Part shown: piece by piece, positions 1 through 64,000 of the stretch
Position numbering within the stretch: position 1 is the first letter of the stretch
Layout: each line of letters opens with the position of its first letter
IMG/VR virus record: IMGVR_UViG_3300050343_000268
Span: 1-64,000 of that record
Reading direction: 5' to 3' (one strand)
Source of the DNA: a virus
DNA length: 64,000 bases
The notes under the pieces: generated by a model
Databases searched by the model: none
What the model was told of the DNA's origin: nothing
What the model saw: only the letters and a program-made list of their open reading frames with translations
Translations under genes and position numbers: made by a program

Positions 1-455
1 GAAACACACAAGTAATTGACAAATGTTACAACGAAAGTAAGACTTAAGTTGATGAATGCAATAACTTCTGTGAACGCAAGATGGAAACGAAAGTTAATTC
101 GTACGTAAACTTTAGCGTGATACGAAATCGTATCGTAAAAGAATTAACTTGAGTTTACTTGCGTGAATCGTGAGTGATATCGTAAGTGAAACTTACGCTT
201 GAGCGAACAATAAACATACGTGAACGAGCGAAGCGAGTGAACAACTGTAGATAAACGGAAGCTTGCAATCGTAAGTGCAATCTGTAGTTGTTACTGCTGT
301 GTCTCTATTTTTTTTGTTTGACATAGCTCAAGGGTAGTGAGTATATTAGACGTGTCAAAAATTTCATATCACTTTTGACCCCCTATAGACCGTTTTTTGC
401 CTAATTTAAGGTCAACTAGCTCTAACTCATACTCACTACGGATAAGGGCTGTGTT
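1..455 (+). ncRNA. Highly structured non-coding element (ncRNA or folded ssDNA), possibly truncated by the window edge
   Basis: No ORF. Nested inverted repeats: 74-100/141-164, 119-134, 181-197, 240-252/280-292, 1-15/291-305 followed by a T-run, 321-329/446-454, 334-344/429-439, 355-361/373-379. G-U wobbles occur on the + strand. Confidence 0.55.
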
Positions 456-513
456 TTGATACCCTCAAATACCATCGATGGTGCTTATTTGGGCCAATTA
501 TTGGAGTCAAGCA

Positions 514-632
514 CTATCTACCACGCAAACCACGGTAAAACACGCTAATTCCTTTAAACCTATTCTGTTAATCCCTCTCCTGTCCCCTATTTATAAATGC
601 ACTTTATAGAGAGTAGAGTGGTAAGTGTGGTT
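514..632 (+). repeat. Dispersed ~115-bp inverted repeat, copy 1
   Basis: Colinear with the reverse complement of 45961-46073 (TACCACGCAAACCAC, TAAACCTATT, TTTATAGAGAGTAG shared). Confidence 0.85.
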
Positions 633-659
633 TTGTAGTAGTTAAAATAAATAAAAGCC

Positions 660-956
660 GTGCCTATTAATATGCGATATACAGCTGATGCGTTGAGACA
701 AAGAAGTAGAGCTAAGCGCAGTCGTCAAGAAATGATCGACCGTACTATGTGTAAGCCTGGCTATACATGGAACGAAACACTACAAAAATGCCTTGGATAT
801 GGCGGCGGTGGCCGAGATAAGCCTGATTTCAAAATTCCAGAGAATCCAGCGTCTCCAGAATTGCCTAATGCACCCACCCCACCATCAATGCCAGATACTC
901 CACAGCAAGCAATTGCAAAAGAAGTAAGTGCAAGAGCGTTAAAGAATAATACTTAG
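660..956 (+). CDS. Hypothetical protein with Cys pair and Pro-rich tail
   Basis: 98-aa ORF; TAAAAT box at 643-648. Confidence 0.6.
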   Translation: MPINMRYTADALRQRSRAKRSRQEMIDRTMCKPGYTWNETLQKCLGYGGGGRDKPDFKIPENPASPELPNAPTPPSMPDTPQQAIAKEVSARALKNNT

Positions 957-992
957 ATTTTGTAGAATAAAGAAAATAGAGCTGCAAATACC

Positions 993-2354
993 ATGGGATT
1001 CGGACCTTTCCTTAGCAAAGAAGAGAAGCAAAGGATTAATGACCAAGCATATTACGGTCTTGGTGGTGCTGGCAATATGATGTCGTCGCCTGGCGGTAAT
1101 ACAGGTTTTACGGCTCAACAGAAGAAGGATGCAATAGATGCTGCTGCGGCTGAAGCCTTAGGTTTGAAAACACCTCCATCTCAGGTGATGGGACCTGGTG
1201 GACCAGGTGGATTTGGTCACACAAAAGTAAATGATCGAAGAAGGTCTTCAATGTCACCTTTAGCTTTAAAAGCTGAAAAGGAGGCTGCTGCTGCACGGAA
1301 GCGCACGGATGAGCTTAAAGCTAGGCTGGCATTAATAGAAAAAAATAAGCTGAAAGATACATCAAGCGATCTACCTCCATCAGCCCCCGTATTGCCATCT
1401 CCTTTATCACGTGACGTGATTAGTAGTGATGGAGTAAGTAATGGAACCCAAACTAGCCCTGGAGGTACACCAATCCTCGATGCTGCTGGTGCGGCCAGCT
1501 TTCTAAACAATCTGCAAGTTGGTACTGGTCAGTTCTCATCTACTCAGCTGCCTATGACGCAAAGCAGTATGTGGGAAAAGGGGAGTGTGGATGCTCAAGC
1601 GTTTAGTGGTCTTGAGCCTAGTTACACTTCAAATACTCTTGGATCTTATACGGCAAGTCCTAAAGCATTTGCAAACTTAGATGCAACTGGGACAGGTGCC
1701 GAGTTCAATGCAAATGCCTCAGTCATCCCGGATGCTGCATTGCGTATGGGCCAAGCAACTGGAGCAATTCCGACTGCTAGTCCTATGTCTTCTGGACGTT
1801 TAGCAGATGCATTGAACGATCAGGCTGGTATGCAGTCATACATGAGTAAATTTGGTGATGCGGATGCAGATATGCAAAGACGTGCAAATGCAGCGTTTTT
1901 AAATACGGGGGGCTCTATGAAGGGTCTGCGAGCTAAGGAAGCTGAGTTAGCCATGTTCTATGCAGGTGGTCAACATCTCTCATTGAATGGTGACGGCTCT
2001 GAATTCTTGCGGAACAAGGATGGACAGAATATTGCTGCTGATCCTAATGATGTCAGAAACTATAAGTCTGGTCAAATGACTGCTGAACAATTCAGAGATA
2101 CATTTAAGGGTGCCGTCAATCAAACATTCACCTCAGCAAAAGACTCAGAAAGTTCACATTCCAAGAATCCAGTTGCGGCTTCATATCAATCACCTAATAC
2201 CAATTTCGGTCCAGTCATGGATACTGAAGAGATGGGTAAAAGATTGGATGCATCAATTGGCATGAATGGAACATTCGGTCCTGTGATTGATGGTGATGTA
2301 TATGCCTCCTTCCTTGACGGTAGACGTGAGCCATTAGCACGCTTACTTAAGTAA
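993..2354 (+). CDS. Low-complexity putative virion/internal protein
   Basis: 453-aa G/S/A-rich ORF; TAGAAT box at 963-968. Confidence 0.6.
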   Translation: MGFGPFLSKEEKQRINDQAYYGLGGAGNMMSSPGGNTGFTAQQKKDAIDAAAAEALGLKTPPSQVMGPGGPGGFGHTKVNDRRRSSMSPLALKAEKEAAAARKRTDELKARLALIEKNKLKDTSSDLPPSAPVLPSPLSRDVISSDGVSNGTQTSPGGTPILDAAGAASFLNNLQVGTGQFSSTQLPMTQSSMWEKGSVDAQAFSGLEPSYTSNTLGSYTASPKAFANLDATGTGAEFNANASVIPDAALRMGQATGAIPTASPMSSGRLADALNDQAGMQSYMSKFGDADADMQRRANAAFLNTGGSMKGLRAKEAELAMFYAGGQHLSLNGDGSEFLRNKDGQNIAADPNDVRNYKSGQMTAEQFRDTFKGAVNQTFTSAKDSESSHSKNPVAASYQSPNTNFGPVMDTEEMGKRLDASIGMNGTFGPVIDGDVYASFLDGRREPLARLLK

Positions 2355-2395
2355 TAAATAGCATCTAAGAGTTATATACAATAGTCATAGGTTTA

Positions 2396-4492
2396 TTGTT
2401 TAAGAATGTGGCTTTAGAAGATATTCAGCAGATGCATAATCGTGCCATCACTGCTATTGGCAATACATCTGCTAGTAATAACTTTCGTCAGCATAAGCAT
2501 GATCAAAATAACAAGTTGATTGCAAGTGCAAAAGCATTTGATGCTGGTAGAACTCTTGGAATGAGTGAGGAAGAGACTCTTGCTGCACTGTCAAGGCAAC
2601 TCAGACGTCAAAAACGGGCAGATGACAAGATCACAATGCAGGATGTAGAGCGAAAATTCGTTCAATCTGCTAAAACACTGTCGGATCCAGCCAATCCTGC
2701 TGAAATTCAGGGTGTATCGCTAAGAGAAGAGCCAGAAATTGACCCATTTGGCCAAGATCAAGGTCAATATTACGAATATAAGGAAGGTGATAGTCAATAT
2801 GTAGACCAACAGCGTAGAAATACACTCGATTCCATGGCTGATATGGAAGCTCGTGACGAAATGGGGCAACGAGTTTATGATCGCTACGGTGTTCAACTAA
2901 AAAATGGCGTTAATCCTGGTGATTACGACGAATTAGCTGCTGAATTGGAAACATTGCGTGGAACAAGTGCAAGTGCTGGTGATAGGTCCCCAGTTGCACC
3001 TCAATCTGCGCTCCGAGACGCAATTGGGACACTGAACGCTGCTCAAGCTGAGCAATCAGGCTTTATGTCAAAACTCAGTGGAGTATTTGGTGGCGGCGGT
3101 AGAGAAATTCCTGGTTTAGTCGGAGTAAGGGGCGAACTGGAAGATGCATTGCGAGATGGCAGTGTTCAACGTGATGCAGACGCTGCATTATCCAAAGAAA
3201 TGGTCCGAAGAGATAATGAGAGGTTCTCTGGTCGTCGGGCAGGCTACAGCAACGTAAAAGCCGCAATGGAAGCAGAAGATATCGGTGAAACAATGTATCG
3301 CCCTTCTTCTACTTATCCAGGTATGGAGCTGCCAGCAGTTCGTGCTGATCAAACAATAGCTGCTATCGCGGCTGCTAATCCACGTCAGTTTCCAGTAGCA
3401 GGTTTCAATGATGCAGGGATTGCATTAGACCCAGCTACCGGTAATCCTATTGGAATGCAAGGTCCTTCATACCAAGGACCTAATACTGATGCGGGTGCTG
3501 CTCTTAATGCACCTATGACTACTAGAGCATGGATGGTTGAAAAGCAGCCTGGTTACAAAGAAGGCGGGAGGGTGTTTGGTGACTTCCCTCAGGTAGATGT
3601 AACCGGTGCAACATCTATGTTTGCTGACCGTATGCGAGGACTAACTGTCCCAGGATCTGATCAGCAACCATTCAGTAACGTCTCTCCTAATATTCGCAGC
3701 GTAGATGAACTGCAACGTGCAGCTGACGCAATTGTTGCTCGTATGCCTGGACCCTTCTTTACAAAAGAAGCAAACCCAGACGGTGGTGCACTCCTTAATA
3801 CACGTCAGCAAGATCCAGACATTCGTGGCGTATTAGGTAAGTTGCGCTATACACCCGCTCAGGAAGCTGAACTAGCAAATGCAATGTATCAGCTTGAGGT
3901 TGCCAAAGCCACAGAGATTAATCAAAACGGCAAAGGCCAGTACTTCACACGAACAGGACCAATGGGAGAATTAGAACCAACAGGTTTTGGTGCTACTACA
4001 CAAGGTGGTGGAAAAGTATTCTTCAATTCACCTGAAGCAATTGACCCTCGTGCTGGTCAAGCCCAAGTAGCACGTGTCATTCCTGGTCAAACCATTCAAG
4101 GAAAAGATATTGTCACAGCATTCAAAGGTCTTGAAACATCAGGTGCTCAACAGCCCTTCATTGGACAAGTCGCTGGCCAAGCGCCACGAATGCAGCGTTA
4201 CAACAGTACGGCTCCAAAGGGGCAGCCTGTACAAACTACGCCTGAAGGTATTGAAGATTATCTGAGACAACAAGAACAGCAATTTGCATATAACAAGCAA
4301 GTAACTGAGGCTAAGAAAAATCCACGTACAATTGTTAGGCCTGTTGCACAGCAGAAAGTAGATGAACCTAAGCTTCGAGGTAAAGTAGTTAAAGCACAAC
4401 TTGCACAAGAACGTGCTAACCGTGACGCTAAAAAACGTCAGACCAAACAAACTGAAATCATGCAGTATATCCCCCGCCGCTTTAGAGGTTAA
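2396..4492 (+). CDS. Large hypothetical protein, putative internal virion protein
   Basis: 698-aa Q/G/A-rich ORF in the structural cluster. Confidence 0.6.
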   Translation: MFKNVALEDIQQMHNRAITAIGNTSASNNFRQHKHDQNNKLIASAKAFDAGRTLGMSEEETLAALSRQLRRQKRADDKITMQDVERKFVQSAKTLSDPANPAEIQGVSLREEPEIDPFGQDQGQYYEYKEGDSQYVDQQRRNTLDSMADMEARDEMGQRVYDRYGVQLKNGVNPGDYDELAAELETLRGTSASAGDRSPVAPQSALRDAIGTLNAAQAEQSGFMSKLSGVFGGGGREIPGLVGVRGELEDALRDGSVQRDADAALSKEMVRRDNERFSGRRAGYSNVKAAMEAEDIGETMYRPSSTYPGMELPAVRADQTIAAIAAANPRQFPVAGFNDAGIALDPATGNPIGMQGPSYQGPNTDAGAALNAPMTTRAWMVEKQPGYKEGGRVFGDFPQVDVTGATSMFADRMRGLTVPGSDQQPFSNVSPNIRSVDELQRAADAIVARMPGPFFTKEANPDGGALLNTRQQDPDIRGVLGKLRYTPAQEAELANAMYQLEVAKATEINQNGKGQYFTRTGPMGELEPTGFGATTQGGGKVFFNSPEAIDPRAGQAQVARVIPGQTIQGKDIVTAFKGLETSGAQQPFIGQVAGQAPRMQRYNSTAPKGQPVQTTPEGIEDYLRQQEQQFAYNKQVTEAKKNPRTIVRPVAQQKVDEPKLRGKVVKAQLAQERANRDAKKRQTKQTEIMQYIPRRFRG

Positions 4493-4494
4493 TC

Positions 4495-4836
4495 ATGCTC
4501 AATTCAAACTTTGACCCTAGTATTGTTAGGAGAGCATCTCAAGAAAAGCGTGAACTAGAAGAGCATCCTGCTTCTGGCTTTACTGCAAGCGGTTCAGGAA
4601 GCAATGGTTCATCAAGAGATCTAGGACAAGGAACGGCTAAAACAAGGATGGCTGGTCCAGGTGGAGCTTTTGCCAGACGAATGATGGAAGACCCTGAATT
4701 TGCAACCGATATTACAGGCTGGAGAAATATGTACAATCAGTCACCTCCTGGGATTGAGTTCAACGCATCCATGATGAACCAGGAATCGCAGAAAATGGAT
4801 GTACAAACACAATCAAGCGAAATGGGAGCAGCGTGA
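4495..4836 (+). CDS. Hypothetical protein with RMAG motif
   Basis: 113-aa ORF tightly coupled to both neighbours. Confidence 0.6.
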   Translation: MLNSNFDPSIVRRASQEKRELEEHPASGFTASGSGSNGSSRDLGQGTAKTRMAGPGGAFARRMMEDPEFATDITGWRNMYNQSPPGIEFNASMMNQESQKMDVQTQSSEMGAA

Positions 4837-5351
4837 TGATTTCTAAAATCAGAATGGCAGGTAAAGGTCTAAACGCATTAGGAAGCGGAACAAGACGCAT
4901 CCTATTTGGAGATATGGGAAAAGGTCAGATTATTGGCAGACTTGCACCTGATGCTTTCTTTGGTGGATTGGCTGCTTTCCAAACACCAGGTGATATGGGA
5001 GACAAACTTATTGCTGGTGGTTCCAGCTTCATAGGTGGAGGTTTAACAGGTCTTGCTGCTGGACGTATTGCTAGAAGGCTGCCAGGTGGAAAACATCTTG
5101 AGGGGCCAGCCGACATGATTGGAAGCCTCGGTGGTGATTATCTTGGAATGATGGCATCAGACCAGATTCAACGTGGAAAAGATGCATTAATGGGTGGACA
5201 AGGACTCACAGCCTGGGAGCGTATGAGTGCTGAGCAACAGTCACAATATGCCCAACAGTTAGAACAGCAACTCCTGGCTCAATATGGAATCATTCCAGGA
5301 ACACGTGAACAATATGCAGTCGATCCAACTACAGGCTATGGAGTTGCGTAA
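4833..5351 (+). CDS. Glycine-zipper membrane-like protein, putative ejection protein
   Basis: GxxxG-rich hydrophobic segments; N-terminal RMAG. Confidence 0.55.
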   Translation: MMISKIRMAGKGLNALGSGTRRILFGDMGKGQIIGRLAPDAFFGGLAAFQTPGDMGDKLIAGGSSFIGGGLTGLAAGRIARRLPGGKHLEGPADMIGSLGGDYLGMMASDQIQRGKDALMGGQGLTAWERMSAEQQSQYAQQLEQQLLAQYGIIPGTREQYAVDPTTGYGVA

Positions 5352-6544
5352 TGGTCAAGATGACAGGAAAACTTGCACGGTTTAAAGACGCTTTTGATGA
5401 TGCCTATGGAGAAGGTCGTGAAGAGTGGACTAGATCTTTCCGTCAAGGGAGAAAGGCTGAGGGATTAGCTGAGAACGCGCCTCGCATGACCGAGATGACC
5501 GGTGCCTATCCAACAGGCATTCGCCTTGCAGAAGTCTTCCAGGATGCAGTTGGTCGTGGTGTAACTCCCCAAGAAGCTGCTCGTAGGCAGATAAGAACGG
5601 ACTTAGGTATTGGAACCAAAGAAGGCTTTGTTGACCGTGCTGGTCAGTTAGTAGGTACAGCAGCTGCAGACCTGACCCAAGACAACACCAGGAACTTCTA
5701 TTGGCTAATGAACGCTGCTCAGGCAACGGGCAACGTCATAGCTGAATCCGCTATGGGCAGTAAGCGGTTAGGTAACCCAAAGCTATATGGAAAGTCTCAG
5801 ATCAGGGACGATAAAGGACTGCCTTACAGCATTAAGAATAAGGATGACGTTGAAGTTGCTATCGCAAAAGGCTATCTAGATCCGAACGGCAATCCAACCA
5901 AGGGAGTGTCTATCGGAGACACAGATGACAAACTTCTGGAGAAGCGGAACTTTGAGCCTGGGCACCTAGCTGCATTGATGATTCCTACTGGAGTTGCCAT
6001 CAATACAGGCTTAGGATTGATGTCTCCATTCGGTGGAGCCGAGGGTTACTGGGCAGCGCTTCCGAGTGCCGAAGATCCAACTGTTACTGACAACGTCTTA
6101 GGTGAAGTAGCTCTAAAATATTTCATGGGTAAAACAGGCAACCTATTGCCGTATGACGAGTTCTCAAAAGTAAGGCCTGACGTAAGTCCAGAAGAGTATG
6201 GGAAATACCAGGGTTGGAAATACAGAAGGGGTGAAGACTGGAATCCCCTAGATGACGGACAAACCAGTATGGGTGCTGGACTCATCAGAACAACGACGGA
6301 AGGAATACATGGTCCAGAGCTTCAGTTCATGGGACGTAGCCTCCCAGTCACCACCGGTATTGTTCCTTACCTTGGAGCGCTTGCAGGAGGCGTTGCTGGC
6401 GTACGTAGTAGCAGACCAATTCGTGGTGGAATGGTAGGCGGGTTGGGTGGACTAGCTGCAGGTCAATTGGTTGGTCAATTACTTGAAGGTGAACGTCGTC
6501 GAAGAAATGCTATAGACAACGAATCGTTAAATCCTCAGTATTGA
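5351..6544 (+). CDS. Putative internal virion protein with C-terminal glycine zipper
   Basis: 397-aa ORF; GALAGGVAG and GGLGGLAAG segments. Confidence 0.6.
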   Translation: MVKMTGKLARFKDAFDDAYGEGREEWTRSFRQGRKAEGLAENAPRMTEMTGAYPTGIRLAEVFQDAVGRGVTPQEAARRQIRTDLGIGTKEGFVDRAGQLVGTAAADLTQDNTRNFYWLMNAAQATGNVIAESAMGSKRLGNPKLYGKSQIRDDKGLPYSIKNKDDVEVAIAKGYLDPNGNPTKGVSIGDTDDKLLEKRNFEPGHLAALMIPTGVAINTGLGLMSPFGGAEGYWAALPSAEDPTVTDNVLGEVALKYFMGKTGNLLPYDEFSKVRPDVSPEEYGKYQGWKYRRGEDWNPLDDGQTSMGAGLIRTTTEGIHGPELQFMGRSLPVTTGIVPYLGALAGGVAGVRSSRPIRGGMVGGLGGLAAGQLVGQLLEGERRRRNAIDNESLNPQY

Positions 6545-6574
6545 TAAACTATAGAAACATATATAAGAAAATCC

Positions 6575-6973
6575 ATGAGATTTGCTGCTGGAGGAAATAC
6601 AGGTGCTGCAATTGCTAACATTCTGAATAAAGATGGTGTCGATTATTCAGCATTAGGTGCTAGGCAAATAGGAGCACAGGCGCAAGAGTTTGTTGACACT
6701 ATTAATTCAAATCTTATGGTTGGAGGAGCTAACTTAGATGCAGCTGCCAGAATTGGAGCGGCAGAACATTGGAAAGATGTTCAAGGTGAAGTGGCTCAGA
6801 ATCAAGCTAATTCGAACCTTCTAGGATCAGCAATCGGTGGGGCAGGCCAAATAGGTTTATCTGCAATTTCCAGATTCGGCGGTGGTGGTGGTGGTGGATT
6901 TAATGGATCTTGGAACAGTGCAGCCGAAAGAGGAAGTTTTGGAATCGGAAGTGCTGCTCTTAGAGGCTTTTAA
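6575..6973 (+). CDS. Ala/Gly-rich putative pilot/ejection protein
   Basis: N-terminus resembles that of 8928-9905 (VDYSxLG); starts MRFAAG. Confidence 0.55.
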   Translation: MRFAAGGNTGAAIANILNKDGVDYSALGARQIGAQAQEFVDTINSNLMVGGANLDAAARIGAAEHWKDVQGEVAQNQANSNLLGSAIGGAGQIGLSAISRFGGGGGGGFNGSWNSAAERGSFGIGSAALRGF

Positions 6974-7012
6974 TATAAATCGATAACATAGAAACAGGAA
7001 GGAGTTAAACAA

Positions 7013-7678
7013 ATGGCTATTGGTCAGATCCGTGGACTAAGCTTTAGTGAGCCAACTAGGCCAAATAGGATGACGGGTGGAGCCGGTGCCGGTGCATCTG
7101 CGTCAACAGGAGCAAATAGATCTGCGCTGAGAAACCCTAATTGGGGTGGAATGGCCGTTGACTTTATTGAAGCTGAATCTCTTAAGCGAAGGGCAATAAT
7201 GGGAGGCAATGCTGCCGCAAGAGCCAAGGTAATAAATGCAATTGGTATAACGACAGCGGAGGAAATTAAGGCCGAGGGGTACAAGGAAGCACAGGAAAAA
7301 CAATCCCAAGGCAATATTCTTGGGGGCATAATTAAAACAGGCGCAACACTTATTGGATCTGCATTAATTAGCGACGAAAGGACAAAAAATAATATTGAAC
7401 ATATTCAGGACGCCCTAGCGACTTTGCGTGAATTACGTCCAGTCACTTTTTACTACAATGAAGAATATAGTTCAACTCCCGAAAGACTACATCACGGGTT
7501 TATTGCACAAGAGTATATCAAGCATATGCCAGATGCTACTTACTACGATGAGAGTATTGACAGGATGTGCATCGACACAATTGAACTTATCGCTCTGCTT
7601 GTTCGCTCTGTTCAGCAGTTAGAAACAAAGGTGACTCGAATGGAAGCACAACACGCATTAGCAGGAGTAGCGTCATGA
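7013..7678 (+). CDS. Protein with C-terminal peptidase S74 intramolecular chaperone domain
   Basis: SDERTKNNI...LRPVTFYY...GFIAQE...LVRSVQQL motif series. Confidence 0.85.
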   Translation: MAIGQIRGLSFSEPTRPNRMTGGAGAGASASTGANRSALRNPNWGGMAVDFIEAESLKRRAIMGGNAAARAKVINAIGITTAEEIKAEGYKEAQEKQSQGNILGGIIKTGATLIGSALISDERTKNNIEHIQDALATLRELRPVTFYYNEEYSSTPERLHHGFIAQEYIKHMPDATYYDESIDRMCIDTIELIALLVRSVQQLETKVTRMEAQHALAGVAS

Positions 7679-8182
7679 ATATCGGTCACGCAAGAACGGA
7701 CCTTCAATTTCTAATGGATAGAATTGGAGCTACAAGTGTAGATGACGTTCTTCGATATATAGGTGGTAAGCCTACACAAGCTCAGGTAATGGGCAGCATG
7801 GACGAAGACGCTTAATGATGTAACTTTTAAACAGATGCCCAAAACCGTTGGGCGGTTTGCAGGATCATCAATTGGTCGTGGAATTGCACGAGCAATCCCT
7901 GGCTTATCCCTTCTAGGCAATGTCACTGATGTAGCGGATATTGTTGCCGGAGACGAGAGCTTTGGAAATAAGGCAATGGACGCAACTGCAATGACTGCAG
8001 GTGCTGCAATCGGGGGCGTACTTGGTGCTGGAGTATTCAGTCCGTTAACAGCTTCATTCGGTGCAAGTGCAGGGAAAATGCTTAGCGATGGCACACAGTT
8101 CTTATTCGGCGGAGGTAAGTCTCCTGAAGAACGTAGAATGGAAGAAGCACTTGCGTTGTTACAAAGTAGAGGAATAGCCTAA
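7675..8182 (+). CDS. Glycine-zipper membrane-like protein; probable indel near 7795, ORF track starts at 7835
   Basis: ATG overlaps the upstream stop; downstream frame contains GRFAG and AGAAIGGVLGAG. Confidence 0.5.
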
Positions 8183-8931
8183 TGTCAATTTTTGGATTTT
8201 TGCCTGGGGCTGATGTTAATTCAATTGTTCAACGTGAAATTAACAATAATGATTTAAACAGTCGTCGCACCGGCTTTTCAGATAGAACAGGAGCTTGGAA
8301 CTGGCAGGACGATATTGGTGCGTGGATGGCAGGCACTAACAAAGATGAAATTCTCAGGTTAGCCAAGATCAAAGCAAATGAGGATTTAACAGAGCATTAT
8401 TCAGCAAAGGCCGGTACTAATGCTGGTTTGCTAGGACATTTGACACCAGAATACCAAGGCGTAGGCAGTAAAACCGTACAAGAACTTGATCAACAATTAG
8501 CAGCAGATTACCAAAGGGGGTTGCAACTACAGAAGACACTGGGACAAGGTGACATAACTCCGGGTGATATATCTAAAACCGCTTCGCTGGGTGAAATAAT
8601 GTCAGCTGGTGTACAAGGTCTTAGAAACACGAAAAAAGGTCAAATCGAATCCGAAAGAATATATCAAAAAGGTTTGCGTGACGAAATTCGTCTGCAACAA
8701 GAAGGCTTGTTAGAAAGGCAGAATGAGCGTGAAGATCGCAGAGACGCTCGCGCAAGATTAGAATCTGCAGAAGCACGAAGGGATAATCTTGAGCTACGTA
8801 GAGACAACATGAACCTTGAGTATGCTCGTCTCAACCAAGCAGATGTTTATAGAGCTCAGGAAAGAAAAGACCAAGCAATCATGATGCTGGTTCAAGGGCT
8901 TACTAACATAGGAGTTGGCTTTACTGTTTAA
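8182..8931 (+). CDS. Hypothetical coiled-coil virion protein
   Basis: 249-aa ORF with an R/E/Q-rich helix. Confidence 0.6.
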   Translation: MSIFGFLPGADVNSIVQREINNNDLNSRRTGFSDRTGAWNWQDDIGAWMAGTNKDEILRLAKIKANEDLTEHYSAKAGTNAGLLGHLTPEYQGVGSKTVQELDQQLAADYQRGLQLQKTLGQGDITPGDISKTASLGEIMSAGVQGLRNTKKGQIESERIYQKGLRDEIRLQQEGLLERQNEREDRRDARARLESAEARRDNLELRRDNMNLEYARLNQADVYRAQERKDQAIMMLVQGLTNIGVGFTV

Positions 8932-9905
8932 AAGCTATAACCACTCAAGAAGCCAGCATGTTTCTTTGATCCTGCCACTGGATCAGCAGGAATTTCCCAG
9001 GTACGCATAAAGGCATCGGATGCTGCCTGTGGAGTTGCAAAGTCAGTATTAAGGAAGTCAGAAGTGGCTTTGTTGTACTCAGGCAGTTGATTCTGAGAAA
9101 GTGCGTGATCTAGCTGTCCTTTCCAGTTTGTTTGATAGTCAGGGACCATTTGTTTCATCAGGTCACTTCGACCATAAGTGTTATTCCATTGAAGCATTCC
9201 GAATGAATTACCTCCGTCACCTCCTGGAGGTGCTATACGGAATGAGCTTTCACGGTCAATATTGGCCATTAAACCTAACGCCTGATTCCGTGACAACTTC
9301 TTTTCTCCGGTAAGGTAGTTAAACACTGTGCCCCTATCTACTGAACCTGCCGGTGCATCACCAGTAGCTACCGGTGTAATTTGTTGATTAGGTGGCAGTG
9401 TTGAGTTTGAAGCGGCTGTAGTTGATGAACCTAAATTATTAATTTGAGTTTCAATATCAGCAAGAGCCTGTTTTTTGGCAATGATGTCTAAATCGGTTTG
9501 TGAAATTTGATTGGCATATTTTGATCTCAACAGATCGTATTCAGCAACCATAGGATTGGAATCAACTTTTCTGTTTTTTAAAATATAACCGGCACCAACT
9601 AAACCAGCACCAGCAGCAAGCATTCCAGCCTTACGTTCATTTTTTCTGATATCAACAATACTGTTTGTAAGGTCACTTTGAACGTCGGCAAGCTTTGATC
9701 TTACACCTTCGGTTAGAACAGCGTCACCAACAGCAAGATTGGCTTCTACAGCATCAACTGCCTCAGCAGCCTCTGCACGAATTGCAGCACGTCCTAAGTC
9801 AGAATAGTCAACAGAATTATCTTCAATCGCTTTTCGAGCTTGAACAGCTTTCTGAACCGCACTATTAGCAGCACTAATCCAAGCGTTAGCATTGGCCATA
9901 TTCAA
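8928..9905 (-). CDS. Virion-associated muramidase with a phage tail lysozyme (Phage_lysozyme2-like) C-terminal domain
   Basis: ALGLMANIDRESSF...FGMLQW...GQLDHAL...AASDAFMRTWEIP. Confidence 0.75.
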   Translation of the reverse strand: MNMANANAWISAANSAVQKAVQARKAIEDNSVDYSDLGRAAIRAEAAEAVDAVEANLAVGDAVLTEGVRSKLADVQSDLTNSIVDIRKNERKAGMLAAGAGLVGAGYILKNRKVDSNPMVAEYDLLRSKYANQISQTDLDIIAKKQALADIETQINNLGSSTTAASNSTLPPNQQITPVATGDAPAGSVDRGTVFNYLTGEKKLSRNQALGLMANIDRESSFRIAPPGGDGGNSFGMLQWNNTYGRSDLMKQMVPDYQTNWKGQLDHALSQNQLPEYNKATSDFLNTDFATPQAASDAFMRTWEIPADPVAGSKKHAGFLSGYSF

Positions 9906-9963
9906 TCACTCGTGTTAAACCTATTGTAACTTTGTAGAATAAAGAGATAGTGGCAACAGCGAA

Positions 9964-11838
9964 ATGGCAACGAAAACAGCTACAGGCTTAGCAAATGTTG
10001 GTGACATCATTAACAAGATTTATAACTTTGAACCAGACGAAGATGATACAGCTGGTATAGCTGCAAAAAGAGCATGGGAATATGATACTGCTTCTTCGGC
10101 TATTAAAAATCAACAGGCTAAAGAATTAGCAACACATGATGCTGCAATTGCAACAGGTTTGACCACAACAACTGCTGCATTAGAACTGGCAAACGAATCT
10201 GCAATGAGTGCTCAGAATGCAGCGCAGGATTCAATAAGGATGGGAGCTGAATATGATTATCAATCAACTTTTGCGAAAGATGCTGATAACCGAGCTCTGA
10301 CAGCTGCAGCTCAAGGTGGTGATATACAGCAGAACCAGACGAAACTTGAAGGAAAAATTCAAACTGGATTAACAAAAACACAAGGATCACAAGAACGTCT
10401 TAACATTCTTAAGCAAGGTGGAGTTGATGTAAAAAAAATTCAAGCGCAAGGTGGTATTGATAAGTGGTTGCAGACTAAAGAAGGTCAGCAAGAGATGGCT
10501 CAACTTAAAGAACAAGGAAAGGTAGATGTAAGTAAAATTGAGGCATCTGGAGATCAAGATCGTCAAAGTATTGCAGCTCAAAGCTTTGCAGATAATGCAC
10601 TGGCTGTTACGCAAGGTGATCAAGAACGTAAGAGTATTACAAAACAAGGAACTGTCGATGTTGACAAGATCAAAGCTTCAGGTGATCAAGATCGGCAGGG
10701 CATCGCTGCACAAAGCGCTGCAGATAATATTCTTGCTATTACCCAAGGAGATCAGGAGCGTTTGAGTATCCTCAAGCAAGGCGGAGTTGACGTAAGAAAG
10801 ATTCAGACCCAAGGTGGTATTGATAAGTGGCTGCAGACTAAAGAAGGTCAGCAAGAGATGGCTCAACTTAAAGCACAAGGAAAGGTAGATGTAAGCAAAA
10901 TTCAGGTATCTGGTGCTCAAGATAGAAAAGGTATAGCGACTCAAGGACAGCAAGATAGAGCTACTCAAAGAGAAGCTTTAAGATCTGAGGAATCTCAAAT
11001 TAGAATTTCTGGAGATCAAGACAGGAGAGGTATTAGAACACAAGGACAGCAAGAAAGAGCTACTCAAAGAGAAGCTCTAAGATCTGAGGAATCCCAAATT
11101 AGAATTTCTGGAGATCAAGACAGGAGAGGTATTGCAACACAAGGAAAGCAAGATAGATATTCTATGGTTACAGAAGGTCAACAGCAACGGAAGAATATTG
11201 ATAGAGAGGGACTACAGCAAAGAGCAGGAATTAGAACAGAAGGTCAACAAGACAGGATGGCGATCGATAAACAAGGTAGGGTTGACTTATCGAAAATAAG
11301 TCGAACAGGCGCAGAAGATAGGAAAGGAATGAGGGTTGAAGCTCAAGAAGATCGTCGGGGAATGAGGGTTGAAGGTCAAGAAGATCGACGAGGTATATAT
11401 GCACAAGGCAATGTAGACAAGGCCAATATTATGGCAACTGGGAATCAAGAGAGGCTGAACTTAGGTAAACAAGGAAGGGAAGACCGTGCAGGCATGAGAA
11501 CACAGGGGGACCAGCAGCGGAAAGCTATTAGAACTGAAGGGGATCAAGATCGTAAAGGGATGCGAACTCAAGGATCACAAGATAGAAAGAATATTAGTGC
11601 ACAAAGCTTTGCAGACAAAGCTCTAACACGAGTTAAAGGTAGTCAAGACAGAAAGGGGATTACTGTCCAGGGATCACAGGATCGTCTTCTTGCTAAAACT
11701 TCTGGAAAGGAAGATCGTAAAGGCATTGCAGCGCAAGGTAAGCAAGAACGCTTGAACATGATGCAACAGACTAAAGAAGATGGTAATAAAGCGAATCGAG
11801 AAAACTCCTATGCACGTGGCTTGGCAGGTATGTTCTGA
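9964..11838 (+). CDS. Long 11-residue-repeat (QGxQDRxxI) protein
   Basis: Hendecad periodicity over more than 450 aa, with near-exact internal DNA duplications. Confidence 0.75.
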   Translation: MATKTATGLANVGDIINKIYNFEPDEDDTAGIAAKRAWEYDTASSAIKNQQAKELATHDAAIATGLTTTTAALELANESAMSAQNAAQDSIRMGAEYDYQSTFAKDADNRALTAAAQGGDIQQNQTKLEGKIQTGLTKTQGSQERLNILKQGGVDVKKIQAQGGIDKWLQTKEGQQEMAQLKEQGKVDVSKIEASGDQDRQSIAAQSFADNALAVTQGDQERKSITKQGTVDVDKIKASGDQDRQGIAAQSAADNILAITQGDQERLSILKQGGVDVRKIQTQGGIDKWLQTKEGQQEMAQLKAQGKVDVSKIQVSGAQDRKGIATQGQQDRATQREALRSEESQIRISGDQDRRGIRTQGQQERATQREALRSEESQIRISGDQDRRGIATQGKQDRYSMVTEGQQQRKNIDREGLQQRAGIRTEGQQDRMAIDKQGRVDLSKISRTGAEDRKGMRVEAQEDRRGMRVEGQEDRRGIYAQGNVDKANIMATGNQERLNLGKQGREDRAGMRTQGDQQRKAIRTEGDQDRKGMRTQGSQDRKNISAQSFADKALTRVKGSQDRKGITVQGSQDRLLAKTSGKEDRKGIAAQGKQERLNMMQQTKEDGNKANRENSYARGLAGMF

Positions 11839-12374
11839 TGACTACAACAACAACAAAAAAATCAAAAGTATACTTGACCTTTGTAGATCAATGGCTGGAT
11901 ACACTGCCAGCTTCGGAAAGCGAAGAGTTCAAAGAGTTTGCAGAATATACACCATCCATAATTGAGATTTGGGTGTACTCTGGAATTCTGGGGTATCCAG
12001 GTACTTTTAATGACCTATCAAGATGGGTCAAGATGAAGTACAAAAAACTGAATAGACGTGAAATCCTTAATAGCGAAATTGCTGCTCTACACAGTGATAT
12101 TCAAGATCTGCGTATGGCAGTAACATCTGGTGAAATTAAGGGAGATAATGGTGCTGCAAGATTAGCAGCACTTGAGAAAGAATTACGATCACATATAGAA
12201 GTAAGTGAACGTATCAATAGATCAACTGATAAACGTGGACTTATTCTTGCAGGTGCTGATCGAGTAATGCGCGAACTAACTAATATTTTTAAAGATGATC
12301 CACAATTCTCTGAACCAATTGATAATGCAATGAATGCAGTGTGGGCGAAAGTATACAGTGAGGTAAGTAACTAA
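11838..12374 (+). CDS. Putative terminase small subunit
   Basis: Helical 178-aa ORF upstream of the large terminase; positional inference. Confidence 0.4.
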   Translation: MTTTTTKKSKVYLTFVDQWLDTLPASESEEFKEFAEYTPSIIEIWVYSGILGYPGTFNDLSRWVKMKYKKLNRREILNSEIAALHSDIQDLRMAVTSGEIKGDNGAARLAALEKELRSHIEVSERINRSTDKRGLILAGADRVMRELTNIFKDDPQFSEPIDNAMNAVWAKVYSEVSN

Positions 12375-12661
12375 TGATGATTCCAGACTTACCCGAACTA
12401 CCTGAAGTACTAGATCAAAGTACAACAGCTCTCCGTATGAGAGGCAGATTAACTGCCCCCCTTCCTCAAATGGACAGAGTAGACTTGGGTCAGTATTACT
12501 TTATTGATCCGAGGATTGAAGAACGAAGAAGATATCAGGAAGCAGTAAGAATTGCATTTGAAATTACCCGAAGACAAAATAGGATAGCAAACGCACGTGC
12601 ATCTTATATTGATCGTTTAATGCAGTATCAAGCAGAACGTAAACGAGGCTGGTGGCGTTAG
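12374..12661 (+). CDS. Hypothetical Arg-rich protein
   Basis: 95-aa ORF with stop/start coupling. Confidence 0.55.
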   Translation: MMIPDLPELPEVLDQSTTALRMRGRLTAPLPQMDRVDLGQYYFIDPRIEERRRYQEAVRIAFEITRRQNRIANARASYIDRLMQYQAERKRGWWR

Positions 12662-12686
12662 ACTAGAAAGACTATTAGAAGAATAT

Positions 12687-14225
12687 ATGGCAGTTCCGAG
12701 TATTGCTTTAGCGTACAGAAGAACGGCATTGATGAATGCCACTAAAGTTACAGTAAAGCCGCCATCACCCGAAGTATTAAAAGCAAGAGATAATTTTCAA
12801 GACTTCTGTGTTCTTATGGGAAAACCTCCGGCAAAGCACATGCTGGAATGGCATGCTGAGCTATGTACAGGAGAGGATAGCGAGTGCTTATTGGGAATTG
12901 CTGGTGCTAACACATCTATTCTTGCACCACGTGGTTCTGCAAAAAGTACAGTATTAGGTTTATTTGCAGCTTGGATGATTGGTAGACATACCGCAGCTAA
13001 GAAGATGCTGCGTATTCTATATATTGCCTATATGGTTGACATCAGTAGAGCAAAATCAGCAACAATTAAGGGAATCCTGACAAGCAACAAGTATAGAGAA
13101 ATCTTTCCAATGGTGAGATTATCTAAGATTAAGAGGTCAGATGAATATTGGTCAATTGACTATGAATTTGCAGGAATTGATACAGCAGGGGAAGAAGCAT
13201 TTACCATTGCATGTGGTGGTCTCAAAGGGGCTATTACTTCCAAAAGATCGCAGCTGGTTCTTATCGATGACCCTATTAAATCAGCAGCGTCAATCAACAA
13301 CCCTGACATTCGTCGCGAGATGGAACAGACTTGGTCAAACGTCATCGCACCTACCATGTTCCAAGGTGCACGAGCAGTATGCCTGGGGACACGTTTTCAC
13401 TTTGACGATATCCACGCCACTCTATTTGTACCAAAACATAATTGGAAACAGATTGTTCAAAAAGCAGTAATAACAGACAGCGAAGGAAGGCAGCGTTCGT
13501 ATTGGCCTGAGTTTTGGTCAATGAAATATCTTAATGAACGAAAACTTGAAAATCGTATTGCATTTGCTTACCAGTATTTAAACACTGCTGTTCAATCCAG
13601 TGATGTTGGGATTTCACCTGATCTAATTGTGCACGGGGAAGTGCCGGAAGATTATGATTGTTTGGGTGTAGGAATTGACTTAAGTGCTGGCTTGAACGAA
13701 AAGAACGACTGGACAGTCTTTACGTTAGGGGGTATCAAGGATGGAAAGATTTATTTAATTGACCAACGTAGGGTAAAGAGCATGGGTAATCTTGAAAAGA
13801 TGGATACGCTGTGCGAAATGCTAGCGGATTGGAACATTGTTCTTGAAAATGATGAAGGCCAATATTTTCCTTCGATGTCGCCTTGTATGATATGGCCAGA
13901 AGCAGTTGCTTATCAATCATCGTTTGAAGGTGACTTTAAGAGAGTTATGTTTGATCAACGTGCTCTATATAACCTGAGCTGTTCACCAGTCAAAGGATTT
14001 AAAGGTGACAAGTTAGCAAGACTACGTGGAGTGCTTGGCTTATATGAGCACCGTAAGGTTGTATGGAACAAGTGGCGTAAGTGGAACATTCTTGAAGATG
14101 AACTCATTAACTTTGGCCATTCGCCGCATGATGATGCAGTTGATTCAATGGTGCTGACTATGGGCGGACTTCTAAGACGTGGTGCATTACAGATGGAATT
14201 CAGTGACGATTCAGGGAATCTATAA
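12687..14225 (+). CDS. terL: Terminase large subunit
   Basis: Walker A-like APRGSAKST, Walker B LVLIDDP, GTRFH coupling motif, nuclease GIDLS and HDDAVD. Confidence 0.93.
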   Translation: MAVPSIALAYRRTALMNATKVTVKPPSPEVLKARDNFQDFCVLMGKPPAKHMLEWHAELCTGEDSECLLGIAGANTSILAPRGSAKSTVLGLFAAWMIGRHTAAKKMLRILYIAYMVDISRAKSATIKGILTSNKYREIFPMVRLSKIKRSDEYWSIDYEFAGIDTAGEEAFTIACGGLKGAITSKRSQLVLIDDPIKSAASINNPDIRREMEQTWSNVIAPTMFQGARAVCLGTRFHFDDIHATLFVPKHNWKQIVQKAVITDSEGRQRSYWPEFWSMKYLNERKLENRIAFAYQYLNTAVQSSDVGISPDLIVHGEVPEDYDCLGVGIDLSAGLNEKNDWTVFTLGGIKDGKIYLIDQRRVKSMGNLEKMDTLCEMLADWNIVLENDEGQYFPSMSPCMIWPEAVAYQSSFEGDFKRVMFDQRALYNLSCSPVKGFKGDKLARLRGVLGLYEHRKVVWNKWRKWNILEDELINFGHSPHDDAVDSMVLTMGGLLRRGALQMEFSDDSGNL

Positions 14226-14276
14226 TAAATAACCTTGATATAATAAATAAAATAGTAGTTTAATCAGAGAAATATA

Positions 14277-15062
14277 ATGGCATTTGTTCCTTCACAGAGC
14301 TATATTGATGCAATGAATAGGGCAGGCCGTAAAGGTGACGGTAGCGGAGAACCTCTAAACCCTAATCCATCAGCCACTAGCACCACCACTATCAGCCATA
14401 GCAGCGGGAAACCGATGCTTTCGACTAATTATCTAGAAGATGCAAAAAGGGGATTAACAACTAAACAGTCTAATGACGCACGTAGAGCTGCTTGGGCAGC
14501 AATGGAAGCTTCAAACAAAGCTAAACCAAAACCTACACCTACACCTACACCAAGGCCCACACCAAGACCAACACCAACACCAACACCAACACCAAGACCT
14601 ACCCCAAAGCCTACGCCAGCACCTACACCTACACCTACACCAAGACCAATAGAGGAAAAAGTGAAGCTTATTCCGGGCTTAGAAGAGCGGATAAGTACAC
14701 CAGCCCCTGAAGGCACAGACAAAATCACACTTCTTGTAGGCAAAAATGGTGACATGACGACCACCATCGGTGATGACAATGAAATTACAAGATCTGATAT
14801 TGGTAACGATAACAGTGAAACAGAACTTCGGCTGAAAGTAGCTCCTATAGTTATTCCCGCTACAGATGAGCAAATAGCAATTAGATCTGAAGCAAAAGAA
14901 AAAGCACAGAACTTTCTAGATCTGTTTGGAAGTGTTGGGAAAACAGGTGATATGACAACCTCTATTGGCAATAGGAACATTATTACTGATTCTAGTATTG
15001 GCAACGATAATAGTAAAACCTATGCTTCCTTTGACTATGGCACTGGATTAAATTTCTCGTAA
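14277..15062 (+). CDS. GNDNS-repeat protein 1 with PT-repeat linker
   Basis: Two GKxGDMTTxIGxxNxITxSxIGNDNS motifs; (PT)n stretch at ~14520-14650. Confidence 0.7.
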
Positions 15063-15106
15063 ATCATATTTGTTAAAATCAGAATATCTAAATCATAAGT
15101 CACAAG

Positions 15107-15733
15107 ATGGGATTAAATACATCAGCTAAAAAGTCAAATGAGGGGACCACAACTCATTATGGCCATATGGACTATGCACGTGATGTAGCCAATGGTATGA
15201 GTGACTCAGAAATCTTGAGTCAAATTCATGCCGAGCCTGGAAAGATGGGAAACGGTGGCGTAGGTGGTGACTTATATAACCAAATTGCAGCTGGAGCAAA
15301 CTCAGGTGGAAGCAGCGGCGGCGGCGGTGGCGGCGGCGGTGGCGGTGGTGGTGGTGGTGGATACGGCCCTAGGCCAACACCCCGTCCAATTTCAGGTGAT
15401 CTACCAGGTGCCGATCGTCCTGTAATCAACGATGCTGACCGTATTACTATCGGTGTTGGTAAAGATGGAGATATGTATACAGGTATTGGTAATGACAATG
15501 TTATTACCAATTCAGACATTGGAAATGACAATAGTGAGACAACTCTCAGGATGCGTATGGACGCAGCTGAGCGAGCACAAAATCACCTAGACCTATTAGC
15601 TGATTTTGGCAAAAAGGGGCACATGACTACTGAAATTGGAGATAGGAACGTTATTACTGATTCTAGGATTGGTAATGATAATAGTATTACATCGGCATGG
15701 ATTGATTTTGGTACTGGGCTCGATTTTTCTTGA
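15107..15733 (+). CDS. GNDNS-repeat protein 2 with poly-Gly linker
   Basis: Paralog of 14277-15062; two motifs; ends DFGTGLDFS. Confidence 0.7.
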   Translation: MGLNTSAKKSNEGTTTHYGHMDYARDVANGMSDSEILSQIHAEPGKMGNGGVGGDLYNQIAAGANSGGSSGGGGGGGGGGGGGGGYGPRPTPRPISGDLPGADRPVINDADRITIGVGKDGDMYTGIGNDNVITNSDIGNDNSETTLRMRMDAAERAQNHLDLLADFGKKGHMTTEIGDRNVITDSRIGNDNSITSAWIDFGTGLDFS

Positions 15734-15787
15734 TTTAAAGAGAAACTGATTACATATATAATATAGAAAGATTTATGTCTAGAAGAG

Positions 15788-17620
15788 ATGGCCAAACCTG
15801 TTCCTGTTGGTAAGTTCGATAATTACGGAGTTAATGAAGCCAAAGGCCGCAAGGCAAAGCAGCTTGAAATAGCAGAGGGTTTTGCTTCGAGCCCACAGAA
15901 TGTATGGACAAGGTCTGCTGGTAACCATGCAAAAAAGCAAGCGAATTGGGCACAAACAAACCTTACAAATAGAGAGGGTTATCAGCAAAATCAAACCGAC
16001 TTTGCTTCCTGGGAAAATCTTGACAACTATTTCAATGACACTGCCGGTGCCTTTAAACAACAGGGTGGAAGTAGAAAAAATAAGTTTGGAAAAAAAGACG
16101 TTGAATATCTTACTAAAGTAGGAGTGAATCAAGATGTTATTAATTCGCATGTAAGCGGATTAGATAAAAGCGGAATCCATCAAAACTATTGGAATAACGA
16201 TGCTGCAAAGCACCTACATACTGATGGATGGGACTCCGGTGCGCACTTTAATAACAGTGATCGTAAATATGTAAAAGACAATAATATGAATCTGGTAGAC
16301 CAGATCAACGCATATGGCGCAAGAAGGAGCTCTAAAAAAGGCGGCACATCCCATTTAGATAATGCATCTAAAAAAGCATTACAAGAAGCTGGGCAATATC
16401 AAGACTACATGAGCCAATTTGCTCAAGGTCACACCAAAGAGGCTGGGATCAATTCATACAACAGAGAAGGAAGTAAGAATATTATTGGCGCAGATATTCG
16501 GTATTTGGAAAGTCAAGGATACTCTAATAAAGACATTACAAATTGGATGGCGTCACAGAAAAAGAATGACAAAGGCGAAGGTAAAGGAGTAAATCATTGG
16601 GCAGCAAGCTGGATGAATAAGCAAGGTATGGTCGATACCTATGAAAACTATCAAGCCCCTTCTACGCCTCAATCAGACGCAAAAGAACGCGCTCAAAACC
16701 AGTTAGCCAAAGGTGGTAAGACTGTTAATAACAACCAATCTTATGGAGCAAGTGACTACAACAACTCTATAAACGATAGTTACAATAAGTCATCATCTCA
16801 AGTAGCAAAAGACAGCTACAATAGACAGCTGACTAATACTACTAACAACAATCAAAACAAGTCTGTAAACGATAGCAATAATAGACAGCTGACTAATACT
16901 ACTAACAACAATCAAGACCAAAGAAGATACGACCAGCGCGATCAATCAGTACAAGATAGCAATAACTCATCCTCATCATTGAATTACTCACCTACTTCTA
17001 CTAACACTACATCAAATAGCAATAATTCTGCATCAGCTGTAAAATATGATGCAACATCAACATCCAATAGCAACAACAGAACTCAAACCAATCAACAACA
17101 AAACCTACTGACGTCTAATTCAAATAATGTAACTGATAGTGGTAACCTTAGCGCGACTATGAATTCTGATATTAAATCAGGTAAAACTGGTAACATGACA
17201 TTTAATTTAGGGGATAACAATGATGTAATGGGCTCCGCACTGGGTAACGATAATAGTGTGACTATTACAGGTGGTACAAGCGGTGGTATGGACAATATGT
17301 TAGGTCTCGCTGCTTACCAAGCCTTGAACAATAATCAATTTGCAAGATCAAGCCAGGGGTTGAACGGCACAGGCCGTAGTGCAATGCAAATAAAACAGAT
17401 GAATGATTCGATCGGTGCCCAGGATACAGCCAAAAATGCATACAACATGGCAGGAATGTACCAACAGTATTTCAACGATTCTTCTAAAGCAATGCAAGGA
17501 TCTTGGGCTGGAGATATCTTTGACTTCAACGCACCTGAATGGATGCAGGGTTCAACACCATCAAACCCCAAAGATGACACCAAAAATATTTTTAAAAATG
17601 GGATGATGCAGTTCAGTTAA
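15788..17620 (+). CDS. Asn/Ser/Gln-rich protein with one GNDNS motif
   Basis: GKTGNMTFNLGDNNDVMGSALGNDNS; tandem NRQLTNTTNNNQ repeat. Confidence 0.7.
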   Translation: MAKPVPVGKFDNYGVNEAKGRKAKQLEIAEGFASSPQNVWTRSAGNHAKKQANWAQTNLTNREGYQQNQTDFASWENLDNYFNDTAGAFKQQGGSRKNKFGKKDVEYLTKVGVNQDVINSHVSGLDKSGIHQNYWNNDAAKHLHTDGWDSGAHFNNSDRKYVKDNNMNLVDQINAYGARRSSKKGGTSHLDNASKKALQEAGQYQDYMSQFAQGHTKEAGINSYNREGSKNIIGADIRYLESQGYSNKDITNWMASQKKNDKGEGKGVNHWAASWMNKQGMVDTYENYQAPSTPQSDAKERAQNQLAKGGKTVNNNQSYGASDYNNSINDSYNKSSSQVAKDSYNRQLTNTTNNNQNKSVNDSNNRQLTNTTNNNQDQRRYDQRDQSVQDSNNSSSSLNYSPTSTNTTSNSNNSASAVKYDATSTSNSNNRTQTNQQQNLLTSNSNNVTDSGNLSATMNSDIKSGKTGNMTFNLGDNNDVMGSALGNDNSVTITGGTSGGMDNMLGLAAYQALNNNQFARSSQGLNGTGRSAMQIKQMNDSIGAQDTAKNAYNMAGMYQQYFNDSSKAMQGSWAGDIFDFNAPEWMQGSTPSNPKDDTKNIFKNGMMQFS

Positions 17621-17663
17621 TCACTCTCTTCGTTAGACTAATTAGGGATATAAATAAATAGAA

Positions 17664-19931
17664 ATGAAACACAATAGTCAGCAGTTTCAAGAAATACTTA
17701 ATGCAGCAAAAGAGAAACGTGGTGACTTACCTGTAGACACAATGATTGTGTCTTCACATCTAGCACAAATGCGTCTTTTTATTCTAAGGCGTGGGGTTGA
17801 ATTTTTCTGCGGTCAGGACACGTACGGCAACCGACGTGAATTTATTAAAAACGTTTATGAGAGCAATATGCTCGAAATGAAACTAGATAGTATTATTGAT
17901 TATTTCTTGTGTGATGGTCAAGGGTTGTTTTACTTTAGACCAGCTGGAGATTCATATCAACTATTATATTTTCCAAAAGAAAGCTATAGATGTTACCGCG
18001 ATCAATCAAGTGAGATTGAGCATGTAGAGCTTATCTACACCTTCGAGGTCAAAGAGCCATCTATGCTTGATGCTTATGCCACTCCAGGTAAACGCGGTGG
18101 ACGTAAGAAATATATAAAACTCAAAGTATATAAAGACCGTATTGAACAAACAATATCAAATGAGAAAATAGAGTTCGAGAATTCTGGTGGTTCACTCGTA
18201 ATGCCACAGGCTGGTCAGACTGAGACACTGAGTAATAGCCTTGGTTTTATCCCTGCTGTAGAGGTCTTCAATCATCTGGATTGCACAGGCGAATCGACAG
18301 GAGTTGGTGAATTTGATTGGATGGCAAATCAAATCCTTTTCCATGATGAATTAGTACGAAATGTTCGCAAGAACATGAAGTTCTTTGGAAATCCAACTCT
18401 GGTATCAAGCCGACCTCGACACGATATTTTGGAAAGTGGGGATGAAGGTACTTTTAGACCAACAATTAGTTCTCAGGCTGGGTTTTACGCACAGGACAGG
18501 CCAAGTACACGAGTCAGCCAGCCTGGATTTAGCGCGGGTGCGGATGGGCAAATTAAAGTTCCACGTGTGATTGCCAATCTTGAACCAACCGATCGTGTCT
18601 CTTATATGACACCAGATGCGGTAAGTGGGGATCAGAATATGTACGTAAAACAGTACAGATCCGAAATCCGACTTGCACTTGGTGGGGTAGATGATCTTGA
18701 TTTTAATATGGCATCATCAGCTTACGAGATGAAATCTCTATACGGACGGTGTGCAGCAACTGCTGAAAAGAAGGCTAAAGCCTTGTTTGAGTATGGTTTA
18801 TGCAAGTTATTTGCACTAATGATTCAGCATGAAGAATATTTATTTGAACAATCATTCGCCACAGCAATTGGGCTAGCTGTACCCGAACCCCCATTACAGG
18901 AACAATATGATGATCCTGAGTTATTTGAAAAGGCTCAGCAGGATTATCAAATCTCGATGCAGAAATACCAGTCTAAGTATGATAAACAGTTTTCTGCTAG
19001 TATTGAGTCAGGTGAAATACCTAATGGGGTTACTGGTTTAATCCCTGATGGCAGCAGTAAAGTCAATTGGCGCTGGACTGGTGAAATTTTTGAAGAGGAT
19101 TCACAAGGCATACTAAACAACAGTATTGTCGTAAGAAACCTTCAGGAACTTGGAGTTGATTCCATTGAATCTCTCAAATACCTATTCCCAAGCAAAACTG
19201 ACGAAGAACGCGCTGCAATGCTAACCGGCTTCCCTTTCAGGATGGTCGAAAAATCACAACAAGCGTTTAATCAATTTATTTCGATGGTTGGTCAGTTGTA
19301 TCAACTACCCCATCCACAAATGCCCAATCAGCCATTAGCAGCTGATCCGAATCTTGATATCACAGGGTTCCTATATAGATCACTCGAATTTTTACGTAAG
19401 GAGTTAAGTTACAGTGGAAAGTACAAGCCCGACAATGGCGAGCAGCTCCCAAGCAAGCTCACCGATGCAGACCGCCGCCGCGCCGAACTTGGCCTCCCCG
19501 TCAGGGACGAGCAGCCCATCAAGCTACCAGGCGTCGCCCCAGGTTTCAGTGGCACCCCAGGCTCCAATGGGTTACCAGCCAATGGCGGCCCCGCAGGCTT
19601 CGGCGGCCCCGGCAGCAGCAGCGAATCCTTGGCAGGAAGCGTTCCAGGCACTCAGCGCAAGCCTGAATACACCTCAAGCGTCCCCGGCCCAGGCGTCGTA
19701 CTCGGCTTATCAGACGCCAACGACTCAGGCCAGTACCCAGGCCAGTTGGGGCTATCAGCCCCAGCCATGGGCAGACCAGGGGCACCAGACCTACAGTCCC
19801 CAAGCTTCAACCCCGGCTTATTCGGCCCAGGAGCTCAACCAAATCCAGCAGCTGGTGGCTCAGCAGCAGTATCAGCAGCAGGCAGCAGCACAGGCTCAGT
19901 ATCTAAGCCAAGGCGCAAGCGAGGCAGGTGA
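17664..19931 (+). CDS. Putative portal protein with disordered C-terminal tail
   Basis: Size and position between terminase and scaffold/capsid; portal-like helical core. Confidence 0.65.
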   Translation: MKHNSQQFQEILNAAKEKRGDLPVDTMIVSSHLAQMRLFILRRGVEFFCGQDTYGNRREFIKNVYESNMLEMKLDSIIDYFLCDGQGLFYFRPAGDSYQLLYFPKESYRCYRDQSSEIEHVELIYTFEVKEPSMLDAYATPGKRGGRKKYIKLKVYKDRIEQTISNEKIEFENSGGSLVMPQAGQTETLSNSLGFIPAVEVFNHLDCTGESTGVGEFDWMANQILFHDELVRNVRKNMKFFGNPTLVSSRPRHDILESGDEGTFRPTISSQAGFYAQDRPSTRVSQPGFSAGADGQIKVPRVIANLEPTDRVSYMTPDAVSGDQNMYVKQYRSEIRLALGGVDDLDFNMASSAYEMKSLYGRCAATAEKKAKALFEYGLCKLFALMIQHEEYLFEQSFATAIGLAVPEPPLQEQYDDPELFEKAQQDYQISMQKYQSKYDKQFSASIESGEIPNGVTGLIPDGSSKVNWRWTGEIFEEDSQGILNNSIVVRNLQELGVDSIESLKYLFPSKTDEERAAMLTGFPFRMVEKSQQAFNQFISMVGQLYQLPHPQMPNQPLAADPNLDITGFLYRSLEFLRKELSYSGKYKPDNGEQLPSKLTDADRRRAELGLPVRDEQPIKLPGVAPGFSGTPGSNGLPANGGPAGFGGPGSSSESLAGSVPGTQRKPEYTSSVPGPGVVLGLSDANDSGQYPGQLGLSAPAMGRPGAPDLQSPSFNPGLFGPGAQPNPAAGGSAAVSAAGSSTGSVSKPRRKRGR

Positions 19932-20463
19932 TTCCTACCTCAGTCAAATCTCTGACGTAAGCCTTGAAGTTCTTGAGCATTTTGGCGCTGAAGCTCCTGC
20001 ATTGCTGAATAACTATGCATGTGCCGTTGAGGATGCACTGATCGAACAGGTTGGCCGTAACGGCACCATGGATTTGATGCTGGATGCAGCTTCAGAAGAG
20101 CGTGCTGCAATGAACATCATGCTCACCGACCCTGATGTCCTGGCTGATTATGTCAACGGATTCTTCGGTGCTAATGGTCCTTACCCAACACCAACGCAAG
20201 CAGAAGCTGCTGCAATCAATGAGTACCTAGCACGTGAGCAGTTTGCTCAAGAGATCGCACATCAAGAAGAGCGTGGAGTTCCTAACAACTTCCAACGCCC
20301 AGTAATGGATATGCCTACGCCTGGTCGTCAGCAGAGCGCAGCCAACTCTTTCTGGGGTGACTTCAGCGAGCTAATGGATAACAACCCTGAAAATGCATGG
20401 CAGTACCTTTCCGGTGCACCAGCTCAGGCTTTCCAAAGCAAATTGCTTGTTCAGGACTACTGA
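19414..20463 (+). CDS. Putative capsid scaffolding protein, overlapping the portal 3' end
   Basis: GTG start preceded by AAGGAG; Q/A/P-rich N-terminus, acidic helical C-terminus; followed by a hairpin. Confidence 0.55.
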   Translation: MESTSPTMASSSQASSPMQTAAAPNLASPSGTSSPSSYQASPQVSVAPQAPMGYQPMAAPQASAAPAAAANPWQEAFQALSASLNTPQASPAQASYSAYQTPTTQASTQASWGYQPQPWADQGHQTYSPQASTPAYSAQELNQIQQLVAQQQYQQQAAAQAQYLSQGASEAGDSYLSQISDVSLEVLEHFGAEAPALLNNYACAVEDALIEQVGRNGTMDLMLDAASEERAAMNIMLTDPDVLADYVNGFFGANGPYPTPTQAEAAAINEYLAREQFAQEIAHQEERGVPNNFQRPVMDMPTPGRQQSAANSFWGDFSELMDNNPENAWQYLSGAPAQAFQSKLLVQDY

Positions 20464-20470
20464 TAAATAA

Positions 20471-20505
20471 AGCTAAGGGTTCTCTATTAAAGGGAACCCT
20501 AGTTT
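20471..20505 (+). terminator. Intrinsic terminator-like hairpin
   Basis: AGGGTTCTCT-ATTA-AAGGGAACCCT after the stop codon. Confidence 0.6.
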
Positions 20506-20573
20506 GACTTAATAAGGAAAATTCTTATTTAAGTTAATTTTATTAGAATAGAACTATTGAATGTTATTGAAAA

Positions 20574-21032
20574 ATGGCTCAACGTATTACTCAATTACCT
20601 TACGAGGCAATCCCTGCCGCACAAGCAACCATGTCACGAGCATTGGTTGAACAAGGGAATGGAGCGATGGGGCTTCCAAATGTAGGTAGACCTAATAGTA
20701 CTGATGCTGGCGATTTCACAAACCTTGCAGCTAATCCTCAAGGAATGCGTAATATGCAACAGAAAAGTCAGGAATACCAGCAAAATGCAATCACTGGTGC
20801 ATCTGGATTGGCAGCGCAAAACTTAGGAATGGTCCGTAATGGCCTCACTGAACAAAGTCAAGCTGAATATAAAGCTCAAATAAATTTCAATAACTATAAA
20901 GCTAACGTGATACATGAGCGCATCCCAGGTGGAGGAGAAGCCGTTGCAGAAATGGCAAACCCAGATCTGTTGCCCAAGAGAATGGAAGACGTACAATTTT
21001 CACGTATGATGGGCCAAGAACGTTCTACATAA
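20574..21032 (+). CDS. Hypothetical protein
   Basis: 152-aa ORF; TAGAAT box at 20544. Confidence 0.6.
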   Translation: MAQRITQLPYEAIPAAQATMSRALVEQGNGAMGLPNVGRPNSTDAGDFTNLAANPQGMRNMQQKSQEYQQNAITGASGLAAQNLGMVRNGLTEQSQAEYKAQINFNNYKANVIHERIPGGGEAVAEMANPDLLPKRMEDVQFSRMMGQERST

Positions 21033-21085
21033 CTAATTAAATTTATAAGTTTACTACAATAAAGTATAAGTAGTAGGTTAGTCTT

Positions 21086-21376
21086 GTGGCTCAATTGCGG
21101 AAAGCTGGCGATGAGGTAACACCTGAGGTTTATCAAAACATTTGGAAACACCTTAAGTCAGATGGAGTGCCAGATCAAGCTGCCAATCAAATGGCTGCAG
21201 AAATGGTTACACATGATGACTTTGAAGGCTCAGTTGAAAAGTATCAGCAATACGAAGACATTTATAAGTCAAAAGGGTTTAATGAGCATGCTGCTCAAGC
21301 GATGGCAGTAGAGGCATTAGAAGGAAGAGAAGAGGAACCTTCAGAATCAATTAGGTTTGCAAGACTTCGCGGTTAA
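21086..21376 (+). CDS. Hypothetical protein with internal duplication
   Basis: KSDGVPDQAANQMAAE / KSKGFNEHAAQAMAVE repeat; N-terminal RKAG. Confidence 0.6.
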   Translation: MAQLRKAGDEVTPEVYQNIWKHLKSDGVPDQAANQMAAEMVTHDDFEGSVEKYQQYEDIYKSKGFNEHAAQAMAVEALEGREEEPSESIRFARLRG

Positions 21377-21430
21377 TGTTGACTTAGCTAGAATTTACAG
21401 CTATAGTTAATACATAGGAAAGCGAATTAT

Positions 21431-22372
21431 ATGTCAACAGCAAAGCAATCAGGAGACTCAGTACGTTCATATTTAAGAGATATTGGACGCATACCGCTCT
21501 TAGAGCATGCAGAAGAAATCCTTCTTGGACGCAAGGTCCAACGACTAATGGAGATCAAAGATCTTGAAAAAGAAATGGAAGTACAAAGTCAAGCTGATTT
21601 GGCTGGGATTCTTGGTATCACTACTCTTGAACTAAAACGTCAATTGAGGGAGGGTACTAAAGCGAAAGATAAGATGGTGACTGCAAACTTGCGTCTTGTT
21701 GTAAGTGTTGCCAAGAAGTATACTAAAAGGAATATGGAGCTTTTAGATATCATTCAAGAGGGAACAATTGGTTTAGTACGTGGTGTTGAAAAGTTTGACC
21801 CTAGCCGTGGCTATAAGTTTAGTACCTATGCTTATTGGTGGATCCGTCAAGGCATCACGCGGGCCATTGCGGAGAAATCGCGGGCAATACGCTTACCAAT
21901 TCACGTTACAGAAAACCTCAACAAGCTTAAGAAAGCTCAACGTGAGCTAAGCCAAATCAACGGTGAAATGCCATCCGTGTTCCAACTTGCTGATTACATG
22001 GAAATCACAGTAGATGAAATAAAGGATCTGATGTATAAGTCACAACAGCCCACATCACTAGAAATAAAGATTGGTGAAAATCGTGATACAGCTTTAATCG
22101 ATTTACTAGAAGACGAATCTCAACTACCAGACACTCTGCTAAATCGTCAATCAATAAAAGATAATATAAATGATGTGCTTTCTGAGCTGCCGGAGATGCA
22201 AGCAGCCGTGATCAAAATGAGATACGGAATTGGAACAGACATATTAGAACCCATGTCTATGACAGCAATTGGTCAAGTATTGAATATGAGCAGAGACAGG
22301 GTTAGGACAATCGAAAATAAAGCCTTGAAAACAATCCGTGAGTGCTCAAACGGACTTACTGACCATCTTTAA
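21431..22372 (+). CDS. rpoD: RNA polymerase sigma-70 factor, cyanobacterial group-2-like, lacking region 1.1
   Basis: DSVRSYLRDIGRIPLL (1.2), ANLRLVVSVAKKY, DIIQEGTIGL, FDPSRGYKFSTYAYWWIRQ, SRDRVRTIE (4.2). Confidence 0.95.
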   Translation: MSTAKQSGDSVRSYLRDIGRIPLLEHAEEILLGRKVQRLMEIKDLEKEMEVQSQADLAGILGITTLELKRQLREGTKAKDKMVTANLRLVVSVAKKYTKRNMELLDIIQEGTIGLVRGVEKFDPSRGYKFSTYAYWWIRQGITRAIAEKSRAIRLPIHVTENLNKLKKAQRELSQINGEMPSVFQLADYMEITVDEIKDLMYKSQQPTSLEIKIGENRDTALIDLLEDESQLPDTLLNRQSIKDNINDVLSELPEMQAAVIKMRYGIGTDILEPMSMTAIGQVLNMSRDRVRTIENKALKTIRECSNGLTDHL

Positions 22373-22397
22373 TACAATAAAGAAAATGGCAAGATAG

Positions 22398-23093
22398 TTG
22401 ATGGATGTCACTAAGGATATTGAAGCAAGACACATTGCTTATGGAGCAAGTGACTACACAGCAGCAGACGGCAATGCTGCATCAAAACAATTAAATTTCA
22501 GTATTGGTCCATCTATAACTCGCCCTGACAATCAAAATGTCAGTGTGATTCCACATACATTTAAATACGAAGGATCTGTAGGACTGTTTGGTTCAGAAAA
22601 CTACTTTACCAAAATTCAATTATCAATCGTAGGGGATATCGTCAAATCATGCTTTGAGGAAGAGTTTTGGAGCTGCGCTTCGCTACGACAGTCAAGTATA
22701 AGCATTGAAAACCAATTTGAAGAAGCAGAAATAGATTTCAACAGCTTTCCTGTTGTTAATCAATACGAGGAAGCTCTTGCAAATTCTGATAGGCTGCCAT
22801 ACCTGCCTGGTGGAAGAGGATTTTTAAGTATTGAAGTAACAAACTTAAAAACTAATAATGAATTTAAGGACAAAGACTTAGATATCCGCTTATACACCAG
22901 TGACAAAGAGGAACACGCATTTAACAAGATGTATGTTCAAGTCTACGATCATTTCTATATAGGATTTCATGCAAGAAATACTAGAGTCCTAGACTACAAC
23001 GTAGAGTGCACGATTGGTACTGAACTAAGATCATATGATTCAATCACTGATAAGTCACTAATCATGAAGAGACTTAAGTCAGGCAGTTTTTAG
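22398..23093 (+). CDS. Hypothetical protein
   Basis: 231-aa ORF; TACAAT box at 22373. Confidence 0.55.
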   Translation: MMDVTKDIEARHIAYGASDYTAADGNAASKQLNFSIGPSITRPDNQNVSVIPHTFKYEGSVGLFGSENYFTKIQLSIVGDIVKSCFEEEFWSCASLRQSSISIENQFEEAEIDFNSFPVVNQYEEALANSDRLPYLPGGRGFLSIEVTNLKTNNEFKDKDLDIRLYTSDKEEHAFNKMYVQVYDHFYIGFHARNTRVLDYNVECTIGTELRSYDSITDKSLIMKRLKSGSF

Positions 23094-23815
23094 GAATCTT
23101 CCTCTTCCTGTACCTCAACTTCAGGCTCTGGTGTGACTGTTACTACACGGAACCCTGAAATAGGACTGTCTTTCACAATCACATTATCAGTAGAAACAAC
23201 GCATGTAATACCAGCACTGCCAGAATCAACTTTAGCTATTACAGATGCTTGATCAGTTGGACCAACAAATTCTCCCTCTCCAGTCAAACTCCACGAATAA
23301 AATAAATCGGAAGCATTACCAGACACCATTGCGTTAAATGTTGAACGCTCACCAGCATCAACGGTCATCGGTCCAGTCACAGTTACTGTACCAATTTCGA
23401 CTACAACTGAAGGACGTTCTACTGCATTAACAGGAGTCACTGTCATGGTACGACCCCTGCTGATCTTAGGGAATACGTAGTGTTCAATGAGTTGATTGTC
23501 AAGCGTGAACAGAGCTCCCCTTGATACACCTTTGAAGTTACTAAAGGAGAAGTTAAAGGCACCATCATGATCAATGCGAACGCTTGAATAAGCGCTGGCT
23601 TCAACAGCAAGCAGTAAGCTTTGACCCGCTGAGGTTACTTTGAAAACTGCACAGGGCACTAACTGAACCTGCCCTGCATTGACGGCCCACCATTTTTTAA
23701 CAGTAGAGAAATTACCACGCTTCGGCAACTGAAGCTTAAGCTCAGAACCTTTATGATTTTTTACTTCCTTAAAACCCTTGAGCAAGAGACTATCGGCCAT
23801 CACAAATAATATCAA
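23090..23815 (-). CDS. Hypothetical protein with Ig/PKD-like C-terminal domain
   Basis: Beta-rich VTVTGP...FYSWSL...ITCVVS pattern. Confidence 0.55.
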   Translation of the reverse strand: MILFVMADSLLLKGFKEVKNHKGSELKLQLPKRGNFSTVKKWWAVNAGQVQLVPCAVFKVTSAGQSLLLAVEASAYSSVRIDHDGAFNFSFSNFKGVSRGALFTLDNQLIEHYVFPKISRGRTMTVTPVNAVERPSVVVEIGTVTVTGPMTVDAGERSTFNAMVSGNASDLFYSWSLTGEGEFVGPTDQASVIAKVDSGSAGITCVVSTDNVIVKDSPISGFRVVTVTPEPEVEVQEEEDS

Positions 23816-23852
23816 TTTATTCTATTTTAACCGTATCTAGATAATGAATGAT

Positions 23853-24188
23853 TCAAATATTAGTGGAGCTCTTGTGACGATAATCATCATTAATAGAAAG
23901 CCATTTAAGATTTTGAACATGATTATTCAATTTATTGTTATCAATATGAGTTAGTACACAGCACCCCTTGTGTCTACCCATAGGGGTAGGTGGGTTTCCA
24001 AGAAAAGCTAGAGCTACAAGAGTATGCACACAAACTTGCTTCTCACCTTTTTGCCCTAATCTCTGCTGAAGTACTAGTTTTCGATAACCATTTTTTGTAA
24101 TGTCGAAGTCACTTATAGCCGTCACGAGAACTATTTAGCATTCAAATCCAGGAGTTACCCACTCTTGTGTATCAACAAATTCGCTCAT
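23853..24188 (-). pseudogene. NUMOD4-like/HNH homing endonuclease, degraded or containing errors
   Basis: VHTLVALAFLG...HIDNNKLNNHVQNLKW; the upstream MSEFVDTQEWVTPGFE frame is interrupted. Confidence 0.7.
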
Positions 24189-24236
24189 AATTAATGTGGA
24201 TTGATGTGGCTAATGACTATTAGTTTGGAGTTTCCT

Positions 24237-25378
24237 ATGTGGATTGATAAGCTTCTTGGTGCAGAACTTTACCGTCCTCATCCTGCCTACATCATTGAGA
24301 TGGCAGTTGAGCCAGTGGTAGTACACGATTTTTCTAAGCAGCCCGGCCAGACCGTGCAGCTTGATCGTTACCGCTTCTGGGGTAAGCCTGGCACTAAGGA
24401 GTCCCGTGAGCGGACAGCCGATCAAACCCTCGGAACCGCATCAGCTCGCAACATCGTCAAGGACAAAGTACTTGGTCACCTCTGCGTGAGTACACCGGTC
24501 CTGCCGATACCCGCGACAGTGCACAGCCTTCTACCTTCAAGGTTGCACGTGAAACCCTGATCACTGCACAGCGTCTGCTGCTTGATACAGGTAACTTGAA
24601 TGTATTCCACCAGTCAATCGGTAGCTTGACGCTGCTTGATGACTACCGTCGTTGGCGTGACCGCGTCTTTGCAAACGAACTGCTTAAGGCTGAAGCCTGA
24701 AGGCAAGTCTTCGAAAGAGCAAGGCGGTTACTACCTTCCCGGTGGCAAAGCAAAAGATGCCACTGGCGGCACTCTTGGGTGTTACCTACGCAGCTGGCGA
24801 ATCTGCCAAGTTTGATATCACTACTGACCTTCTCGAAGTTGTTAAGGACATGCGTAAGCGCAATGTTCCCACCTTCGCAGATGGTTACTACCGCTGTATC
24901 GTTGACCCCACGGCAATGATGCACCTTCGTCAGAATTCTGACTTCCGCGAGATTGCTCGCTACCCCGGTACTGGGATGATTAATCCCATGTCCCCCAACC
25001 AGGCACCCAACGCTAATTTCTACCAAGGAATGGGTCCTGCTTACGGACAAGCCGGTTTTGTGGCTGGTCAGCCCGTAATGCCTACAGGCTTCCTCTTTGA
25101 GGGTGTCCGTTGGTTCGAGTCAACCAACCTTCCCGAAACCAATTACAACTTGGTTATTACTGATGAGAACGCAGCTGCTGCTGACTATGCAGCATCGCAG
25201 CTTGATCTTCTTCGGTCCTCAAGCCGTTGGCGTGGGTATCGGTGGTAATAACGCTCAGATTCTTCTGAACAACAATGATGACTTCTCACGATTCATCATC
25301 ATGATCTGGAGTCTGTTCGCCGGTTTTGAAACCTTGAATAAGGATTTCATCACGGTTGGTTACTCTTTCGTATATTGA
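24237..25378 (+). CDS. Major capsid protein (N4-gp56-like), split by several indels
   Basis: Fragments join into one ~375-aa protein (LLGAELYRPHPAY...QPGQTVQLDRYRF...FLFEGVRWFESTN...IFFGPQAVGVGIGG); GGAG RBS; codon bias of a highly expressed gene. Confidence 0.75.
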
Positions 25379-25394
25379 TAGGAGTTAACTAATC

Positions 25395-26037
25395 ATGACT
25401 GTAATTTTTCCAGGTAACTATGTAGCCCAACTGAACGCCTATCGCGATCAGGGTGTTGTGGCTATCCCCGGTGTTGAGTTTTATCGCGCTGTTGGCGCAC
25501 TGTAGTGCTTAACCCAGACAACGACAGCATGTACTGATGCCAGCGGTACGCTTGACAGCAGGAAGCTACACGCCTCAGATCTTGTCTCCTGACCTTCGTC
25601 AGGACGACAAGCCACGTAAGGATCGTCCTTTGACTATTCCTGCAAATGCTGTTGTATATCGCACAGCAATTTCAGCACCTGGTGTGAAAGAAGCAACTGT
25701 TGCCGGTAGCGGCACCATTGTTCTTGGAACACTTGGTTCTAATGCACCAACTAGTTCAACGCTTACTGCTGAAGCCGACGGCTTCTTCCCAGAAGCTGGA
25801 ACTTCATCCGCGCTTAACAGCATTGTTGATGGCACCGCTATCAGCACAAGTGCTGCTACTGCTGTGACTGTAACCACTGATGTGAGTTATATTCCTGAAG
25901 TCAAGCCTTCCCCTGGTGCTGGTCGTAAGTCACCTTCTGCCATTTTGGTTGAAGTGTGCTACTACATTCCCGCCCCTGCGCCTTCCTACGACGACGTAAG
26001 TATTCCTTACGCTGTTGAAGCTGGCCAAGGTTATTGA
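25395..26037 (+). CDS. Putative capsid decoration/minor capsid protein, with indels in the 5' part
   Basis: AGGAG RBS after the capsid stop; T/A/S-rich beta protein; terminator follows. Confidence 0.5.
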
Positions 26038-26058
26038 TTTATAATCAATAAGTAATTA

Positions 26059-26089
26059 AGAACGTCTTTTAAAGAGGCGTTCTTTTTTT
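26059..26089 (+). terminator. Intrinsic terminator
   Basis: AGAACGTCTT-TTAA-AGAGGCGTTCT plus T-run. Confidence 0.75.
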
Positions 26090-26124
26090 ATGCCTATAAT
26101 AAACAAGTGTAGTAAGTCATAGTA

Positions 26125-26552
26125 ATGAGTAACTTATTTCAGGACCAGAAAACAGGTAAGCTTGTTGAATTTATCAATAAGCATGACAAAGCATTTGCAA
26201 TGGTTCGAGATGCAGGAGGAAATATTACTTATGTCCTTGATCAGTTAGTTCCCTATGACCGGGAGAAAGGACGACTGGCAAAAGTCGCTGCACCACAAAT
26301 TGCACCTGAGCCTGAAGAAGAAATGCCCACACAGTAGTTCCTATTGAAGATACACGTTTGAATTTGAATACAGCACCTGCTGAACAGATTGCAAAACGTC
26401 TGCCTGGTGTTGGTTATGCAACAGCAAACGTATTGTTGAACTACGAATGTCATCTGAGTGGTGAGCGGTTTGCAAACCTCAAGCAACTAGAAAATATTCC
26501 ACGTGTGAATTGGGAACAGCTTGATTGAAGAAGACCTTATCTTCATTAGTTA
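26125..26552 (+). CDS. Helix-hairpin-helix DNA-binding protein, frameshifted
   Basis: Downstream frame reads RLNLNTAPAEQIAKRLPGVGYATA (ComEA-like HhH). Confidence 0.6.
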
Positions 26553-26582
26553 AAATATTAATAACAAAGGTGTAGATCAGTA

Positions 26583-26983
26583 ATGGACCCACGTATTGAA
26601 CAAGTGCTTCTAGCACAAGCAGCACAAGAAGCTGAACAGGGTCCACGCTTAGTGACATGGTTGCACTTGGGTTCTGGAACTGGTGCAGCACTGGGCGCAC
26701 TAACCGGTGCTGTGCCTCACATGCAGTTGGTAAAGGATTGGCCATCTGCGTGGAACTAACCAATGATGAAACCAGGTGCTCGTATGGCAGGTGGTCTAGT
26801 TGGTCTGCAATTGTTGGGGGAGGCTTAGGTGCAGCTGCTCAAATGCAAATGGCTAATCAAACGGACCTGCTGGTGCAATGCTTGCCAAGATTCAGGCACA
26901 AGGTGGAATGATGCCAGGCGATGAAGCAAGGCTAGGAAGCAGTCTTGCGTGATGCATATTCACAACAGGGGTTACTTGGCTGA
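26583..26983 (+). CDS. Glycine-zipper protein with multiple indels
   Basis: MDPRIEQVLLAQAAQE... and MKPGARMAGGLVG fragments. Confidence 0.4.
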
Positions 26984-27464
26984 TGGAATTAGATGATCTG
27001 CTGAAATCAAAAGCTCGATTCCATCATTGGAATCAATGCAGGTGCTCAAATCCCTGCTGGTGATAGAGCGCGTTTAGAAGAAGCAATGGCACTCATCCCA
27101 GATGAATTGGTACAATCAAATAGTTAATCACATTAGAAGATGTGATTCCGCTTGGAACAATAGTGAGTATTTTCCAGAAGACTCTGGAGGTTCTCCAAAT
27201 TACAGTAGGCTGGAGCAAATTGCAGGAGACGTGCAACGAACAATTGCAACGTCCGATCCCTTAAAGGGAGATGAGTATTTTCGAGAAATCTATTTACGAG
27301 AAGTAGATAGACTTGCTGAAACACTATATGTAGCAAACTATCGCAGGCCTGAAGTACGAAGATACTTATTTGAAAGAGCTGGATCTGAATTCATCATGTC
27401 TATTCCAGGACCTGCTGACACAGCAGTTGGGACAAGAATTATGCTAAATCTTATTTGGCGTTAA
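26983..27464 (+). CDS. Putative head-tail adaptor protein, with indels in the 5' part
   Basis: Position after the capsid genes; helical ~160-aa product. Confidence 0.45.
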
Positions 27465-27497
27465 CTGTAGAATAAATATAGGAATAATTAGACAATT

Positions 27498-27941
27498 ATG
27501 GCAACTCAAAAAATTACGATGGGTCGCGGTAGAGATACTGATTACCAGTCAAAACTGGCGGCAGCTACAGCACAAGCCGGTATGGGTGGTGATTACGTAT
27601 GGGGTCTACAAACTGGGATGCAGCAAGTTTATCAAAACGGAACAGGCACAGCTTCAAAAGCATCCCGTAGTCCAAAATACGGAAATGTGAACATCACTAC
27701 AGGTGATGCACTCGACGGTACATTTGGCAACTTTAAGCCAATGACCGACAGTGCTGGGAATCAAGTAACTGAGGAACCACGGAATCAAACTGGTTACCTT
27801 GAAGGTCAGTATTCAGCAACTGTTCAGCCACAGATTGATAGCGAAATTGCAGGACAACAGGCTGCAGAACGTATTCAGATGCTGGCTCAAGGACGCCAAT
27901 TCATGGGTCTAAACAATCGTCAACAAATGTACCAGGCATAA
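27498..27941 (+). CDS. Hypothetical virion protein
   Basis: 147-aa ORF; TAGAAT box at 27468. Confidence 0.55.
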   Translation: MATQKITMGRGRDTDYQSKLAAATAQAGMGGDYVWGLQTGMQQVYQNGTGTASKASRSPKYGNVNITTGDALDGTFGNFKPMTDSAGNQVTEEPRNQTGYLEGQYSATVQPQIDSEIAGQQAAERIQMLAQGRQFMGLNNRQQMYQA

Positions 27942-27942
27942 A

Positions 27943-28668
27943 ATGGCTAATTCAAAGAAACTTGCAAACAGATTAAAGGCGGGGGATAGAGACCCTAACC
28001 AAAGGACAGTGTCCACAGATACAACAAGTGGAATTCCTACTGATCTAAATCAACCACTGCCTGGTCAGCCACAAGGGCCAGGCAACATGTTAGGCAACCC
28101 CCTTAATTACCGCTCGGCAGGATCTGGTGTACAACCACAAAGGAGCATAGATCCAAATGCCACACACTCTCCTTACGGTGATCCAGTCTTTGACAATGAA
28201 CAACTAAAACAAGTAGGAGCAGTTGGCTTTGCCACTAATAGTGGAAAAAATGGAAATCAGGTGCCTGGCCAAAGATTAAATGCAATGGATTACGGCGCAG
28301 CAATCCAACCCAAAGAAGGCGAAAGTATGGATATGCTTTATGGTTATTATGCAGGAAGTTCTGCAAACAAGACAGCTGAAAGTGCGTACGCAAGAACTGG
28401 TGATGTAACGCCTTCTTATGCAATTGGTTTCATGGGACCAATGGGTATTGCTGCAGATTCAAATGCCAAAGGTGCTCTAAATCGTGGGCAAATGCCATCA
28501 CAAATGATGATGCAAAGTCCACAGTCATTGCCCTTACAAGGTGTAAATACAACTCAAAGCTTGAATGGCTCTGGACCAGAAGTGATGGGTCCTGGAAACA
28601 CTGGAAGCTTAGGCATGAACACAGGCCCAGGTGGTGGCCGCAACAAAAGACCAAATCAATCAGCATAA
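27943..28668 (+). CDS. Low-complexity G/P/Q/N-rich protein
   Basis: 241-aa ORF. Confidence 0.55.
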   Translation: MANSKKLANRLKAGDRDPNQRTVSTDTTSGIPTDLNQPLPGQPQGPGNMLGNPLNYRSAGSGVQPQRSIDPNATHSPYGDPVFDNEQLKQVGAVGFATNSGKNGNQVPGQRLNAMDYGAAIQPKEGESMDMLYGYYAGSSANKTAESAYARTGDVTPSYAIGFMGPMGIAADSNAKGALNRGQMPSQMMMQSPQSLPLQGVNTTQSLNGSGPEVMGPGNTGSLGMNTGPGGGRNKRPNQSA

Positions 28669-28679
28669 GGTAAATAACA

Positions 28680-29198
28680 ATGGCATCAACCTCAACTAAC
28701 AAACAACCGCTTCTAGTCGATCGCGTACTACACGAAGTAATTGACCTTGCAGGTGCTACTGTCGCACAAAATGCAGGCGTTGATATTGCTGGTACGAACA
28801 ACGCTTCAATTGTTGTTGATAGCACAACCCAAGACGGTTGCATTATCGAAGACATCTATGCAATCGCTCGTACAATTTCTACAGGCTACAAAATCAATCT
28901 GTATCTAAGTTCTGCATCTGATTACTTGCGACAACAGCAAGCTATCTTTGTGGCAACATTGACATCTGGAACAACAACAGGTGATAGAACTCATATCACT
29001 TTGTTGCCGTATATTTTGGCTCCCGTACCACAAGGTGGGAATGTAGGGACTGAACTAGCTAACACGCATTTCCAGTACCGCTACAGAGCACTGTATGTAC
29101 CAAAAGGAAAAGCACTATGGGCTGCGGTAGAACAGCAATCGTCCGGTGACCAGGCTGCTGCTGCACCTCTACTGGGGGTTCAAGGTGGTTGGTATTAA
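28680..29198 (+). CDS. Putative tail/structural protein
   Basis: Beta-rich 172 aa ending in GVQGGWY. Confidence 0.5.
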   Translation: MASTSTNKQPLLVDRVLHEVIDLAGATVAQNAGVDIAGTNNASIVVDSTTQDGCIIEDIYAIARTISTGYKINLYLSSASDYLRQQQAIFVATLTSGTTTGDRTHITLLPYILAPVPQGGNVGTELANTHFQYRYRALYVPKGKALWAAVEQQSSGDQAAAAPLLGVQGGWY

Positions 29199-30985
29199 TG
29201 CCAAGAAAGCAAAACGGCTTTGGTAATGCAAAGTCGTTTGGATTAAAACCATTTAAGTCAACTGAAAAAAGTACTAGAACTGGTAAAGGTGGAGGCCCTG
29301 CTCCTTCAGACAGAAGGTTCGGAAGCACAGTTCATAAATCTATAATTGACAAATATAATATTAATTCTGATTGGGTGAAATGGCGAAAGGGATTTGAGTA
29401 TTACAACCAGATGGCATGGTATGAATTAGATACCTTTGATCCTATAACAGAAAATTATACAAGGACAGAATTATTCTCAAAACTGTACCAAGGTACTGAT
29501 GATGAACTGTCAGTAAAATTTGAAGGATATAAGTTTTCAACACAGAACTCAGACAGCAACAATCACTATGTAATGAAAAGAATCCCAATATCAAATGCAG
29601 ATATTGGAAGAATAACTACAGTAAAGAATGATCCTTTTGTAGACTTAAACAATAAATTGAACAATGAAGTCTGGTGCACTTTTAGTAATGGTCCAAACTA
29701 TTCGATGTTGCTACAGATGCTAGGAGAAAGGATAGATGACGGAGAAACTGAAGCCACAATATCCTACGTATTAAATTCAAGCTCGTATCCAGCGATATAT
29801 AACGGCAAGTCAGAAGAATTAAGCACAACTGTTGAAGTCACAATAGATATACCAGATTTGGATTACGCTACGGGTGTAGATCCAATAACTAATTACAGCG
29901 ACTTAGTTGATCAGATAGTATTCGTACCTGGCTTTTTTGTAAATAAGAACAAAACAGATATAGACAATCTAGAATTTAATGATGACATCGAAAGTTTCAC
30001 TGTTGATTTAACCGACAGCGCATCAGGGCAAACCATAGAAATATTGAACAGAGATGATTTCGAACTCCCGCCATCACTGTTTGACATAAGTCAATTAAAC
30101 AGCAGTGTAAGTACTACTAACGGTACTTACGAAGTAAAAGGTAAATTTAGTTTTGACAAAAACAGTTACCAAAGATTTTTTGGAAGAAAATATTTAACCG
30201 CAGGATTAGTAGACAGCAATACGAATAAGGCGTCTTACGCAATTATGCCATTCAGCATTCTAGGAGTAGAAGTGATTAACAACAAACTAATATTAAAATC
30301 TGTGCCAGCAAGAACAGAACTAAAACTTACATCAGATCCGGCGAATGGAACGATAATTTTCTCAGACAATAGCTTTACGAAAACATCGATAGATTCATAT
30401 GACGGTGAATACTATCATAATGATGAATTGAATGCTGATCAATGGAAACTATTTGACACCGATATAGATCCATGGATGGACGAAGTTTTTACATCAGGAA
30501 ATGCGTTAAAGCCATCAACGTTGTTTTCATGTAGTTGCCCAAATTATTCGAAGTCATTGCTAAGTGCACCGCAGTCAACTCAAAATGCAAGTGAGAGAAA
30601 AGTGAACAGGCAACAAAGGTATCCATTGCCTAGTGCTATGAGCCCAACTGATTATGAAATGCATGGTCGAAGCCAAGTGGCGGGAAAGATCACCAGTTGG
30701 GAACGGAGTAAGGACAAATTGCGATTCAAAATGTGCAAGCATACAATAGCTGCAAGATTTATTGAACATATCAAAACCAAAGAACCAAATGAATATCCTA
30801 CTGTTGAAATAAGAGAGAACTTTGATGAGAAACTAACAAAGGAAATCAAGGAGGTCGCCGACCGCTTTGTTAGTTCCTACAAACGAGGTGGCATAACTAC
30901 CTTAGAATTAATATTTGCATTAGGACAAGGATTAAATCTAGATGATGTTGAAATTGCATACGTATTATTTGGGACAAAGTTCTAA
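29189..30985 (+). CDS. Large protein with C-terminal SWIM-like zinc finger
   Basis: CSCP...MCKH motif with a long insertion. Confidence 0.6.
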   Translation: MVLMPRKQNGFGNAKSFGLKPFKSTEKSTRTGKGGGPAPSDRRFGSTVHKSIIDKYNINSDWVKWRKGFEYYNQMAWYELDTFDPITENYTRTELFSKLYQGTDDELSVKFEGYKFSTQNSDSNNHYVMKRIPISNADIGRITTVKNDPFVDLNNKLNNEVWCTFSNGPNYSMLLQMLGERIDDGETEATISYVLNSSSYPAIYNGKSEELSTTVEVTIDIPDLDYATGVDPITNYSDLVDQIVFVPGFFVNKNKTDIDNLEFNDDIESFTVDLTDSASGQTIEILNRDDFELPPSLFDISQLNSSVSTTNGTYEVKGKFSFDKNSYQRFFGRKYLTAGLVDSNTNKASYAIMPFSILGVEVINNKLILKSVPARTELKLTSDPANGTIIFSDNSFTKTSIDSYDGEYYHNDELNADQWKLFDTDIDPWMDEVFTSGNALKPSTLFSCSCPNYSKSLLSAPQSTQNASERKVNRQQRYPLPSAMSPTDYEMHGRSQVAGKITSWERSKDKLRFKMCKHTIAARFIEHIKTKEPNEYPTVEIRENFDEKLTKEIKEVADRFVSSYKRGGITTLELIFALGQGLNLDDVEIAYVLFGTKF

Positions 30986-31031
30986 TTAGTAACAGATAAG
31001 GGTAAAATAAAGAGAACTGACTGATAAGAAC

Positions 31032-31247
31032 GTGTTTAAAGAATCTGACTTCCAACTACCTTTAGAAAAAGAATTGAGGCTACAGGTAATTAAAACAGAA
31101 ATAGAACAATGTAATGATACAGAAGCTCTAAAAGAACAACTAAGTTCCTGTGCTGACGCATTGATGAGATATCAGCATCTGCTGGGAAAGGCAGTTGAAA
31201 TGAATTTAATGGGATTGATTGATCTTATAGAGAGTGAAAATAGCTAG
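31032..31247 (+). CDS. NblA-like small helical protein
   Basis: LPLEKELRLQVIKTEIEQC...ALKEQL...LMRYQ resembles the NblA L-S/T-L-E-Q two-helix pattern. Confidence 0.4.
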   Translation: MFKESDFQLPLEKELRLQVIKTEIEQCNDTEALKEQLSSCADALMRYQHLLGKAVEMNLMGLIDLIESENS

Positions 31248-31308
31248 AAGAGAAGTATAGCAAGTTAAACTAGAAAGAGGGTTACTATTCCGGTAAAGGT
31301 TTAATAAA

Positions 31309-34300
31309 ATGGCAAAGATTCAATTAAAGAAATCTACAATCCTAGATGGAGCAAACGCTTTAGAGCCAACTAACACACAGATGTTGTTTGGCGAACTTGC
31401 TGTTAATTACAACGCAGATGATCCTTGTATCTTTTTTAAAGATAGTGATGAAAGTATTATTCGAATTGCAGGAAAGAACGCAATTGGGAACAGGGCGATT
31501 GATATTGAAGGCTATCCAACATTAACTGATGGTCTGGGAGCTGAACTAGATGATAGATATTTAAAACTTAATTCAACAGGCACACAAGTAATTGGAACAA
31601 CAGGTCTTACAGAATTCAGTGGTGGTATTAAGGTCGCTGATAGTGATACAAATCTACTTGAGCTCTCTGAAGGTGGTAGCTCGAAAGTTGTGGTCACAAA
31701 TGATGGAAAAATGGGTGTAGGTACATCCACGCCTACAAATGTGTTGCAAGTAGTAGGTACGGTTGCAGCAACCACTGCAACAATATCTTCAAACCTTACA
31801 GCGGCTCAAATCATTTCGACAGTAGCAGATGGTACTTCACCGCTATCTGTGACAAGTACAACAAGAGTAAACAATTTCAATTCAGATACTGTTGATGGTC
31901 TACATGCCGCAAGTTTTTTAAGATCTGATATAGATATTGTTGCTAGTAACAAGATTACGTTTTCTGATGAAATCACAGTAAATAGTGATGTCAAGTTAAT
32001 CACAGACAGCAAAGTAATATTCGGTTCTAATGACTTGGATATGTATGCCAGTTCAGATGGTAGCTTTTATATAGATAATAAAACTGATAATAATATTAAA
32101 ATCCGAGAAGATGGTGTCAATTCTATCATTATTGATACTGCTAGTCGCATCGTAAAGCCCAGCGTTAATAATACAGGAAGTATTGGTACTTCAACTAGGA
32201 AATGGAACGCGGGATATTTACAAAATTTAGATAGCACAGGGACTATCACCGCTAATATTATTAACGCTACAACAATTACAGGAGCTATTAATGCTTCTAA
32301 TTTGACAGGAACTATTAATACAGCTAGGTTGCCTGCAACATACACTTTAGCTGATGGGATCACTATTGAGGCGACAGGTTCTCTTGGATACTTAACATTA
32401 AATGCTGACAAAAATATTGGATTAACAGCATCAGGATCAAACAGCTTTGTACGCTTTCGAGGCAACAATGGCCAAGGATCATATCGTTTCACAAAAGCCG
32501 GCCAATCAACAATTGAAGGCCTTCTAGATTTTGAAAGTTTAACAAGTGATAGAACATTTACCTATCCTGATATTTCAGGTACGATTGCGCTTACAACTTC
32601 CACAATTGATAATGCAGATAAAGTAGATAATTTGCATGCATCAAGTTTCATAAGATCAGATGCTGACGATTCAAAAACTGGTAATTTGATACTAGACACA
32701 GCAAGCAATACTAAGCATCTTTATATTGGCAGAACAGCTAGCACTGTTAATGAATATACAAAAATAGGTCGAGATGATGCCGCAACTATCTTTTATACAA
32801 AGAACGACGAAAGTTCATCAAGGGTTGTATTTCAATTCGAGAATACAGACACTGAAGGCGCTAACGTTGGAGCAAATTCTAGCAATAGAACCATTAAGTT
32901 AATCTCTAATCAAACTAATGCGTCAATAACTGTAGAAGATAATTTAGTTTGGCATGAAGGAAATGATGGAGCCGGTAGTTCTTTAGATGCAGACTTATTA
33001 GATGGTCAGCATGGTTCTTACTACACAGGATATACAGATACAGCTGTTGCTAATTTGATCGATAGTTCACCAGGAACTCTGAATACATTAAATGAATTAG
33101 CATCAGCATTGGGTGATGACGCTAACTTCTCAACAACGATCACAAATAGTCTTGCGACAAAACTGCCATTAGCTGGTGGCGCAATGACTGGCAATATCAC
33201 ATTTTCAGGAACACAAACAGTTGACGGTCGTGACCTTTCAGTTGATGGTTCAAAATTAGATGGTATTGAAACTGGGGCAACAGCCGATCAGACTGCATCT
33301 GAAATTCTTAACTTACTTAAAACAGTAGACACAAATGGCAGCGGACTTAATGCCGACAAACTTGATGGTCAACAAGGCAGTTACTATCAAGCAGCATCTA
33401 CTGCTGTCAATACAAGTACTACCTTTGGCGGAGATGTTGTAGGTACTTACAATGCTCTTGCAGTCGTAAATGATTCGCATACCCATGACACTAGGTATTT
33501 TACCGAGACGGAAGCGGATGCACGATTCCTTGGAATTACAGCTAAGGCTGCAGATTCAGATAAACTTGATAACTTAACCTCAGGATCATTCTTAAGGTCC
33601 AATGCTGATCATACATATACAGGTATCATTACTGGAAATAGATTACTGCTTGGTGGTAGTCAAATTGTAACTAGTACTGCTAAGTTACAGGTGAATGGGT
33701 TCATGAGAACCGGAAACATAAATCTTCATGAAGGGGGGAATAGCCCAAATTCAAACAATAAAGTTTTAAGCAATAATAGTGGAGTCTTACAGTGGGATGG
33801 GGATACAGTATGGACATCTTCTAATAATGGCGCAGGATCTTCATTGAATGCGGATCAGGTAGATGGATACGAAGGTGCAGATCTATTGAAGTCAAGCGAA
33901 AATGATTCTTTCAGTGGTAATTTGACCGGAAGTGGAACTATATATACTACCGGTACTTATATGGGTATTAAGGGGGACGGTGGTGGCGTCTGCCTAACAA
34001 CGAATGATGGCGGTGGTAATGCTAATGTTACCTTTAATCATAAAGCTTTGGTACCAGATCAAGCAGGTTCTTCAGGACGTATTGAATGTGCTGTAGATGG
34101 TGGCACTGCAGCAATGTATTTTGAATTAAAAGATAATGTAACAGCCGGTTCACTTCTACCGGATTAACCAATATATTGACATTAACAACGTCAAATTTTA
34201 CGGCATTTGGCAATACGGTGTGGCATGCAGGTAATCATGGAGCCACATCTACATTAGATGCTGATTTACTAGATGGCCAGCATGGATCGTACTACACGGG

Positions 34301-37300
34301 CTACACAGACACAGCTATTGCAAATCTCATTGCTTCTTCACCGTCGTCCCTCAACACACTCAATGAGTTAGCAGCGGCATTGGGAGATGATGCTAATTTT
34401 TCAACAACAATTACGGACAGTATTGGTTTAAAACTACCCAAGACTGGCGGTACAATGAGTGGCAATATTGTATTTACAGGGAGCCAAACCGTAGATGGCA
34501 GAGACTTATCTGTTGATGGTGCAAAATTAGATGGAATTGAAGCCGGTGCAACTGGAGATCAAACTGCAGCTGAAATTCTTAATTTACTTAAAACAGTAGA
34601 TACTAATACTAGCGGACTAAATGCTGATACTCTTGATGGCATTCAAGCCTCTAACTTTTTGAAGTCCAATGAAAATGATAGTTTTGAAGGTGATACATTA
34701 ACATTTAGTTCTAATACCATTGACCCCGTCATTTTAATACGAGGGACTGGTCCTAACTTTATAACATTCACATCGGGTGGGACATCAACGGTAGATTCTG
34801 ATTCTATCAATCTTATCTACAGATCAACTCCCAACACGTTAGGCTTTGAAAGAGCGTCAGACGACACTACTCTTTTCAGTGTAGACGCGGATAATGCACG
34901 GGCAACATTTAGCGAAAATATTGTTGTAGCAGGGACAGTAGAAGTTGGAGATATCCCTAATGATAAGTATGGCTCATTCCAGTATGCAACATCCGATGGA
35001 TATGGTTTTAATTGGGAATTTAATCAATCGGTCGTAATCGTAAACGAACAAGGTACAACCCATCAAGCACTTGTATTAGGGGATGTGAGTGCTAATAGTG
35101 GTAAGTCTGGATTATTTGGTATTTCTCACACAACAGACTCAGGCAGTACATGGACTAAAAAACTAGATTTGCAAGGTGATGGTGAACTTTTTATTGGAAC
35201 TACAGGTACTAGTAAGGTCTGGCACGCAGGCAATGACGGTGATACTAGTGGTTTGGACGCTGACTTACTCGATGGGCAAGAAGGTAGTTACTATCAAAAT
35301 GCAACGAACCTAACATCTGGATCAATTCCTGGTGCACGAATTACTGATATTGGAGACTCTCAAGCAAGAATTATTACTTTTGATAATCTAGAGAAAAGTA
35401 ATCTTACTGCTGATGGGCAACTAGGTTTTGATTCTTCTCAAGGACTACTTGTTTATCGAATACAACAAGGAACTTCCGGTGCTACTACAGCTGTTCTAGA
35501 TGGATGGAATGTTGCCGCAGGTACTGGCATATCAATTACCAACCTTGGAGCCGGAGGTACAACCACTGAAGAATTTACATTCAGTGTAACAAGCGCACCA
35601 AAATGGACTACAGCAAGAACTGTATCTTTAACTGGAAATGTAAGTGGATCAGCTTCAATTGACGGAAGTGCAAATGCTTCAATTAGTACGACTGTTAATA
35701 CTTTGGGTGATATTAACAACGAAACTCATACTTCTGATGGTCAGTACGATATAACACTATTTGGTGCTAAGGATGGTGCTGCTCAAAGTGGTGCCTTTAG
35801 TAGTAAACTAGTCCTCAAAGGTGGTAGTAGTCAGACAAGAAGTCTTGAACTGTTCCAAGACCGTGATGGTTATGCAACTATTAATACTTCTTATGCTTCT
35901 AACTACTTAGATTTTACTGGTTTTAATAGACTTAGATTAAATCAACAACTTGATTTAAATGGTAATAATATTATAGAAGTAGAAGATATTGGTCTAAGAC
36001 ATAGAATATTCCATGATGGTGATACTAATTGTTATATTGAATTCCATGCTAATGATCAATGGAGAGTCGTAACTGGTAATAATGAAAGATTAGAAGTTAA
36101 TAATACTCAAACAACCATTAATCAAAATGCAACTATAGTAGGATCAACTACTATCACAAAAGATGGAGATGCACTCAATTTAAGGTCAACAACTAATGGT
36201 GAACCTGTTCGTGTAACATTTAGTTCTGATGTTCCTGATGATCAGATTGGTCATATTGAATACAATCACCTAGATGCTGAATCATACGGCAGCTCTGAGG
36301 CATTTATTTTAGGTGGAACAGAAGTCACTAGGACTATTCTTGCTGATGGCAAGTTGATGTACAAAGAGGGTATATATTCTAAACCTGGATCGGGAACTGG
36401 TGCGGGTACAAGAAAAGATGCTAATTGGGATACTGCTCATGGGTGGGGTGATCACAGTGCTGCTGGTTATGCTCAGCTGAGCGGAGCAACTTTTACAGGT
36501 GATCTGAGGGTAGACAATGACGCAGACTTAAGGATCGGAGATGGATCCGCAAACGAAAGAATCCTAATCCAAAAAGCGGATAATGGCGTTTCTGATCATA
36601 TTATCTTTTACAACGGCACTACCCGCATGGGTGAGATTGGATGTCATGACACTACTTGGTTGAGACTCAACCAAACGACCAACAAAAACATCTACACCCC
36701 TCGCTACATCCGTGCAGATGGAGGTTTCTTTGTTGACGGTACGTCCAAAGGCATTAATGGCTCTGGTAACTTCACCGGAGGAACAATTGCAGGAGCTTCT
36801 GACTACTCAACTCTCTTGAGGTCTAATACTGACGACACCATGACTGGTGCGTTAACCATCACCGTTAATGACAAGGAAACTGGTGCATTACGTATTCTTG
36901 CTAACCAAACGAATCCTGCGCTGAATTATTACTTCGCCCAAGAGATTGAATCAACTCTATCTGGTTCAAACACATTTACCGGAGACCACCACCAGGGTGG
37001 ACTTTGGATTGATGTGGACTCTACTGCTACTGGCGGAGGTACCTCCCATGAACACCGCGCATACGGAATATTCGTTGACCTTGATGTCACAGGTGATGCT
37101 GATAATGCTTACGCAATATATGCTGACTCTACTGTCACCCCTACTACGGGAACAGTTACAAATGTAACTGGAGTTTATGGTCGTGCAGAAGACAACGGAG
37201 GTGCTGGTGCTGTAACTAATGTTATTGGTGTAAAAGGTGAAGCTGTCTCAGATAATTCTAATTCAGACATTAATAATATGTACGGAGGTTACTTTAAATC

Positions 37301-39277
37301 TACCAATATTGCTGATACTGGAACCATTAATGCTGCTCATGGATGTTACGCAGAAATAGAAATACCAAATAATACTGGCGATCATTACGGAACTATGTAT
37401 GTATTCCGAGCAGAATTTGATGATAATGATGACGTTGCACAGACTGGTACATCGTACTTATATTATGGTAACTATGCCGGAACTAACCCGACAGATGCTT
37501 GGGGTGTTCATATAGCTGACGATGTTCCAAATTATTTTGGTGGTAGCATCGGCATCGGTACATCAGCTCCAGCCGCAAAATTAGACGTAAATGGAAACAT
37601 CCATGGTACAAAACTTGCTGTTGGAACAGCATCTAATCCTGGAACTAACTTAGATATTTGTTTAGGTGCTGATAACGATACTGGATTCTCATGCCCTTCT
37701 GACGGTAATTTGAAGTTTTGGTGTAACAATTCTGAAGTTGCTTCATGGACAGCTAGTACTCTGGCTTTTGCCAAGGACACAACATTTAATGGTCGTGTCA
37801 ATATTCGTGGGCACTTAGACTTTGCTGATGAGGAATATGCTTACTTTGGTGGCAGTGACGATACAAGCATCAGACATAACAGCAACGGTTGGACATACGT
37901 TGACTTCAAACAAAATGGCATTGCCTTCCGAGACAACGGTGTAGACACAACTATATTAGAAGACTCAGGGATTTTTAGACCACAAGTTAGTGGCACAGGG
38001 TCTATTGGTACTGATACAAAATACTGGGGCGCTTCTTACTTTACTTCAGGAACATTCTCAACTAGTGGCAACCAATTATTGCTCCACAATCCAGATGATG
38101 AAACTGTTATTCATAGAAATGATGGAGGTATTTACTATATATTGTTGTCTGCTGCAGGAGCAGATCCATCAGGATCATGGTCCACCATGAGACCTTTTTT
38201 CATTAACCTCCAGACTGGTATGTTAGGTTCAGAGAACAGTCAGAAGTTTAGCGGCGGCACAACAATTGAAAATTCTCCTTTACTTGTTGAAAGTGACACT
38301 GGCAACTCTATTACATTAAGCACAAAAGTTGGCAATGGTAATGATTCAACATTTATAATCCAAAAATCCAGAGGTGGATCTGGTGGCCCATCTCAAATCA
38401 CAGCTGGTGATTCTCTGGGTCAAATCTTATGGAAAGGATATGATGCAGATTCGTACAATGATGCAGCATCTATCACGTGCGTTTCTACTGCTAATACTGG
38501 TGATTTTAATGCAAACCTTATATCAGTGTAGGAGGCAATGCATCTACATTCTCATCTTCAGGACTTGCAGTTACCGGAACCATTAATAGTACGGGAGAGA
38601 TTAAATCATCATCAAATAATATTCAAGTCGGTGAAGGAAGTGGCAGTCTTGCAATGACCATTAATGATGGTCAAGGTAATTGTAATCTTACTTTTAATCA
38701 TGCCTTTGGTGAACCTGATCAGAGTGGTAGTTCTGCTCGTATTGAAAGCCCTGTTGATGGTACAAATGCCAGACTAATATTTGAACTAAAGGATAGTGTT
38801 ACTGGAGGTACAAGCACAAATTTGACCAATATAATGACAATGGACCTTGGTGCGGTAACTGTCACAGGATCCATTAGTGCCACCGCAGATATCACTGCAT
38901 ATTCATCTGACAGACGATTGAAGGAAAACTTCAGAAGTATTGAAGAACCGATTGATAAAATTAAAAAACTAAATGGTTATATATTTGATTGGAACGACAA
39001 ATCTGAAGAAGTAGGTTTTAATCCTAGACGTAAAAAAGATGAAGTTGGCTTGATCGCTCAAGAGGTTCAAGATGTAATACCACAGGCGGTAGCACCCGCA
39101 CCCTTTGATTCCGAACTTAACCATGAAGGAACGGAATTCATTTCACTCTCTGGTGAAAACTATCTTACTGTTCAATATGAAAAGTTAGTGCCACTTTTAA
39201 TTGAATCAATTAAAGAACAACAAACACAAATTGATGAACTAAGACAAGAAATTAAAAACCTTAAAGGTGATAAATAA
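31309..39277 (+). CDS. Giant tail fibre with C-terminal peptidase S74 chaperone; ORFs 31309-34167, 34176-38531 and 38654-39277 are probably one gene
   Basis: Repeated WHxGNDG..LDADLLDG and LNTLNELAxALGDDANFSTT modules; SSDRRLKEN...GLIAQEV...YEKLVPLLIESIKE; the break at ~34150 is repaired by alignment to the internal paralog at ~38800. Confidence 0.85.
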
Positions 39278-40098
39278 TGGCATTACAATCATCTGGGTCA
39301 ATCTCACTATCAGAGATTGCTGCTGAGTTTGGCGGCTCTACGCCTCATAGCTTAAGCGAGTACTACGCTGCCGCTTCTGGTGTGCCATCCAGCGGCGCTC
39401 TAGATTTTTCTGATTTTTATGGAACAAGTTCCAGTTCTGGCCCCCCATCAAGTGGGCTAATCATGCACATGGAACCTAGTGCTTACAGTTCTGGTAGCAC
39501 TTGGAACGACTCCGAAGGAACAAATAATCAAATGACTAAAGTTGGTTCACCTTCTTATACCAGCAGTTCGCCTGAATATTTTACAACCAGTAATAGCAAC
39601 CATTGGCAAGTCACGACTAGACCTACTGGAAGTTACTCTTCTGCCACATTTATTGCATGGGTCTATAGGGGTGCATCCAAAACTCAAGGTATATTTGATA
39701 TAAGGTATGGGAACGGCACATCGTTTGGAATGGAGGTAGGTTACGACGGCGAAGAGTTTGGATACTTTTGGAACAATAATAATTCTGGTACTTATACTTA
39801 TCTGACAAATTTAGATACTCCACTCAATGCTTGGTGCATGGTAGGTGTTGGAGTTGACTCAAGTTCAGCTAAGTTTTTCATGAGAACATCCTCAGCTGAA
39901 TCTATTGACACTCGAACTTACACTCACTCATCGCAGACAATTGGATCAACTTCAACTATATATTATGGAGCAGATCCAGAAAGCTCATTTAGAGGTTGGG
40001 AAGGCCGCTTAGGTCACTTTTATATGTATAACAGGAAACTTTCTACATCAGAGTTCCAAACCATATACAATTTAAATAAGTCAGATTATGGGCATTGA
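39277..40098 (+). CDS. Tail fibre tip/receptor-binding protein with LamG/concanavalin-like domain
   Basis: MALQSSGSISLSEIAAEFGG N-terminus; TFIAWV...YMYNRKLS LamG pattern. Confidence 0.75.
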   Translation: MALQSSGSISLSEIAAEFGGSTPHSLSEYYAAASGVPSSGALDFSDFYGTSSSSGPPSSGLIMHMEPSAYSSGSTWNDSEGTNNQMTKVGSPSYTSSSPEYFTTSNSNHWQVTTRPTGSYSSATFIAWVYRGASKTQGIFDIRYGNGTSFGMEVGYDGEEFGYFWNNNNSGTYTYLTNLDTPLNAWCMVGVGVDSSSAKFFMRTSSAESIDTRTYTHSSQTIGSTSTIYYGADPESSFRGWEGRLGHFYMYNRKLSTSEFQTIYNLNKSDYGH

Positions 40099-40499
40099 AA
40101 ATGAATTTTGATATTAATTGGAGAGTTACAAATCTGACGCGAGACCTATCAGATGGCTACGTCAAAAAAGTAAATTACGTCGCTGAAATTGTTTATAAAG
40201 ATGCTGTCGAAGTTACACATTCTTATACCCGATCTAGCGAATTAAATCTTGACCGTCCTGAGACACTTATTGCATATAGTGACTTGACAAACGAATTAGT
40301 TGTTGGTTGGATCAAAGAACAGTTAGGCAATGAAAATTGTAAATTCATTGAAGAATCGCTGACTAAAGAAATTAATGAGCAAATGTCGCCAACTCTAGGA
40401 TATGGATTCCCTTGGCCTCGCGAAACAGTCGATGACTCCGCTGAAGATGATACTGAGGATGCAGGTGTAGATGAGAGTGAAGAAAACCCTAACGAATAG
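40095..40499 (+). CDS. Tail-fibre-associated protein
   Basis: WRVTNLTRDLSDG...IAYSDLTNELVVGWIKE...GFPW, typical of proteins next to marine phage fibres. Confidence 0.6.
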   Translation: MKMNFDINWRVTNLTRDLSDGYVKKVNYVAEIVYKDAVEVTHSYTRSSELNLDRPETLIAYSDLTNELVVGWIKEQLGNENCKFIEESLTKEINEQMSPTLGYGFPWPRETVDDSAEDDTEDAGVDESEENPNE

Positions 40500-40553
40500 C
40501 TGCCACTTTACTACTATTAAGTGACTATACTAATAGAGAGTTAATTTATAATC

Positions 40554-40742
40554 ATGGCTTGTAAAAAATCTGAATTTGTTACTGCTGTCAACAGCTATGC
40601 CGCTGCTCGTACAACAGGTGATGTTAATTTACAACGGCTTTCGGGAGCATTGCTAGAGCAGCTCCTCAATACCCTTGAATTTGCAGAAGAAGTAGTCGAA
40701 GGTGAAACAGAAGTGAGTGAATCGGAAGTTGTTCCTGACTAA
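40554..40742 (+). CDS. Small hypothetical protein
   Basis: 62-aa ORF; TATACT box upstream. Confidence 0.6.
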   Translation: MACKKSEFVTAVNSYAAARTTGDVNLQRLSGALLEQLLNTLEFAEEVVEGETEVSESEVVPD

Positions 40743-41200
40743 CTAGTTGCTAATTTAACTTCAGCATCTCGCCTTTTAACAAGGCCCAACAATGGGCCGG
40801 TATTCCCATTAACCCATTTTGGGAATTCTTCCTGAAAACACAATGCTTTCTTCTCGCCGTTATTGATACGACGAGTAAAAGTACTGTTTTCTAGTGCATT
40901 ACTGCCAACGTTAAATGCAAAACTTACAATTGCATCAAATTCATGTTGAGTTAGAACAGGTAAAATGATCTTGACGACCTGCTCTTCAAACCACATGAGG
41001 TCCTTGCGTAATAACTCTTCTGCATCATCTTCAGTAATTACCTGACCATCAAATACCTGCTGAGTGTGGCCATATCCAATCGTGAGTACTGAACTGGCGC
41101 AATAGTACGCTTTAAGCTCTAAGCCCTCAAAAGACTTGATAAGGTCAACACCAGCTTGTGATGTGCGGGTAGGCTCAACCGAATGAGCTCCCGCCTTTAC
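40739..41200 (-). CDS. GH24 lysozyme domain, reached by -1 frameshift from the upstream peptidase gene
   Basis: Frame is open from 41200: TSQAGVDLIKSFEGLELKAY...TIGYGHT...FDAIVSFAFNVG...GLVKRRDAE; no ATG before the catalytic Glu. Confidence 0.85.
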   Translation of the reverse strand, partial: VKAGAHSVEPTRTSQAGVDLIKSFEGLELKAYYCASSVLTIGYGHTQQVFDGQVITEDDAEELLRKDLMWFEEQVVKIILPVLTQHEFDAIVSFAFNVGSNALENSTFTRRINNGEKKALCFQEEFPKWVNGNTGPLLGLVKRRDAEVKLATS

Positions 41201-41206
41201 TTTTTT
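41165..41206 (-). other. Programmed -1 ribosomal frameshift signal
   Basis: In-frame A AAA AAG directly before TAA, then hairpin GCGGG-A-GCTCA-TTCGGT-TGAGC-CTA-CCCGC. Confidence 0.75.
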
Positions 41207-41907
41207 AGATTTGGATCACTAACATCCATATACCATCCACTACCTTCACCTTCAACAATCCAACGTGGGTTAAAGTTTTTGTAGCTGTATTTTATCCCTG
41301 CACCATCAAGGTTATTTGTATAGCCACCACTGCGAAGTGATGCTTCTCCATTTGGATCATTGACCACCCACACTTCGTTGTCGTCGTCATAGCCAATAAT
41401 TACTGAGTAATGACCAGACCCTGAAGGTGAGCTAACAGGCCCCTCAAATAACCAACCTACTGCTACTGGTTTTCCAGCATCAATAGCGTCTTTCAAGGCT
41501 CGTGTCGTACCGTCAAACTTAAACTCTGCATCAAGATTAAGAGACTTCAGAGTGTTAACTTGTGATTGCGCATTCGTTGTATCTCCATATTGCTTACGGA
41601 TCGCGTTGTAATCGTCATCATTATCTATCTTTCCGTAGTACATTGCAACCATTGCCATGCTACTTGAAAAGCATTCTCTAAATCCCGATCCCGATGAATT
41701 ATCATTTTGACTTTGAAATGGCACACTTAATATGGTGCTGCTTGTAACCCCAGGCTTGTCACGGTAGGTCTTAACCCAAGCGTGTTGATCATCTTTAAGC
41801 ACATCTCGCATCTGCTCGTACAAAACTTGCACACCAGCCTTTTGCTGAGGTTCTGATTTGTAATACTTGAAAAAGTTTTCAAACTCTTTGAATGATAGAT
41901 TAGCCAT
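41197..41907 (-). CDS. Endolysin-like peptidase C39-like protein
   Basis: LSVPFQSQND...RECFSSS...GHYSVIIGY...VNDPNG (Cys-His-Asp triad). Confidence 0.8.
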   Translation of the reverse strand: MANLSFKEFENFFKYYKSEPQQKAGVQVLYEQMRDVLKDDQHAWVKTYRDKPGVTSSTILSVPFQSQNDNSSGSGFRECFSSSMAMVAMYYGKIDNDDDYNAIRKQYGDTTNAQSQVNTLKSLNLDAEFKFDGTTRALKDAIDAGKPVAVGWLFEGPVSSPSGSGHYSVIIGYDDDNEVWVVNDPNGEASLRSGGYTNNLDGAGIKYSYKNFNPRWIVEGEGSGWYMDVSDPNLKK

Positions 41908-41965
41908 TTTATATTTCTATTCTTAAGCATTCTAACTACTACAATATAATAAATGAGTCTTTATT

Positions 41966-42241
41966 ATGACACCTGAAGAACGCACTGACTTCTGGAAAGC
42001 TGTAGAAAGTGGAGAAAATCCTCTATTGTCTGTACTTCACAACTTAGTTGAAAAATGGGGATTGCCTGCAATTATTATGTGTTTAGGTGATATTTCTAAT
42101 GTCTTATCTGAAGATGCTGAAACAGCACCACTAAGCCCAAATCAGCGTGGATTAATCTTAGGTGCTTGTGCTCAAGTGTGCGCTCTAAGTGATCAAATGC
42201 ATGCTGAGATGGATTTCCTTACTCTTACAGACAATGGATAA
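41966..42241 (+). CDS. Hypothetical protein
   Basis: 91-aa ORF; TACAAT box at 41940. Confidence 0.6.
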   Translation: MTPEERTDFWKAVESGENPLLSVLHNLVEKWGLPAIIMCLGDISNVLSEDAETAPLSPNQRGLILGACAQVCALSDQMHAEMDFLTLTDNG

Positions 42242-42362
42242 ACACGAGAAAGACAACTGGGCTAAAGTAAAAGATGCTCTGGAAAAAGCCAATAAAACTG
42301 ATTGTTATTTTTACAAACGTGCAGTAGCAATTATTGCAGGCAAACCGGACCCATTACAATAA
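42234..42362 (+). CDS. Small cyanophage-type hypothetical protein (42 aa, not in ORF track)
   Basis: MDKHEKDNWAKVKDALEKANKTDCYFYKRAVAIIAGKPDPLQ. Confidence 0.6.
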   Translation: MDKHEKDNWAKVKDALEKANKTDCYFYKRAVAIIAGKPDPLQ

Positions 42363-42385
42363 ATGTATAGTTTATAAATAATATT

Positions 42386-42685
42386 ATGGCTGCACGACTT
42401 CCGGTTCGGCCTAAAGCTAAAGCTCCTGCCAAGAGTAAAAAGAAGGGTGCTATGAAAGGCATGACTGTCAAAGGAGGACATAAACTTTCAGTTAAAGCTG
42501 GCGCAGGCCTTACCGAGAAGGGCCGTAAGGCAATTAACAAGAAGACTGGTTCTAACCTTAAAGCTCCCGCACCTAATGGTAAACCTGGAACAAAAGAAGG
42601 TGCACGTAAGAAATCATTCTGTGCTCGTTCTAAAGGATGGAAAGGTGAAAGAGGTAAAGCTGCACGAGCGAGGTGGAAATGCTAA
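42386..42685 (+). CDS. Lys-rich basic protein
   Basis: GLTEKGRK...GSNLKAP...RKKSFCAR...RWKC. Confidence 0.7.
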   Translation: MAARLPVRPKAKAPAKSKKKGAMKGMTVKGGHKLSVKAGAGLTEKGRKAINKKTGSNLKAPAPNGKPGTKEGARKKSFCARSKGWKGERGKAARARWKC

Positions 42686-42888
42686 TTCGTATGGCAGGTC
42701 AAGCATTAAAACCAATGGTAAATACAGGTGAAGGTTGTGCATCTAAGCCTGAAACTTATCCAGCAAAACCCCGTGGTGGAACAAGCCATGGCCCACAACT
42801 ACTAGGTCAAAAGTATGTCTAAACCAGCAAAGAAACCCGTAAAACCTAAAGGCAATTGCGGCTGTAAGCACAGTAAAGGTAAAAAGTA

Positions 42889-43302
42889 ATGGCTGACGGA
42901 ACTGCTAAAAAGAAAGATCCAGCAAAGTGGGCAGCTGCTAAATCAAGAGCTAAAGCCAAGATGGGTGGCAAGCACAGTGCTCGTGCGATGCAACTGGCAA
43001 CTAAATACTACAAAGATAGTGGTGGTAGTTATGCAGGTAAAAAACCTACTTCTAAAACTAATAAGCTCAAAAAATGGGGCAAAGAGAAGTGGCAAACCAA
43101 AGACGGTGCTGGTGACAAAGCCAAGCAGTCTGATGGTTCGACTAAACGATATCTTCCTAAGAAGGCTTGGAGCAAATTAACGCCGAAACAGAAAGCCGCA
43201 ACAGATGCTAAAAAACGAGCAGCATCTAAGAGTGGGCAGAAAGTGACACCAAACACGAAAGCTGCAAAAACTGCAGGCAAATCAGCTAGAAATTCTAAGT
43301 AG
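42889..43302 (+). CDS. Lys-rich basic protein
   Basis: HSARAMQLA..YK..GG.Y...LKKW.KEKWQTK...RYLPKKAW. Confidence 0.7.
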   Translation: MADGTAKKKDPAKWAAAKSRAKAKMGGKHSARAMQLATKYYKDSGGSYAGKKPTSKTNKLKKWGKEKWQTKDGAGDKAKQSDGSTKRYLPKKAWSKLTPKQKAATDAKKRAASKSGQKVTPNTKAAKTAGKSARNSK

Positions 43303-43340
43303 AAGCTTAGTTAAAATAATAGTAATGTAACTGCTTATGA

Positions 43341-44428
43341 TTGATGATTAATAATGCAAATAAAGCCTTAGGTTATGCGGAAGTTTATTACAACTATAGA
43401 ACTGAGAAGTTTTTTACAGATGCTGTAGGTAACCAATTTCTAGAACTAGATATTACTTTTGAAGGTGGCGGTGACAGTTCCGGTGTTAGTAGCATCATCG
43501 CAGGTAATGGAATTTCTGTAGATCAGTCATCAGGAGATGTCACAATTACTGCTGATACAGAGTCAAGTACTCTTGATGACGTTACCGGAAGAGGCTCAAC
43601 TACAACCAATGATATTAGCATTGGAAGGCTGACAGCATCTAAAATAGGACTACCTTCTCTCAGTGCACTTCCAACTACTAATTTAAACTTTGGTGATCTT
43701 TGCGCTTTAACTAGCGACAACCGTCCATATTTCTACGATGGGACCGATTGGCGTAAGCTTTATTTAGTTGACGTACCTCCTGCAGCAGGAGATCCCGATA
43801 CTGACTGGGATCAGGTCATTTTGCGACTCACATTCGATACGAACCTTAGTGACGGATCAGATAATGTATATTCAGATAGTCACGATGATGCTTCCGTGCG
43901 TATTGGAAGCCCTAAAAAGTTTGGCACCCATTCGGTAAAATTAGAGGAAAGTAACTCTATTATGCGAACATACCTAATTTTGTTGCTAGTGCATTTACTA
44001 TAGAATTTTGGATATATCTTGATAATCATGTCTCCCAATCTAACCTCACTAAAATTGTAACTTTATTCGATTACGACAGTACAGCGTTTAAGTATTCGGC
44101 AACAAATGGAAGTGATACAGTAACTTTTTTGTTATATGATTCTAATGGCTCAAATACTATACAGAGCGGTGTTACCTTTACTAAACAAACTTGGCATCAC
44201 ATTGCATTTACCAGGAATGCAACTACAGGTGTAATCACCTTTTACCTGAATGGGAATTCACAGGGAACAACAAGTGGTAATGATATCTCTAGCGACAACG
44301 CAAATTGGACAAGGCTCGGAGACTATAATTGGGGTGATTATTTTATGGATGATGTTAGAATCTCTAGTTTTGAGCGCTATACATCAAACTTCACTCCTCC
44401 AACCGCTGCTTTGCCTACTAGCGATTAA
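43341..44428 (+). CDS. LamG/concanavalin-domain virion protein, with an indel near 43970
   Basis: GVSSIIAGNGISV module; FTIEFWIY...WHHIAFTR...MDDVRIS..RYTSNFTPPT. Confidence 0.7.
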
Positions 44429-44526
44429 TCAGAAACCCTAACGTGGTTCTTCTTTAAGTTTCATAATTGTATTGGCTATTATTTATAACTCATATCTACT
44501 AAGATCAAGTTAGTTGATAACATAAT

Positions 44527-44970
44527 ATGTCAAATTTTTCTAGCTGGTTTTCTCGTTGTGCAGGTGACTGGAAATCTTATAGGCGATACCTAACATTACC
44601 ATCGTACAAAGATGATTCATACAACACTGAGTTTACTATTAAAGTCGAAGACGACAAAGTAAATATCAGTTGGAATGGTGAAGTGAGTTCAGGTAATATG
44701 AACCTGACAATTGATGGGGATCTATTGCATCGTGATATTGGTTACTTTACTGATGACCCTAACGACAGCAAACTGACGTTGCTTGATGAAGACACTGTCG
44801 TTTTACACAGCGCATATGACGGTATGGAATTCCGTGAAGAGATTCGCCTGCTTGATGATGACAAGCATCGTCTTCGACAGACAGTTGGATATCGCAAAGG
44901 GAAGCCTTTTTTAGTAGGCCAGTACTGGGAGGAACGTCAAACACCTGTGGAAAAAATTGGCTTTGAATGA
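44527..44970 (+). CDS. CpcS/CpeS-family (S/V-type) phycobiliprotein lyase
   Basis: WF..CAGDWKSYRRY N-terminus and FREEIRLL...RLRQT...GQYWEER C-terminus. Confidence 0.75.
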   Translation: MSNFSSWFSRCAGDWKSYRRYLTLPSYKDDSYNTEFTIKVEDDKVNISWNGEVSSGNMNLTIDGDLLHRDIGYFTDDPNDSKLTLLDEDTVVLHSAYDGMEFREEIRLLDDDKHRLRQTVGYRKGKPFLVGQYWEERQTPVEKIGFE

Positions 44971-45040
44971 TAAGCACAGCTGATTGTTCAAGGCATGATT
45001 ATGGGGTACAGTTAGGCAACAACGCTAATAGCGGAAGGAG

Positions 45041-45058
45041 CGAATCCCTCCCTCTCCG
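45041..45058 (+). mobile_element. Putative attP core matching a tRNA-Ser 3' end
   Basis: CGAATCCCTCCCTCTCCG is a T-loop/T-stem/acceptor 3' half, ~80 bp upstream of the integrase and followed by a terminator. Confidence 0.7.
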
Positions 45059-45070
45059 TTCTCTAGCTTA

Positions 45071-45096
45071 AACCTCACCCAAGGGTGGGGTTTTTT
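45071..45096 (+). terminator. Intrinsic terminator after the att core
   Basis: AACCTCACCC-AA-GGGTGGGGTT plus T-run. Confidence 0.75.
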
Positions 45097-45136
45097 GTTA
45101 GATATGTATTGGCGTTGCTTATAACCCGAATACACA

Positions 45137-45943
45137 ATGAAAGTCTCTCAATTGCTCTTAAGAGTTCGCGATGAACAAGACATTCGCGATTCAACATTTA
45201 AATGCTGGCTTAAAGCAGCTAAGCCTATAGCTGATGTTGAGGTCAACGACATCGACAGGGCTACAGTTACTCGTTATTGGCAGTCTCAGCTCAAGCCAAT
45301 CGGTCCCCTCTCTCCTGAGACACTGCGCCGCCGCCTAAGCCTGCTGACAGGCATCTGGAATATGGGAATAGAAGATGAATTTATTGATGTGCCTAACTAC
45401 TGGAGTAAGGCAAGCAAGAAGATAAAACTAAAAACTGATTACAACCGCTTAGGTAAAGAGTATCTAGTCAGACCCTTTAGTTTCTACGGGAGGTATCAGG
45501 CAGATCCCATCTTCCTAGCCATCTGGTTTCATGGCTTCCGCATCGGTGAAATTGCAGGTCTGTTGCCAAACGAAATACGGTTCGACAATCAGATCCCATA
45601 CTTCAGAATTAGAGATAATAGCCTTAGGAATATCAAGCCCGGTGCTCAGAGAGACCTGCCTATTCATCCTGAGTTCTATCCACATGTCAATCGTCTTAGA
45701 ACTGACTACAGCCAAAACCCAGGCAAGAACTGGAGTCAGATGTTTAGCGAGCGATTGGAGCTACCAAAGGGTGAAGCAGCACACTCACTGCGTCACAACT
45801 TCATTACTCGCTGTAGGTCAGCAGAGCTGCAGGACTCGATGATCTCTAAGATCGTAGGCCACAAAATAAATGGAATGACAGCACGATACGGAACTTGGAC
45901 TTTGGAGGATAAGTTAAAAGCAATTCGTCAAGTAAGGCAGTAG
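45137..45943 (+). CDS. int: Tyrosine recombinase/integrase
   Basis: GFRIGEI (R), IK, HSLRH, VGH, RY catalytic set. Confidence 0.9.
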   Translation: MKVSQLLLRVRDEQDIRDSTFKCWLKAAKPIADVEVNDIDRATVTRYWQSQLKPIGPLSPETLRRRLSLLTGIWNMGIEDEFIDVPNYWSKASKKIKLKTDYNRLGKEYLVRPFSFYGRYQADPIFLAIWFHGFRIGEIAGLLPNEIRFDNQIPYFRIRDNSLRNIKPGAQRDLPIHPEFYPHVNRLRTDYSQNPGKNWSQMFSERLELPKGEAAHSLRHNFITRCRSAELQDSMISKIVGHKINGMTARYGTWTLEDKLKAIRQVRQ

Positions 45944-45960
45944 TTCGATACTTAGTTGCT

Positions 45961-46073
45961 ACGCTAACCACACTACTCTCTATAAACTGCATAAATAAAT
46001 CCCTATAGGGAGGGGATTACGGAATAGGTTTATAGGATTAACCGTAGTTTAGTGTGGTTTGCGTGGTATATAG
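45961..46073 (-). repeat. Dispersed ~115-bp inverted repeat, copy 2
   Basis: Reverse complement aligns to 514-632. Confidence 0.85.
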
Positions 46074-46097
46074 AATAGAAGTAGTTGAAAACATATT

Positions 46098-46486
46098 ATG
46101 GCTATTCTTGAATCAGCAGTATTTTGGATCATCTTGGCGGCAGCTAGTGAAATCATTGCTCTAAGTCCCCTGAAAGACAATTCAATCATTCAGCTTGTAT
46201 TTCATACATTGAAATCACTTAAGCCCGGAAAAAAGATCTAAACATCCCTGACGATGGTCAGTGGATATTTACGTTTGACACTCTAGGTAATGCTGAACGC
46301 TTAAAGCGTCTAATACAAGCACGTAAGTTTTATGCAACGCTTCCTCACAAGCTAGATGCTGCTGAGGAAAAATGGCTTGCGTCTCAACCAACAGACAAAA
46401 CAGTAGAGTTTACAGAAATTACTGATGGAGAAACACCTTTAGGTGGAGAAATGCGTCTGTCATTAAAGACTAAAAACAAGGATTAG
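46098..46486 (+). CDS. Small membrane (holin-like) protein 46098-46241 with -1 frameshift extension to 46486 (not in ORF track)
   Basis: MAILESAVFWIILAAASEIIALSPLKDNSIIQLVF...PGKKI*; A AAA AAG at 46229-46235; -1 frame open for 83 codons. Confidence 0.7.
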
Positions 46487-46540
46487 AAATAATGAATCAA
46501 TGTGTAGTTAGACTTATTTTAGGTTGCTAACAACAACTAC

Positions 46541-46936
46541 ATGGGATACGCAGAAGATTGGGGAGAACTTATGTTCAATCTCCAGTGCCTTTCAAAAGGC
46601 TCCGCCAAGCGACAGTTTAGAGAAGACATTCGTTACAGTTTTGGAGGACTATGTGCTTATTGCCGAATAAGAAGAGCTGACACTCTTGATCACTTGAAAC
46701 CACGCTGCAAAGGTGGAAGTAATTTAAGGTCAAATTTAGTTCCTTGTTGCAGAGAATGCAATCACTCCAAAGGAAGTGAATTATGGCTACCCTGGTATCA
46801 ACGACAGCTTTTTTATAATGCTGTTGCACAAGAGCTTATTGAAGAATGGATTGCTAACAAGCGTATTGACTTAGATGATTATGACGAACGAATTGACAAT
46901 CGAACAGAGGTTTGCCTTACAGCGAGCACGATATGA
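46541..46936 (+). CDS. HNH endonuclease
   Basis: CAYC...TLDHLKPR.KGG....NLVPCCRECNHSK. Confidence 0.9.
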   Translation: MGYAEDWGELMFNLQCLSKGSAKRQFREDIRYSFGGLCAYCRIRRADTLDHLKPRCKGGSNLRSNLVPCCRECNHSKGSELWLPWYQRQLFYNAVAQELIEEWIANKRIDLDDYDERIDNRTEVCLTASTI

Positions 46937-47207
46937 AGTGGCTCGAATGAGTAGAGGTGCACTAGAGAAAACCGCTGTACGGTTGCTCAAGTCACGCATG
47001 GAACAGAAGAATGGAGTTCAAGAGTTGCTAATGGGCAATGGAATCCTATTTAAGGTGCAAGAGCTTCAACAAGGTATGCCTGAAATTATTTCTGAAGATA
47101 CTTTCATCGAGCTATTAAAAATGCAAGATGATATATTACCTGCTGACATCATGGATGAGGGTTGGGAGATTGATGATATTGATGATGACGGTCTCACTAT
47201 GATGTGA
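46875..47207 (+). CDS. nblA: NblA-like phycobilisome degradation adaptor with acidic C-terminal extension
   Basis: ELTIEQRFAL......VARMSRGAL.....L...M......QELL follows the NblA pattern L-S-L-E-Q-x-F...V..MS. Confidence 0.65.
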   Translation: MIMTNELTIEQRFALQRARYEVARMSRGALEKTAVRLLKSRMEQKNGVQELLMGNGILFKVQELQQGMPEIISEDTFIELLKMQDDILPADIMDEGWEIDDIDDDGLTMM

Positions 47208-47241
47208 TTTATATTAGACTAATTTTAGTTTAGATATAAAT

Positions 47242-47469
47242 ATGGAATACATAATCATTGGGCCTATCTTGGCACTTCTTGTGAGCATGAAGTTTACAGA
47301 TTATAAATCCAAAGAAGCGGAAGCTAGACTCACCACTTTGGAAAATAAAATTGAAATTGTAACAAGTGTCTTAGAGCAGTCTGAAGCTGATGCACCTAAG
47401 AAAACCATGATGATTGTCGCTCCTGTCGCTAAGGCAGTAAAAGACCTTCAGTCAGCTATTGGTGTTTGA
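47242..47469 (+). CDS. Small protein with N-terminal membrane anchor and coiled coil
   Basis: YIIIGPILALLVSM followed by a heptad helix. Confidence 0.6.
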   Translation: MEYIIIGPILALLVSMKFTDYKSKEAEARLTTLENKIEIVTSVLEQSEADAPKKTMMIVAPVAKAVKDLQSAIGV

Positions 47470-47642
47470 TGCACTTAACTCAAATCTTTAAGCATTACAG
47501 AGAGCCTCATCAGATAGCTGCAATCAATATGCTTGAGGAAGCTTTACCTGTTGAATTGTTAGAAAGACATGCAGACTGGATAACCTGCTTCTTTGCAGAA
47601 CCTGAGCCAAAAGAACCACTTATAATAGTAGAAAAGCTGTGA
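47469..47642 (+). CDS. 57-aa protein resembling the endolysin N-terminal domain (not in ORF track)
   Basis: IFKHYREPHQIAAINMLEE...ADW vs FFKYYKSEPQQKAGVQVLYE...HAW in 41197-41907. Confidence 0.55.
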   Translation: MHLTQIFKHYREPHQIAAINMLEEALPVELLERHADWITCFFAEPEPKEPLIIVEKL

Positions 47643-47649
47643 AATCATA

Positions 47650-47958
47650 GTGTCTGCTTTTAGGAATGCACCTATCGACCAACGTCGATTAAATATGAGA
47701 GACAGAAGTGACCTGCGTTCTGGTGGCGGCAAAGCTAATGAGGAAAAAGCGCAAAGTTATTTACGTGCTTACAAAGGTCAAATGGACTACGAAGGTAAAC
47801 GTCAAGAACGTACAACAACGCAGACACCAGGAACTGGCGGTATGACGCAGGGATTGAGTATTCAGCAGGACAGACAGCGACAGATCGGTGACGAGAAACG
47901 AAGGGCTAAAGAATTACGGCCAGAGATGGAAGATAACATCTACGACATTTACGATTAA
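47650..47958 (+). CDS. Hypothetical charged protein
   Basis: 102-aa ORF. Confidence 0.55.
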   Translation: MSAFRNAPIDQRRLNMRDRSDLRSGGGKANEEKAQSYLRAYKGQMDYEGKRQERTTTQTPGTGGMTQGLSIQQDRQRQIGDEKRRAKELRPEMEDNIYDIYD

Positions 47959-48755
47959 TAACCAATAAGCTTTTTATAGCTGGCAGGTGATTGCCATCCA
48001 AAATCATCACCGGCCCAATAACGGCCATCTCTGCCACGTTCACCAACGATGTACAGACCTCCGTTATTTAACTCAGCTTTTTGAGACAGATCTTGCAACC
48101 GTTGATCTCTTTGCCGGATCATTGAATCAACGTTTTGTGCTGCTTTAATACGCCGATCGTTATGAGGAACGCTAGGCCGGAAGAAGTCTTTACGGAAGTG
48201 AGTGGCAGCTTGAGGCAAGCTCATGCCATCTGTTTCGCCACTTAATGCGCCAGTAAACCCTGAGAGACTTGCCCCTGGAGCAGGGTCATATTTACCTGCA
48301 TATTCAGCTGCTGCATAAGGCATTTGAAACCCTGCCATGTCGTTAGGATCACCGCCATCTTTAATGTATTCAAGACGGGCTTGATCGTAAGGATCACGTC
48401 GAGCATGAGTGTACTGAGCTACGCCTCGACCTTCACCTGCATTTACTTCAACAACGTCAGTGTTACTCAGTGTTGGATCACCGGTTTCAACAATATAATT
48501 ACCAGTCAATGCAGAGGCAGATGATGTGGACATTGGCATAATGGTCCCATCGGACAGCTCATTCATCTTGTATGTCGTAAATCCATCATGTAGTATTTCA
48601 ACATCTGGTGGAATGTTAGGACGACTTACGTTACTTACAGGTACGGCTTTTTGAGCCATAGGTGTTGGTGGTTCAGGCAGGACTTGCCTCACAGCGTCAC
48701 TGACTTTCCCATAAATGCCTCCGGCAAACCGGTTAAGACTGCCAAGTATATCCAT
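47955..48755 (-). CDS. Second phage tail lysozyme-like protein
   Basis: ASALTGNYIVET...GRGVAQYTHARR...AATHFRKDFFRP...RRIKAA. Confidence 0.65.
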   Translation of the reverse strand: MDILGSLNRFAGGIYGKVSDAVRQVLPEPPTPMAQKAVPVSNVSRPNIPPDVEILHDGFTTYKMNELSDGTIMPMSTSSASALTGNYIVETGDPTLSNTDVVEVNAGEGRGVAQYTHARRDPYDQARLEYIKDGGDPNDMAGFQMPYAAAEYAGKYDPAPGASLSGFTGALSGETDGMSLPQAATHFRKDFFRPSVPHNDRRIKAAQNVDSMIRQRDQRLQDLSQKAELNNGGLYIVGERGRDGRYWAGDDFGWQSPASYKKLIGY

Positions 48756-48811
48756 TTAACTGACATAAATACTACTTCTATTGTATGAAAAAAGTGAAAA
48801 AGGAGCCTGCG

Positions 48812-49120
48812 TTAGCAGGCGTCCATAGCATCAAGTAAATTTTGAGCTAAATATGTGCGGCGATATCCGAAATGTGGAAGCATTAAAAGAAGAAAGTTTT
48901 TAACTTTAGCTTTAGTGCCTAATCTCCAATCCCATATGGGTTTGTGATGAGGAGCAGTAAGTGGACGACGTTTAATTGTTCCGCCAAACATTTCTTCGAA
49001 ACGTTCTAGGATATCTAAGTCTGTCATTTTTATATGAACAGAATAGTCGTGCTTAAGCGGACTAAATTTTCTTATATAGCCTTCACCTTCGAATAGGCCA
49101 GCAGCCCATTCGATTGACAT
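48812..49120 (-). CDS. Single-motif LAGLIDADG-like endonuclease
   Basis: WAAGLFEGEG...IKMTDLDIL..F...FGG. Confidence 0.75.
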   Translation of the reverse strand: MSIEWAAGLFEGEGYIRKFSPLKHDYSVHIKMTDLDILERFEEMFGGTIKRRPLTAPHHKPIWDWRLGTKAKVKNFLLLMLPHFGYRRTYLAQNLLDAMDAC

Positions 49121-49157
49121 TCATAAAGTACATTGGACTTTATAAGTATAAATAGAA

Positions 49158-49179
49158 AGCCCCTTAAATGTGGGGCTTA
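49158..49179. terminator. Terminator-like hairpin
   Basis: AAGCCCC-TTAAATGT-GGGGCTT downstream of the DUF4278-like gene. Confidence 0.6.
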
Positions 49180-49183
49180 AATA

Positions 49184-49366
49184 CTATTTAGTGTATGTAC
49201 GCCCACGGTATACAAAGGTGCCGTGAGTCTCTGCTGGTTCGTGGTGGATTGAATAACGAGTGCCGCGATAAACAGTATCGTTAATTTTGGCAAGCTCAAG
49301 CTCTTTACGAGCACGCGCCATTTTCTTGCGAGCAGATTCAATGCTCATGATTTGAATGTTAGACAT
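49184..49366 (-). CDS. DUF4278-like small protein
   Basis: Two YRG.xY motifs; AGGAG RBS; lies directly downstream of the riboswitch. Confidence 0.7.
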   Translation of the reverse strand: MSNIQIMSIESARKKMARARKELELAKINDTVYRGTRYSIHHEPAETHGTFVYRGRTYTK

Positions 49367-49392
49367 TGGAAACTCCTAATGAGGGGAAATTT

Positions 49393-49452
49393 CCCGTTCC
49401 TTCAGCACTTAACTTGCTTACTTGCGTCTCAACAATATGTTGAGATGAACGT
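49393..49452 (-). ncRNA. glnA-type glutamine riboswitch
   Basis: CGUUCA-UCUCAACA/UGUUGAGA-CGCA-AGUA-AGCA..UGCU-GAA-GGAACG: P1, P2 and E-loop P3; TACACT -10 box at 49459-49464. Confidence 0.8.
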
Positions 49453-49476
49453 ATTACTAGTGTAGCAATTGATCGA

Positions 49477-49731
49477 TTAGCCTGGGAAATCTCTAGGCCT
49501 TTCTTCAATTACATCTTTACCACCCGCTTTGCGAGCAGTTGCTTGAAACGAGGCTCGTTTATACCTATTAGCAAAAACATCAGGTAGCCAATAGGTTTCT
49601 AGCCAGTTTATTTCAGGGCATAGTTCAAAATGTTTCTCAACTGAATGGTTGAAGATTCCAATTTGAATATACCCATCATGAGTTATACAGCGATCCTTTA
49701 CTCTGTATATATACAGTGATTTGTTGGTCAT
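49477..49731 (-). CDS. Hypothetical protein
   Basis: 84-aa ORF in the - strand operon. Confidence 0.5.
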   Translation of the reverse strand: MTNKSLYIYRVKDRCITHDGYIQIGIFNHSVEKHFELCPEINWLETYWLPDVFANRYKRASFQATARKAGGKDVIEERPRDFPG

Positions 49732-49733
49732 TC

Positions 49734-49919
49734 TTACTTTGTGGGTCTATTGAAATCGAATTCAAATACACATCCTTGCAGTGCTGGTTTAATACCCAGC
49801 AAGCATTCTTGATCAAGTTCTCCTTGTCCGGCCCACTTATCTAAAGTAAAGACCACAGCAGAATGAAGCGCTCGTACTGAACGCTCATTCATTGTAAATG
49901 TAATTTCAGTCTCTTCCAT
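49734..49919 (-). CDS. Hypothetical protein
   Basis: Likely start MEETEITF just after the polymerase stop. Confidence 0.45.
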   Translation of the reverse strand: MEETEITFTMNERSVRALHSAVVFTLDKWAGQGELDQECLLGIKPALQGCVFEFDFNRPTK

Positions 49920-49932
49920 AGACTTAATTATA

Positions 49933-51243
49933 TCAATGTGTATCTTGCCAACTTGCTCCAGTATCAGCAGCTGCTGTAATCGGCACACGGAACTTGTAAT
50001 ACTGTCCAGCGATAGGAGCAGCTTTAACAAGTAGTTCTGCTACATGATCAGCTTCAGTTGGTACAACAGAGAGTTGAACTTCATCGTGTACGTAGGCGCA
50101 ACGGGTGTAGTCACGGTTGTAGGTAAGCCCTGCTTGGTTAAGCAAGTCTTGCCCAACTACCACCCAACGCTTGCTGAGTATGGCTCCACATGACTGGAGT
50201 AAATAGTTGAGTGACGCATGCTCTGCGCGACAGAAAATAGGGCGGCCATCGAGGCCCCTAAGACGACCGGTATCACGGACTTTTTGTTTAACAGCATCGA
50301 TAAGTGGCTCCAAACCAGGAATGGCGTCAAGGAATTTGCGTCGCAGCTCTTGACCTAGCTGCTTCTTCTGTGGGTCGGACAGCTCAGGGCTGAGGCTGTG
50401 CCCCATCTTCACGTCACCAGCGCCATAGATAAACGCATAGGTGAGCGTCTTGACTTCCTTACGTGTGCAACCCACACGGTCTGCGTTCTGCTGATGAATA
50501 TCACCGTTAAGGACAACGTCAGCAAAGGCCCCCTCATCAAAGACAGATAGGTAGTGCCCCAACGCCCGAAGTTCCAGGCCTTCCAAGTCAGCCCCGACCA
50601 TGACGTGGCCAGGGTGCGGAATAAACAGCTGCCGCGCCCACGGTGCAGATACAACTTGGCCCAGGTTGGGACCACGGTGTGCGTTCCTCCCGGTCTGCGT
50701 AGCGAGGCTGCAGCTGTGATGGATGCAGTTGTCATGCTCAATAGTGTTGAACCAGGAGTTAGCACCTTCAGACAGCTGCCCTAGCCACTTCTGCAGATGT
50801 GAATAGACGTATGAACATCTCGCACTCTTCATGCAGCAGTTCGTTCTTTTGCTGCAGTGCAAGGTCACGGATCTCAGCTAGGCAAGCTTCATCAACCTTG
50901 AGGCTTACCGCTAGGTCGGTGAGCCGTGTAAAGCGAGCACCACGGAAGGTGCTGTAGCGCCCATGACAATGTTCAGTCTGCTAGTGGGATTGAAATCAAG
51001 CAGCTTAGTGAAAGGTGCACCAGCTACATAGCCCTTTAGCTTTGTTCTGTCTCTTAGGCGTAAAGACTTTGCCTGGCACATAAGGGAAGCGCTTAAGATA
51101 ATTGCTGCTTCTAGGTCCTGCATCTCAGCAGAGAGTTCGTTGCGTACACGTTCTGCAGCTTGTACATCAAAGCGGAAGCCTGATGCTTCTTGCTGAGACA
51201 TGATCTCAGCCATACGCATTTCAAGATGTACACAATCAAGCAT
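49933..51243 (-). CDS. polA: DNA polymerase family A, polymerase domain only, with indels at ~50800-51100
   Basis: Motif A DLEGLELR, motif B RKEVKTLTYAFIYG, motif C VHDE; starts at LEMRMAEIMSQQEASGFRFD. Confidence 0.92.
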
Positions 51244-51475
51244 TGTCAGGTTTCTCCTTATTGAATCCGAATTTTTCAGTCACTTCTTTTTCGCGTTCGT
51301 CTGCTCGCTTCTTCTGTGCAAGCTTCGCTACATTCTCCATGATCTTGAGAGAATCTTCAACTGTTGTTTCATCAGGCATAACAGCACGTACTACTGAAAA
51401 GAGTTCATAAAACTCTTTAGCAGCAACTTGCATCTCTTTTTTAGTTAATGGATCAGTTTTCTTAGGCATAATCAT
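51236..51475 (-). CDS. Small helical protein between the exonuclease and polymerase genes
   Basis: Overlaps both neighbours by short start/stop overlaps. Confidence 0.6.
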   Translation of the reverse strand: MIMPKKTDPLTKKEMQVAAKEFYELFSVVRAVMPDETTVEDSLKIMENVAKLAQKKRADEREKEVTEKFGFNKEKPDNA

Positions 51476-51990
51476 TCATCCTGCGGAGCATGAGCTCATA
51501 TAGTTTTACGGTAACTTCTGTATCTTGAATACAGTAGTCAAGCATTTCTGGGGTGTAAACATCCCAAGCAGCTTCGTGCTTACCGAAGTCACCTTTGAAA
51601 CACTTAAGGCGATAGCCCCATGCCTCTAGGCTATGACGGCCATAGAGCTTTTGTGGCATACCGATTGGCCGACGTTCGTGATCACGGTCAGCAATGTGTG
51701 GATAGAACAGACTGACTAAGAACAAGAGTGTCGATGACTTGACCTTGATAGTCAAAGTCGTATGTCTCTTTAATTAGAGGAATGTCATAGCCAATAATAT
51801 TGTGTCCAATAAGTACATCAGCTTGGCGTAGGCTTTCAATGCCATCATCAAGATCTAAGCGCGGAGCATCCCACACAAGTGGCTTGTCAGATTGACTTAA
51901 GTCACGTGCAACAATGCAATGAATTTTAGAACCACGACGCAAGAGGCCAGTAGATTCAAGGTCAAATAGAAGTGCTGTTGTTGTTTTCAT
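51462..51990 (-). CDS. Stand-alone 3'-5' exonuclease domain of family A polymerase, with an indel near 51720
   Basis: ExoI FDLES, ExoII GHNIIGYD, HSLEAWGYRL, ExoIII YCIQD. Confidence 0.88.
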
Positions 51991-52549
51991 TGATTTGTTC
52001 GTCATATTGTGAAGCATCGAAACTGCTTGATTCTGTCGGGCTATGCGTGTAGAGATCTTTGTCTTGGAATTGTTGTTCCCTGTCATCGAATCTAGGAGCT
52101 TGATTGTTGTTTTCAAAGCGTTCGTCTGCATCGTCAAATAGTGGTTCAATGGATATAAAAAGTTCTCGTGCTAATCGTGCTGCACGTCTAAATTCGTCCT
52201 TGTAATAAGGCTCCCATTCGTGAGCTAGGACGATAATTTTGCGAATGCCCATCAGATAAAGCTGAAAGACGGACGCAGAGAATGGGTATCGTGTCGAGTA
52301 AATAACTGCACCAGTGATAGGTGTGCCACGTTTACAGGCAGTGGCAATAGCATATGTAATGCAATCCAGCTCTACTTTGCAGTCAGCCAGAATACTTCTA
52401 CCATCACCGCAAATCTCTCGATCACGGATAATTACACATCCACCAGGAGCAATAGGGTGAGTACTGCCAGTAGATACTTGCTTGGCAAGATCCATAAAGT
52501 ATTTATCCTTGTTTTTGATAAAGGTTGGGTCTGACTTTGGTGCAGGCAT
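51962..52549 (-). CDS. dCMP-deaminase-fold protein lacking catalytic motifs
   Basis: DKYFMDLAKQVS..S......GCVII...GAVIYSTRYP.....GIRKI; no HAE, no PCxxC. Confidence 0.7.
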   Translation of the reverse strand: MPAPKSDPTFIKNKDKYFMDLAKQVSTGSTHPIAPGGCVIIRDREICGDGRSILADCKVELDCITYAIATACKRGTPITGAVIYSTRYPFSASVFQLYLMGIRKIIVLAHEWEPYYKDEFRRAARLARELFISIEPLFDDADERFENNNQAPRFDDREQQFQDKDLYTHSPTESSSFDASQYDEQINENNNSTSI

Positions 52550-52599
52550 ATCTCACATATTGAGTCGGTTGTTTCTATATTAGATAAGTGAACTAATAA

Positions 52600-52953
52600 A
52601 TGAGACATATGGATTACGGCAAGTTCAAAAAAGAATATGACGAATTTGAGGAATATAATATGAATCGCATGCCATATGAATCAATTAACAAAAAATCCTT
52701 GGCCTGGCTTGATGTTCGTAATAATTATGGCAAGCAAGATATGGTCAACAGTCCAGCTCATTACACACGAGGCAGTCAGGAAGTCATTGACATTATTGAG
52801 CAAGCTATCACTGATGCACCTGGTAATACAGAAGGATATCTACAAGGCCAAGCGTTGAAATATCTGTTGCGTGTATGGCTTAAGGACAACCCTAAGCAAG
52901 ACTGTGAGAAAGCGGTCTGGTATTTAAATCGACTTATCGATAAACTCGACTAA
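52600..52953 (+). CDS. DUF3310 / T7 gp1.7-like protein
   Basis: DMVNSPAHY..G..EVID...GQALKY..R...K....D.EKA.WY. Confidence 0.8.
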   Translation: MRHMDYGKFKKEYDEFEEYNMNRMPYESINKKSLAWLDVRNNYGKQDMVNSPAHYTRGSQEVIDIIEQAITDAPGNTEGYLQGQALKYLLRVWLKDNPKQDCEKAVWYLNRLIDKLD

Positions 52954-52974
52954 CAAATGGCCGGCGTTAGCCGG

Positions 52975-53397
52975 CTAACATCGTTGAAAGTAAAGGTCAC
53001 CGTCTGCATGTGAGAGAGATTCAAACTCTTGAATATGGGGGCGGATTTTTTCTAACAAGGTTTTAGTGTCTATAGAGGCGTGTTTGAAAGTACAGGCATA
53101 GCCTTGAGAGAATGGTATGTGCTGATGAATTGGTATGTACCACATTAAAGGAATAAGGCAGTCCCAAGGCTCAAGACCCTGTGATGCCCAACAATTAAGC
53201 TCTTCTAACCGAGCTGCCGTCTTAATAATATGAGCTTCATGTGCTTCAGATTCAGGTATAAATAATTCATTATATGGAGAAACGATAGCATGCCTCCACA
53301 TTATGGTTCCATCTCTATGTATTAAACGACAGGGATGAACTTGGTTACCAGAAGGTAAGTTATAAAGAGACGCTGGCGAAAGATGCTTAACCATCAA
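52975..53397 (-). CDS. Peptidase M15-like protein lacking metal ligands
   Basis: W..A......P......IIKTA..LEE......WY...FSQGYACTF aligns to H-x-x-G-x-A-x-D. Confidence 0.4.
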   Translation of the reverse strand: MMVKHLSPASLYNLPSGNQVHPCRLIHRDGTIMWRHAIVSPYNELFIPESEAHEAHIIKTAARLEELNCWASQGLEPWDCLIPLMWYIPIHQHIPFSQGYACTFKHASIDTKTLLEKIRPHIQEFESLSHADGDLYFQRC

Positions 53398-54064
53398 ACG
53401 TTACCTTTACGCTCTTCGTAATATTCAAGATCTCTTTGCCAAGAATCACCAGTAAACTCATTTAATACTACTCGACCGATATCACGAAAACTATTATAGA
53501 AAAGTGAAACTTTGTCTACAGAGGTAATCGTCACATCTACTGGTGGTCCATAGATAATAAGGTTCCAGGTTGAAGGGCAGACTGGTTCAAATCCTTTGGC
53601 AGTAGCCCTTAGCTGTTTAATACGTTTGAATGGAATACAGAAGGGATAGTCAAGCAAAGCGGGTGCTGCTCGTAGAATCTCAGATGCATTAGTGAAGAAA
53701 ACAAAACTATTGATATGGTGATTACGATACTCATTAATTGTTTTATTCAGCCAGATGCGAGTTGTACGTACAGCTCCTTTTGGTGCGACAAACACATTCC
53801 CATGCCAGTGTTCCTGTAATGGGTTAGCTTCTACAGACGGTACAGAAGTAGCATCGACAAGCACTTGTTGTACAGGGTCAGAAGTAGGATCAAAGTCAAT
53901 TGATCCCATGACAGTACGTGCACGTTCAATGATTTGAGGGGTGGGTATAACGGGAGTTTTAATCCAGAAGCTTTTAGCTTATCCGCTAAATTCTGCTGTG
54001 ATCGCTCTGAGGCTTTCTTGGCCCCCTCCTGCTTCGAGACTAAATGTTCTTGTTCCAGCATCAC
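53394..54064 (-). CDS. Phage Dam-like N6-adenine methyltransferase homologue lacking NPPY, with an indel near 53940
   Basis: TPQIIERARTVMGSIDFDPTS...W.GNVFVAPKG. Confidence 0.65.
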
Positions 54065-54401
54065 TGATCAATGTAATTAATACGTTTTTAGACCAGTCAT
54101 TCTCGTCAATTTCCTCAAGCAGTGAACGCAAAAACTCCACAATTTCTGTATCCTCTTCGCGTTCAGCAGAGACTAAATCAGATTCAACATCATGGCCTGA
54201 CATATATGTTGTGGAGTCGTTAACTAAATTGATGACTAAGGAGCCGGCACCTGAGGTTTCAACTCCATTCATAGCAACGTTGATTAAGTCTGTAAGAATA
54301 AGTTCAGCAGTAGCAGCCAAAAACTTTTGTTCATTGGTTTTTTCTTCGCCGAATTTATCGGATTGAAGAAGTTGCTGAAGTAAATCTGTACGTCTAGACA
54401 T
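53979..54401 (-). CDS. Hypothetical acidic protein
   Basis: 140-aa ORF. Confidence 0.6.
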   Translation of the reverse strand: MSRRTDLLQQLLQSDKFGEEKTNEQKFLAATAELILTDLINVAMNGVETSGAGSLVINLVNDSTTYMSGHDVESDLVSAEREEDTEIVEFLRSLLEEIDENDWSKNVLITLISDAGTRTFSLEAGGGQESLRAITAEFSG

Positions 54402-54433
54402 AATTGAATGACTCTTTGTTTAGGATAAGTAAT

Positions 54434-55249
54434 TTAAAATTCTTCTGTGGGGTTTTCATCGTTTTCCTCGTTATCAGTTGGAGCACGAAACAAACCAGGA
54501 TTAGAAGGTTCTGTTTGAGAGATATGTTTGCCAGCTAAAATATCGGTCATAACAGCTTCAAACCTATCAACATACTGCGTGTTTGGATCTAGCAAGAGCG
54601 CTGCCCTAGCTTCGATTTCAGCAGTATCATCTTTCTTCTGCTCCTCTTTAATTGCTTCTTCAATTACATATTCTTGTACTTGTTGACGTAACGTGTGTAA
54701 TTGACAAGCTAGTTCAAAGGAATCGACGTAACTGTCTTGATCTACAAATACTCCAACGTGTTGAGGAATCAGATGGAAAGGGTTGCAGCAATACTTTTCA
54801 CCACAGGTAGTCTTTACACCAGTAAAACCTAAGTCTCCCCATGTGAACCACATAGCTACACGTTGTGGGTGATGTTGAGTTGAGGTAGAGATACCAGGCC
54901 TGCGCCATGCAAACTGAGGCTGCTTGGTTCTAGGATTTACTACTCCGTTCCACATCCAGCATTCGTCTGGTTGACCAATATCAACTTGTGACCAAAACTT
55001 GAGTGCTTTATTCCTGTATTTTTTCATCAAGCGATCAATATCAAATGACAACATGCCTTCCCTTGCGGAGCTTACGCATCGCACACAGGCCTGATGGCTG
55101 TCATAGCGCATTGAGTGAGAACTAAATCTACCAAGAGAGTGACCACTGTAGATACACAGTTCGCCTTCTTCAGCAGTATTGGACATTTGCAAATGGCGTC
55201 TACCGTAAGCATGTCCTCCTCTTCGTTTATTAGGTTGAGCTTCAGCCAT
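54434..55249 (-). CDS. HNH/His-Me finger-like protein with altered active site
   Basis: FWSQVD...ECWMWNG...PQRVAMW...KTTCGEKYCCNPFHL. Confidence 0.65.
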   Translation of the reverse strand: MAEAQPNKRRGGHAYGRRHLQMSNTAEEGELCIYSGHSLGRFSSHSMRYDSHQACVRCVSSAREGMLSFDIDRLMKKYRNKALKFWSQVDIGQPDECWMWNGVVNPRTKQPQFAWRRPGISTSTQHHPQRVAMWFTWGDLGFTGVKTTCGEKYCCNPFHLIPQHVGVFVDQDSYVDSFELACQLHTLRQQVQEYVIEEAIKEEQKKDDTAEIEARAALLLDPNTQYVDRFEAVMTDILAGKHISQTEPSNPGLFRAPTDNEENDENPTEEF

Positions 55250-55486
55250 TTAGTTCTCTGATTTGGTACTAGCAAACGTGCCGCCCAATGCTGGGTATTG
55301 ATCATCGGCTGGCAATGCAGTCAATTGATGGTTAATCATGTATTCATAACGTGTGCTATTTTCATACTTTATACGAACAAGTTTAGTGTTGGGGGTGTAG
55401 TACTCAGGCTTACCTACAACAAGCGCTGTCATGTCATTAGAAGACACACGTACCCGCAATCCAATCTGAATATCTGATGATTTCAT
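55250..55486 (-). CDS. Small SH3/KOW-like protein
   Basis: IQIGLRVRV...ALVVG...VRIKYE. Confidence 0.5.
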   Translation of the reverse strand: MKSSDIQIGLRVRVSSNDMTALVVGKPEYYTPNTKLVRIKYENSTRYEYMINHQLTALPADDQYPALGGTFASTKSEN

Positions 55487-55506
55487 TTATAAAAAATATA
55501 TAGTGT

Positions 55507-57721
55507 TTAAAAGTCGTTGAGAATATGATCGTCAGTTAATGGATCGTCAGTAGGACGAATCCATAGTCGAACTGATTTAACCTTATTCGTAACAGGATCT
55601 TTGCGTGAAGTGTTTAATCGTCTCCAGCCAAGTGTTTGTAAAACATCAGCTACTCGACGAGCTTCGCGTCGTCCTTGCTGCCTGGGGTCAAGGTCAAGTG
55701 CTTTGGTAAGAACCTCAGCAGCTGAAACCTCTTCTTTCAGACTGACGTAATGACTAATCTTTTCCATCCAAGGATCTGGATCGCCAAACTCTTGGATGTA
55801 CTCAGCGATCTGAGCGATCTCACCGCTATTGAATTCATATGAATTGCCATCACGATAAGCTTGAACAGCTGATGCCCATAGGGAATCACGTTCTTCACTA
55901 ATCTGCTTCCAAGGAATTAAGAAGCCGCTGCCGATCTCAAGAGGTACAAAGCGGCGATTGCCTGTACTATCAACGAGAAACTGGTTACGATTAGTCGTGC
56001 CAATCATAACAAAGCGACGAAGTAGTCGCTCAGGAAGACTAGCATATGGTCTTCTTACTTCATCACAACGTGTTGTAATTAGGTTCTTGAAGTTCTCAAT
56101 GTTGCGTGATTGGAAGAAGTGGTCAATCTCAGGGAGCTCTAGCAACCAAGCAACGTGCAACCTGTATTGCTCTTTCATTAAGGTCTCTAATGGAGTAGAG
56201 ACTTCAGCAAAGAGCTTCTCAGGGACAAGACTACGGCTAAACATTGACTTACCTACACCTTGAGCACCAACTAAGATTGGGAGCCAGGACATAGAACAGC
56301 CAGGGTTATAAGCACGAGCTACTGCACCAATCATCATGCGCTGCATGGCAAGCGTTGACAGATGATTTTTGTTGCCTAAGAACACTTCACCAATACGATC
56401 CCAATCTTTATGTGGGATGGCGTGAGCGGAGCAAGAATCCAAGTAACGTCTAATAGGGCAGTACCTGTTCTTACCAGCTGCGTATTGAATGGCAGCTTTT
56501 ATACGCTGCTTCAGGAATAAAGACTCCGTGCTCGCAAGCAAGCTTGGTAGTCATTAAGTCAAGGTCATTACCCTCTAGCTCAATGGTTTTACCATTAGCG
56601 TCGTCATATTCAATTGCCCCTGTAAGTTCGTTCTTACGAAGGTTAGTCAAAATTTCTTTGACCTTTTTTACATCGTCTTCGCGCTCTTTAGCAGCATCAC
56701 TGCCTGAACGCTTGGGTCTACCTTTTGTTCTTTTAGCTTGAGAAGCATCAGGTATGGGCTCAAATTCAGGATCCAATTTCACCTCCAGGTTATTAATTAC
56801 ATCATCAAAGTTTGGTAGAGCATCAAATTCTATGTAGCCTACCGCCGATCCAACAGCACCAAAGCGTAACTCTGGCGGTAATTGTGATGACCAACTACTG
56901 CTTTGTCTTTTTGCTAGTGAGTATAACTTAGCAGGTCCACTATGATTACCGAGACCGCGCCATTTAAATGGTTGAATATTCTCACGTTTCTCGCCGTGAT
57001 GTCCACGCAATACCCAGTCAACCCAGTCATCAAACACAGGCTGACCAATAGCTGCACAGGCAGCCATAACAGGTACATAGCGAGTTTCATACTCGCCATC
57101 TTCTGATGGTACTAAGAAGTTTCTTAGTAACCACTGACAACGCTTGATGTCTGCATCAGTTACGTCTGAAGCAACAAAGTCTGTTGGATCATCGTAATCA
57201 ATGTCAGTTAGCAGAAACTCAGGGACTAATGCATCTGCATTGATAAGCCATTCAGCCTTGGTGTTGCCATACCAAAGCCGCTCAGGCTTCTGTCCGCAGT
57301 TATCTTTGATTGTCTCAATACCAAGGTCAGCAAATAGTCTGTTGACTACAAGCCAGTAAGCACCGCGATGCTGTGACGTGGTCTTAAGTTCTAGCTCAAG
57401 GGGAAACAAAGCACGGAACCTGTGCTCTGATTCGGTATGACTAGCAGTGGTATAAGTAGCAACACACCAGTTACGGGCAGTATCTGTATTCCAAAATGCA
57501 TCGAGGGTAGTGTCGCCATCGATATCTACAACAACTAAGTTGCTGCCTGATGCATTATCAACACGTCTGTGCCTGCCAACAAAATGAGTGGCGCACCAGC
57601 CATAGCCAGCTTCCACCCATCCTCGTAGCCATGTGAGACTTTCTTCAATGTTTAACCAGCCCTGAGCTGGTTGCTTTTCTTTGTTGCGGCAGTCTTTATG
57701 AACTGCAATCCGCAGCTTCAT
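55507..57721 (-). CDS. Primase fused to VapE-type helicase, with an indel near 56505
   Basis: VVVDIDG and HRFRALF primase motifs, PriCT-like segment; Walker A GAQGVGKS, ELPE, GTTN, DSTGNRRF. Confidence 0.88.
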
Positions 57722-58472
57722 TATTGTCATCCTCTGGATATAGTTCGTGGAACATTTTTGCTCTTTTTAAAAAGCGTGATTCATAGAGTTCAAGCTGGTC
57801 TCCATCAATGAAGATCGCTTGAGTTGTCTCTTCAGTGGCTACCAAAATCAGTGCCACGTCACATAGAAACCCGACACGCTCGTTCAATGCGTATCGATAT
57901 GCAGCCATCTGCTGCGCACACTTTTGAAACTTTCTCCATCCGCCATACCCGACACGATCACCTCTGTCTGGTGAAAAGGCGGAGTATGGGCCATTGCTGG
58001 TTTTGAAGTCAGCAATTACTTTTACACCACCAATCTCTCCAATGAGATCAGGGCATCCAGCAAATAAATGTTCAGTACTCCAGACATATGCGACTTCTTT
58101 GTCATCACTACGTAAGTTATTCCAGTCAGGGCGAAGTGGTCGCTCAGACCAATGAATTGTATCAAACCAATCTAGGTATTGGGATAACCCATTCCAAAAT
58201 GGTTGATATTCTTCAGGTACTCCTGGATCTAACCCACGTAGATAATTTTCACACCCAAGGTGAATAGCAGTGCCACGTGTCGCAGCAGCTTCTAGCGCAC
58301 CTGGGTTTTTGTCCTGCCACTGCCGCAAGCCTGCTTTCGACTTTTCACTTTCAGTACCTGAAAGGACGGTCGTGACTGACGGCATGTAGAGACCCGAACA
58401 TAGATATTTGCGGTGTCCTGCCGACGTCTGTATACGATAAGGCTTATCATGAGTGGTTGAGTTTGTCATCAA
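57696..58472 (-). CDS. PD-(D/E)xK exonuclease
   Basis: PSVTTVL, RGTAIH, AGCPDLI, ADFKTS, QMAAY. Confidence 0.85.
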   Translation of the reverse strand: MMTNSTTHDKPYRIQTSAGHRKYLCSGLYMPSVTTVLSGTESEKSKAGLRQWQDKNPGALEAAATRGTAIHLGCENYLRGLDPGVPEEYQPFWNGLSQYLDWFDTIHWSERPLRPDWNNLRSDDKEVAYVWSTEHLFAGCPDLIGEIGGVKVIADFKTSNGPYSAFSPDRGDRVGYGGWRKFQKCAQQMAAYRYALNERVGFLCDVALILVATEETTQAIFIDGDQLELYESRFLKRAKMFHELYPEDDNNEAADCSS

Positions 58473-58855
58473 TAATCTGATTCTTGTTCTACGCTTTGTG
58501 CAAAGTTTTGACTGTACGTTGGGCCTTGGCTAAATTCCTGCCCTTGAGCATTGCTTTCGGGTGACGGTTGAAACATTTGATATAAAGTCCCCACTGCCTG
58601 ACCAACTGCATCAACAACATTTGAATTTGCATCAAGTTGCTGTTTTAATTCATTCACTTCTTGGCGAAGTGCAATGATGTGATCCATCAAGGAAGGTGGC
58701 TTAACTACCTGTGGTTGTTGTGCAGCAACTGGTGCTGGTTGAGTTGGTGCAGCTGGTGCGTTATCTCCAGGCACTTGTCCAGCCATGATTTGAGCCAGAC
58801 GAGCTTGCATTTCTGGAGGTAGATTTTGTAATGCAGGTGAAATTGGTTGAGACAT
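58469..58855 (-). CDS. Hypothetical Q/P-rich coiled-coil protein
   Basis: 128-aa ORF. Confidence 0.55.
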   Translation of the reverse strand: MSQPISPALQNLPPEMQARLAQIMAGQVPGDNAPAAPTQPAPVAAQQPQVVKPPSLMDHIIALRQEVNELKQQLDANSNVVDAVGQAVGTLYQMFQPSPESNAQGQEFSQGPTYSQNFAQSVEQESDY

Positions 58856-58857
58856 AA

Positions 58858-59598
58858 TTAAAATTCAGTATTATCTTGTTCTGGTGCTTGGCTAGATACA
58901 GTTGGTGCAACTACAGCGCCTCGCTTATCTTGTCCGCCAGCCGGGAGACCTTTTTCGTCAGTTGAACGTCCATCAAAAGGATCCTTTCCTTCAAAGAAGT
59001 TGGGGAGCCAAATACTATCTCGTGAGGTCTGCCATTCCTTAATAATTTTCTCCGGTACTTTACGTACCTTTGGAAGGATTGAATATGTAGTTTCCAACCC
59101 AGCTCCCTTACGGCTGATTTTAATCGAAAAGTTTGCCAAACCTTCCTCTGTCCAAGTGTAATCTTCAATTTCTTGAAGGACTTCTGTAAGTTGATCACGG
59201 ATTGATTTCTGCTCAATGAATAAAACTTCTAATCTTCCACGAGTTGCTGAGGTAGCAACCCATGCAAGGAAACGACGGGGCTTGACATAACTTCCATCGA
59301 TTTTTGGTCGATCTGGTTTGGACCAGTCGGTCTCACGGGCAATGTCAGCAGGAGAACCAGGGTGGCTCCTAGTAACGACGTAGCCATTAAAACGGAGGTC
59401 ACCGGTCTTGGGATCCTTGATTTCTGATGCGTACTGCCATCCAGTGATTGCATGTCCGGTGTCGTAGCATCCAAGCAAACGAAATTCTTCGGATTCTCCA
59501 TCTTTAAGTGAGCTAGGTTTCCAGTATGGTTGTGCTTCTTTAGTTTCAATTTTATCTTTAGTTTCCAGTAATTCTGGAGGTAGGACTTGAAGTGTCAT
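58858..59598 (-). CDS. Putative ssDNA-binding/annealing protein
   Basis: LKDGE..EFRLLG...IKISRKGAGLETTYSILP...FEGKDPF; acidic/aromatic C-terminus; adjacent to the exonuclease. Confidence 0.55.
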   Translation of the reverse strand: MTLQVLPPELLETKDKIETKEAQPYWKPSSLKDGESEEFRLLGCYDTGHAITGWQYASEIKDPKTGDLRFNGYVVTRSHPGSPADIARETDWSKPDRPKIDGSYVKPRRFLAWVATSATRGRLEVLFIEQKSIRDQLTEVLQEIEDYTWTEEGLANFSIKISRKGAGLETTYSILPKVRKVPEKIIKEWQTSRDSIWLPNFFEGKDPFDGRSTDEKGLPAGGQDKRGAVVAPTVSSQAPEQDNTEF

Positions 59599-59663
59599 TA
59601 TTTATTATTAGTAGACTCTTCAAATGTAAGATATATAATATATAAATGTGAGCTCCAGTAATT

Positions 59664-59975
59664 ATGCGATTAGCAGGTATATTTGCCGAACAATTAGGCA
59701 CCCCTCTCCATGTATCAGCGGCAGATGCACCAATTAATTATGGAGTAATTGGAAGTGAAATAGGTCACACAGCTGGGGTACTCGATGGATTAAAAGAATA
59801 TGGCAATGCACTATTGTCTCCTTTTACTGGTGGGTTTAACCAACCATTAGGAGAAACAGATCTCTATGGACGCAACCCAGATGGTTCTGGAAGATCAATG
59901 GGTGAAGCAATGGAATACATAGAAAAAGGTGTTAGAAACCGTGAGGATGCCGTAAGAATGCTGTTAAAAAAGTAA
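59664..59975 (+). CDS. Hypothetical protein starting MRLAG
   Basis: Isolated + strand gene within the - strand block. Confidence 0.55.
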   Translation: MRLAGIFAEQLGTPLHVSAADAPINYGVIGSEIGHTAGVLDGLKEYGNALLSPFTGGFNQPLGETDLYGRNPDGSGRSMGEAMEYIEKGVRNREDAVRMLLKK

Positions 59976-60057
59976 GCATCTATAAATGAAGCGGTTAAGG
60001 GTATCTAATCGCTTCATACTCATCTATTAAAAAAGCCGGTGTTAGCCGGCAATGGTT

Positions 60058-60718
60058 TTAATAGTCAGGTGTTGGATCAACTTCGGTATATCCTGCTGCT
60101 GAACCACTTGATTGTGGATTAGTTGACTTTCGCGGTTGTTCTTGACGTGTGCTGAAATCGGTTGCAACGATTGCGCGATATGGACTATCGGAATCATCTT
60201 TACGATATTCACGGATATAGCCTTGTACACAAATAGCGCGACCTTTACGCACACGATCAGTAAGTTTTTTAAGGCGTGACTCGTGCGCTTCAAGATACAG
60301 CCAAGTTGTCACACTAGAGTTGTCTAGTGTTGTTCCAATCTTGACTGCGACTGTACCATTCTTGCGTTCTTTAATTTCATCACTACCAAAGAATGCATTA
60401 CCAAGAACGACTTGGTTGCAGTACATATCTTGAGGGATATTAGTTTCAATAGTCGTAACAATTAGATCTAGTGGCTTGGCAGTATCGTCACTGAAAACGA
60501 TATTACCGGTAATCAATGCACGTGTACCTGGCTTCCAACCTTGGAACGTTGTAAGTTTTGCACCTGCCCTGTCATAGCAGAGGAGCCTGAGTTTAACTTC
60601 TGATCCACTGCTGCCAGCGGGCACCACAGCGTCAGCACCCCTATAGTCCAACCCATAAGCGTTGATCGGATCATTAATTGGGCGATTTGAATTCAACGGT
60701 TGCTGCTATAAAGTTCAT
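60058..60718 (-). CDS. ssb: Single-stranded DNA-binding protein, possibly tandem OB folds, with an indel near the start
   Basis: NQVVLGN...VRKGRAICVQGYIRE; acidic tail. Confidence 0.65.
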
Positions 60719-60759
60719 TTAGACAGATATAGATATTATCAGTCTTAATCTTACGCAGT

Positions 60760-61403
60760 TTAGTAGTTAATTGTGGGATGTGGCCACATTGCTTCTGTAA
60801 TTGTTGGCAGTTTTTCTCGAATAATCTCCATTGCATTTAGTGCAATTTGTGTATGCTCCCATTGGGTGCCATGCCAACTTCGCAAGTCGATGTAATGCAG
60901 CCAACTACGGATTGTGCCCGACATATACAGCCTAGTTTTGGTGTTCATAGGCAGAACTGCACGTGCACACTCCTTAGCAACGCCTGCATCAAGCATCCGT
61001 TCGTGAGTTTCATGCCTTCACAAAAGTGAATTGAGCAATATCTGAGCCGAAGTTCTCATTAACCGACTGTGGTATGTCGTCAATTGAGTTCTGACGGTTG
61101 ACTACGTCTTGCCTACGAAGATGTGGAAGTTCAAATTCAGTAGCAACTGCATAGCGTTGACTAAATTCTTGAAAAGAAAATGAACGATGTCTTAAGATCT
61201 GCGGTGCAATCGCTCGTGTTGTCTCAATCTCTAAGCACATGGAAGCCATTTCAAACGGGCTCCAGTGCTTGTGCTTAATTAAGATACTTAAGAAGACCAA
61301 CAACGTTAGGATTGTCTTCGTTAGCTGGGTTTGAAACCCTAGCAATTTTACCGATTAGTTTTTCAGCGTCTGGAGTAATCCAAACAAGTTTGGCGTCATG
61401 CAT
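60760..61403 (-). CDS. thyX: Flavin-dependent thymidylate synthase, with indels
   Basis: [38 protein letters not shown]. Confidence 0.92.
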
Positions 61404-61451
61404 AAAATTATATAATAGTTACAATTAATCTAGAGAATATTTTGATTTGTT

Positions 61452-62147
61452 ATGGCGTTTGGAAATTATAGACCAAAGAGTGCATTGGCTATGCGCTTTG
61501 GCAATGAAGATCGTAAAGCAGGAGATGTTTGGTATGGTGGCTATACTCCTTCAAGTAAAAGCAATAGCAGCAATAAAACTAGTGAATCTTCGTTGAAATT
61601 GGGGGTTAAAGATTCTACGAGGAATTATGGTGGCCCCACTAAGGAGTCCGAAGCCGCTAAAGCTGAGCAAATAACAAAAGCCGCTAAAGTTTCAGAGCCT
61701 TTAGTAAATGGCGGGTTTACAAACGATAAAAGCCCACAACCAGTAACTTACGACGAAGATCAATATAGATACTATGTGAGTGACTTTGGTACAGGAACTG
61801 GGGCTGAAGCATATTCAACAGATATGGAAAATTACCAAGGGTGGGTAGACATGAACAATGGTGATGGAGGTGCAGCTGGTCATCTGGGGTTAGTAGCTCA
61901 AATGATGCATCCTGATTGGGGACGTTCACAGAGAGCTGGTGGTGGGGCTGAAGCACCTGTAGCGCAAGACTATGCGACTAAACCTAACTTTGCACCTGGA
62001 AGCAAACAAGCAGCGGTATTTGAGAGAGATTTCCCCGGTGCATTCGGAGGCAACGATGAAAGTTATCAAGGTAAAAAGGTACAAAAAGGATTGCAAATGC
62101 CGGATAAATACGGAAGGGTGCGTCCAAAGTACAAAGGTTGGAATTAA
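61452..62147 (+). CDS. Low-complexity hypothetical protein with RKAG motif
   Basis: Isolated + strand 231-aa gene. Confidence 0.55.
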   Translation: MAFGNYRPKSALAMRFGNEDRKAGDVWYGGYTPSSKSNSSNKTSESSLKLGVKDSTRNYGGPTKESEAAKAEQITKAAKVSEPLVNGGFTNDKSPQPVTYDEDQYRYYVSDFGTGTGAEAYSTDMENYQGWVDMNNGDGGAAGHLGLVAQMMHPDWGRSQRAGGGAEAPVAQDYATKPNFAPGSKQAAVFERDFPGAFGGNDESYQGKKVQKGLQMPDKYGRVRPKYKGWN

Positions 62148-62246
62148 TCTTAACTTTTTACATAGCTAGACAGTAGAACTCTCAATTGTTTTACTGTCAT
62201 TTTATCGAGTTGCTTGTCAATATATTCAAGTAGCTTTTGCTTATAA

Positions 62247-62448
62247 TCAGCTTTGTTCATTTAGCTTTTCGGTTAGCCTATCTAATTCAAGAACTTGCTC
62301 AGCATGGTATTTCCTCCATGAGCTTAATGCAAGTTTAAAAGCTTCGACTAGATTGTCGCCATATGCAGGCGCATCATAAGAGGCATCGGCGATAATATCA
62401 GAGAACATTTCTACGTAATGTTCTTTGCTTCCATAATCAATCATCATT
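62247..62448 (-). CDS. Hypothetical protein
   Basis: Likely start MMIDYGSKEHY. Confidence 0.5.
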
Positions 62449-62733
62449 TGTTTCTCCTGTTTTAATTTTTCCGTATAGATTTGGGCGTACATTGCCGTAG
62501 CCAGATCTTATATCTAATACACTACCGTTTTGTGATTTAAGTTTATCGTGGTAGGCATCAAATATGTCAACCTTAGTGTAGCCACGTACAGCGTCATATA
62601 GAGTCTTGCCACCTAATACATACATAACAATGTGTATATCAGTTGGCAAGCCTTTGTCGTCAAATAGATCTGGGTTTATTTCTTGTGCGTGTACTTGGAT
62701 TTTATTTAGTTCTTTAGCTGTAAATTGAAGCAT
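62437..62733 (-). CDS. Cyanophage-type hypothetical protein
   Basis: LPTDIHIV.Y......DAVR...VDIFDAYHD...I.SGYG.VRP.LY. Confidence 0.55.
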   Translation of the reverse strand: MLQFTAKELNKIQVHAQEINPDLFDDKGLPTDIHIVMYVLGGKTLYDAVRGYTKVDIFDAYHDKLKSQNGSVLDIRSGYGNVRPNLYGKIKTGETNDD

Positions 62734-62740
62734 TAATAGC

Positions 62741-63484
62741 TTATGCGTATTGAGGTAGGTTTTGGTTGGCAGTCTCAAAAAACGCCGGCATTCTGCTAGC
62801 TCTAGTGTCTGCTAGTCCAACAGCTTTCCCTGATGTGTAGAGGCTATCCGAACATCCCATCCAGAAGTTTGACGAGAGATGTTTGTGATCAGCTTCCCCT
62901 TTGAGGGATTGAAGAGTCCAAGCAATCGTAGCTCTTCTAAGCTTATCGAGCTCTTTGTCAGTCTTAAGACCGAGCTCTTGGCAGACGATTGTGTTCGCCG
63001 CGACGTGTGTTGTTTCGTCCCGGCTAATATCTGCAGAAGTGGTGCGTAATCCTGTATCTCCGAGGAATCGGAATATGGGCAGGAGCACGAAGAACACAGA
63101 CCGTTCGAGGACGACTGCTTTGAGAACAGGGTGCCTGTCAAGTTCGAGCCACGCCTTAGTAATGCGAGCAGCTTCCTTCTCAAATTGAGCGGGGATCTTA
63201 TGTGCTTCAGCCGCGAAATTAAGGGCAATGTCATGCTTTTCCTCATCTTTTACGTTAGATAACAGCAGCTCTCTACAGCCTTCAGCTTCAGTGCCTTGTG
63301 GCAGCTCGCCTTTCATAGCCTGTGAAATAAAATCTCCAACTGGGATTTCTAGGCTCCGCAAAGACAGTGCTCGTTGCACTGCTTCTTCACCACCAGCTAA
63401 TAGCTGACCAGCAGATACTTGAACTGGGGTCCATGTACGCTTGCGCTGATGAAGGTGGATGTATTTAGTAGCTGCTTTGGTCAT
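62741..63484 (-). CDS. nrdB: Ribonucleotide reductase class I beta subunit (short cyanophage type)
   Basis: Ferritin-like DEEKHD and SRDETTH motifs; lies directly downstream of the alpha subunit. Confidence 0.8.
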   Translation of the reverse strand: MTKAATKYIHLHQRKRTWTPVQVSAGQLLAGGEEAVQRALSLRSLEIPVGDFISQAMKGELPQGTEAEGCRELLLSNVKDEEKHDIALNFAAEAHKIPAQFEKEAARITKAWLELDRHPVLKAVVLERSVFFVLLPIFRFLGDTGLRTTSADISRDETTHVAANTIVCQELGLKTDKELDKLRRATIAWTLQSLKGEADHKHLSSNFWMGCSDSLYTSGKAVGLADTRASRMPAFFETANQNLPQYA

Positions 63485-63502
63485 TTCAATATGTTGTTAG
63501 GT

Positions 63503-64000
63503 TTACTCTGCACAACCCACACACATAGTGGGGTCGCTGAACACGTCGTAATTAGGCGTTGATTCGTCTGTCTCATTAATGTCAGAGAAGTCAAAATCAA
63601 ACTGATCATCTAAGGCAACCATGGCATCATCTTTGGCTTGAGTATTTTGCATTACTTGAAGTGAGTAATACATACTTGTTTGCGGTGATGACAACCACTC
63701 ATCCACAAAATGATCGGTGTAAGTAATTACATCGCTCCATGTGTTGTAGCTGTAGCCGTGACATAGATTTGTACGCATCAGCATTTCCATGATGCCATCG
63801 ACAACTTTTTTATAGACATCCCAACCAACTTGGTCTGCTGTCTCAACGTTGCCGTAGTCGTAATGTTCTACGCCAAATGTGGAGCTGTCCCTATCAACCT
63901 GACGCCCAATCGGTGGTGCGATTTCGGGTGCAGTTGTATAGCCTGCTCGGTCCTTGTAGCGGTATGAGCAAGAAGCTGTCGGTGCAATCGCAAATGCTCG
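63503..64000 (-). CDS. nrdA: Ribonucleotide reductase alpha subunit, C-terminal part (runs off the window)
   Basis: RAFAIAPTASCSY, TSMYY, terminal CVGCAE. Confidence 0.88.
   Translation of the reverse strand, partial: RAFAIAPTASCSYRYKDRAGYTTAPEIAPPIGRQVDRDSSTFGVEHYDYGNVETADQVGWDVYKKVVDGIMEMLMRTNLCHGYSYNTWSDVITYTDHFVDEWLSSPQTSMYYSLQVMQNTQAKDDAMVALDDQFDFDFSDINETDESTPNYDVFSDPTMCVGCAE

Follow-up and report, generated by a model that had tools for sequence, protein, structure and literature searches.

Our comparative sequence analysis indicates that the first 318 nucleotides of the window (64,000 nt of DNA, positions 1 to 64,000 of the phage record IMGVR_UViG_3300050343_000268) are one copy of a structured element that is common to about 17 related uncultured phage contigs. 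Positions ~1-310 are a conserved chain of five independent hairpins that form on a single strand and contain G·A pairs of DNA type and GAA loops. Comparison of the relatives establishes that the structured element is under selection on one strand; it also shows that the hairpins are kept by compensatory mutation, are specific to the + strand, occur once per genome and lie beside an apparent genome end and the minimum of GC skew. The explanation which we tentatively place first is that window 1-318 serves as a single-strand DNA origin or priming signal at the end or junction of the phage genome. That the hairpins act as DNA instead of RNA, and that replication priming is the process, we infer.

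The phage record and its relatives

The record (G000) is 77,056 bp long with a CheckV completeness of 97%. Its gene set includes psbA, ribonucleotide reductase, a family-A DNA polymerase (Pol A) and a VapE/D5-type SF3 helicase, the last at 55507-56541 on the minus strand. A primase-like protein (56471-57730, minus strand) is also encoded, as are a nuclease of the PD-(D/E)XK type and an integrase-like protein. The presence of psbA together with class Ia ribonucleotide reductase confirms a cyanophage with auxiliary metabolic genes, and the large terminase (TerL), 54% identical to that of Synechococcus phage S-EIV1, places the record among the cyanophages of the broad S-EIV1 lineage. The + strand genes between 0.66 and 46 kb include the terminase, virion and tail-fibre proteins, and the minus-strand arm carries replication and auxiliary genes. 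An open frame is cut by the right end of the contig. In the relative G001 about 5.3 kb lie between the equivalents of the right and left ends of G000, and therefore the record is incomplete on the right.

A palindromic element of ~110 bp occurs in three copies (window 514-632; window 45961-46073 on the minus strand; record 73449-73500). The arms read CCAC-N5-CCAC / GTGG-N5-GTGG here and CTAC-N5-CTAC / GTAG-N5-GTAG in distant relatives; with this coordinated change, the palindromes have the look of operators for a phage regulator, placed about a promoter-like core rich in A and T.

Homologues of the hairpin element were collected by exact-word scans with conserved stretches, which gave L004 (85% identical), L063 (96%), L064 (70%) and five metagenome contigs of greater divergence. 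Ten more viral contigs of the same lineage, whose kinship is confirmed by shared proteins, came from a scan with another conserved word, which lies 3' of the element and is independent of the hairpin motifs. A blastn search of positions 1-700 against 50,697 phage records returned no match, and protein-anchored searches with the two downstream ORFs gave no relative for the first and one for the second. A covariance model (R1) of the central hairpin, built from six sequences, found one match per genome. S-EIV1 itself is without the hairpin element: it has neither a match to R1 nor the T8-box pattern. In a cmscan of positions 1-3000 against Rfam 15 at E<=1 no family was found, the one chance match (osmY, 1077-1140) scoring 17.6 against a gathering score of 46.9 bits. 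The preliminary description of this DNA had spoken of an undescribed structured element, and such it appears to be: conserved, and without an Rfam 15 match at this threshold.

The hairpin chain and its compensatory changes

Two closed multi-stem domains had been drawn in the preliminary description, the first of them sealed by a stem of 1-15 with 291-305. This stem has only 12 of its 15 pairs, and it conflicts with H0, since 7-70 forms its own hairpin in every relative; its 3' arm is changed without compensation in L004, and on these changes we rejected it. The first domain is instead a chain of five independent hairpins (Table 1). The single motifs listed for that domain, namely the long stem, the hairpins, the motif at 220-242, the stem 240-252/280-292 with its two G-T pairs and the T-run, are each present as described.

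Table 1. Predicted features of the element and its surroundings, with two auxiliary gene regions (window coordinates unless marked as record)
Feature	Position	Strand	Remarks
Junction, possible physical left genome end	1..6	+	CTTAAG(A/T)A|ACAC in read-through relatives
Hairpin H0	7..70	+	60-65 nt hairpin predicted here in all 13 homologues, stem sequences differing
Central long hairpin	70..168	+	GTGA...GAA(T/C) frame; compensated changes
Helices of the central hairpin	HA 74-80/158-164; HB 85-88/153-156; tandem GA 89-90/151-152; HC 91-100/141-150	+	
7-bp stem with GAA triloop	181..197	+	NNNNNGT-GNA-ACNNNNN; stem varies, tip kept
A-rich linker	203..219	+	GAACAAAAGATAAAAG-like in relatives; conserved in all homologues
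G·A-zipper hairpin ('slot')	220..242	+	23-mer GT-GA-AC-GA-GC-GAA-GC-GA-GT-GA-AC; frame kept, inside varies
3' hairpin HF	240..292	+	13 bp with G-T and T-G pairs, inner TTGCA/TGCAA hairpin; from inverted-repeat search
T8-GTT tract	308..318 (T8 = 308-315)	+	identical in all 19 family sequences
Sigma70-like promoter	318..347	+	TTGACA-18-TATATT; 11/12 consensus positions; faces structural genes
Best-conserved primary-sequence block of the gap (~65 nt)	332..398	+	alignment A7
Inverted copy of part of the box (ATACTCACTAC)	429..439	-	from inverted-repeat search; partner in the proposed domain-2 stem
Class Ia ribonucleotide reductase genes	62741-63484	-	auxiliary metabolic genes
psbA (D1 reaction-centre protein)	record 69614-70702	-	auxiliary metabolic gene

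Covariation among homologues, proposed earlier as a check, was found for the central hairpin, the GAA hairpin at 181-197 and the motif at 220-242. The strongest case is the long stem of the central hairpin (74-100/141-164), previously given as ACGCAAG..AAAC-GA-AAGTTAATTC / GAATTAACTT-GA-GTTT..CTTGCGT with a tandem GA/GA mismatch; it is present and supported by compensatory changes. Helix HA (ACGCAAG/CTTGCGT) exists in six haplotypes with all changes perfectly compensated, for example ACACAAG/CTTGTGT, ACACGAG/CTCGTGT, ACGCGAG/CTCGCGT and GCGTGAG/CTCACGT, and the HA-HB-HC architecture is the predicted fold in 13 of 13 sequences. In the covariance-model alignment A6 (15 rows) 95.8% of the cells of the long stem are paired, compared with 78.6% in shuffles, none of 500 shuffles reaching as high; 16 of the 21 pairs are changed on both sides, and slid controls give 13-42% pairing. 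Alignment A6 is fitted to its own model; plain MAFFT with RNAalifold already recovers the outer helix. The apex is variable and includes the GATACG/CGTATC hairpin (119-134) which had been pointed out before. In H0 it is the apex that is conserved, with the motif AACG-NN-AGT(A/T)AGAC at ~30-44.

The hairpin CGTAAGT-GAA-ACTTACG is likewise present, and its stem covaries beneath a conserved tip: the relatives carry CATTTGT/ACAAATG (L064), CTCGTGT/ACACGAG (L148) and ACGAGTGT/ACACTCGT (L147), and the loop is GTA in L063 and L004, so that the GT-GNA-AC tip stands over four unrelated stems. In the 23-mer that follows the linker, Watson-Crick steps alternate with tandem G·A pairs around a GAA loop, and the motif AC-GA-GC-GAA-GC-GA-GT noted earlier is found inside it with the support of covariation. 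That the first nine homologues all carry this 23-mer unchanged is an artefact of ascertainment, since the search used it; in relatives found independently of it the GTGA..GAAC frame is kept and the inner hairpin is replaced, by GAGTGAAACGA in L144 (a double change of C-G to T-A), by ACGTTTAC-GTAA-GTAAAACGT in L148 and by GCTTGC-AAC-GCAAGC in L149. A hairpin occupies the place of HF in all relatives: the CTGTAG/CTGTAG wobble stem is found also in L063 and L064, and L004 has a different hairpin with one double change of A-T to T-G. The linker is complementary to the T8-GTT tract, and this pairing appears in the minimum-free-energy (MFE) structures of several relatives; it cannot show covariation, because T8GTT is invariant.

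In the distant relative L152 (5016-5345) three to four direct repeats of ~25-30 nt (..ATCACTTCAG(T/G)TAAC..) stand in place of the element's 3' half, an arrangement that appears iteron-like. The alpha protein of phage P4 binds TGTTCACC iterons, whose reverse complement GGTGAACA resembles GTGAACA here, a likeness to which we attach no value as evidence.

Comparison of folding energies with dinucleotide shuffles, which had also been proposed, bore out the expectation in part. Positions 1-320 fold better than shuffles both as RNA (z -3.2 on the + strand, -3.1 on the - strand) and as DNA (z -4.8 and -5.2 on the two strands). The two strands score equally and the 3' half (166-315) is unremarkable, with z of -0.4 to -2 on either strand in 11 homologues; the energy excess stems from the central hairpin. 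As a test of strand the energies are uninformative, and their equality on both strands counts against our leading reading.

The functional strand

The evidence points to the + strand as the functional one, given its tandem G·A pairs, its GNA loops and the presence of G·T pairs with hardly any A·C; the earlier statements that the wobble pairs lie on this strand and that the hairpins obey the rules of DNA mini-hairpins both hold. The first pair of HA is A-T or G-T and never A·C in alignment A6, and G·T pairs outnumber A·C pairs by 9 to 3 in the covariance-model alignment. For the central hairpin, the MFE folds contain 19 G·U pairs on the + strand and 7 on the - strand, and GTGAA occurs five times in 310 nt on the + strand and not once on the - strand. 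Read on the minus strand, the G·A/G·A tandems and GNA loops would turn into pyrimidine mismatches.

This asymmetry bears on the weakest of the rival explanations, by which a virion or phage RNA polymerase would use the hairpins as promoters, in the manner of N4, or the region would be the minus-strand 5' leader of the leftward early genes. The N4 early promoters, with a 5-7 bp stem, a GGA or GAA loop and a virion RNA polymerase, share their geometry and their position near the left genome end with the element: the hairpin at 181-197 (7-bp stem, 3-nt purine loop) and CTTGC-GGA-GCAAG in L150 match their shape (PMC13037366). Unlike in N4, however, no N4- or T7-type RNA polymerase was detected, and the + strand hairpins stand on the strand that would template RNA towards, and off, the left genome end. 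The T7-like RNA polymerase domain PF00940 had no match in the 77 kb, a search in which the control genomes gave none either, and there is no giant virion polymerase gene, the largest ORF of the 77-kb record (1451 aa) being tail-fibre-like. We rejected the N4-like model on the lack of a polymerase, with the silence of the PF00940 controls in mind. For the minus-strand leader speak the leftward small-gene cassettes that lie 5' of the junction in relatives and start ~100-140 nt beyond it. Against it, the conserved G·A pairs would become C·U or U·C mismatches on that strand and the G·U pairs would become A·C. Thus we hold either form of this explanation to be very improbable.

The leftward cassettes (L063 1-1061, L004 1-985, L150, L151) are repeated units, each with a terminator hairpin that has a GTTA or GATA loop and a T-run; after the terminator each has GTGTTCTT, then TATAnATT, and an ATG ~10 nt further on. 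This layout suggests that the leftward small genes may be near-leaderless early genes.

The genome end

G000 begins at GAAACAC. The relative G002 (87,159 bp, CheckV 100%) has no end repeats; one of its ends lies at the homologous ACAC and the other at ..CTTGCTTAAGA (..CTTAAGA), so that the two ends abut, and the end sequences are adjacent, as CTTAAG(A/T)A-ACAC, in relatives which read through the junction. That two independent assemblies end within ~4 nt of each other, and that the ends of one of them abut, is suggestive of a fixed physical terminus at the CTTAAG palindrome, which we take as a lead. A scan with the junction word for more contig ends at this place found none. An attP site is an unlikely cause of the contig ends; the integrase-like gene lies at 45.1-45.9 kb.

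One would argue that the whole arrangement is a packaging or end-processing signal associated with the terminus. The CTTAAG junction would then be the cleavage site of the terminase (cos-like), and the hairpin array with its repeated GTGAAC / ACTTAAGT words would be a terminase-binding, end-protecting or fold-back region. The near-coincident contig ends, with both ends of G002 abutting at the junction, agree with such a signal, as do the start of H0 ~5 nt from the contig end, the near-palindrome GTGGACTTAAGTTCAC just 5' of the junction in L063 and the recurrence of ACTTAAGT at 42-51. However, the cos and pac sites described so far are recognised in duplex form, without compensatory evolution of stems, and TerL is 12.7 kb distant from the hairpin element. 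Most relatives assemble across the junction (10 of 12 related large contigs, L063, L004 and L151 among the read-through sequences), which leaves the terminus a candidate only and weighs against our leading reading as well. Neither an overhang nor a terminal repeat is seen at the junction in the contigs, and IMG/VR assigns direct terminal repeats to another relative, G004, whose copy of the element lies in the middle of the contig. We therefore consider a packaging signal quite unlikely, with the reservation that it may overlap with an origin.

Cumulative GC skew has its minimum at position 1 and rises to ~47 kb, with no fall in the minus-strand arm. This course fits one-directional replication from the left end; transcription also shapes the skew, and since the GC skew of phages is largely set by the direction of transcription, the point can be turned against an origin.

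The downstream region

The second proposed domain (321-454) did not survive as a conserved fold. Its sequence in the window folds with a z of -4.1, but across 10 relatives 66.5% of the cells are paired compared with 61.7% in shuffles, the outer helix being paired in 49% of the cells and the 11-bp stem 334-344/429-439 in 67%. L004 has two uncompensated changes in 429-439. On the uncompensated changes and the near-shuffle pairing we rejected the nested fold. The two hexamers (-35 and -10) of the promoter in Table 1 coincide in part with the 5' arms of these stems.

It is the sequence of the 321-454 region that is conserved, as a promoter-like box, a short leader and a terminator-like hairpin. 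The equivalent of the promoter in L004 keeps 9 of 12 consensus positions; the close group has TTGnnn-18-TATATT, and the distant group has GGTATT/TATTAA at the place of the -10, without a canonical -35. Alignment A7 of the block at 332-398 contains 36 invariant columns across 10 divergent relatives, running from the box GGGTA..GAG..TATTARAC through GTC..AAATTTYRTA.CA.TTTT and CCYCCTATAG to a T-run, and in most relatives the block ends with a CCC-TATA-GGG hairpin followed by T5-6. The block takes in the -10 of the promoter and a conserved initial region, and it resembles a late promoter with a short terminated leader. The name of leader, which the preliminary description had given to the whole of 1-455, does not fit, as no promoter was found 5' of the element and the start of the contig is apparently a physical or assembly terminus.

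Origin or RNA

The preliminary description had left the choice between a non-coding RNA and a folded single-stranded DNA signal for origin, priming or packaging. An RNA and a folded DNA signal are still the two leading readings.

Structured phage RNAs are familiar from the heads of late operons and from genome ends, examples being the put RNA of HK022, the pR'-tR' 6S leader of lambda and the pRNA of phi29. As in these cases, the element is a multi-hairpin array just 5' of structural genes, followed by a T-run and adjoined by promoter, leader and terminator. It differs from them in having no Rfam match, no identified promoter and DNA-type loops; compared with the put RNA it is also much larger, and its transcription is putative. 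An RNA is nonetheless a possible and nearly as good explanation: a new structured non-coding RNA of ~250-310 nt would be made rightward from the + strand and end at the invariant U8. It could be a cis-acting antitermination or regulatory RNA ahead of the promoter-leader-terminator of the structural genes, or a stable trans-acting phage RNA. Compensatory changes and G·U pairs on the + strand are what such an RNA would leave behind, and covariation and G·T pairs are equally compatible with RNA, which is an argument against our first choice. The same holds for the layout of the 3' side, where a hairpin, a few bases and an invariant U-rich tract have the look of an RNA 3' end: in every relative the 3' arm of a hairpin ends ~2-8 nt before the tract, and L004 has a terminator-like site called at the homologous place. 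Further, a promoter, short leader and terminator directly 3' would need control of read-through, and the region lies outside Rfam, so an RNA here would be novel.

Several observations speak against this RNA. The read-through relatives have no conserved rightward -35/-10 5' of the element, and the window begins at the element itself, so that a terminus at this place would leave a promoter no room unless the genome circularises. A terminator scan of window 1-1100 gave no canonical intrinsic terminator, the nearest stem ending 8 nt before T8. The GNA triloops are conserved, RNA energy rules do not fold the 23-mer at 220-242, and the 3' half reaches z-scores of only -0.4 to -2. Finally, T8GTT is invariant and sits at a fixed distance from the promoter box (36 nt), as a DNA site would.

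We rank the single-strand origin or priming signal first because the hairpin tips obey the rules of DNA mini-hairpins (PMC13037366), because the 23-mer is not folded by RNA energy rules, because there is neither a promoter upstream nor a canonical terminator in the window, because the invariant, fixed-distance T8-GTT is DNA-site-like, and because the element is a single copy at the skew minimum and the apparent genome end. A last reason is that the phage encodes a primase and an SF3 helicase of its own. Proteins of this class have been proposed to recognise their origin by themselves, and for one of them, the prim-pol/SF3 replication protein of pRN1, sequence-specific priming on a GTG motif of the template has been shown (PMC2777425).

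We propose the following mechanism. Once the duplex is opened, the purine-rich + strand would fold into the chain of five hairpins, and tandem sheared G·A pairs and GNA triloops would stabilise these as DNA mini-hairpins resistant to nucleases and SSB. The hairpins would then act as a single-strand initiation signal or origin, which the primase and SF3 helicase of the phage would recognise and at which priming would take place, and the invariant T8 tract alongside would ease melting. The element, in its single copy, would lie at the left genome end or at the junction of early and late genes.

The nearest known counterparts are the complementary-strand origins of G4, St-1 and alpha3 and ssiA of RSF1010, where GNA/GNNA mini-hairpins occur (PMC13037366); here such mini-hairpins lie on the + strand as GC-GAA-GC (228-234), T-GAA-A (187-191) and, in L148, C-GTAA-G. 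These origins and the ssiA/ssiB signals of RSF1010, used by the RepB' primase, have strand-specific GNA/GNNA-loop hairpins like those described here (PMC13037366), and they share with the element the C-G or T-A pairs closing the loops, the sheared G·A pairs, a non-coding position, a single copy and a genome that encodes its own primase. In contrast to them, the element has five hairpins over 310 nt, the GTGA..GAAC frame and the invariant T8, and belongs to a tailed phage with 77 kb of dsDNA; the sequences are not similar.

The hairpin cap outside the lineage

The exact 21-mer GAACGAGCGAAGCGAGTGAAC (window 222-242) was found at 87 metagenome and 44 genome loci (131 in all, L013-L143), where chance would give about one or fewer. 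They include repeat units of Omnitrophota, haloarchaea, actinobacteria, Ruminococcus, Treponema, a single-cell genome of Synechococcus and an unrelated phage. A sequencing adaptor or artefact was rejected as the explanation, as the 21-mer stands in finished chromosomes and in a conserved phage context. In 55 of 108 distinct contexts the immediate flanks have at least 5 complementary bases, compared with 2.75 contexts expected, and therefore the 21-mer typically caps a longer hairpin, a variable inverted repeat. Two of the haloarchaeal copies stand immediately 3' of a tRNA gene, and the complement of the acceptor 3' strand comes next. In the unrelated viral contig L012 (8800-9700, minus strand) a gap of ~900 nt without genes contains two variant GAAC-hairpin-AGTGAAC copies, one with a GCTAGC-GAA-GCTAGC stem, each preceded by TTTATTTTGGGGT.

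A wider explanation, which we regard as unlikely, would combine these observations: replication in a widespread lineage of cyanophages would start from the element, as folded DNA at the physical left end of the genome, and its 23-nt G·A-zipper tip would belong to a hitherto unrecognised hairpin cap found across the domains of life. Such a cap may nucleate or mark hairpins of single-stranded DNA (or of RNA 3' ends) and may spread through insertion or through fold-back copying.

For almost all uncultured phages the origins, priming sites and termini are uncharted. The hairpin array at the assembly ends is a concrete candidate for the site where the genome is opened and copied, or else for a new large phage RNA, in a psbA-carrying lineage related to cyanophage S-EIV1. 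The exact 21-nt hairpin cap, common to phages, bacteria and archaea, calls for an explanation of its own.

Follow-up and report, generated by a model that had tools for sequence, protein, structure and literature searches.

A predicted programmed -1 frameshift site between a C39-like peptidase and a GH24 lysozyme in a marine cyanophage

How would a lysozyme be made from a reading frame that has no start codon ahead of its catalytic region? The question is raised by one gene in a 64,000-nt stretch of viral DNA (hereafter the window), which makes up positions 1 to 64,000 of a 77,056-bp IMG/VR viral record whose completeness is rated 97%. On the minus strand, where every feature described below lies, an ORF for a putative cysteine peptidase ends at a stop codon while the overlapping -1 frame reads on into a complete lysozyme. 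We consider it highly probable, on comparative sequence evidence, that the two are joined by a programmed -1 ribosomal frameshift that yields a 26-kDa peptidase and a 43-kDa peptidase-lysozyme.

The window encodes tailed-phage genes (terminase, virion proteins, tail fibres) together with a CpeS-like bilin lyase gene and an NblA-like gene, and the cultured relatives of the peptidase all come from Synechococcus or Prochlorococcus phages. Because of this gene content and these relatives, and because the sequencing runs that contain the window sequence are seawater or marine viral metagenomes, the source is a marine cyanophage, which at ~77 kb is not T4-like. A blastn search of cultured phages with the locus as query gave no match, and no tRNA genes are encoded in the 64-kb window. 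The peptidase-lysozyme gene is the sole long ORF (at least 110 aa) on the minus strand within a plus-strand gene block of more than 40 kb. Upstream of this lone gene lies a candidate promoter (GTGTCA-18-TATATT, 41943..41972) with 9 of 12 consensus matches, a consensus match that says nothing on function. The only RNA run found, metatranscriptome X9, covers 41290..41812 and ends short of the junction between the two enzymes.

The two enzymes and their junction

The 0-frame ORF (41197..41907, stop included) encodes a peptidase-only product of 236 aa and 26.4 kDa that matches PF13529 (Peptidase_C39_2; E 1.9e-14, 54.8 bits against a cut-off of 24) and phrog_10051, annotated 'endolysin' (E 3.4e-71). 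The N-terminal ~55 aa (41743..41907) form a helical domain conserved in all relatives in alignment A2 and modelled by AlphaFold2 with helices at residues 6-10, 20-32 and 43-49; no Pfam match to these residues was obtained up to E 10. Residues ~60-230 (41218..41730) constitute a C39-like papain-fold cysteine peptidase domain, with the PF13529 match at residues 60-186. Cys79, His166 and Asp184 occupy invariant columns across the 29 sequences of the alignment and are the putative catalytic residues. The AlphaFold2 model of the peptidase (pLDDT 77.7) adopts a papain-like fold, and its best Foldseek matches (E 1e-6 to 1e-5) are the C39 peptidase domains of PCAT1, AMS/PCAT and ComA, the C39-like 3erv, and PeiR, a pseudomurein endoisopeptidase. 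A search of PDB sequences with the peptidase profile gave no match up to E 1. The 'endolysin' annotation of phrog_10051, together with the naming of a C39-like domain in a list of endolysin domains (PMC5017753), suggests that the peptidase may cleave peptidoglycan peptides. Since the gene adjoins tail-fibre genes, however, the product could equally be a virion-associated wall hydrolase instead of a lysis endolysin.

The lysozyme domain (40760..41137) is of the GH24 (T4/lambda) type and covers the whole of PF00959 (profile positions 1-125 of 125, 131.7 bits, E 2.4e-38), with solved GH24 relatives that include 6h9d (E 2e-24). Alignment to solved lysozymes places the equivalent of T4 lysozyme Glu11, the catalytic glutamate, in an FEG motif (codon at 41126..41128). 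At the position of T4 Asp20 the sequence has Cys instead of Asp (YYCAS), as do 29 of 32 relatives. The T4 lysozyme D20C mutant reportedly stays active, so the cysteine need not mean inactivity.

The peptidase ORF ends ...CCA AAT CTA AAA AAG TAA, in which the putative slippery heptamer A_AAA_AAG (0 frame, 41200..41206) is followed directly by the TAA stop (41197..41199). The -1 frame stays open between 41215 and 40739, and its extension (40739..41200), readable only after a slip, comprises linker and lysozyme in 153 codons plus stop. The post-slip reading runs ...NLKK-VKAGAHSVEPTRTSQAGVDLIKSFEG... into the complete Phage_lysozyme domain, with a predicted junction peptide of ...DPNLKKVKAGAHSVE, and the full trans-frame product is computed at 389 aa and 43.4 kDa. 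No ATG, GTG or TTG stands ahead of the catalytic Glu codon (41128..41126) in the window's -1 frame, and the first in-frame ATG (40996) lies past the catalytic N-terminal lobe. Downstream of the heptamer, at a distance of 5 nt, RNAfold predicts a stimulatory hairpin (41165..41194) of 5 bp plus 5 bp closed by a 6-nt loop (GCGGG-A-GCUCA/loop/UGAGC-CUA-CCCGC), with energies of -17.3 kcal/mol in 50 nt and -21.2 kcal/mol in 60 nt; it is only moderately unusual (z about -2.2 to -2.4, with 1 of 200 shuffles as good in 60 nt at z -2.43). The initial annotation had described a peptidase ORF closing on CTA AAA AAG TAA, a complete lysozyme in the -1 frame without a start before its catalytic region, and a GC-rich hairpin 5 nt past the heptamer, and the sequence bears it out on all three (minus strand 41907..41197 for the ORF, 41194..41165 for the hairpin); the products it put at ~236 and ~390 aa are computed as 236 and 389 aa.

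Conservation of the frameshift signal

From viral and metagenome collections 160 related loci were taken and analysed by script. A -1 lysozyme lies directly downstream of the peptidase in 37 of these, which represent 33 distinct junctions with peptidase identities of 51-100%. In every one of the 33 the peptidase ORF has at its end an X_XXY_YYZ heptamer in the correct phase (A_AAA_AAG in 29, C_CCA_AAG in two, G_GGA_AAG in two), as against 1 of 84 distinct loci that have no lysozyme downstream (Fisher 2.5e-28, a value that ignores kinship). All three heptamers are named as highly shift-prone in E. coli (PMC5009743). The one lysozyme-less locus with a heptamer (L014) keeps a truncated linker remnant, as do L096 and L108, and all three are recent lysozyme deletions. 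The heptamer is thus tied in its presence to the downstream lysozyme, and it stays invariant in type while the surrounding codons and residues vary. The codon ahead of AAA AAG specifies eight amino acids (L, A, Q, V, T, S, G, E), yet its last base is always A; the constraint therefore acts on RNA and not on protein. The stop follows the heptamer immediately at most of the 33 junctions and after 3 nt in L012 and L131, and most junctions also have no ATG, GTG or TTG ahead of the catalytic Glu.

The stop itself is real. A protein search of 5.8 billion sequences returned 258 relatives, and the best 120 of these are ~199-251 aa long and contain peptidase domains only, with C-termini of KK in 67, IRCPK in 11 and GK in two. 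These lengths and ends, together with the independent contigs that hold six A's, argue for genuine termination at this position. On the other side of the stop, 31 distinct loci retain a complete, unbroken start-less lysozyme ORF at dS > 1, with a median dN/dS of 0.15 (0.088 between the window and locus L007). Values of ~0.09-0.15 are the range of the peptidase ORF too, and they show that the start-less lysozyme is under purifying selection and hence in use.

A hairpin is predicted at 33 of 33 junctions (mean -15.9 kcal/mol in 50 nt, mean z -2.7), starting mostly 5-7 nt past the heptamer (range 0-8). At least six unrelated stem sequences are used across the clades, among them GCGGG/CCCGC, GGTCGG/CCGACC, GCCATC/GATGGC and GGGGGT/ACCCCC, while a long-range stem pairs AAGGTTGA with TCAACCTT. 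In L131, where the stop is displaced, the spacing of the hairpin tracks the heptamer and not the stop. That the position stays fixed while the sequence changes is the strongest argument for the predicted structural element; within the window clade (15 members) 91% of cells are paired and covariation is weak, with two compensatory pairs. The conservation in homologues that the initial annotation had asked for is accordingly seen in each part of the signal: heptamer and stop recur at all 33 junctions with the stop 0-3 nt downstream, and the hairpin is predicted at a common position in all clades, its sequence differing between them. Its designation of the site as a dnaX/IS-type signal needs to be narrowed. 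The heptamer and the predicted 3' hairpin fit that designation, but a Shine-Dalgarno-like element (GGAG, GAGG, AGGA or AGGG) within 20 nt upstream was found at 0 of 33 junctions, so that the signal would consist of heptamer, stop and hairpin and not of the full dnaX cassette. Because this upstream stimulator is absent, shift efficiency may be low.

The proposed frameshift and its alternatives

Under the proposed mechanism most ribosomes would keep their frame and terminate at TAA, releasing the 236-aa product with its N-terminal domain and C39-like peptidase. A fraction would move one base back on A_AAA_AAG, the two lysine tRNAs re-pairing from AAA-AAG to AAA-AAA, a slip that the adjacent stop codon and the hairpin 5 nt downstream probably assist. 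The slipped ribosomes would go on in the -1 frame to produce the 389-aa peptidase-linker-GH24 lysozyme. Both products would attack peptidoglycan, at its peptide cross-links and its glycan strands. We infer the slip in the host, its efficiency, any role of the two forms, the fixed ratio between them that the initial annotation proposed, and the importance of that ratio. Four other explanations of the layout, improbable even when taken together, have to be weighed against this one.

Best placed among the four, at what we regard as a low probability, is transcriptional slippage, in which RNA polymerase would add an A within the A6 run so that some mRNAs encode the fusion and are translated by unshifted ribosomes. 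While the site contains a run of six A's and seven-A DNA variants encode the fusion directly, the junctions with C_CCA_AAG or G_GGA_AAG (L012, L114, L122 and L131, the last two carrying G_GGA_AAG) keep the -1 layout with only three A's each. The run is moreover always in X_XXY_YYZ phase and always G-ended, and the downstream hairpin, conserved at fixed spacing, has no role in slippage. The polymerase also tends to slip efficiently only on longer homopolymers; that of Thermus dnaX has nine A's. PMC5009743 mentions the Thermus case.

The seven-A variants also bear on a slightly less probable explanation, in which the switch, or a decay, lies in the DNA: the seven-A fusion would be the functional gene and the six-A copies phase variants or inactivated forms that make peptidase only. 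In-frame fusions with seven A's are a minority, found in three separate assemblies (L036, L037, L155). L036 is a natural 402-aa in-frame fusion whose site, GCA AAA AAA GTA, differs there only by its seven A's, and the predicted 389-aa product is colinear with it through the junction (388 residues, 48% identity, E 2e-128). In-frame peptidase-to-lysozyme fusions account for ~9 protein clusters besides these three contigs, the reverse order (lysozyme to peptidase) for ~30 more clusters, and in some lineages the lysozyme is wholly lost; with A6 and A7 variants both natural, the run evidently also changes at the DNA level. The frameshift form is nevertheless the large majority (at least 80 among the best 120 of 258 relatives), it persists past synonymous saturation with its lysozyme ORF intact and under purifying selection, and the -1 layout occurs also with heptamers that are unable to phase-vary. 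Two further loci (L009 and L010) argue against a DNA-level switch from the opposite direction, as they have re-made the frameshift requirement from the seven-A state: their seven A's are accompanied by a 5-nt duplication immediately upstream, and the two changes together bring A_AAA_AAG-TAG back into the peptidase frame with the lysozyme in -1. On the simplest reading the requirement was lost and then restored, which would imply selection for both forms, in one lineage.

About as improbable as a DNA-level switch is independent translation, in which a separate lysozyme would arise by termination-reinitiation or from a non-canonical start past the peptidase stop. The close overlap of the stop and the -1 ORF resembles that of coupled genes, and in L153 peptidase and lysozyme are separate genes, the lysozyme starting at its own GTG. 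Each of the two L153 genes, however, has its own copy of the N-terminal domain, which suggests that a bare lysozyme is not the functional unit and that the lysozyme needs this domain, which the frameshift form would supply by fusion. An ATG, GTG or TTG between the -1-frame stop upstream and the catalytic Glu is absent from the window and from most relatives, and independent translation would leave both the heptamer conservation and the hairpin unexplained. Peptidase-only endolysins are present in cultured cyanophages, and some lineages can thus do without the lysozyme extension.

That the true sequence holds seven A's and the gene is a plain fusion is barely credible: some platforms tend to misread homopolymers and the window belongs to a contig assembled from a metagenome, but contigs of two independent seawater-metagenome studies bridge the six-A run gap-free, many data sets contributed to the 33 distinct junctions, and the stop is common to more than 80 protein clusters. 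The initial annotation had asked for confirmation of the six A's, which these contigs provide, and had named seven A's in relatives as grounds for abandoning the frameshift; such relatives exist, but as natural variants in three assemblies, and they are no evidence of an error in the window.

Programmed frameshifting at this gene might further serve as a stoichiometry device, a proposal we regard as speculative and unlikely. Both forms would join by way of the N-terminal part common to them, giving a hetero-oligomer in which peptide-cutting and glycan-cutting sites stand in a set ratio, and the recoding would be widespread and unannotated in several lineages of abundant marine cyanophages. The slip depends on how lysine tRNAs decode AAG, so the translational state of the infected cyanobacterium could influence the ratio and, through it, lysis. 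The lysine-tRNA set of the host governs AAG shiftiness. Approximately half of bacteria decode AAG with a single lysine tRNA (PMC5009743).

Comparison with known systems

If the proposed frameshift is correct, cyanophage lysis would use two enzyme forms of one gene, and gene callers systematically split many cyanophage lysins in error into a hypothetical peptidase and a truncated lysozyme, phage S-PM2 (below) being an example. The case would be directly testable in a cultured phage-host pair, and the family would provide a natural allelic series for the evolution of frameshift signals, with three heptamers, at least six hairpins, and in-frame seven-A, split-gene and reversed-order versions. In tailed phages -1 frameshifting is textbook knowledge for tail chaperones and some capsid genes. 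An older paper cited for a 'lysin frameshift' reportedly concerns a holin-lysin pair. That citation aside, full-text literature searches found no published report of a frameshifted phage lysis enzyme, and a review of recoding contains none (PMC5009743). The mechanism is classical and the gene class, a phage lysis enzyme, is new; with the window come a lineage that is not T4-like, the statistics on the association of heptamer and lysozyme, and the A7 and duplication variants.

Among the closest analogues of the signal is that of E. coli dnaX, which has a stem-loop a few nt downstream, where the window has a predicted hairpin, and also an upstream Shine-Dalgarno-like stimulator, present at 0 of 33 window-type junctions. 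The heptamer (A_AAA_AAG) is the same in both, and the tandem lysine-tRNA slip and the two products with a common N-terminus in dnaX are what is proposed for the window (PMC5009743). In dnaX the shifted frame stops at once and gives the shorter tau/gamma product, whereas the slip in the window would give the longer one, and in the window the 0-frame stop abuts the heptamer. The heptamer of phage lambda G/GT is G_GGA_AAG, as in L122 and L131; G/GT serves tail assembly and not cell-wall hydrolysis, the domain added in the window is an enzyme, and we know of no stimulatory structure for G/GT. In IS3/IS911-type elements the downstream ORF can often also be expressed alone. As is proposed for the window, their OrfAB uses A_AAA_AAG and a downstream structure to fuse two overlapping ORFs (PMC4066793). 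The OrfAB product, unlike that of the window, is a mobile-element transposase.

Lysin genes with two isoforms, made by means of internal starts, include enterococcal Lys170, clostridial CD27L/CTP1L and mycobacteriophage Ms6 LysA. As is proposed for the window, one lysin gene there gives two forms with a shared domain, but their second form is N-terminally truncated, arising from an internal start, while that of the window would be C-terminally extended by recoding. Among cyanophage proteins, S-CBS2 gp054 (383 aa) has both domains in a single ORF, in the order lysozyme-peptidase and with no need of recoding, and S-CBP2 gp45 (220 aa) is a C39-like peptidase alone, annotated endolysin; both are below 55% identity to the window's domains.

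The layout of the window recurs in S-PM2, where p156 (PF13529, 231 aa) ends GCA AAA AAG TAA, a complete PF00959 domain follows in the -1 frame, and a predicted stem starts 5 nt past the heptamer (-16.4 kcal/mol, z -3.45). GenBank gives p156 as hypothetical and p157 as a 72-aa fragment, a truncated 'putative lysin', and makes no mention of slippage. Besides the window and this laboratory phage, the layout was found in dozens of relatives. S-PM2 differs from the source of the window in being a T4-like myovirus of 196 kb, with a peptidase of 34% identity; since it has the same layout, the predicted cassette would thus span T4-like myoviruses and an unrelated 77-kb phage.

Junction variants in related loci

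Two related loci, L009 and L010, carry seven A's at the junction (around 2170-2215) together with a 5-nt duplication (attag) immediately 5' of them, and the two changes jointly restore A_AAA_AAG-TAG to the peptidase frame; the seven A's by themselves would make the two domains an in-frame fusion. In three further relatives (L014, ~940; L096, ~1305; L108, ~1100) the slippery heptamer and the first 8–13 codons of the linker leading from it towards the lysozyme are retained in the -1 frame while the lysozyme itself is absent. These loci look like recent deletions with a leftover frameshift site.

Other arrangements of the peptidase and lysozyme

In L153 (696-2043) two separate, neighbouring genes encode a 237-aa peptidase and a 207-aa lysozyme that starts at GTG, and a copy of the ~55-aa N-terminal helical domain of unknown family stands at the beginning of each. 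A differing architecture is found in L004 and L005 (2413-3507), both on 72-kb viral contigs, where a single 364-aa ORF comprises the N-terminal domain, a GH73 glucosaminidase-like region (judged by eye only) and the C39-like peptidase. This architecture fits the length (455 positions) of phrog_10051, the 'endolysin' profile matched by the peptidase of the window.

Genomic setting in the window

The lysin gene (40739-41907, minus strand) is the sole long (≥110 aa) minus-strand ORF within a long run of plus-strand genes (993-47207), and its stop codon overlaps that of a 62-aa ORF running towards it (40554-40742). Host-like and mobile genes are found downstream of it, including a CpeS-like bilin lyase (44527-44970; PF09367, 45.5 bits), a weak phage-integrase match (45137-45943) and an HNH endonuclease (46541-46936) that overlaps the 5' end of a gene for an NblA-like phycobilisome degradation protein (46875-47207; PF04485, 30.3 bits).

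Comparison with T4 lysozyme and cultured phage S-PM2

Of 32 related lysozymes, 29 have Cys where T4 lysozyme has Asp20; in the window this Cys lies in the lysozyme motif YYCAS (~41098-41100). At the corresponding locus of the cultured Synechococcus phage S-PM2 (L172, NC_006820.1 115534-116717), the GenBank annotation is hypothetical protein for p156 and 'putative lysin' (72 aa) for p157, and the full lysozyme frame spans 169 codons from stop to stop, overlapping the end of p156.

What the first reader, a model, noticed from the sequence alone, without database searches (positions are those of the whole stretch)
46098..46486. Second A_AAA_AAG frameshift, in an unannotated holin-like gene
Seen: a 47-aa hydrophobic ORF ends GGA AAA AAG ATC TAA, followed by hairpin ATCC-CTGAC-GATG-GTCAG-T-GGAT. 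The -1 frame stays open for 83 codons (DLNIPDDGQW...GGEMRLSLKTKNKD) with no early ATG and fills an otherwise empty gap. Inference: short and long forms of a membrane protein (holin/antiholin-like). Together with the endolysin site, this suggests lysis tuned by one shared recoding signal, possibly sensitive to host tRNA-Lys status. This is the best candidate for an undescribed system in the window.
Basis: partly seen in the sequence, partly recalled or inferred. Interest (0 to 1): 0.8.

Follow-up and report, generated by a model that had tools for sequence, protein, structure and literature searches.

The report
Conserved frameshift extends cyanophage membrane protein
A tiny membrane-protein gene of marine cyanophages ends in a conserved slippery sequence, so some ribosomes probably slip back one base and add a roughly 80-residue tail, giving a short and a long form of a protein that usually sits beside the cell-bursting enzyme; no paper found describes this.

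Summary
A 47-aa one-helix ORF (46098-46241) ends GGA AAA AAG ATC TAA. The -1 frame then runs 83 codons to 46486 with no usable start codon.

The heptamer alone occurs at chance frequency in the window, but comparison with relatives is decisive:
- Of 137 distinct homologous loci, 124 carry an in-phase slippery heptamer 0-1 codons before the stop. It is A_AAA_AAG in nearly all, G_GGA_AAG in two and A_AAA_AAA in one. All 124 have a 47-92-codon -1 ORF.
- The 13 loci without a heptamer also lack the extension.
- The loci include Synechococcus siphoviruses S-CBS1, S-CBS3 and KBS-S-2A, T7-like S-B28 and 7B11-B, S-EIVl, and IMG/VR contigs.
- The -1 ORF evolves as coding sequence. It has no conserved start, and its conserved residues begin at the slip site.
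- Four independent metagenome assemblies show the same A6 run.

This is most likely a programmed -1 ribosomal frameshift producing 47-aa and 129-aa isoforms.

In 27 of 49 relatives the next gene is an endolysin, so a role in lysis is likely, but holin/antiholin function is only inferred. I found no paper describing this. GenBank records leave the extension unannotated or give it arbitrary starts.

The parts
46098..46241 (+). Zero-frame ORF, 47 aa plus TAA: the short isoform. It has one transmembrane helix (about residues 7-25), then an amphipathic, Lys-rich C-terminal helix.
   Evidence: Full-length match to phrog_22542 (E 2.6e-23, profile positions 4-48 of 49). Kyte-Doolittle mean 1.99 for residues 7-25. 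AlphaFold2 helices 7-22 and 27-41 in the natural fusion P0003.
46229..46235 (+). Slippery heptamer A_AAA_AAG in X_XXY_YYZ phase (GG[A AAA AAG]), the proposed -1 tandem-slippage site.
   Evidence: In the first sample (73 heptamer-bearing loci) the third base of the preceding codon is A in 71, although seven different amino acids occur there; third-position A is 14.9% elsewhere in the ORF. The first Lys codon is AAA in 71 of 71, whereas Lys codons elsewhere are 71% AAG. The heptamer is conserved in 124 of 137 distinct loci overall.
46239..46241 (+). Zero-frame stop TAA, one sense codon after the heptamer.
   Evidence: Among relatives, 69 of 73 have exactly one sense codon and 4 of 73 have none between heptamer and stop.
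46235..46486 (+). -1 frame extension, 83 codons plus TAG. Fused to residues 1-46 it gives a 129-aa long isoform.
   Evidence: Homologous -1 ORFs of 47-92 codons follow the heptamer in all 124 loci. Differences by codon position are 26/14/61%. There is no conserved start codon. The model shows a long helix with pLDDT about 95.
46244..46266 (+). Local hairpin (9 bp with one bulge, GATG loop), 8 nt after the heptamer. It is present in the window but not conserved in the family.
   Evidence: MFE -13.3, z -2.6. RNAalifold finds no consensus structure. 60.9% of cells are paired against 61.1% in shuffles.
47242..47469 (+). 75-aa ORF with an N-terminal transmembrane helix and a coiled coil. It may be the counterpart of the roughly 81-aa 'MIE...' TM+coiled-coil gene that precedes the small ORF in sipho- and podo-cyanophages. 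This assignment is weak.
   Evidence: Weak hits to holin phrog_1296 (E 0.011) and DUF7365. No significant pairwise similarity to the upstream genes of relatives; the resemblance is in architecture only.
40742..41907 (-). Endolysin of the same phage. A C39-like peptidase ORF ends CTA AAA AAG TAA (heptamer at 41206-41200), and the -1 frame continues into a GH24-type lysozyme domain with no start codon.
   Evidence: Matches to phrog_10051 and phrog_7 (endolysin). phrog_3617 covers both halves. Two close relatives keep GCA AAA AAG TAA plus a 154-codon -1 frame.

Best explanation
The site is a programmed -1 ribosomal frameshift.

Mechanism:
- Most ribosomes translating the small gene stop at TAA (46239-46241) and release a 47-aa single-pass membrane protein.
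- On A_AAA_AAG (46229-46235) a fraction of ribosomes slip back one base, with the tRNAs on the GGA and AAA... codons re-pairing (P-site AAA, A-site AAG, both tRNA-Lys).
- These ribosomes bypass the stop and add 83 residues, giving a 129-aa long isoform with the same N-terminal membrane anchor.
- The signal appears to be the heptamer plus the zero-frame stop 0-1 codons downstream. No conserved hairpin or upstream Shine-Dalgarno-like element was found.

Shown here:
- The layout, its family-wide conservation, and the nucleotide-level constraint on the heptamer.
- Coding-type selection on the -1 ORF and the absence of a start codon for it.

Inferred topology:
- The N-terminus is acidic and the post-helix segment is Lys-rich.
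- By the positive-inside rule the protein is N-out/C-in, so the extension (a short helix, a roughly 32-residue helix and a conserved C-terminal h-x-h-x-A-P-W-like tail) lies in the cytoplasm.

Inferred function (about 40-50% odds):
- The gene belongs to the cyanophage lysis module. It lies just upstream of the endolysin in S-CBS1-like siphoviruses, and after the tail fibre and before the small terminase in T7-like cyanophages, which is the position of holin gene 17.5 in T7.
- The frameshift would set a fixed short:long ratio. The long form would co-assemble with the short form through the shared helix and modulate membrane-hole formation or its timing, in the manner of an antiholin.
For: 1. 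The sequence is as described.
2. The same layout occurs in named phages.
   - KBS-S-2A: GCA AAA AAG AGC TGA, with an unannotated homologous -1 ORF.
   - S-CBS1 and S-CBS3.
   - 7B11-B and S-B28.
   - S-EIVl, with the alternative canonical heptamer G_GGA_AAG.
3. IMG/VR samples give 137 distinct loci. 124 have both heptamer and extension, 13 have neither, and none has only one of the two.
4. The heptamer is constrained at nucleotide level beyond amino-acid constraint.
5. In the first sample (76 distinct loci) the -1 frame is open for 52-91 codons and the +1 frame for only 1-33. The first ATG/GTG/TTG falls anywhere from codon 0 to 80, and is absent in several loci.
6. Conserved residues (L-x-I-P-x-D-G-x-W) start 1-3 codons after the heptamer. 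Indels are whole codons.
7. Codon-position differences are 26/14/61% in the -1 frame.
8. Four independent metagenome assemblies carry the identical A6 run with no indel.
9. Clean full-length proteins P0003, P0006 and P0023 in public data equal the predicted trans-frame product.
10. For a lysis role: 27 of 49 downstream neighbours are 350-400-aa endolysins. An approximately 81-aa TM+coiled-coil gene precedes the small ORF in both sipho- and podoviruses.
Against: - There is no protein-level or ribosome-profiling evidence, and no RNA run holding the stretch was listed.
- No conserved stimulatory RNA structure and no upstream GGAG/GAGG in 60 distinct upstream 22-mers was found, so efficiency may be low.
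- Transcriptional slippage on the A6 run would give the same product and is not excluded for the A-run loci.
- In the window the gene is not next to the endolysin. It sits between an integrase and an HNH gene.
- No holin, antiholin or spanin family is matched in Pfam, NCBIfam or PHROGs, where it is listed as 'unknown function'.
- One clade (the Oinezvirus-like MedDCM-OCT-S37-C6 group) has only the short form, so the extension is dispensable in some phages.
Confidence: 0.8

Rival explanations
1. Transcriptional slippage. RNA polymerase occasionally adds one A in the A6 run, producing an mRNA in which the two ORFs are in frame. The protein outcome is the same (47-aa and 129-aa forms) but the mechanism differs.
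For: The slip site is a homopolymer of 6-7 A in almost all loci. The third-base A of the preceding codon also lengthens the run. An mRNA with A7 would encode exactly the fused proteins seen as P0003, P0006 and P0023.
Against: Two distinct loci, S-EIVl and L017, use G_GGA_AAG, which has only three A's yet is a classical ribosomal heptamer. The final G is conserved: AAG in 70 of 71 A-run loci, with one AAA. A longer A run would favour polymerase slippage, whereas A_AAA_AAG is the optimal bacterial ribosomal heptamer (established from dnaX and IS elements). Runs of 6 are short for efficient bacterial transcriptional slippage (general knowledge, not tested here).
Confidence: 0.08
2. The two ORFs are separate cistrons. 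The downstream ORF is translated on its own from a non-canonical or internal start codon, or by termination-reinitiation, as current GenBank annotations imply (S-CBS1 gp23 from TTG, S-CBS3 gp22 from ATG, S-EIVl from GTG).
For: Annotated CDSs exist with such starts. Some subgroups share an ATG at codon 17. The -1 Leu codon (CTR/TTR) overlaps the zero-frame stop.
Against: The position of the first ATG/GTG/TTG is scattered from codon 0 to 80, and none exists in several loci. Protein conservation begins upstream of every annotated start, directly at the heptamer. CTA and TTA at the overlap cannot initiate translation. This model does not explain the nucleotide-level conservation of the heptamer, or its perfect co-occurrence with the extension.
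Confidence: 0.06
3. Artefact or decay. A homopolymer sequencing or assembly error, or a recent inactivating frameshift, split a single 129-aa gene.
For: A few fused proteins exist in public data. Homopolymers are prone to sequencing errors.
Against: The same A6 run with no indel is found in four independent assemblies. The split layout occurs in 124 distinct loci, including seven isolate genomes sequenced by different groups. Most junction-spanning database proteins are visibly garbled by several frame errors. An IMG/VR scan for A7 variants returned only frameshift-type loci whose preceding codon ends in AA.
Confidence: 0.01

Closest known systems
E. coli dnaX tau/gamma and IS3-family -1 frameshift sites (A_AAA_AAG)
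   Same: The heptamer is identical, used in X_XXY_YYZ phase in a bacterial translation system. Tandem slippage on tRNA-Lys is the presumed mechanism.
   Different: dnaX and IS3 sites use an upstream Shine-Dalgarno-like element and a downstream stem-loop or pseudoknot. Neither is conserved here. In dnaX the shift truncates the protein, whereas here it extends it.
Phage lambda G/GT tail assembly chaperone frameshift (G_GGA_AAG) and its relatives in tailed phages
   Same: It is a phage-encoded -1 frameshift near the end of a short ORF. It adds a C-terminal domain at a fixed low ratio and needs little beyond the heptamer. The alternative heptamer seen in S-EIVl and L017 is the one lambda uses.
   Different: The gene family and process differ: a small membrane protein in or near lysis cassettes, not a tail chaperone between the tail tube and tape-measure genes. 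The slip site lies only 0-1 codons from the stop.
T7 gene 10A/10B capsid frameshift
   Same: A -1 shift a few codons before the stop gives a minor C-terminally extended isoform. In T7-like cyanophages the present gene sits in the late region.
   Different: The T7 case involves a structural protein and a different heptamer. The short product here is a 47-aa membrane peptide.
Lambda S105/S107 and phage 21 S68/S71 holin/antiholin pairs (dual-start motif)
   Same: One lysis-cassette gene for a small membrane protein yields two isoforms that share transmembrane segments at a ratio fixed by translation. This is the functional analogy proposed.
   Different: In those pairs the isoforms differ by 2-3 N-terminal residues made by alternative initiation. 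Here they differ by a roughly 80-residue C-terminal domain made by recoding. There is no sequence similarity, and holin activity is untested.
PHROG families phrog_22542 (short ORF) and phrog_3316 / annotated 'hypothetical proteins' (S-CBS1 gp22/gp23, S-CBS3 gp21/gp22, KBS-S-2A CPKG_00007)
   Same: These are the same genes. The window ORF is a full-length member of phrog_22542.
   Different: The databases list them as separate proteins of unknown function, or leave the -1 ORF unannotated. None records a frameshift.

Membership tests
Programmed -1 ribosomal frameshift site (tandem-slippage type) | Canonical X_XXY_YYZ heptamer in the correct phase of the upstream ORF | tested here: met
   A_AAA_AAG lies at 46229-46235 in phase. 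The phase and heptamer are conserved in 124 of 137 distinct loci, with G_GGA_AAG and A_AAA_AAA as the only variants.
Programmed -1 ribosomal frameshift site (tandem-slippage type) | -1 ORF continues from the slip site, is conserved as coding sequence, and lacks its own conserved initiation site | tested here: met
   The -1 frame is open for 47-92 codons, against 1-33 in the +1 frame of the first sample. Codon-position differences are 26/14/61%. Start codons are scattered or absent. Homology begins at the slip site.
Programmed -1 ribosomal frameshift site (tandem-slippage type) | Downstream stimulatory RNA structure (hairpin or pseudoknot 5-9 nt after the heptamer) | tested here: not met
   A hairpin exists in the window. 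There is no consensus structure and no covariation or excess pairing. Mean z over 71 loci is only -0.73. This feature is not obligatory for bacterial or phage sites such as lambda G/GT.
Programmed -1 ribosomal frameshift site (tandem-slippage type) | Upstream Shine-Dalgarno-like stimulator | tested here: not met
   No GGAG or GAGG occurs in the 22 nt upstream in any of 60 distinct sequences.
Programmed -1 ribosomal frameshift site (tandem-slippage type) | Trans-frame protein actually produced | not testable with these tools
   No RNA or proteome data are available. Fused proteins in databases could be natural fusions or homopolymer errors.
Holin | Small protein with at least one transmembrane helix and a charged C-terminus | tested here: met
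   Kyte-Doolittle mean 1.99 for residues 7-25. AlphaFold2 helix 7-22. Lys-rich C-terminus. At 47 aa it is shorter than typical holins.
Holin | Encoded next to the endolysin in a lysis cassette | tested here: inconclusive
   Met in relatives: 27 of 49 downstream neighbours are endolysins, including S-CBS1, S-CBS3 and KBS-S-2A. Not met in the window, where the neighbours are an integrase and an HNH gene and the endolysin is about 4 kb away on the other strand.
Holin | Sequence membership in a described holin family | tested here: not met
   No Pfam or NCBIfam hit. phrog_22542 and phrog_15106 are listed as 'unknown function'. The atlas returns only unnamed 48-51-aa clusters.
Holin | Forms lethal membrane lesions that release endolysin | not testable with these tools
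   Needs expression and complementation assays.
Spanin (i-spanin type) | N-in/C-out topology with a periplasmic coiled-coil domain and a partner outer-membrane lipoprotein | tested here: not met
   The charge distribution (acidic N-terminus, Lys-rich segment after the helix) predicts N-out/C-in. No lipobox Cys is present in the small ORF or the extension.

The most novel reading that the evidence does not exclude
Marine cyanophages time lysis with a recoding-based holin/antiholin switch. The frameshift frequency at A_AAA_AAG sets the ratio of a 47-aa pore-modulating peptide to its 129-aa tethered-domain isoform. In this phage the same signal also sets the ratio of a peptidase-only endolysin to a peptidase-lysozyme endolysin. 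Lysis timing and strength would then be coupled to the host's translational state, for example tRNA-Lys supply or modification under nutrient limitation.
Probability: 0.2. Interest if true: 0.85.

Novelty: new variant of a known kind. Interest (0 to 1): 0.68.

Why it matters
Programmed frameshifts in tailed phages are well known for tail chaperones and some capsid genes, but not for small membrane proteins of lysis modules. In those modules, isoform pairs are classically made by dual start codons.

This site is conserved across at least three cyanophage morphotype or lineage groups and more than 120 distinct environmental genomes. It is still missing or mis-annotated in reference records:
- S-CBS1 gp23 and S-CBS3 gp22 are given arbitrary starts.
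- The -1 ORF is unannotated in KBS-S-2A, S-B28 and 7B11-B.

The finding matters in four ways:
- It corrects the annotation.
- It defines a new recoded gene family.
- It gives a minimal signal (heptamer plus adjacent stop, no conserved structure) that can be tested in cyanobacterial translation.
- It offers a concrete way into the almost uncharacterised lysis machinery of marine Synechococcus phages, which control a major fraction of ocean primary producers.

Tried and rejected
- Megablast of the region against isolate phages found no match. tblastn of a 453-aa window ORF also found no match, so the phage itself has no close cultured relative.
- Heptamer count in the window is at chance level, so it is no evidence by itself.
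- The hairpin as a conserved stimulator is rejected.
- An upstream SD-like stimulator was not found.
- Pfam, NCBIfam, PDB sequence profile and ESM Atlas searches for the short ORF, the extension and the fusion gave nothing informative.
- Complex prediction of the extension (alignment A7) with the upstream roughly 83-aa TM+coiled-coil protein (A9) gave no support (score 0.00). This is not evidence either way.
- Fold search was not run. The AlphaFold2 model is a string of helices with pTM 0.37, so matches would be meaningless.
- The look-up of sequencing runs listed no RNA holder, so expression and transcriptional slippage could not be examined.
- An IMG/VR pattern scan for A7 in-frame variants returned only frameshift-type loci.
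- Most junction-spanning proteins in the 1.84-billion representative library are garbled by multiple frame errors.
- The i-spanin reading was considered and rejected on predicted topology and the absence of a lipoprotein partner.
- Homology between window ORF 47242-47469 and the upstream 81-aa gene of relatives is not demonstrable.

Full report
**1. What is in the window**

ORF 46098..46241 (+) encodes 47 residues and ends CCC GGA AAA AAG ATC TAA.
- The last A of GGA plus AAA AAG forms A_AAA_AAG in X_XXY_YYZ phase (46229-46235).
- Read one base back, the frame continues DLNIPDDGQW... for 83 codons to TAG at 46484-46486.
- The first ATG/GTG/TTG in that frame is at 46451.
- A 9-bp hairpin lies at 46244-46266, 8 nt after the heptamer (MFE -13.3, z -2.6).

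The heptamer by itself means nothing: there are 24 copies in the window against 21.4 expected. Only two copies sit at the end of a long ORF with a long open -1 frame, this one and 41200-41206 on the minus strand.

**2. Both ORFs are real and conserved**

- The 47-aa ORF is a full-length member of phrog_22542, a 49-position profile (E 2.6e-23).
- tblastn finds the short ORF in Synechococcus phages S-CBS1, S-CBS3, KBS-S-2A, 7B11-B, WH11-B, S-B28 and S-EIVl, and in the uncultured phage MedDCM-OCT-S37-C6.
- The -1 ORF has a homologue in KBS-S-2A directly after that phage's copy of the small ORF, in an unannotated gap.

**3. The layout is conserved in isolate genomes**

| Phage | End of small ORF | -1 frame |
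|---|---|---|
| KBS-S-2A | GCA AAA AAG AGC TGA | ELIPPDGRW..., no start codon for 52 codons |
| S-CBS1 | CAA AAA AAG GAC TGA | GLIPADGRW...; gp23 is annotated from a TTG inside the conserved region |
| S-CBS3 | GGA AAA AAG CTC TAG | open from the slip site |
| 7B11-B, S-B28 (T7-like) | CCA AAA AAG TAA | 52 and 62 codons, differing by a whole-codon insertion; unannotated |
| S-EIVl | CCG GGA AAG CGC TGA (G_GGA_AAG, the lambda G/GT heptamer) | 90 codons, homologous to the S-CBS3 extension |
| MedDCM-OCT-S37-C6 | CCA AAG AAA CAG GCC TAG, no slippery site | no extension |

**4. Large samples**

Two IMG/VR scans were run, one seeded on the family alignment and one on the T7-like member. With the isolates they give 137 distinct sequences.
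- 124 carry an in-phase heptamer: A_AAA_AAG in nearly all, G_GGA_AAG in two, A_AAA_AAA in one. All 124 have a -1 ORF of 47-92 codons (median 79).
- In the first sample (76 distinct loci) the -1 frame is open for 52-91 codons and the +1 frame closes after 1-33.
- 13 lack the heptamer and all of them lack the extension. Most belong to the MedDCM-OCT-S37-C6-like clade, where the two Lys codons are the non-slippery AAG AAA.
- No locus has one feature without the other.

Nucleotide-level constraint at the site, measured in the first sample of 73 heptamer-bearing loci:
- The codon before Lys-Lys encodes G, A, P, S, Q, E or T, yet its third base is A in 71 of 73. It is G in the two G_GGA_AAG loci. 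Third positions elsewhere in the ORF are only 14.9% A.
- The first Lys is AAA in 71 of 71, while other Lys codons are 71% AAG.
- One (69 loci) or zero (4 loci) sense codons separate the heptamer from the stop.

**5. The -1 ORF is coding but has no start of its own**

- Among 134 sequence pairs with 75-97% nucleotide identity, differences fall 26/14/61% on codon positions 1/2/3 of the -1 frame.
- Indels between the stop and the conserved I-P-x-D-G-x-W block are multiples of three.
- The first ATG/GTG/TTG lies anywhere from codon 0 to codon 80, and is absent in several loci.
- Conserved residues begin 1-3 codons after the heptamer.

**6. Not an error**

- Contigs from four independent studies cover the site with no inserted or deleted letter.
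- A scan of IMG/VR for A7 versions returned four loci. All are still frameshift-type, because the preceding codon ends in AA.
- Public protein sets contain a few clean in-frame proteins (P0003, 137 aa; P0006, 138 aa; P0023, 131 aa) that equal the predicted trans-frame product (...KPGKK-ELNNIPADGKW...).
- Each of these is a singleton.
- Most other junction-spanning representatives are visibly scrambled by several frame errors.
- In-frame fusion is therefore rare at best, and the split layout is the norm.

**7. Ribosomal or transcriptional slippage**

Three observations favour ribosomal tandem slippage over polymerase stuttering:
- G_GGA_AAG loci exist.
- The final G is conserved, where a longer A run would serve polymerase slippage better.
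- The X_XXY_YYZ phase is strict.

Polymerase stuttering remains a minor possibility for the A-run loci.

**8. Stimulators**

- The window hairpin is not conserved. RNAalifold finds no consensus structure.
- Mean folding z-score over 71 loci is -0.73.
- No GGAG or GAGG lies within 22 nt upstream.
- The conserved signal is the heptamer and the adjacent zero-frame stop.

**9. What the protein is**

- The short form has one hydrophobic helix (residues 7-25, Kyte-Doolittle mean 1.99) with an invariant Ser-Glu pair. An amphipathic Lys-rich helix follows.
- The acidic N-terminus and basic post-helix segment predict N-out/C-in, which places the extension in the cytoplasm. This is an inference from the positive-inside rule.
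- AlphaFold2 on the natural fusion P0003 with a 97-row alignment gives helices 7-22, 27-41, 53-60 and 66-97. The last has pLDDT about 95. The C-terminal tail is low-confidence. Mean pLDDT is 72.9 and pTM 0.37.
- The extension occurs in several sequence types that share a central L-P-x-K-L-D...W block and a C-terminal h-x-h-x-[AS]-P-[WF] motif.
- No known family matches.

**10. Context**

- Of 49 loci with a callable downstream gene, 27 have a 350-400-aa endolysin (Phage_lysozyme, Peptidase_M15_3, Glucosaminidase or C39-like domains). 13 have an HNH endonuclease, as in the window.
- Upstream, 12 of 56 have an integrase, as in the window.
- The siphovirus type has an approximately 83-aa 'MIE...' TM+coiled-coil protein, phrog_26178, with weak similarity to a 'hemolysin' PHROG.
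- T7-like members have an analogous 81-aa 'MIE...' protein, phrog_12220.
- In T7-like members the pair lies after the tail-fibre gene and before the small terminase. That is the position of holin gene 17.5 in T7 (established gene order, from my own knowledge).
- The association with lysis is therefore strong in relatives.
- In the window the gene follows the integrase. It is separated from a 75-aa TM+coiled-coil ORF (47242-47469) by HNH and NblA-like genes.
- The endolysin lies at 40742-41907 on the other strand.

**11. The second site**

- The window's endolysin is a C39-like peptidase ORF ending CTA AAA AAG TAA. Its -1 frame continues into a GH24-type lysozyme with no start codon.
- Two close relatives keep GCA AAA AAG TAA and a 154-codon -1 frame. 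More distant peptidases stand alone.
- phrog_3617 spans both halves.
That the two sites are co-regulated is speculation.

**12. Literature**

- Full-text searches found nothing combining cyanophage, holin or antiholin, the names of these phages, and frameshifting.
- The PRFect paper does not mention holins, endolysins or cyanophages.
- The P2-like phage paper treats frameshifting (tail genes) and antiholins as separate topics.
- On my own knowledge, lysis-protein isoforms are classically made by dual starts (lambda S105/S107, phage 21 S68/S71), not by recoding.

**13. Verdict**

This is a genuine, widely conserved, previously unannotated programmed -1 frameshift (about 0.8-0.9 probability). 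It produces short and long isoforms of a small membrane protein belonging to cyanophage lysis modules. The role as a holin or lysis-timing regulator is inferred at about 0.4-0.5 probability.

Noticed in passing
window 40742-41907 (-), heptamer 41200-41206: The endolysin is split in the same way. A C39-like peptidase ORF ends CTA AAA AAG TAA, and the -1 frame runs into a GH24-type lysozyme domain with no start codon. Two close IMG/VR relatives (L178, L179) keep the heptamer with a different preceding codon (GCA). phrog_3617 covers both halves.
   Followed up: partly
L002 (S-CBS1 gp22/gp23), L003 (S-CBS3 gp21/gp22), L001 (KBS-S-2A 6418-6622), L005/L006 (7B11-B, S-B28), L007 (S-EIVl): Reference GenBank records either leave the -1 ORF unannotated or start it at an arbitrary internal TTG, ATG or GTG downstream of conserved residues. 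These annotations probably need a joined frameshifted CDS.
   Followed up: yes
L127, L130, L138, L147-L152, L155, L157, L173; L004: A T7-like clade (MedDCM-OCT-S37-C6 / Oinezvirus-like) has the small ORF ending KPKKQA* with the Lys-Lys encoded AAG AAA. It has no extension, so it acts as a natural 'slip-dead, short-only' control.
   Followed up: partly
L045:2246-2494, L001:2579-2821, L005:1769-2011: An approximately 81-83-aa gene starting MIE..., with an N-terminal transmembrane helix and a coiled coil (phrog_26178 in siphoviruses, phrog_12220 in T7-like phages), immediately precedes the small ORF in both lineages. It is a candidate holin or partner of unknown function.
   Followed up: partly
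window 59664-59975 (+): A 103-aa ORF also ends with in-phase A_AAA_AAG followed directly by a stop, but its -1 frame is open for only 5 codons. This is probably coincidence, and the ORF lies among minus-strand genes.
   Followed up: no
window 46875-47207 and 46541-46936: An NblA-like ORF (Pfam NblA, E 5.7e-7) overlaps the 3' end of an HNH endonuclease gene. A CpeS-like lyase lies at 44527-44970 and an integrase at 45137-45943. Together these mark the window as a cyanophage carrying phycobilisome-related auxiliary genes.
   Followed up: no
window 46226: A synonymous C>T change (CCC to CCT, the Pro codon two codons before the heptamer's Lys-Lys) is seen in three of the four other metagenome assemblies. 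The heptamer itself is invariant.
   Followed up: no
proteins P0055, P0070, P0071, P0075, P0084, P0092, P0104: Public protein clusters for this locus include sequences scrambled by several frame errors, probably from error-prone assemblies. They mimic in-frame fusions in length-based searches.
   Followed up: partly

Follow-up and report, generated by a model that had tools for sequence, protein, structure and literature searches.

Why should four proteins of apparent enzyme ancestry, none with its family's full canonical set of catalytic and metal-binding residues, lie together among the DNA-replication genes of one phage? The window analysed here (the whole stretch of 64,000 nucleotides, positions 1 to 64,000 of IMG/VR record IMGVR_UViG_3300050343_000268) carries four such ORFs, deaminase-, Dam-, HNH- and M15-like, all on the minus strand and at the positions given by a sequence-only reading, which had termed them a pseudo-enzyme island of otherwise full-length ORFs. 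The lineage is an uncultured marine phage, abundant and recurrent across marine metagenomes and probably a cyanophage. ThyX and RNR genes lie close by in the window's genome, in which we found neither a second deaminase nor a second Dam. blastn of the island region against cultured phages gave no match, and a literature search found no paper on this island.

Layout of the island and indels in this record

The genes of the region, with the evidence for the main assignments in brackets, are:

49933..52149 (-): family A DNA polymerase module; in relative L002 an exonuclease ORF of 240 aa, a 79-aa ORF and a polymerase ORF of 442 aa
51962..52549 (-): deaminase-fold protein, 195 aa; zinc ligands absent, GYNG segment deleted, ~60-aa acidic disordered C-terminal tail (homology, conservation, canonical version in sister phages)
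52600..52953 (+): DUF3310 protein, 117 aa; PF11753 at 6e-15, PHROG label 'nucleotide kinase'
52975..53397 (-): protein of predicted M15A/LAS (Hedgehog/DD-peptidase) fold, 140 aa; without the H-x6-D...H zinc triad (fold matches, conservation)
53394..54061 (-): Dam-like (PF05869-related) gene, 222 aa in relatives; here an ORF at 53394-53909, 171 aa (homology, frameshift analysis, conservation)
53979..54401 (-): orfE, 140 aa; without recognisable family or fold (conserved adjacency)
54434..55249 (-): His-Me finger (HNH-like) protein, 271 aa (PHROG, hhalign, zinc-ligand conservation)
55250..55486 (-): orfG, 78 aa; function not assigned, co-conserved with the HNH-like gene
55507..57730 (-): primase-VapE helicase, a single gene of ~740 aa in relatives, split here

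The DUF3310 gene, which sits between the M15A-like and deaminase-like genes on the other strand and is present in 52 of 80 related loci (coverage at least 80%), stands outside the set of four. The start of the M15A-like gene overlaps the stop of the Dam-like gene by 4 nt, and the 5' end of the latter overlaps orfE by 83 nt in a different frame. Metatranscriptome contigs (X20; 90-99% alike) span parts of the island; because DNA carry-over is possible, they are no proof of transcription.

The claim that the ORFs are full length fails for the Dam-like gene. A 1-nt deletion near 53941/53942, not shared by near-identical metagenome contigs, breaks it here and removes 51 N-terminal codons that are kept in 79 of 79 relatives, the true product being 222 aa. 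Relative to other loci, one surplus base at 56507 likewise splits the primase-helicase, indels at 51715 and around 50796-51096 break up the exonuclease and polymerase ORFs further, and ThyX is frameshifted with respect to both relatives and near-identical metagenome contigs. All frameshifts of this record lie outside the substituted motifs.

Four folds and their altered motifs

The deaminase-like protein displays the fold-level sequence signature of deaminases: it scores 24.9 bits against Pfam dCMP_cyt_deam_1 (PF00383; cut-off 25), its family profile retrieves RibD (2.4e-5) and dCMP deaminase (2.8e-4) from the PDB, with RibD, dCMP deaminase and TadA spanning E 2e-5 to 1e-2, and hhalign aligns it with the canonical dCMP deaminases of sister phages at 97% (E 1.2e-10). 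tblastn against cultured phages returned nothing. All three zinc ligands are absent: in the hhalign alignment HAE corresponds to K58-V59-E60, with the ligand His lost and the Glu kept, a state conserved in relatives, and PCxxC is P-F-S-A-S in the window and all close relatives, which removes both Cys ligands. E60 and D62 are invariant in the deaminase-like protein. The sequence-only reading had correctly recognised the PFSAS substitution and the absence of HAE, but its 'ELDCI' lies about two residues out of register, the true counterpart being K-V-E.

For the Dam-like protein and its relatives a direct Pfam scan gave no match. A profile search recovered 685 relatives, and hhalign against those bearing NPP gave 100% (E 7.7e-41), which places the protein in a common family with them; one NPP-bearing relative (P0045) matches PF05869 ('Dam') at 6e-8, a family which we take to comprise phage-type N6-adenine DNA methyltransferases of the T1/HP1/VT2 type. 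Comparison of motifs showed that: 1) motifs X and I are present as Y-P-T-P ... I-D-F-D-P, and P40, G53, D56, D58 and P59 (full-length numbering) are invariant across 44 sequences from both phage groups. 2) At motif IV, where (D/N/S)-P-P-(Y/F/W) is expected, the hhalign alignment has V-A-P-K-G, in agreement with the earlier observation of VFVAPKG in place of NPPY. 3) (D/N/S)PP occupies this column in 98 of 128 representative relatives and is absent from all the nearest clades; the unusual NPPG accounts for 54 of the 128, including many of the nearest NPP-bearing relatives. 4) Across clades the loop takes the forms V-A-P-K-G, G-A-P-T-G, L-H-P-H and F-P-P-N, and all members of the window's clade share the loop P-K-G-A-V. 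For the truncated ORF the AF2 model is poor (pLDDT 58.8), and its fold matches are weak though methyltransferase-enriched (E 0.06 or worse, Z at most 5.4); we gave them no weight. In three phage lineages, including the cultured cyanophage S-EIV1, orfE always lies directly upstream of the Dam-like gene, and pyrimidine-dNTP genes (ThyX, dCMP or dCTP deaminase) are always near the pair. Searches with orfE yielded no family or fold match, and the ESM Atlas gave nothing for it. A complex prediction for orfE, the M15A-like protein and the full-length Dam-like protein, run without controls, scored 0.00 against a mark of 0.32, which speaks neither for nor against such a complex.

The HNH-like protein matches PHROG HNH families 1872, 826 and 4842 (1.5e-8 to 2e-6) and annotated HNH endonucleases both by tblastn (2e-4) and by hhalign (98.6%, E 6.3e-16), which establishes homology at the family level; its closest named cluster in the ESM Atlas is HNH_3, and a homologue search with the family itself recovered close relatives only. 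The structural zinc ligands (C...C-x4-C-x4-H), presumably a site of the I-PpoI type, are invariant as C97, C149, C154 and H159 in 27 sequences from three lineages. The catalytic His is missing, H-x-C being T-T-C, in line with the earlier remark that the zinc ligands are kept and the His before the first Cys is lacking; the position is Thr in the window's clade and Arg in S-EIV1, and in the sister group it varies freely (H, A, T, M, P, N, R). The metal-binding Asn of the D-N-x-x-D helix is also missing: the alignment stops at N-P-x-H-L, with no conserved Asn after it. Further features of the protein are a Cys/His motif like a zinc finger at the N terminus, a coiled region and an acidic tail whose last residue is Phe.

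The M15-like ORF, formerly the weakest of the four assignments, has no sequence match in Pfam, PHROG or the PDB. Its AF2 model (pLDDT 92.6) is of the Hedgehog/DD-peptidase (M15A/LAS) fold: the closest structure is the zinc DD-peptidase 1lbu (Z 10.2, rmsd 2.6 over 105 residues); next, at Z 4-7.4, come other LAS members, Hedgehog-N, Ply500 and VanX-type chains among them, the top eight PDB matches all belonging to the LAS superfamily, and viral 'Peptidase M15A' models (BFVD) match with TM 0.60-0.63; Foldseek against the PDB alone is weak (E 0.14). The zinc triad H-x6-D ... H is absent, with not a single invariant His in 36 M15A-like sequences from both phage groups; P15, G17, R24, D29, W34, A61, W86 and G99 are the residues that do not vary. 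The expected ligand positions, equated from alignment ranges and conservation rather than by residue-level superposition, are occupied by F-S-Q-G-Y-A-C-T and Y-F-Q-R-C, in line with the earlier reading of FSQGYACTF for HxxGxAxD. PDB-sequence matches of the Dam-like, M15A-like, HNH-like and orfE profiles (gasdermin, NRC2a, designed-repeat proteins) were spurious and held nothing meaningful. The folds proposed from the letters alone thus hold for all four proteins, three by profile searches or hhalign and the M15-like one by structure matches.

Age of the losses, selection and possible function

The four genes are present in 71-80 of 80 related loci, and their motif substitutions are conserved in 52-80 of them. 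Their dN/dS values are 0.09 (Dam-like), 0.11 (HNH-like), 0.17 (deaminase-like) and 0.22 (M15A-like), compared with 0.085 for the helicase; dS is about 1.5 and near saturation, which makes all these values rough. In 47 loci of a sister phage group, at 25-35% identity, three of the four motif losses are conserved as well. This group has the same gene set, in the order primase-helicase, canonical dCMP deaminase, orfG, HNH-like, ThyX, orfE, Dam-like and M15A-like; its deaminase is canonical (HAE, CxxC) and the other three proteins are already non-canonical. Hence, three losses are ancient and that of the deaminase is lineage-specific, and the sister group with its intact deaminase offers a natural before-and-after comparison. 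The sequence-only reading had named conserved substitutions with low dN/dS as the mark of its pseudo-enzyme island and canonical motifs in close relatives as the mark of decay or error; about 80 relatives agree with the former, and no close relative keeps a canonical motif, the distant sister group alone retaining a canonical deaminase. As the losses are old and the purifying selection is strong, they represent neither decay nor error, and the island stands in its essentials, with the folds in place and the canonical catalytic or metal residues gone.

From these homologies, motif losses and gene neighborhoods we infer that activity has been lost and that binding and a role at the replisome have taken its place: we think there is about an even chance that the island is a core replication and nucleotide-metabolism module in which four enzyme-derived proteins, without their ancestral chemistry, serve as binding or scaffolding subunits. 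These would descend from a dCMP deaminase, a PF05869-type Dam methyltransferase, a His-Me finger (HNH) nuclease and an M15A/LAS zinc peptidase, and of the elements that hold ligands they have kept the His-Me finger's structural zinc site, motif X/I of the methyltransferase (Y-P-T-P ... I-D-x-D-P) and the Glu of the deaminase. The deaminase-like protein could be a nucleotide-binding or scaffold partner of dNTP supply by ThyX and RNR; orfE and the Dam-like and M15A-like proteins might form a co-inherited unit that still binds SAM or nucleotide; and the M15A-like fold, by analogy with Hedgehog-N, may serve binding only. The His-Me finger protein, stabilised by zinc, would bind DNA and dock on the replisome through its acidic, Phe-terminated C-terminal tail, a suggestion made by analogy to T7 gp4/gp2.5 and E. 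coli SSB. Acidic tails ending in an aromatic residue occur in only 5 of the 84 ORFs of the window, all within the replication block at 54.4-60.7 kb; the primase-helicase and the HNH-like protein are among them. Of the relatives, 77 of 77 keep the helicase tail, and F or Y is the last residue of the HNH-like protein in 62 of 81. The tails are not conserved in the sister group, and we dropped them as a trait of the family at large.

One or several of the proteins, and the Dam-like one with orfE in particular, might still be enzymes that work through other residues, for instance a SAM-dependent transferase acting on a different acceptor in nucleotide or DNA, which would constitute a new modification step tied to the ThyX/deaminase pathway. 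We regard this as rather unlikely. In its favour, the motif X/I residues that are invariant across both phage groups, the fixed P-K-G-A-V loop of the window's clade and the invariant E60 and D62 could mean new chemistry rather than none, many of the nearest NPP-bearing relatives already have NPPG, and ThyX or a dCMP or dCTP deaminase is always adjacent. Against this, the Dam-like protein lacks the Asn/Asp of (D/N/S)PP(Y/F/W), to our knowledge required in all known amino-methyltransferases, the deaminase has lost every zinc ligand, no His is invariant in the M15A-like family, and the motif IV loops of different clades are unlike each other, which argues against a shared new active site. Variation in this loop and at the catalytic-His position of the HNH-like protein is expected if these positions no longer matter.

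Dead enzyme folds are also a common source of inhibitors and decoys, and together with the long acidic tails of the deaminase-like and HNH-like proteins this lends some color to a role in anti-defence, with the proteins mimicking enzymes or soaking up SAM, nucleotides or DNA ends. The sequence-only reading had included this role among its proposals, beside binders, decoys, sponges and replisome subunits. Such a role is in our judgement improbable, as genes for counter-defence tend to be accessory, to change position and to evolve fast; near-universal presence that extends to the sister group, fixed places in the replication module and helicase-like constraint are better matched by core subunits. 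The indels of this record, which frameshift the Dam-like gene, primase-helicase, polymerase and ThyX, might invite an explanation by sequencing errors, recent pseudogenisation or relics of homing endonucleases or other mobile genes. For the motif losses this is already refuted and in general barely credible: the point differences are common to about 80 independent contigs and, for three genes, to a sister group at ~30% identity, all four genes are under purifying selection, and the frameshifts spare the motifs.

A bolder reading, which we offer as a long shot, is that orfE and the Dam-like and M15A-like proteins form a dedicated complex. Jointly with the two other dead proteins, the His-Me finger and the deaminase-like one, this would either link the synthesis of dTMP and dNTPs to the replisome or modify nucleotides or DNA by a new SAM-dependent reaction. 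Such a 'pseudoenzyme replisome module' would be ancient and would define the lineage, a cyanophage group abundant worldwide. Eukaryotic signalling offers well-known pseudoenzymes, those of phages are little studied, and here three ancient losses of catalytic residues and one recent loss stand side by side in core phage genes constrained like a replicative helicase. If the proteins are subunits of a replisome or dNTP complex, they show how accessory factors of replication arise by reuse of enzyme folds; if the pair of Dam-like protein and orfE is still enzymatic, a protein of methyltransferase fold does its work without the (D/N/S)PPY motif.

Comparison with known systems

The deaminase-like protein shares with dCMP deaminases (PF00383; S. 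mutans 2hvw, T4 Cd 1vq2 and the sister-phage enzyme) the fold signature, an acidic C-terminal tail and a place in a replication/dNTP module, and differs from them in the change of His to Lys, the missing Cys ligands, the GYNG deletion and a longer C-terminal tail. With PF05869 the Dam-like protein has in common the domain order and the blocks (E/Y)-x-T-P, G-x-I-D-L-D-P-A-S, W-x-G-x-V, C-x-P-x-x-R and Y-L-P-P; it is set apart by V-A-P-K-G in place of N-P-P-Y/G, the lack of a direct Pfam match, and a gene always paired with orfE among replication and dNTP genes. Phage HNH (His-Me finger) endonucleases (H-x-C-D-N-x-x-C-x-N-P-x-H-L; actinophage and halovirus genes) share with the HNH-like protein the core W-S-x-V ... 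D-E-C-W-x-W ... C-x4-C-x-N-P-x-H-L, whereas the catalytic His and the G-T-x-x-D-N-x-x-D helix are theirs only; the HNH-like gene, by contrast, occupies a fixed, non-mobile position, and its product bears the extra N-terminal zinc-finger-like motif, coiled C-terminal region and acidic tail. The M15A-like protein resembles the M15A/LAS zinc peptidases (S. albus DD-peptidase 1lbu, the endolysins Ply500 and T5 EndoT5, and the Hedgehog N-domain) in fold, without detectable sequence similarity or a conserved H/D/H triad, and its gene lies in a replication rather than a lysis module, a context that suggests a cytoplasmic protein.

The nearest cultured system is S-EIV1 (KJ410740), a Synechococcus phage from polar freshwater. 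We sought and did not find M15A-like or deaminase-fold homologues in it, and it carries HNH-like homologues downstream of its primase and the pair of orfE and Dam-like genes, followed by a dCTP deaminase; its motif IV, F-P-P-N, is also non-canonical. Hence, with both the pair and the HNH-like gene in a cultured phage, the question raised by this island is testable at the bench.

The phage, its record and the gene island

The IMG/VR virus record is 77 kb long, and the window constitutes its first 64 kb; contigs near-identical to the window are found in seawater metagenomes of many studies. A blastn search against cultured phages recovered no near relative, the best cultured-phage matches of its helicase being about 30% identical. 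Primase-helicases 75-97% identical to that of the window are encoded on 183 viral contigs, 80 of which we fetched as close-relative loci (L002-L081). A short way downstream of the polymerase module there is a glutamine riboswitch (RF01739; 49391-49453, minus strand; 51.6 bits, gathering score 35), of a class that occurs in cyanobacteria and in marine phages, and several genes of the island have homologues in the cultured Synechococcus phage S-EIV1. Both features fit a cyanophage, with cyanobacteria as the putative host.

The island comprises four genes with enzyme folds, orfE (140 aa, with no recognisable family or fold) and the 78-aa orfG, set among replication genes.

Genes of the island and its neighbourhood
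55507-57730, minus strand: primase-VapE helicase
55250-55486, minus strand: orfG
54434-55249, minus strand: HNH-like gene
53979-54401, minus strand: orfE
53394-53909, minus strand: Dam-like gene (as ORF)
52975-53397, minus strand: M15-like gene
52600-52953, plus strand: DUF3310 gene (PHROG label "nucleotide kinase")
51962-52549, minus strand: deaminase-like gene
49933-52149, minus strand: family A polymerase module

The complete set of listed island genes is present in nearly all of the 80 related loci. The DUF3310 gene, inside the island on the opposite strand, is complete in no more than about two-thirds of them, and the sister group described below has no such gene at the corresponding position. 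The genome also encodes ThyX (frameshifted in the record) and an RNR beta subunit; besides the island copies, no further deaminase or Dam was found in it.

Compared with the close relative L002, whose VapE helicase protein is 97% identical (about 93% in DNA), the window contains uncompensated single-base indels at 56507, 53941-53942, 51715, 50796-51096 and 60781-61294; they interrupt ThyX, the Dam-like gene, the primase-helicase and, in the polymerase module, both the exonuclease and the polymerase ORF. Those at 53941 and 56506/7 are absent from near-identical contigs of independent metagenomes. The indels are probably errors of the record. L002 also has about 1 kb of extra sequence immediately behind its polymerase gene (L002:16599-17615), absent from the window; it contains an oppositely oriented ORF of 256 aa and may be a mobile insertion.

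A search of viral contigs with a distant, non-canonical Dam-like clade recovered a sister group of 47 loci (L086-L132); the longest contig measures 94 kb, and many fall in the 65-95 kb range. HMM searches revealed the same gene set in the order primase-helicase, deaminase, orfG, HNH-like, an insert of about 2.8 kb, orfE, Dam-like and M15-like. This insert contains ThyX, just upstream of orfE with one small 70-aa ORF in between (L086:5601-6359).

Homologies and altered motifs of the four proteins

The deaminase-like protein scores 24.9 bits against Pfam dCMP_cyt_deam_1, just below the cut-off of 25, and a profile of 31 such sequences matches structures of RibD, dCMP deaminase and TadA (E = 2.4e-5 to 1e-2). 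The sister-group deaminases are canonical (PF00383, 2.6e-19), with both H-A-E and T-C-S-Q-C present, and align with the deaminase-like family over 118 columns (hhalign 97%, E = 1.2e-10). In this alignment H-A-E corresponds to K58-V59-E60, implying that the zinc-ligand histidine has been lost and the glutamate retained, while the C-x-x-C ligands fall on P-F-S-A-S. A stretch of about 19 residues containing the G-Y-N-G motif is also missing. The substitutions and the deletion are kept in all 52 full-length relatives, and the C-terminal ~60 residues form an acidic, low-complexity stretch.

Direct Pfam scans with the Dam-like protein gave no match. When 1.84 billion representatives were searched with a profile, 685 relatives were recovered, and their alignment displays the blocks of PF05869: (E/Y)-x-T-P, G-x-I-D-L-D-P-A-S, W-x-G-x-V-F, N-P-P-(Y/G)-G, C-x-P-x-x-R and Y-L-P-P. 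For one of these relatives there is a direct match to PF05869 (6e-8), and the window family aligns with the NPP-bearing relatives at 100% (hhalign, E = 7.7e-41). At the motif IV column (D/N/S)PP is present in 98 of 128 representative relatives, but the nearest clades, including all matches with E < 1e-15, lack it, and the window protein has V-A-P-K-G. Separately, 54 of the 128 (P0030-P0150) show N-P-P-G-G instead of N-P-P-Y, so that the aromatic residue normally stacked on the target adenine is missing; this large clade may be atypical in its own right. The T-P motif is encoded by 23 in-frame codons upstream of the annotated ATG, and in all 79 relatives the frame stays open for 50-52 further codons back to an ATG, so that the protein measures 222-223 aa; at its 5' end the gene overlaps orfE by 83 nt in a different frame. 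The sequence-only reading had taken the ORFs to be otherwise full length, which does not hold here, as the 171-aa window ORF (53394-53909) is cut short by a 1-nt deletion near 53941/53942. Two independent seawater metagenomes and one RNA library contain near-identical contigs in which the extra base is present, so the gene is disrupted in the window record alone and intact in nature.

The HNH-like protein matches PHROG HNH families (1.5e-8 to 3e-5), annotated HNH endonucleases of actinophages and haloviruses in tblastn (about 2e-4), and canonical members over 74 columns (hhalign 98.6%, E = 6.3e-16); its nearest named ESM Atlas cluster, HNH_3, serves as a lead only. Whereas canonical endonucleases contain V-R-H-T-C-D-N-x-x-C-x-N-P-x-H-L-x-x-G-T-x-x-D-N-x-x-D, the window protein has V-K-T-T-C-G-E-K-Y-C-C-N-P-F-H-L and diverges thereafter. 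C97, C149, C154 and H159, as well as an N-terminal C32 ... C55-x-x-C58 motif, are invariant in three lineages. Given these invariant residues and the altered H-x-C core, the structural zinc sites appear to be retained, and the catalytic histidine and metal-binding asparagine are gone. In one close relative (L055:7611-8417) this gene has an internal stop codon, which may reflect an error or genuine pseudogenisation.

For the M15-like protein no sequence-level match was found. Its AF2 model is confident (pLDDT 92.6, pTM 0.86), and Foldseek against the PDB gave weak matches, with Hedgehog N-domains at E = 0.14. A Foldseek-independent search placed the Streptomyces albus Zn DD-peptidase 1lbu (M15A) at the top (Z 10.2, rmsd 2.6, 105 residues), followed by Hedgehog-N (Z 6.6-7.4), VldE, Ply500, LysB4 and DacB, with VanXY, MepA, VanX, VanY and the T5 endolysin ranked lower. 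The best-matching viral models were annotated "Peptidase M15A, C-terminal" and reached TM 0.63 over 136 columns; the M15A model of Microcystis phage LMM01 gave TM 0.60. Hence, the M15 relationship, previously the weakest assignment, is confirmed at the level of the predicted fold. No histidine is invariant among 36 sequences of both phage groups, which rules out the H-x6-D ... H zinc triad.

Constraint and age of the losses

Pairwise Nei-Gojobori estimates of dN/dS are 0.09 for the Dam-like, 0.11 for the HNH-like, 0.17 for the deaminase-like and 0.22 for the M15-like genes, and 0.16 for orfE, against 0.085 for the helicase; all of these values are rough because dS, at about 1.5, is near saturation. 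The island genes are working rather than decaying. The earlier claim of enzyme homologues without canonical catalytic residues thus stands, in that homologies or folds were recovered, the motifs are altered and constraint is purifying. Lost motifs combined with strong constraint suggest that all four are pseudoenzymes.

In the sister group, with its canonical deaminase, the Dam-like loop is also non-canonical, the HNH-like protein has variously H, A, T, M, P, N or R at the catalytic-histidine position and the M15-like protein likewise lacks the triad. Judging from these sequences, three of the four losses, those of the Dam-like, HNH-like and M15-like proteins, are older than the separation of the two groups, and that of the deaminase is specific to the window lineage.

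S-EIV1 encodes an HNH-like protein downstream of its primase (V-S-R-T-C-N-N-P-R-C-C-N-P-L-H-M). It also has an orfE homologue (E = 1.5e-15); the next gene is Dam-like (E = 5.6e-10; motif IV F-P-P-N), and an annotated dCTP deaminase (L167:1278-1865) comes immediately after that. As no M15-like or deaminase-fold homologue was found in this phage, the orfE/Dam-like pair is the island's most widely conserved unit. In each lineage the pair is flanked by pyrimidine-dNTP genes.

Possible roles and C-terminal tails

The island proteins could be counter-defence factors or core subunits of a replication or dNTP complex. Universal presence, fixed position and helicase-like constraint sit less well with the former and fit the predicted role as core subunits better. 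The orfE/Dam-like pair may instead have acquired a new enzymatic role, as the Dam-like protein retains motif X/I, its replacement loop is invariant within the window clade and its neighbourhood constantly contains dNTP genes.

An acidic stretch in the last 12 residues ending in an aromatic residue occurs in only 5 of 84 non-overlapping window ORFs, all within the replication block between 54.4 and 60.7 kb (54434-60696). Two of the five are the HNH-like protein and the primase-helicase; the others (128, 246 and 212 aa) match no family, the 246-aa one being an SSB-like candidate. The helicase ends in D-F in 77/77 relatives, the HNH-like protein in F or Y in 62/81 and orfG in F in 64/81. This pattern is not present in the sister group, and we accordingly treat a shared docking code as a hint specific to the window clade; the hint comes from the resemblance of these tails to the acidic/aromatic tails through which T7 gp4, T7 gp2.5 and E. 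coli SSB dock on their partners.
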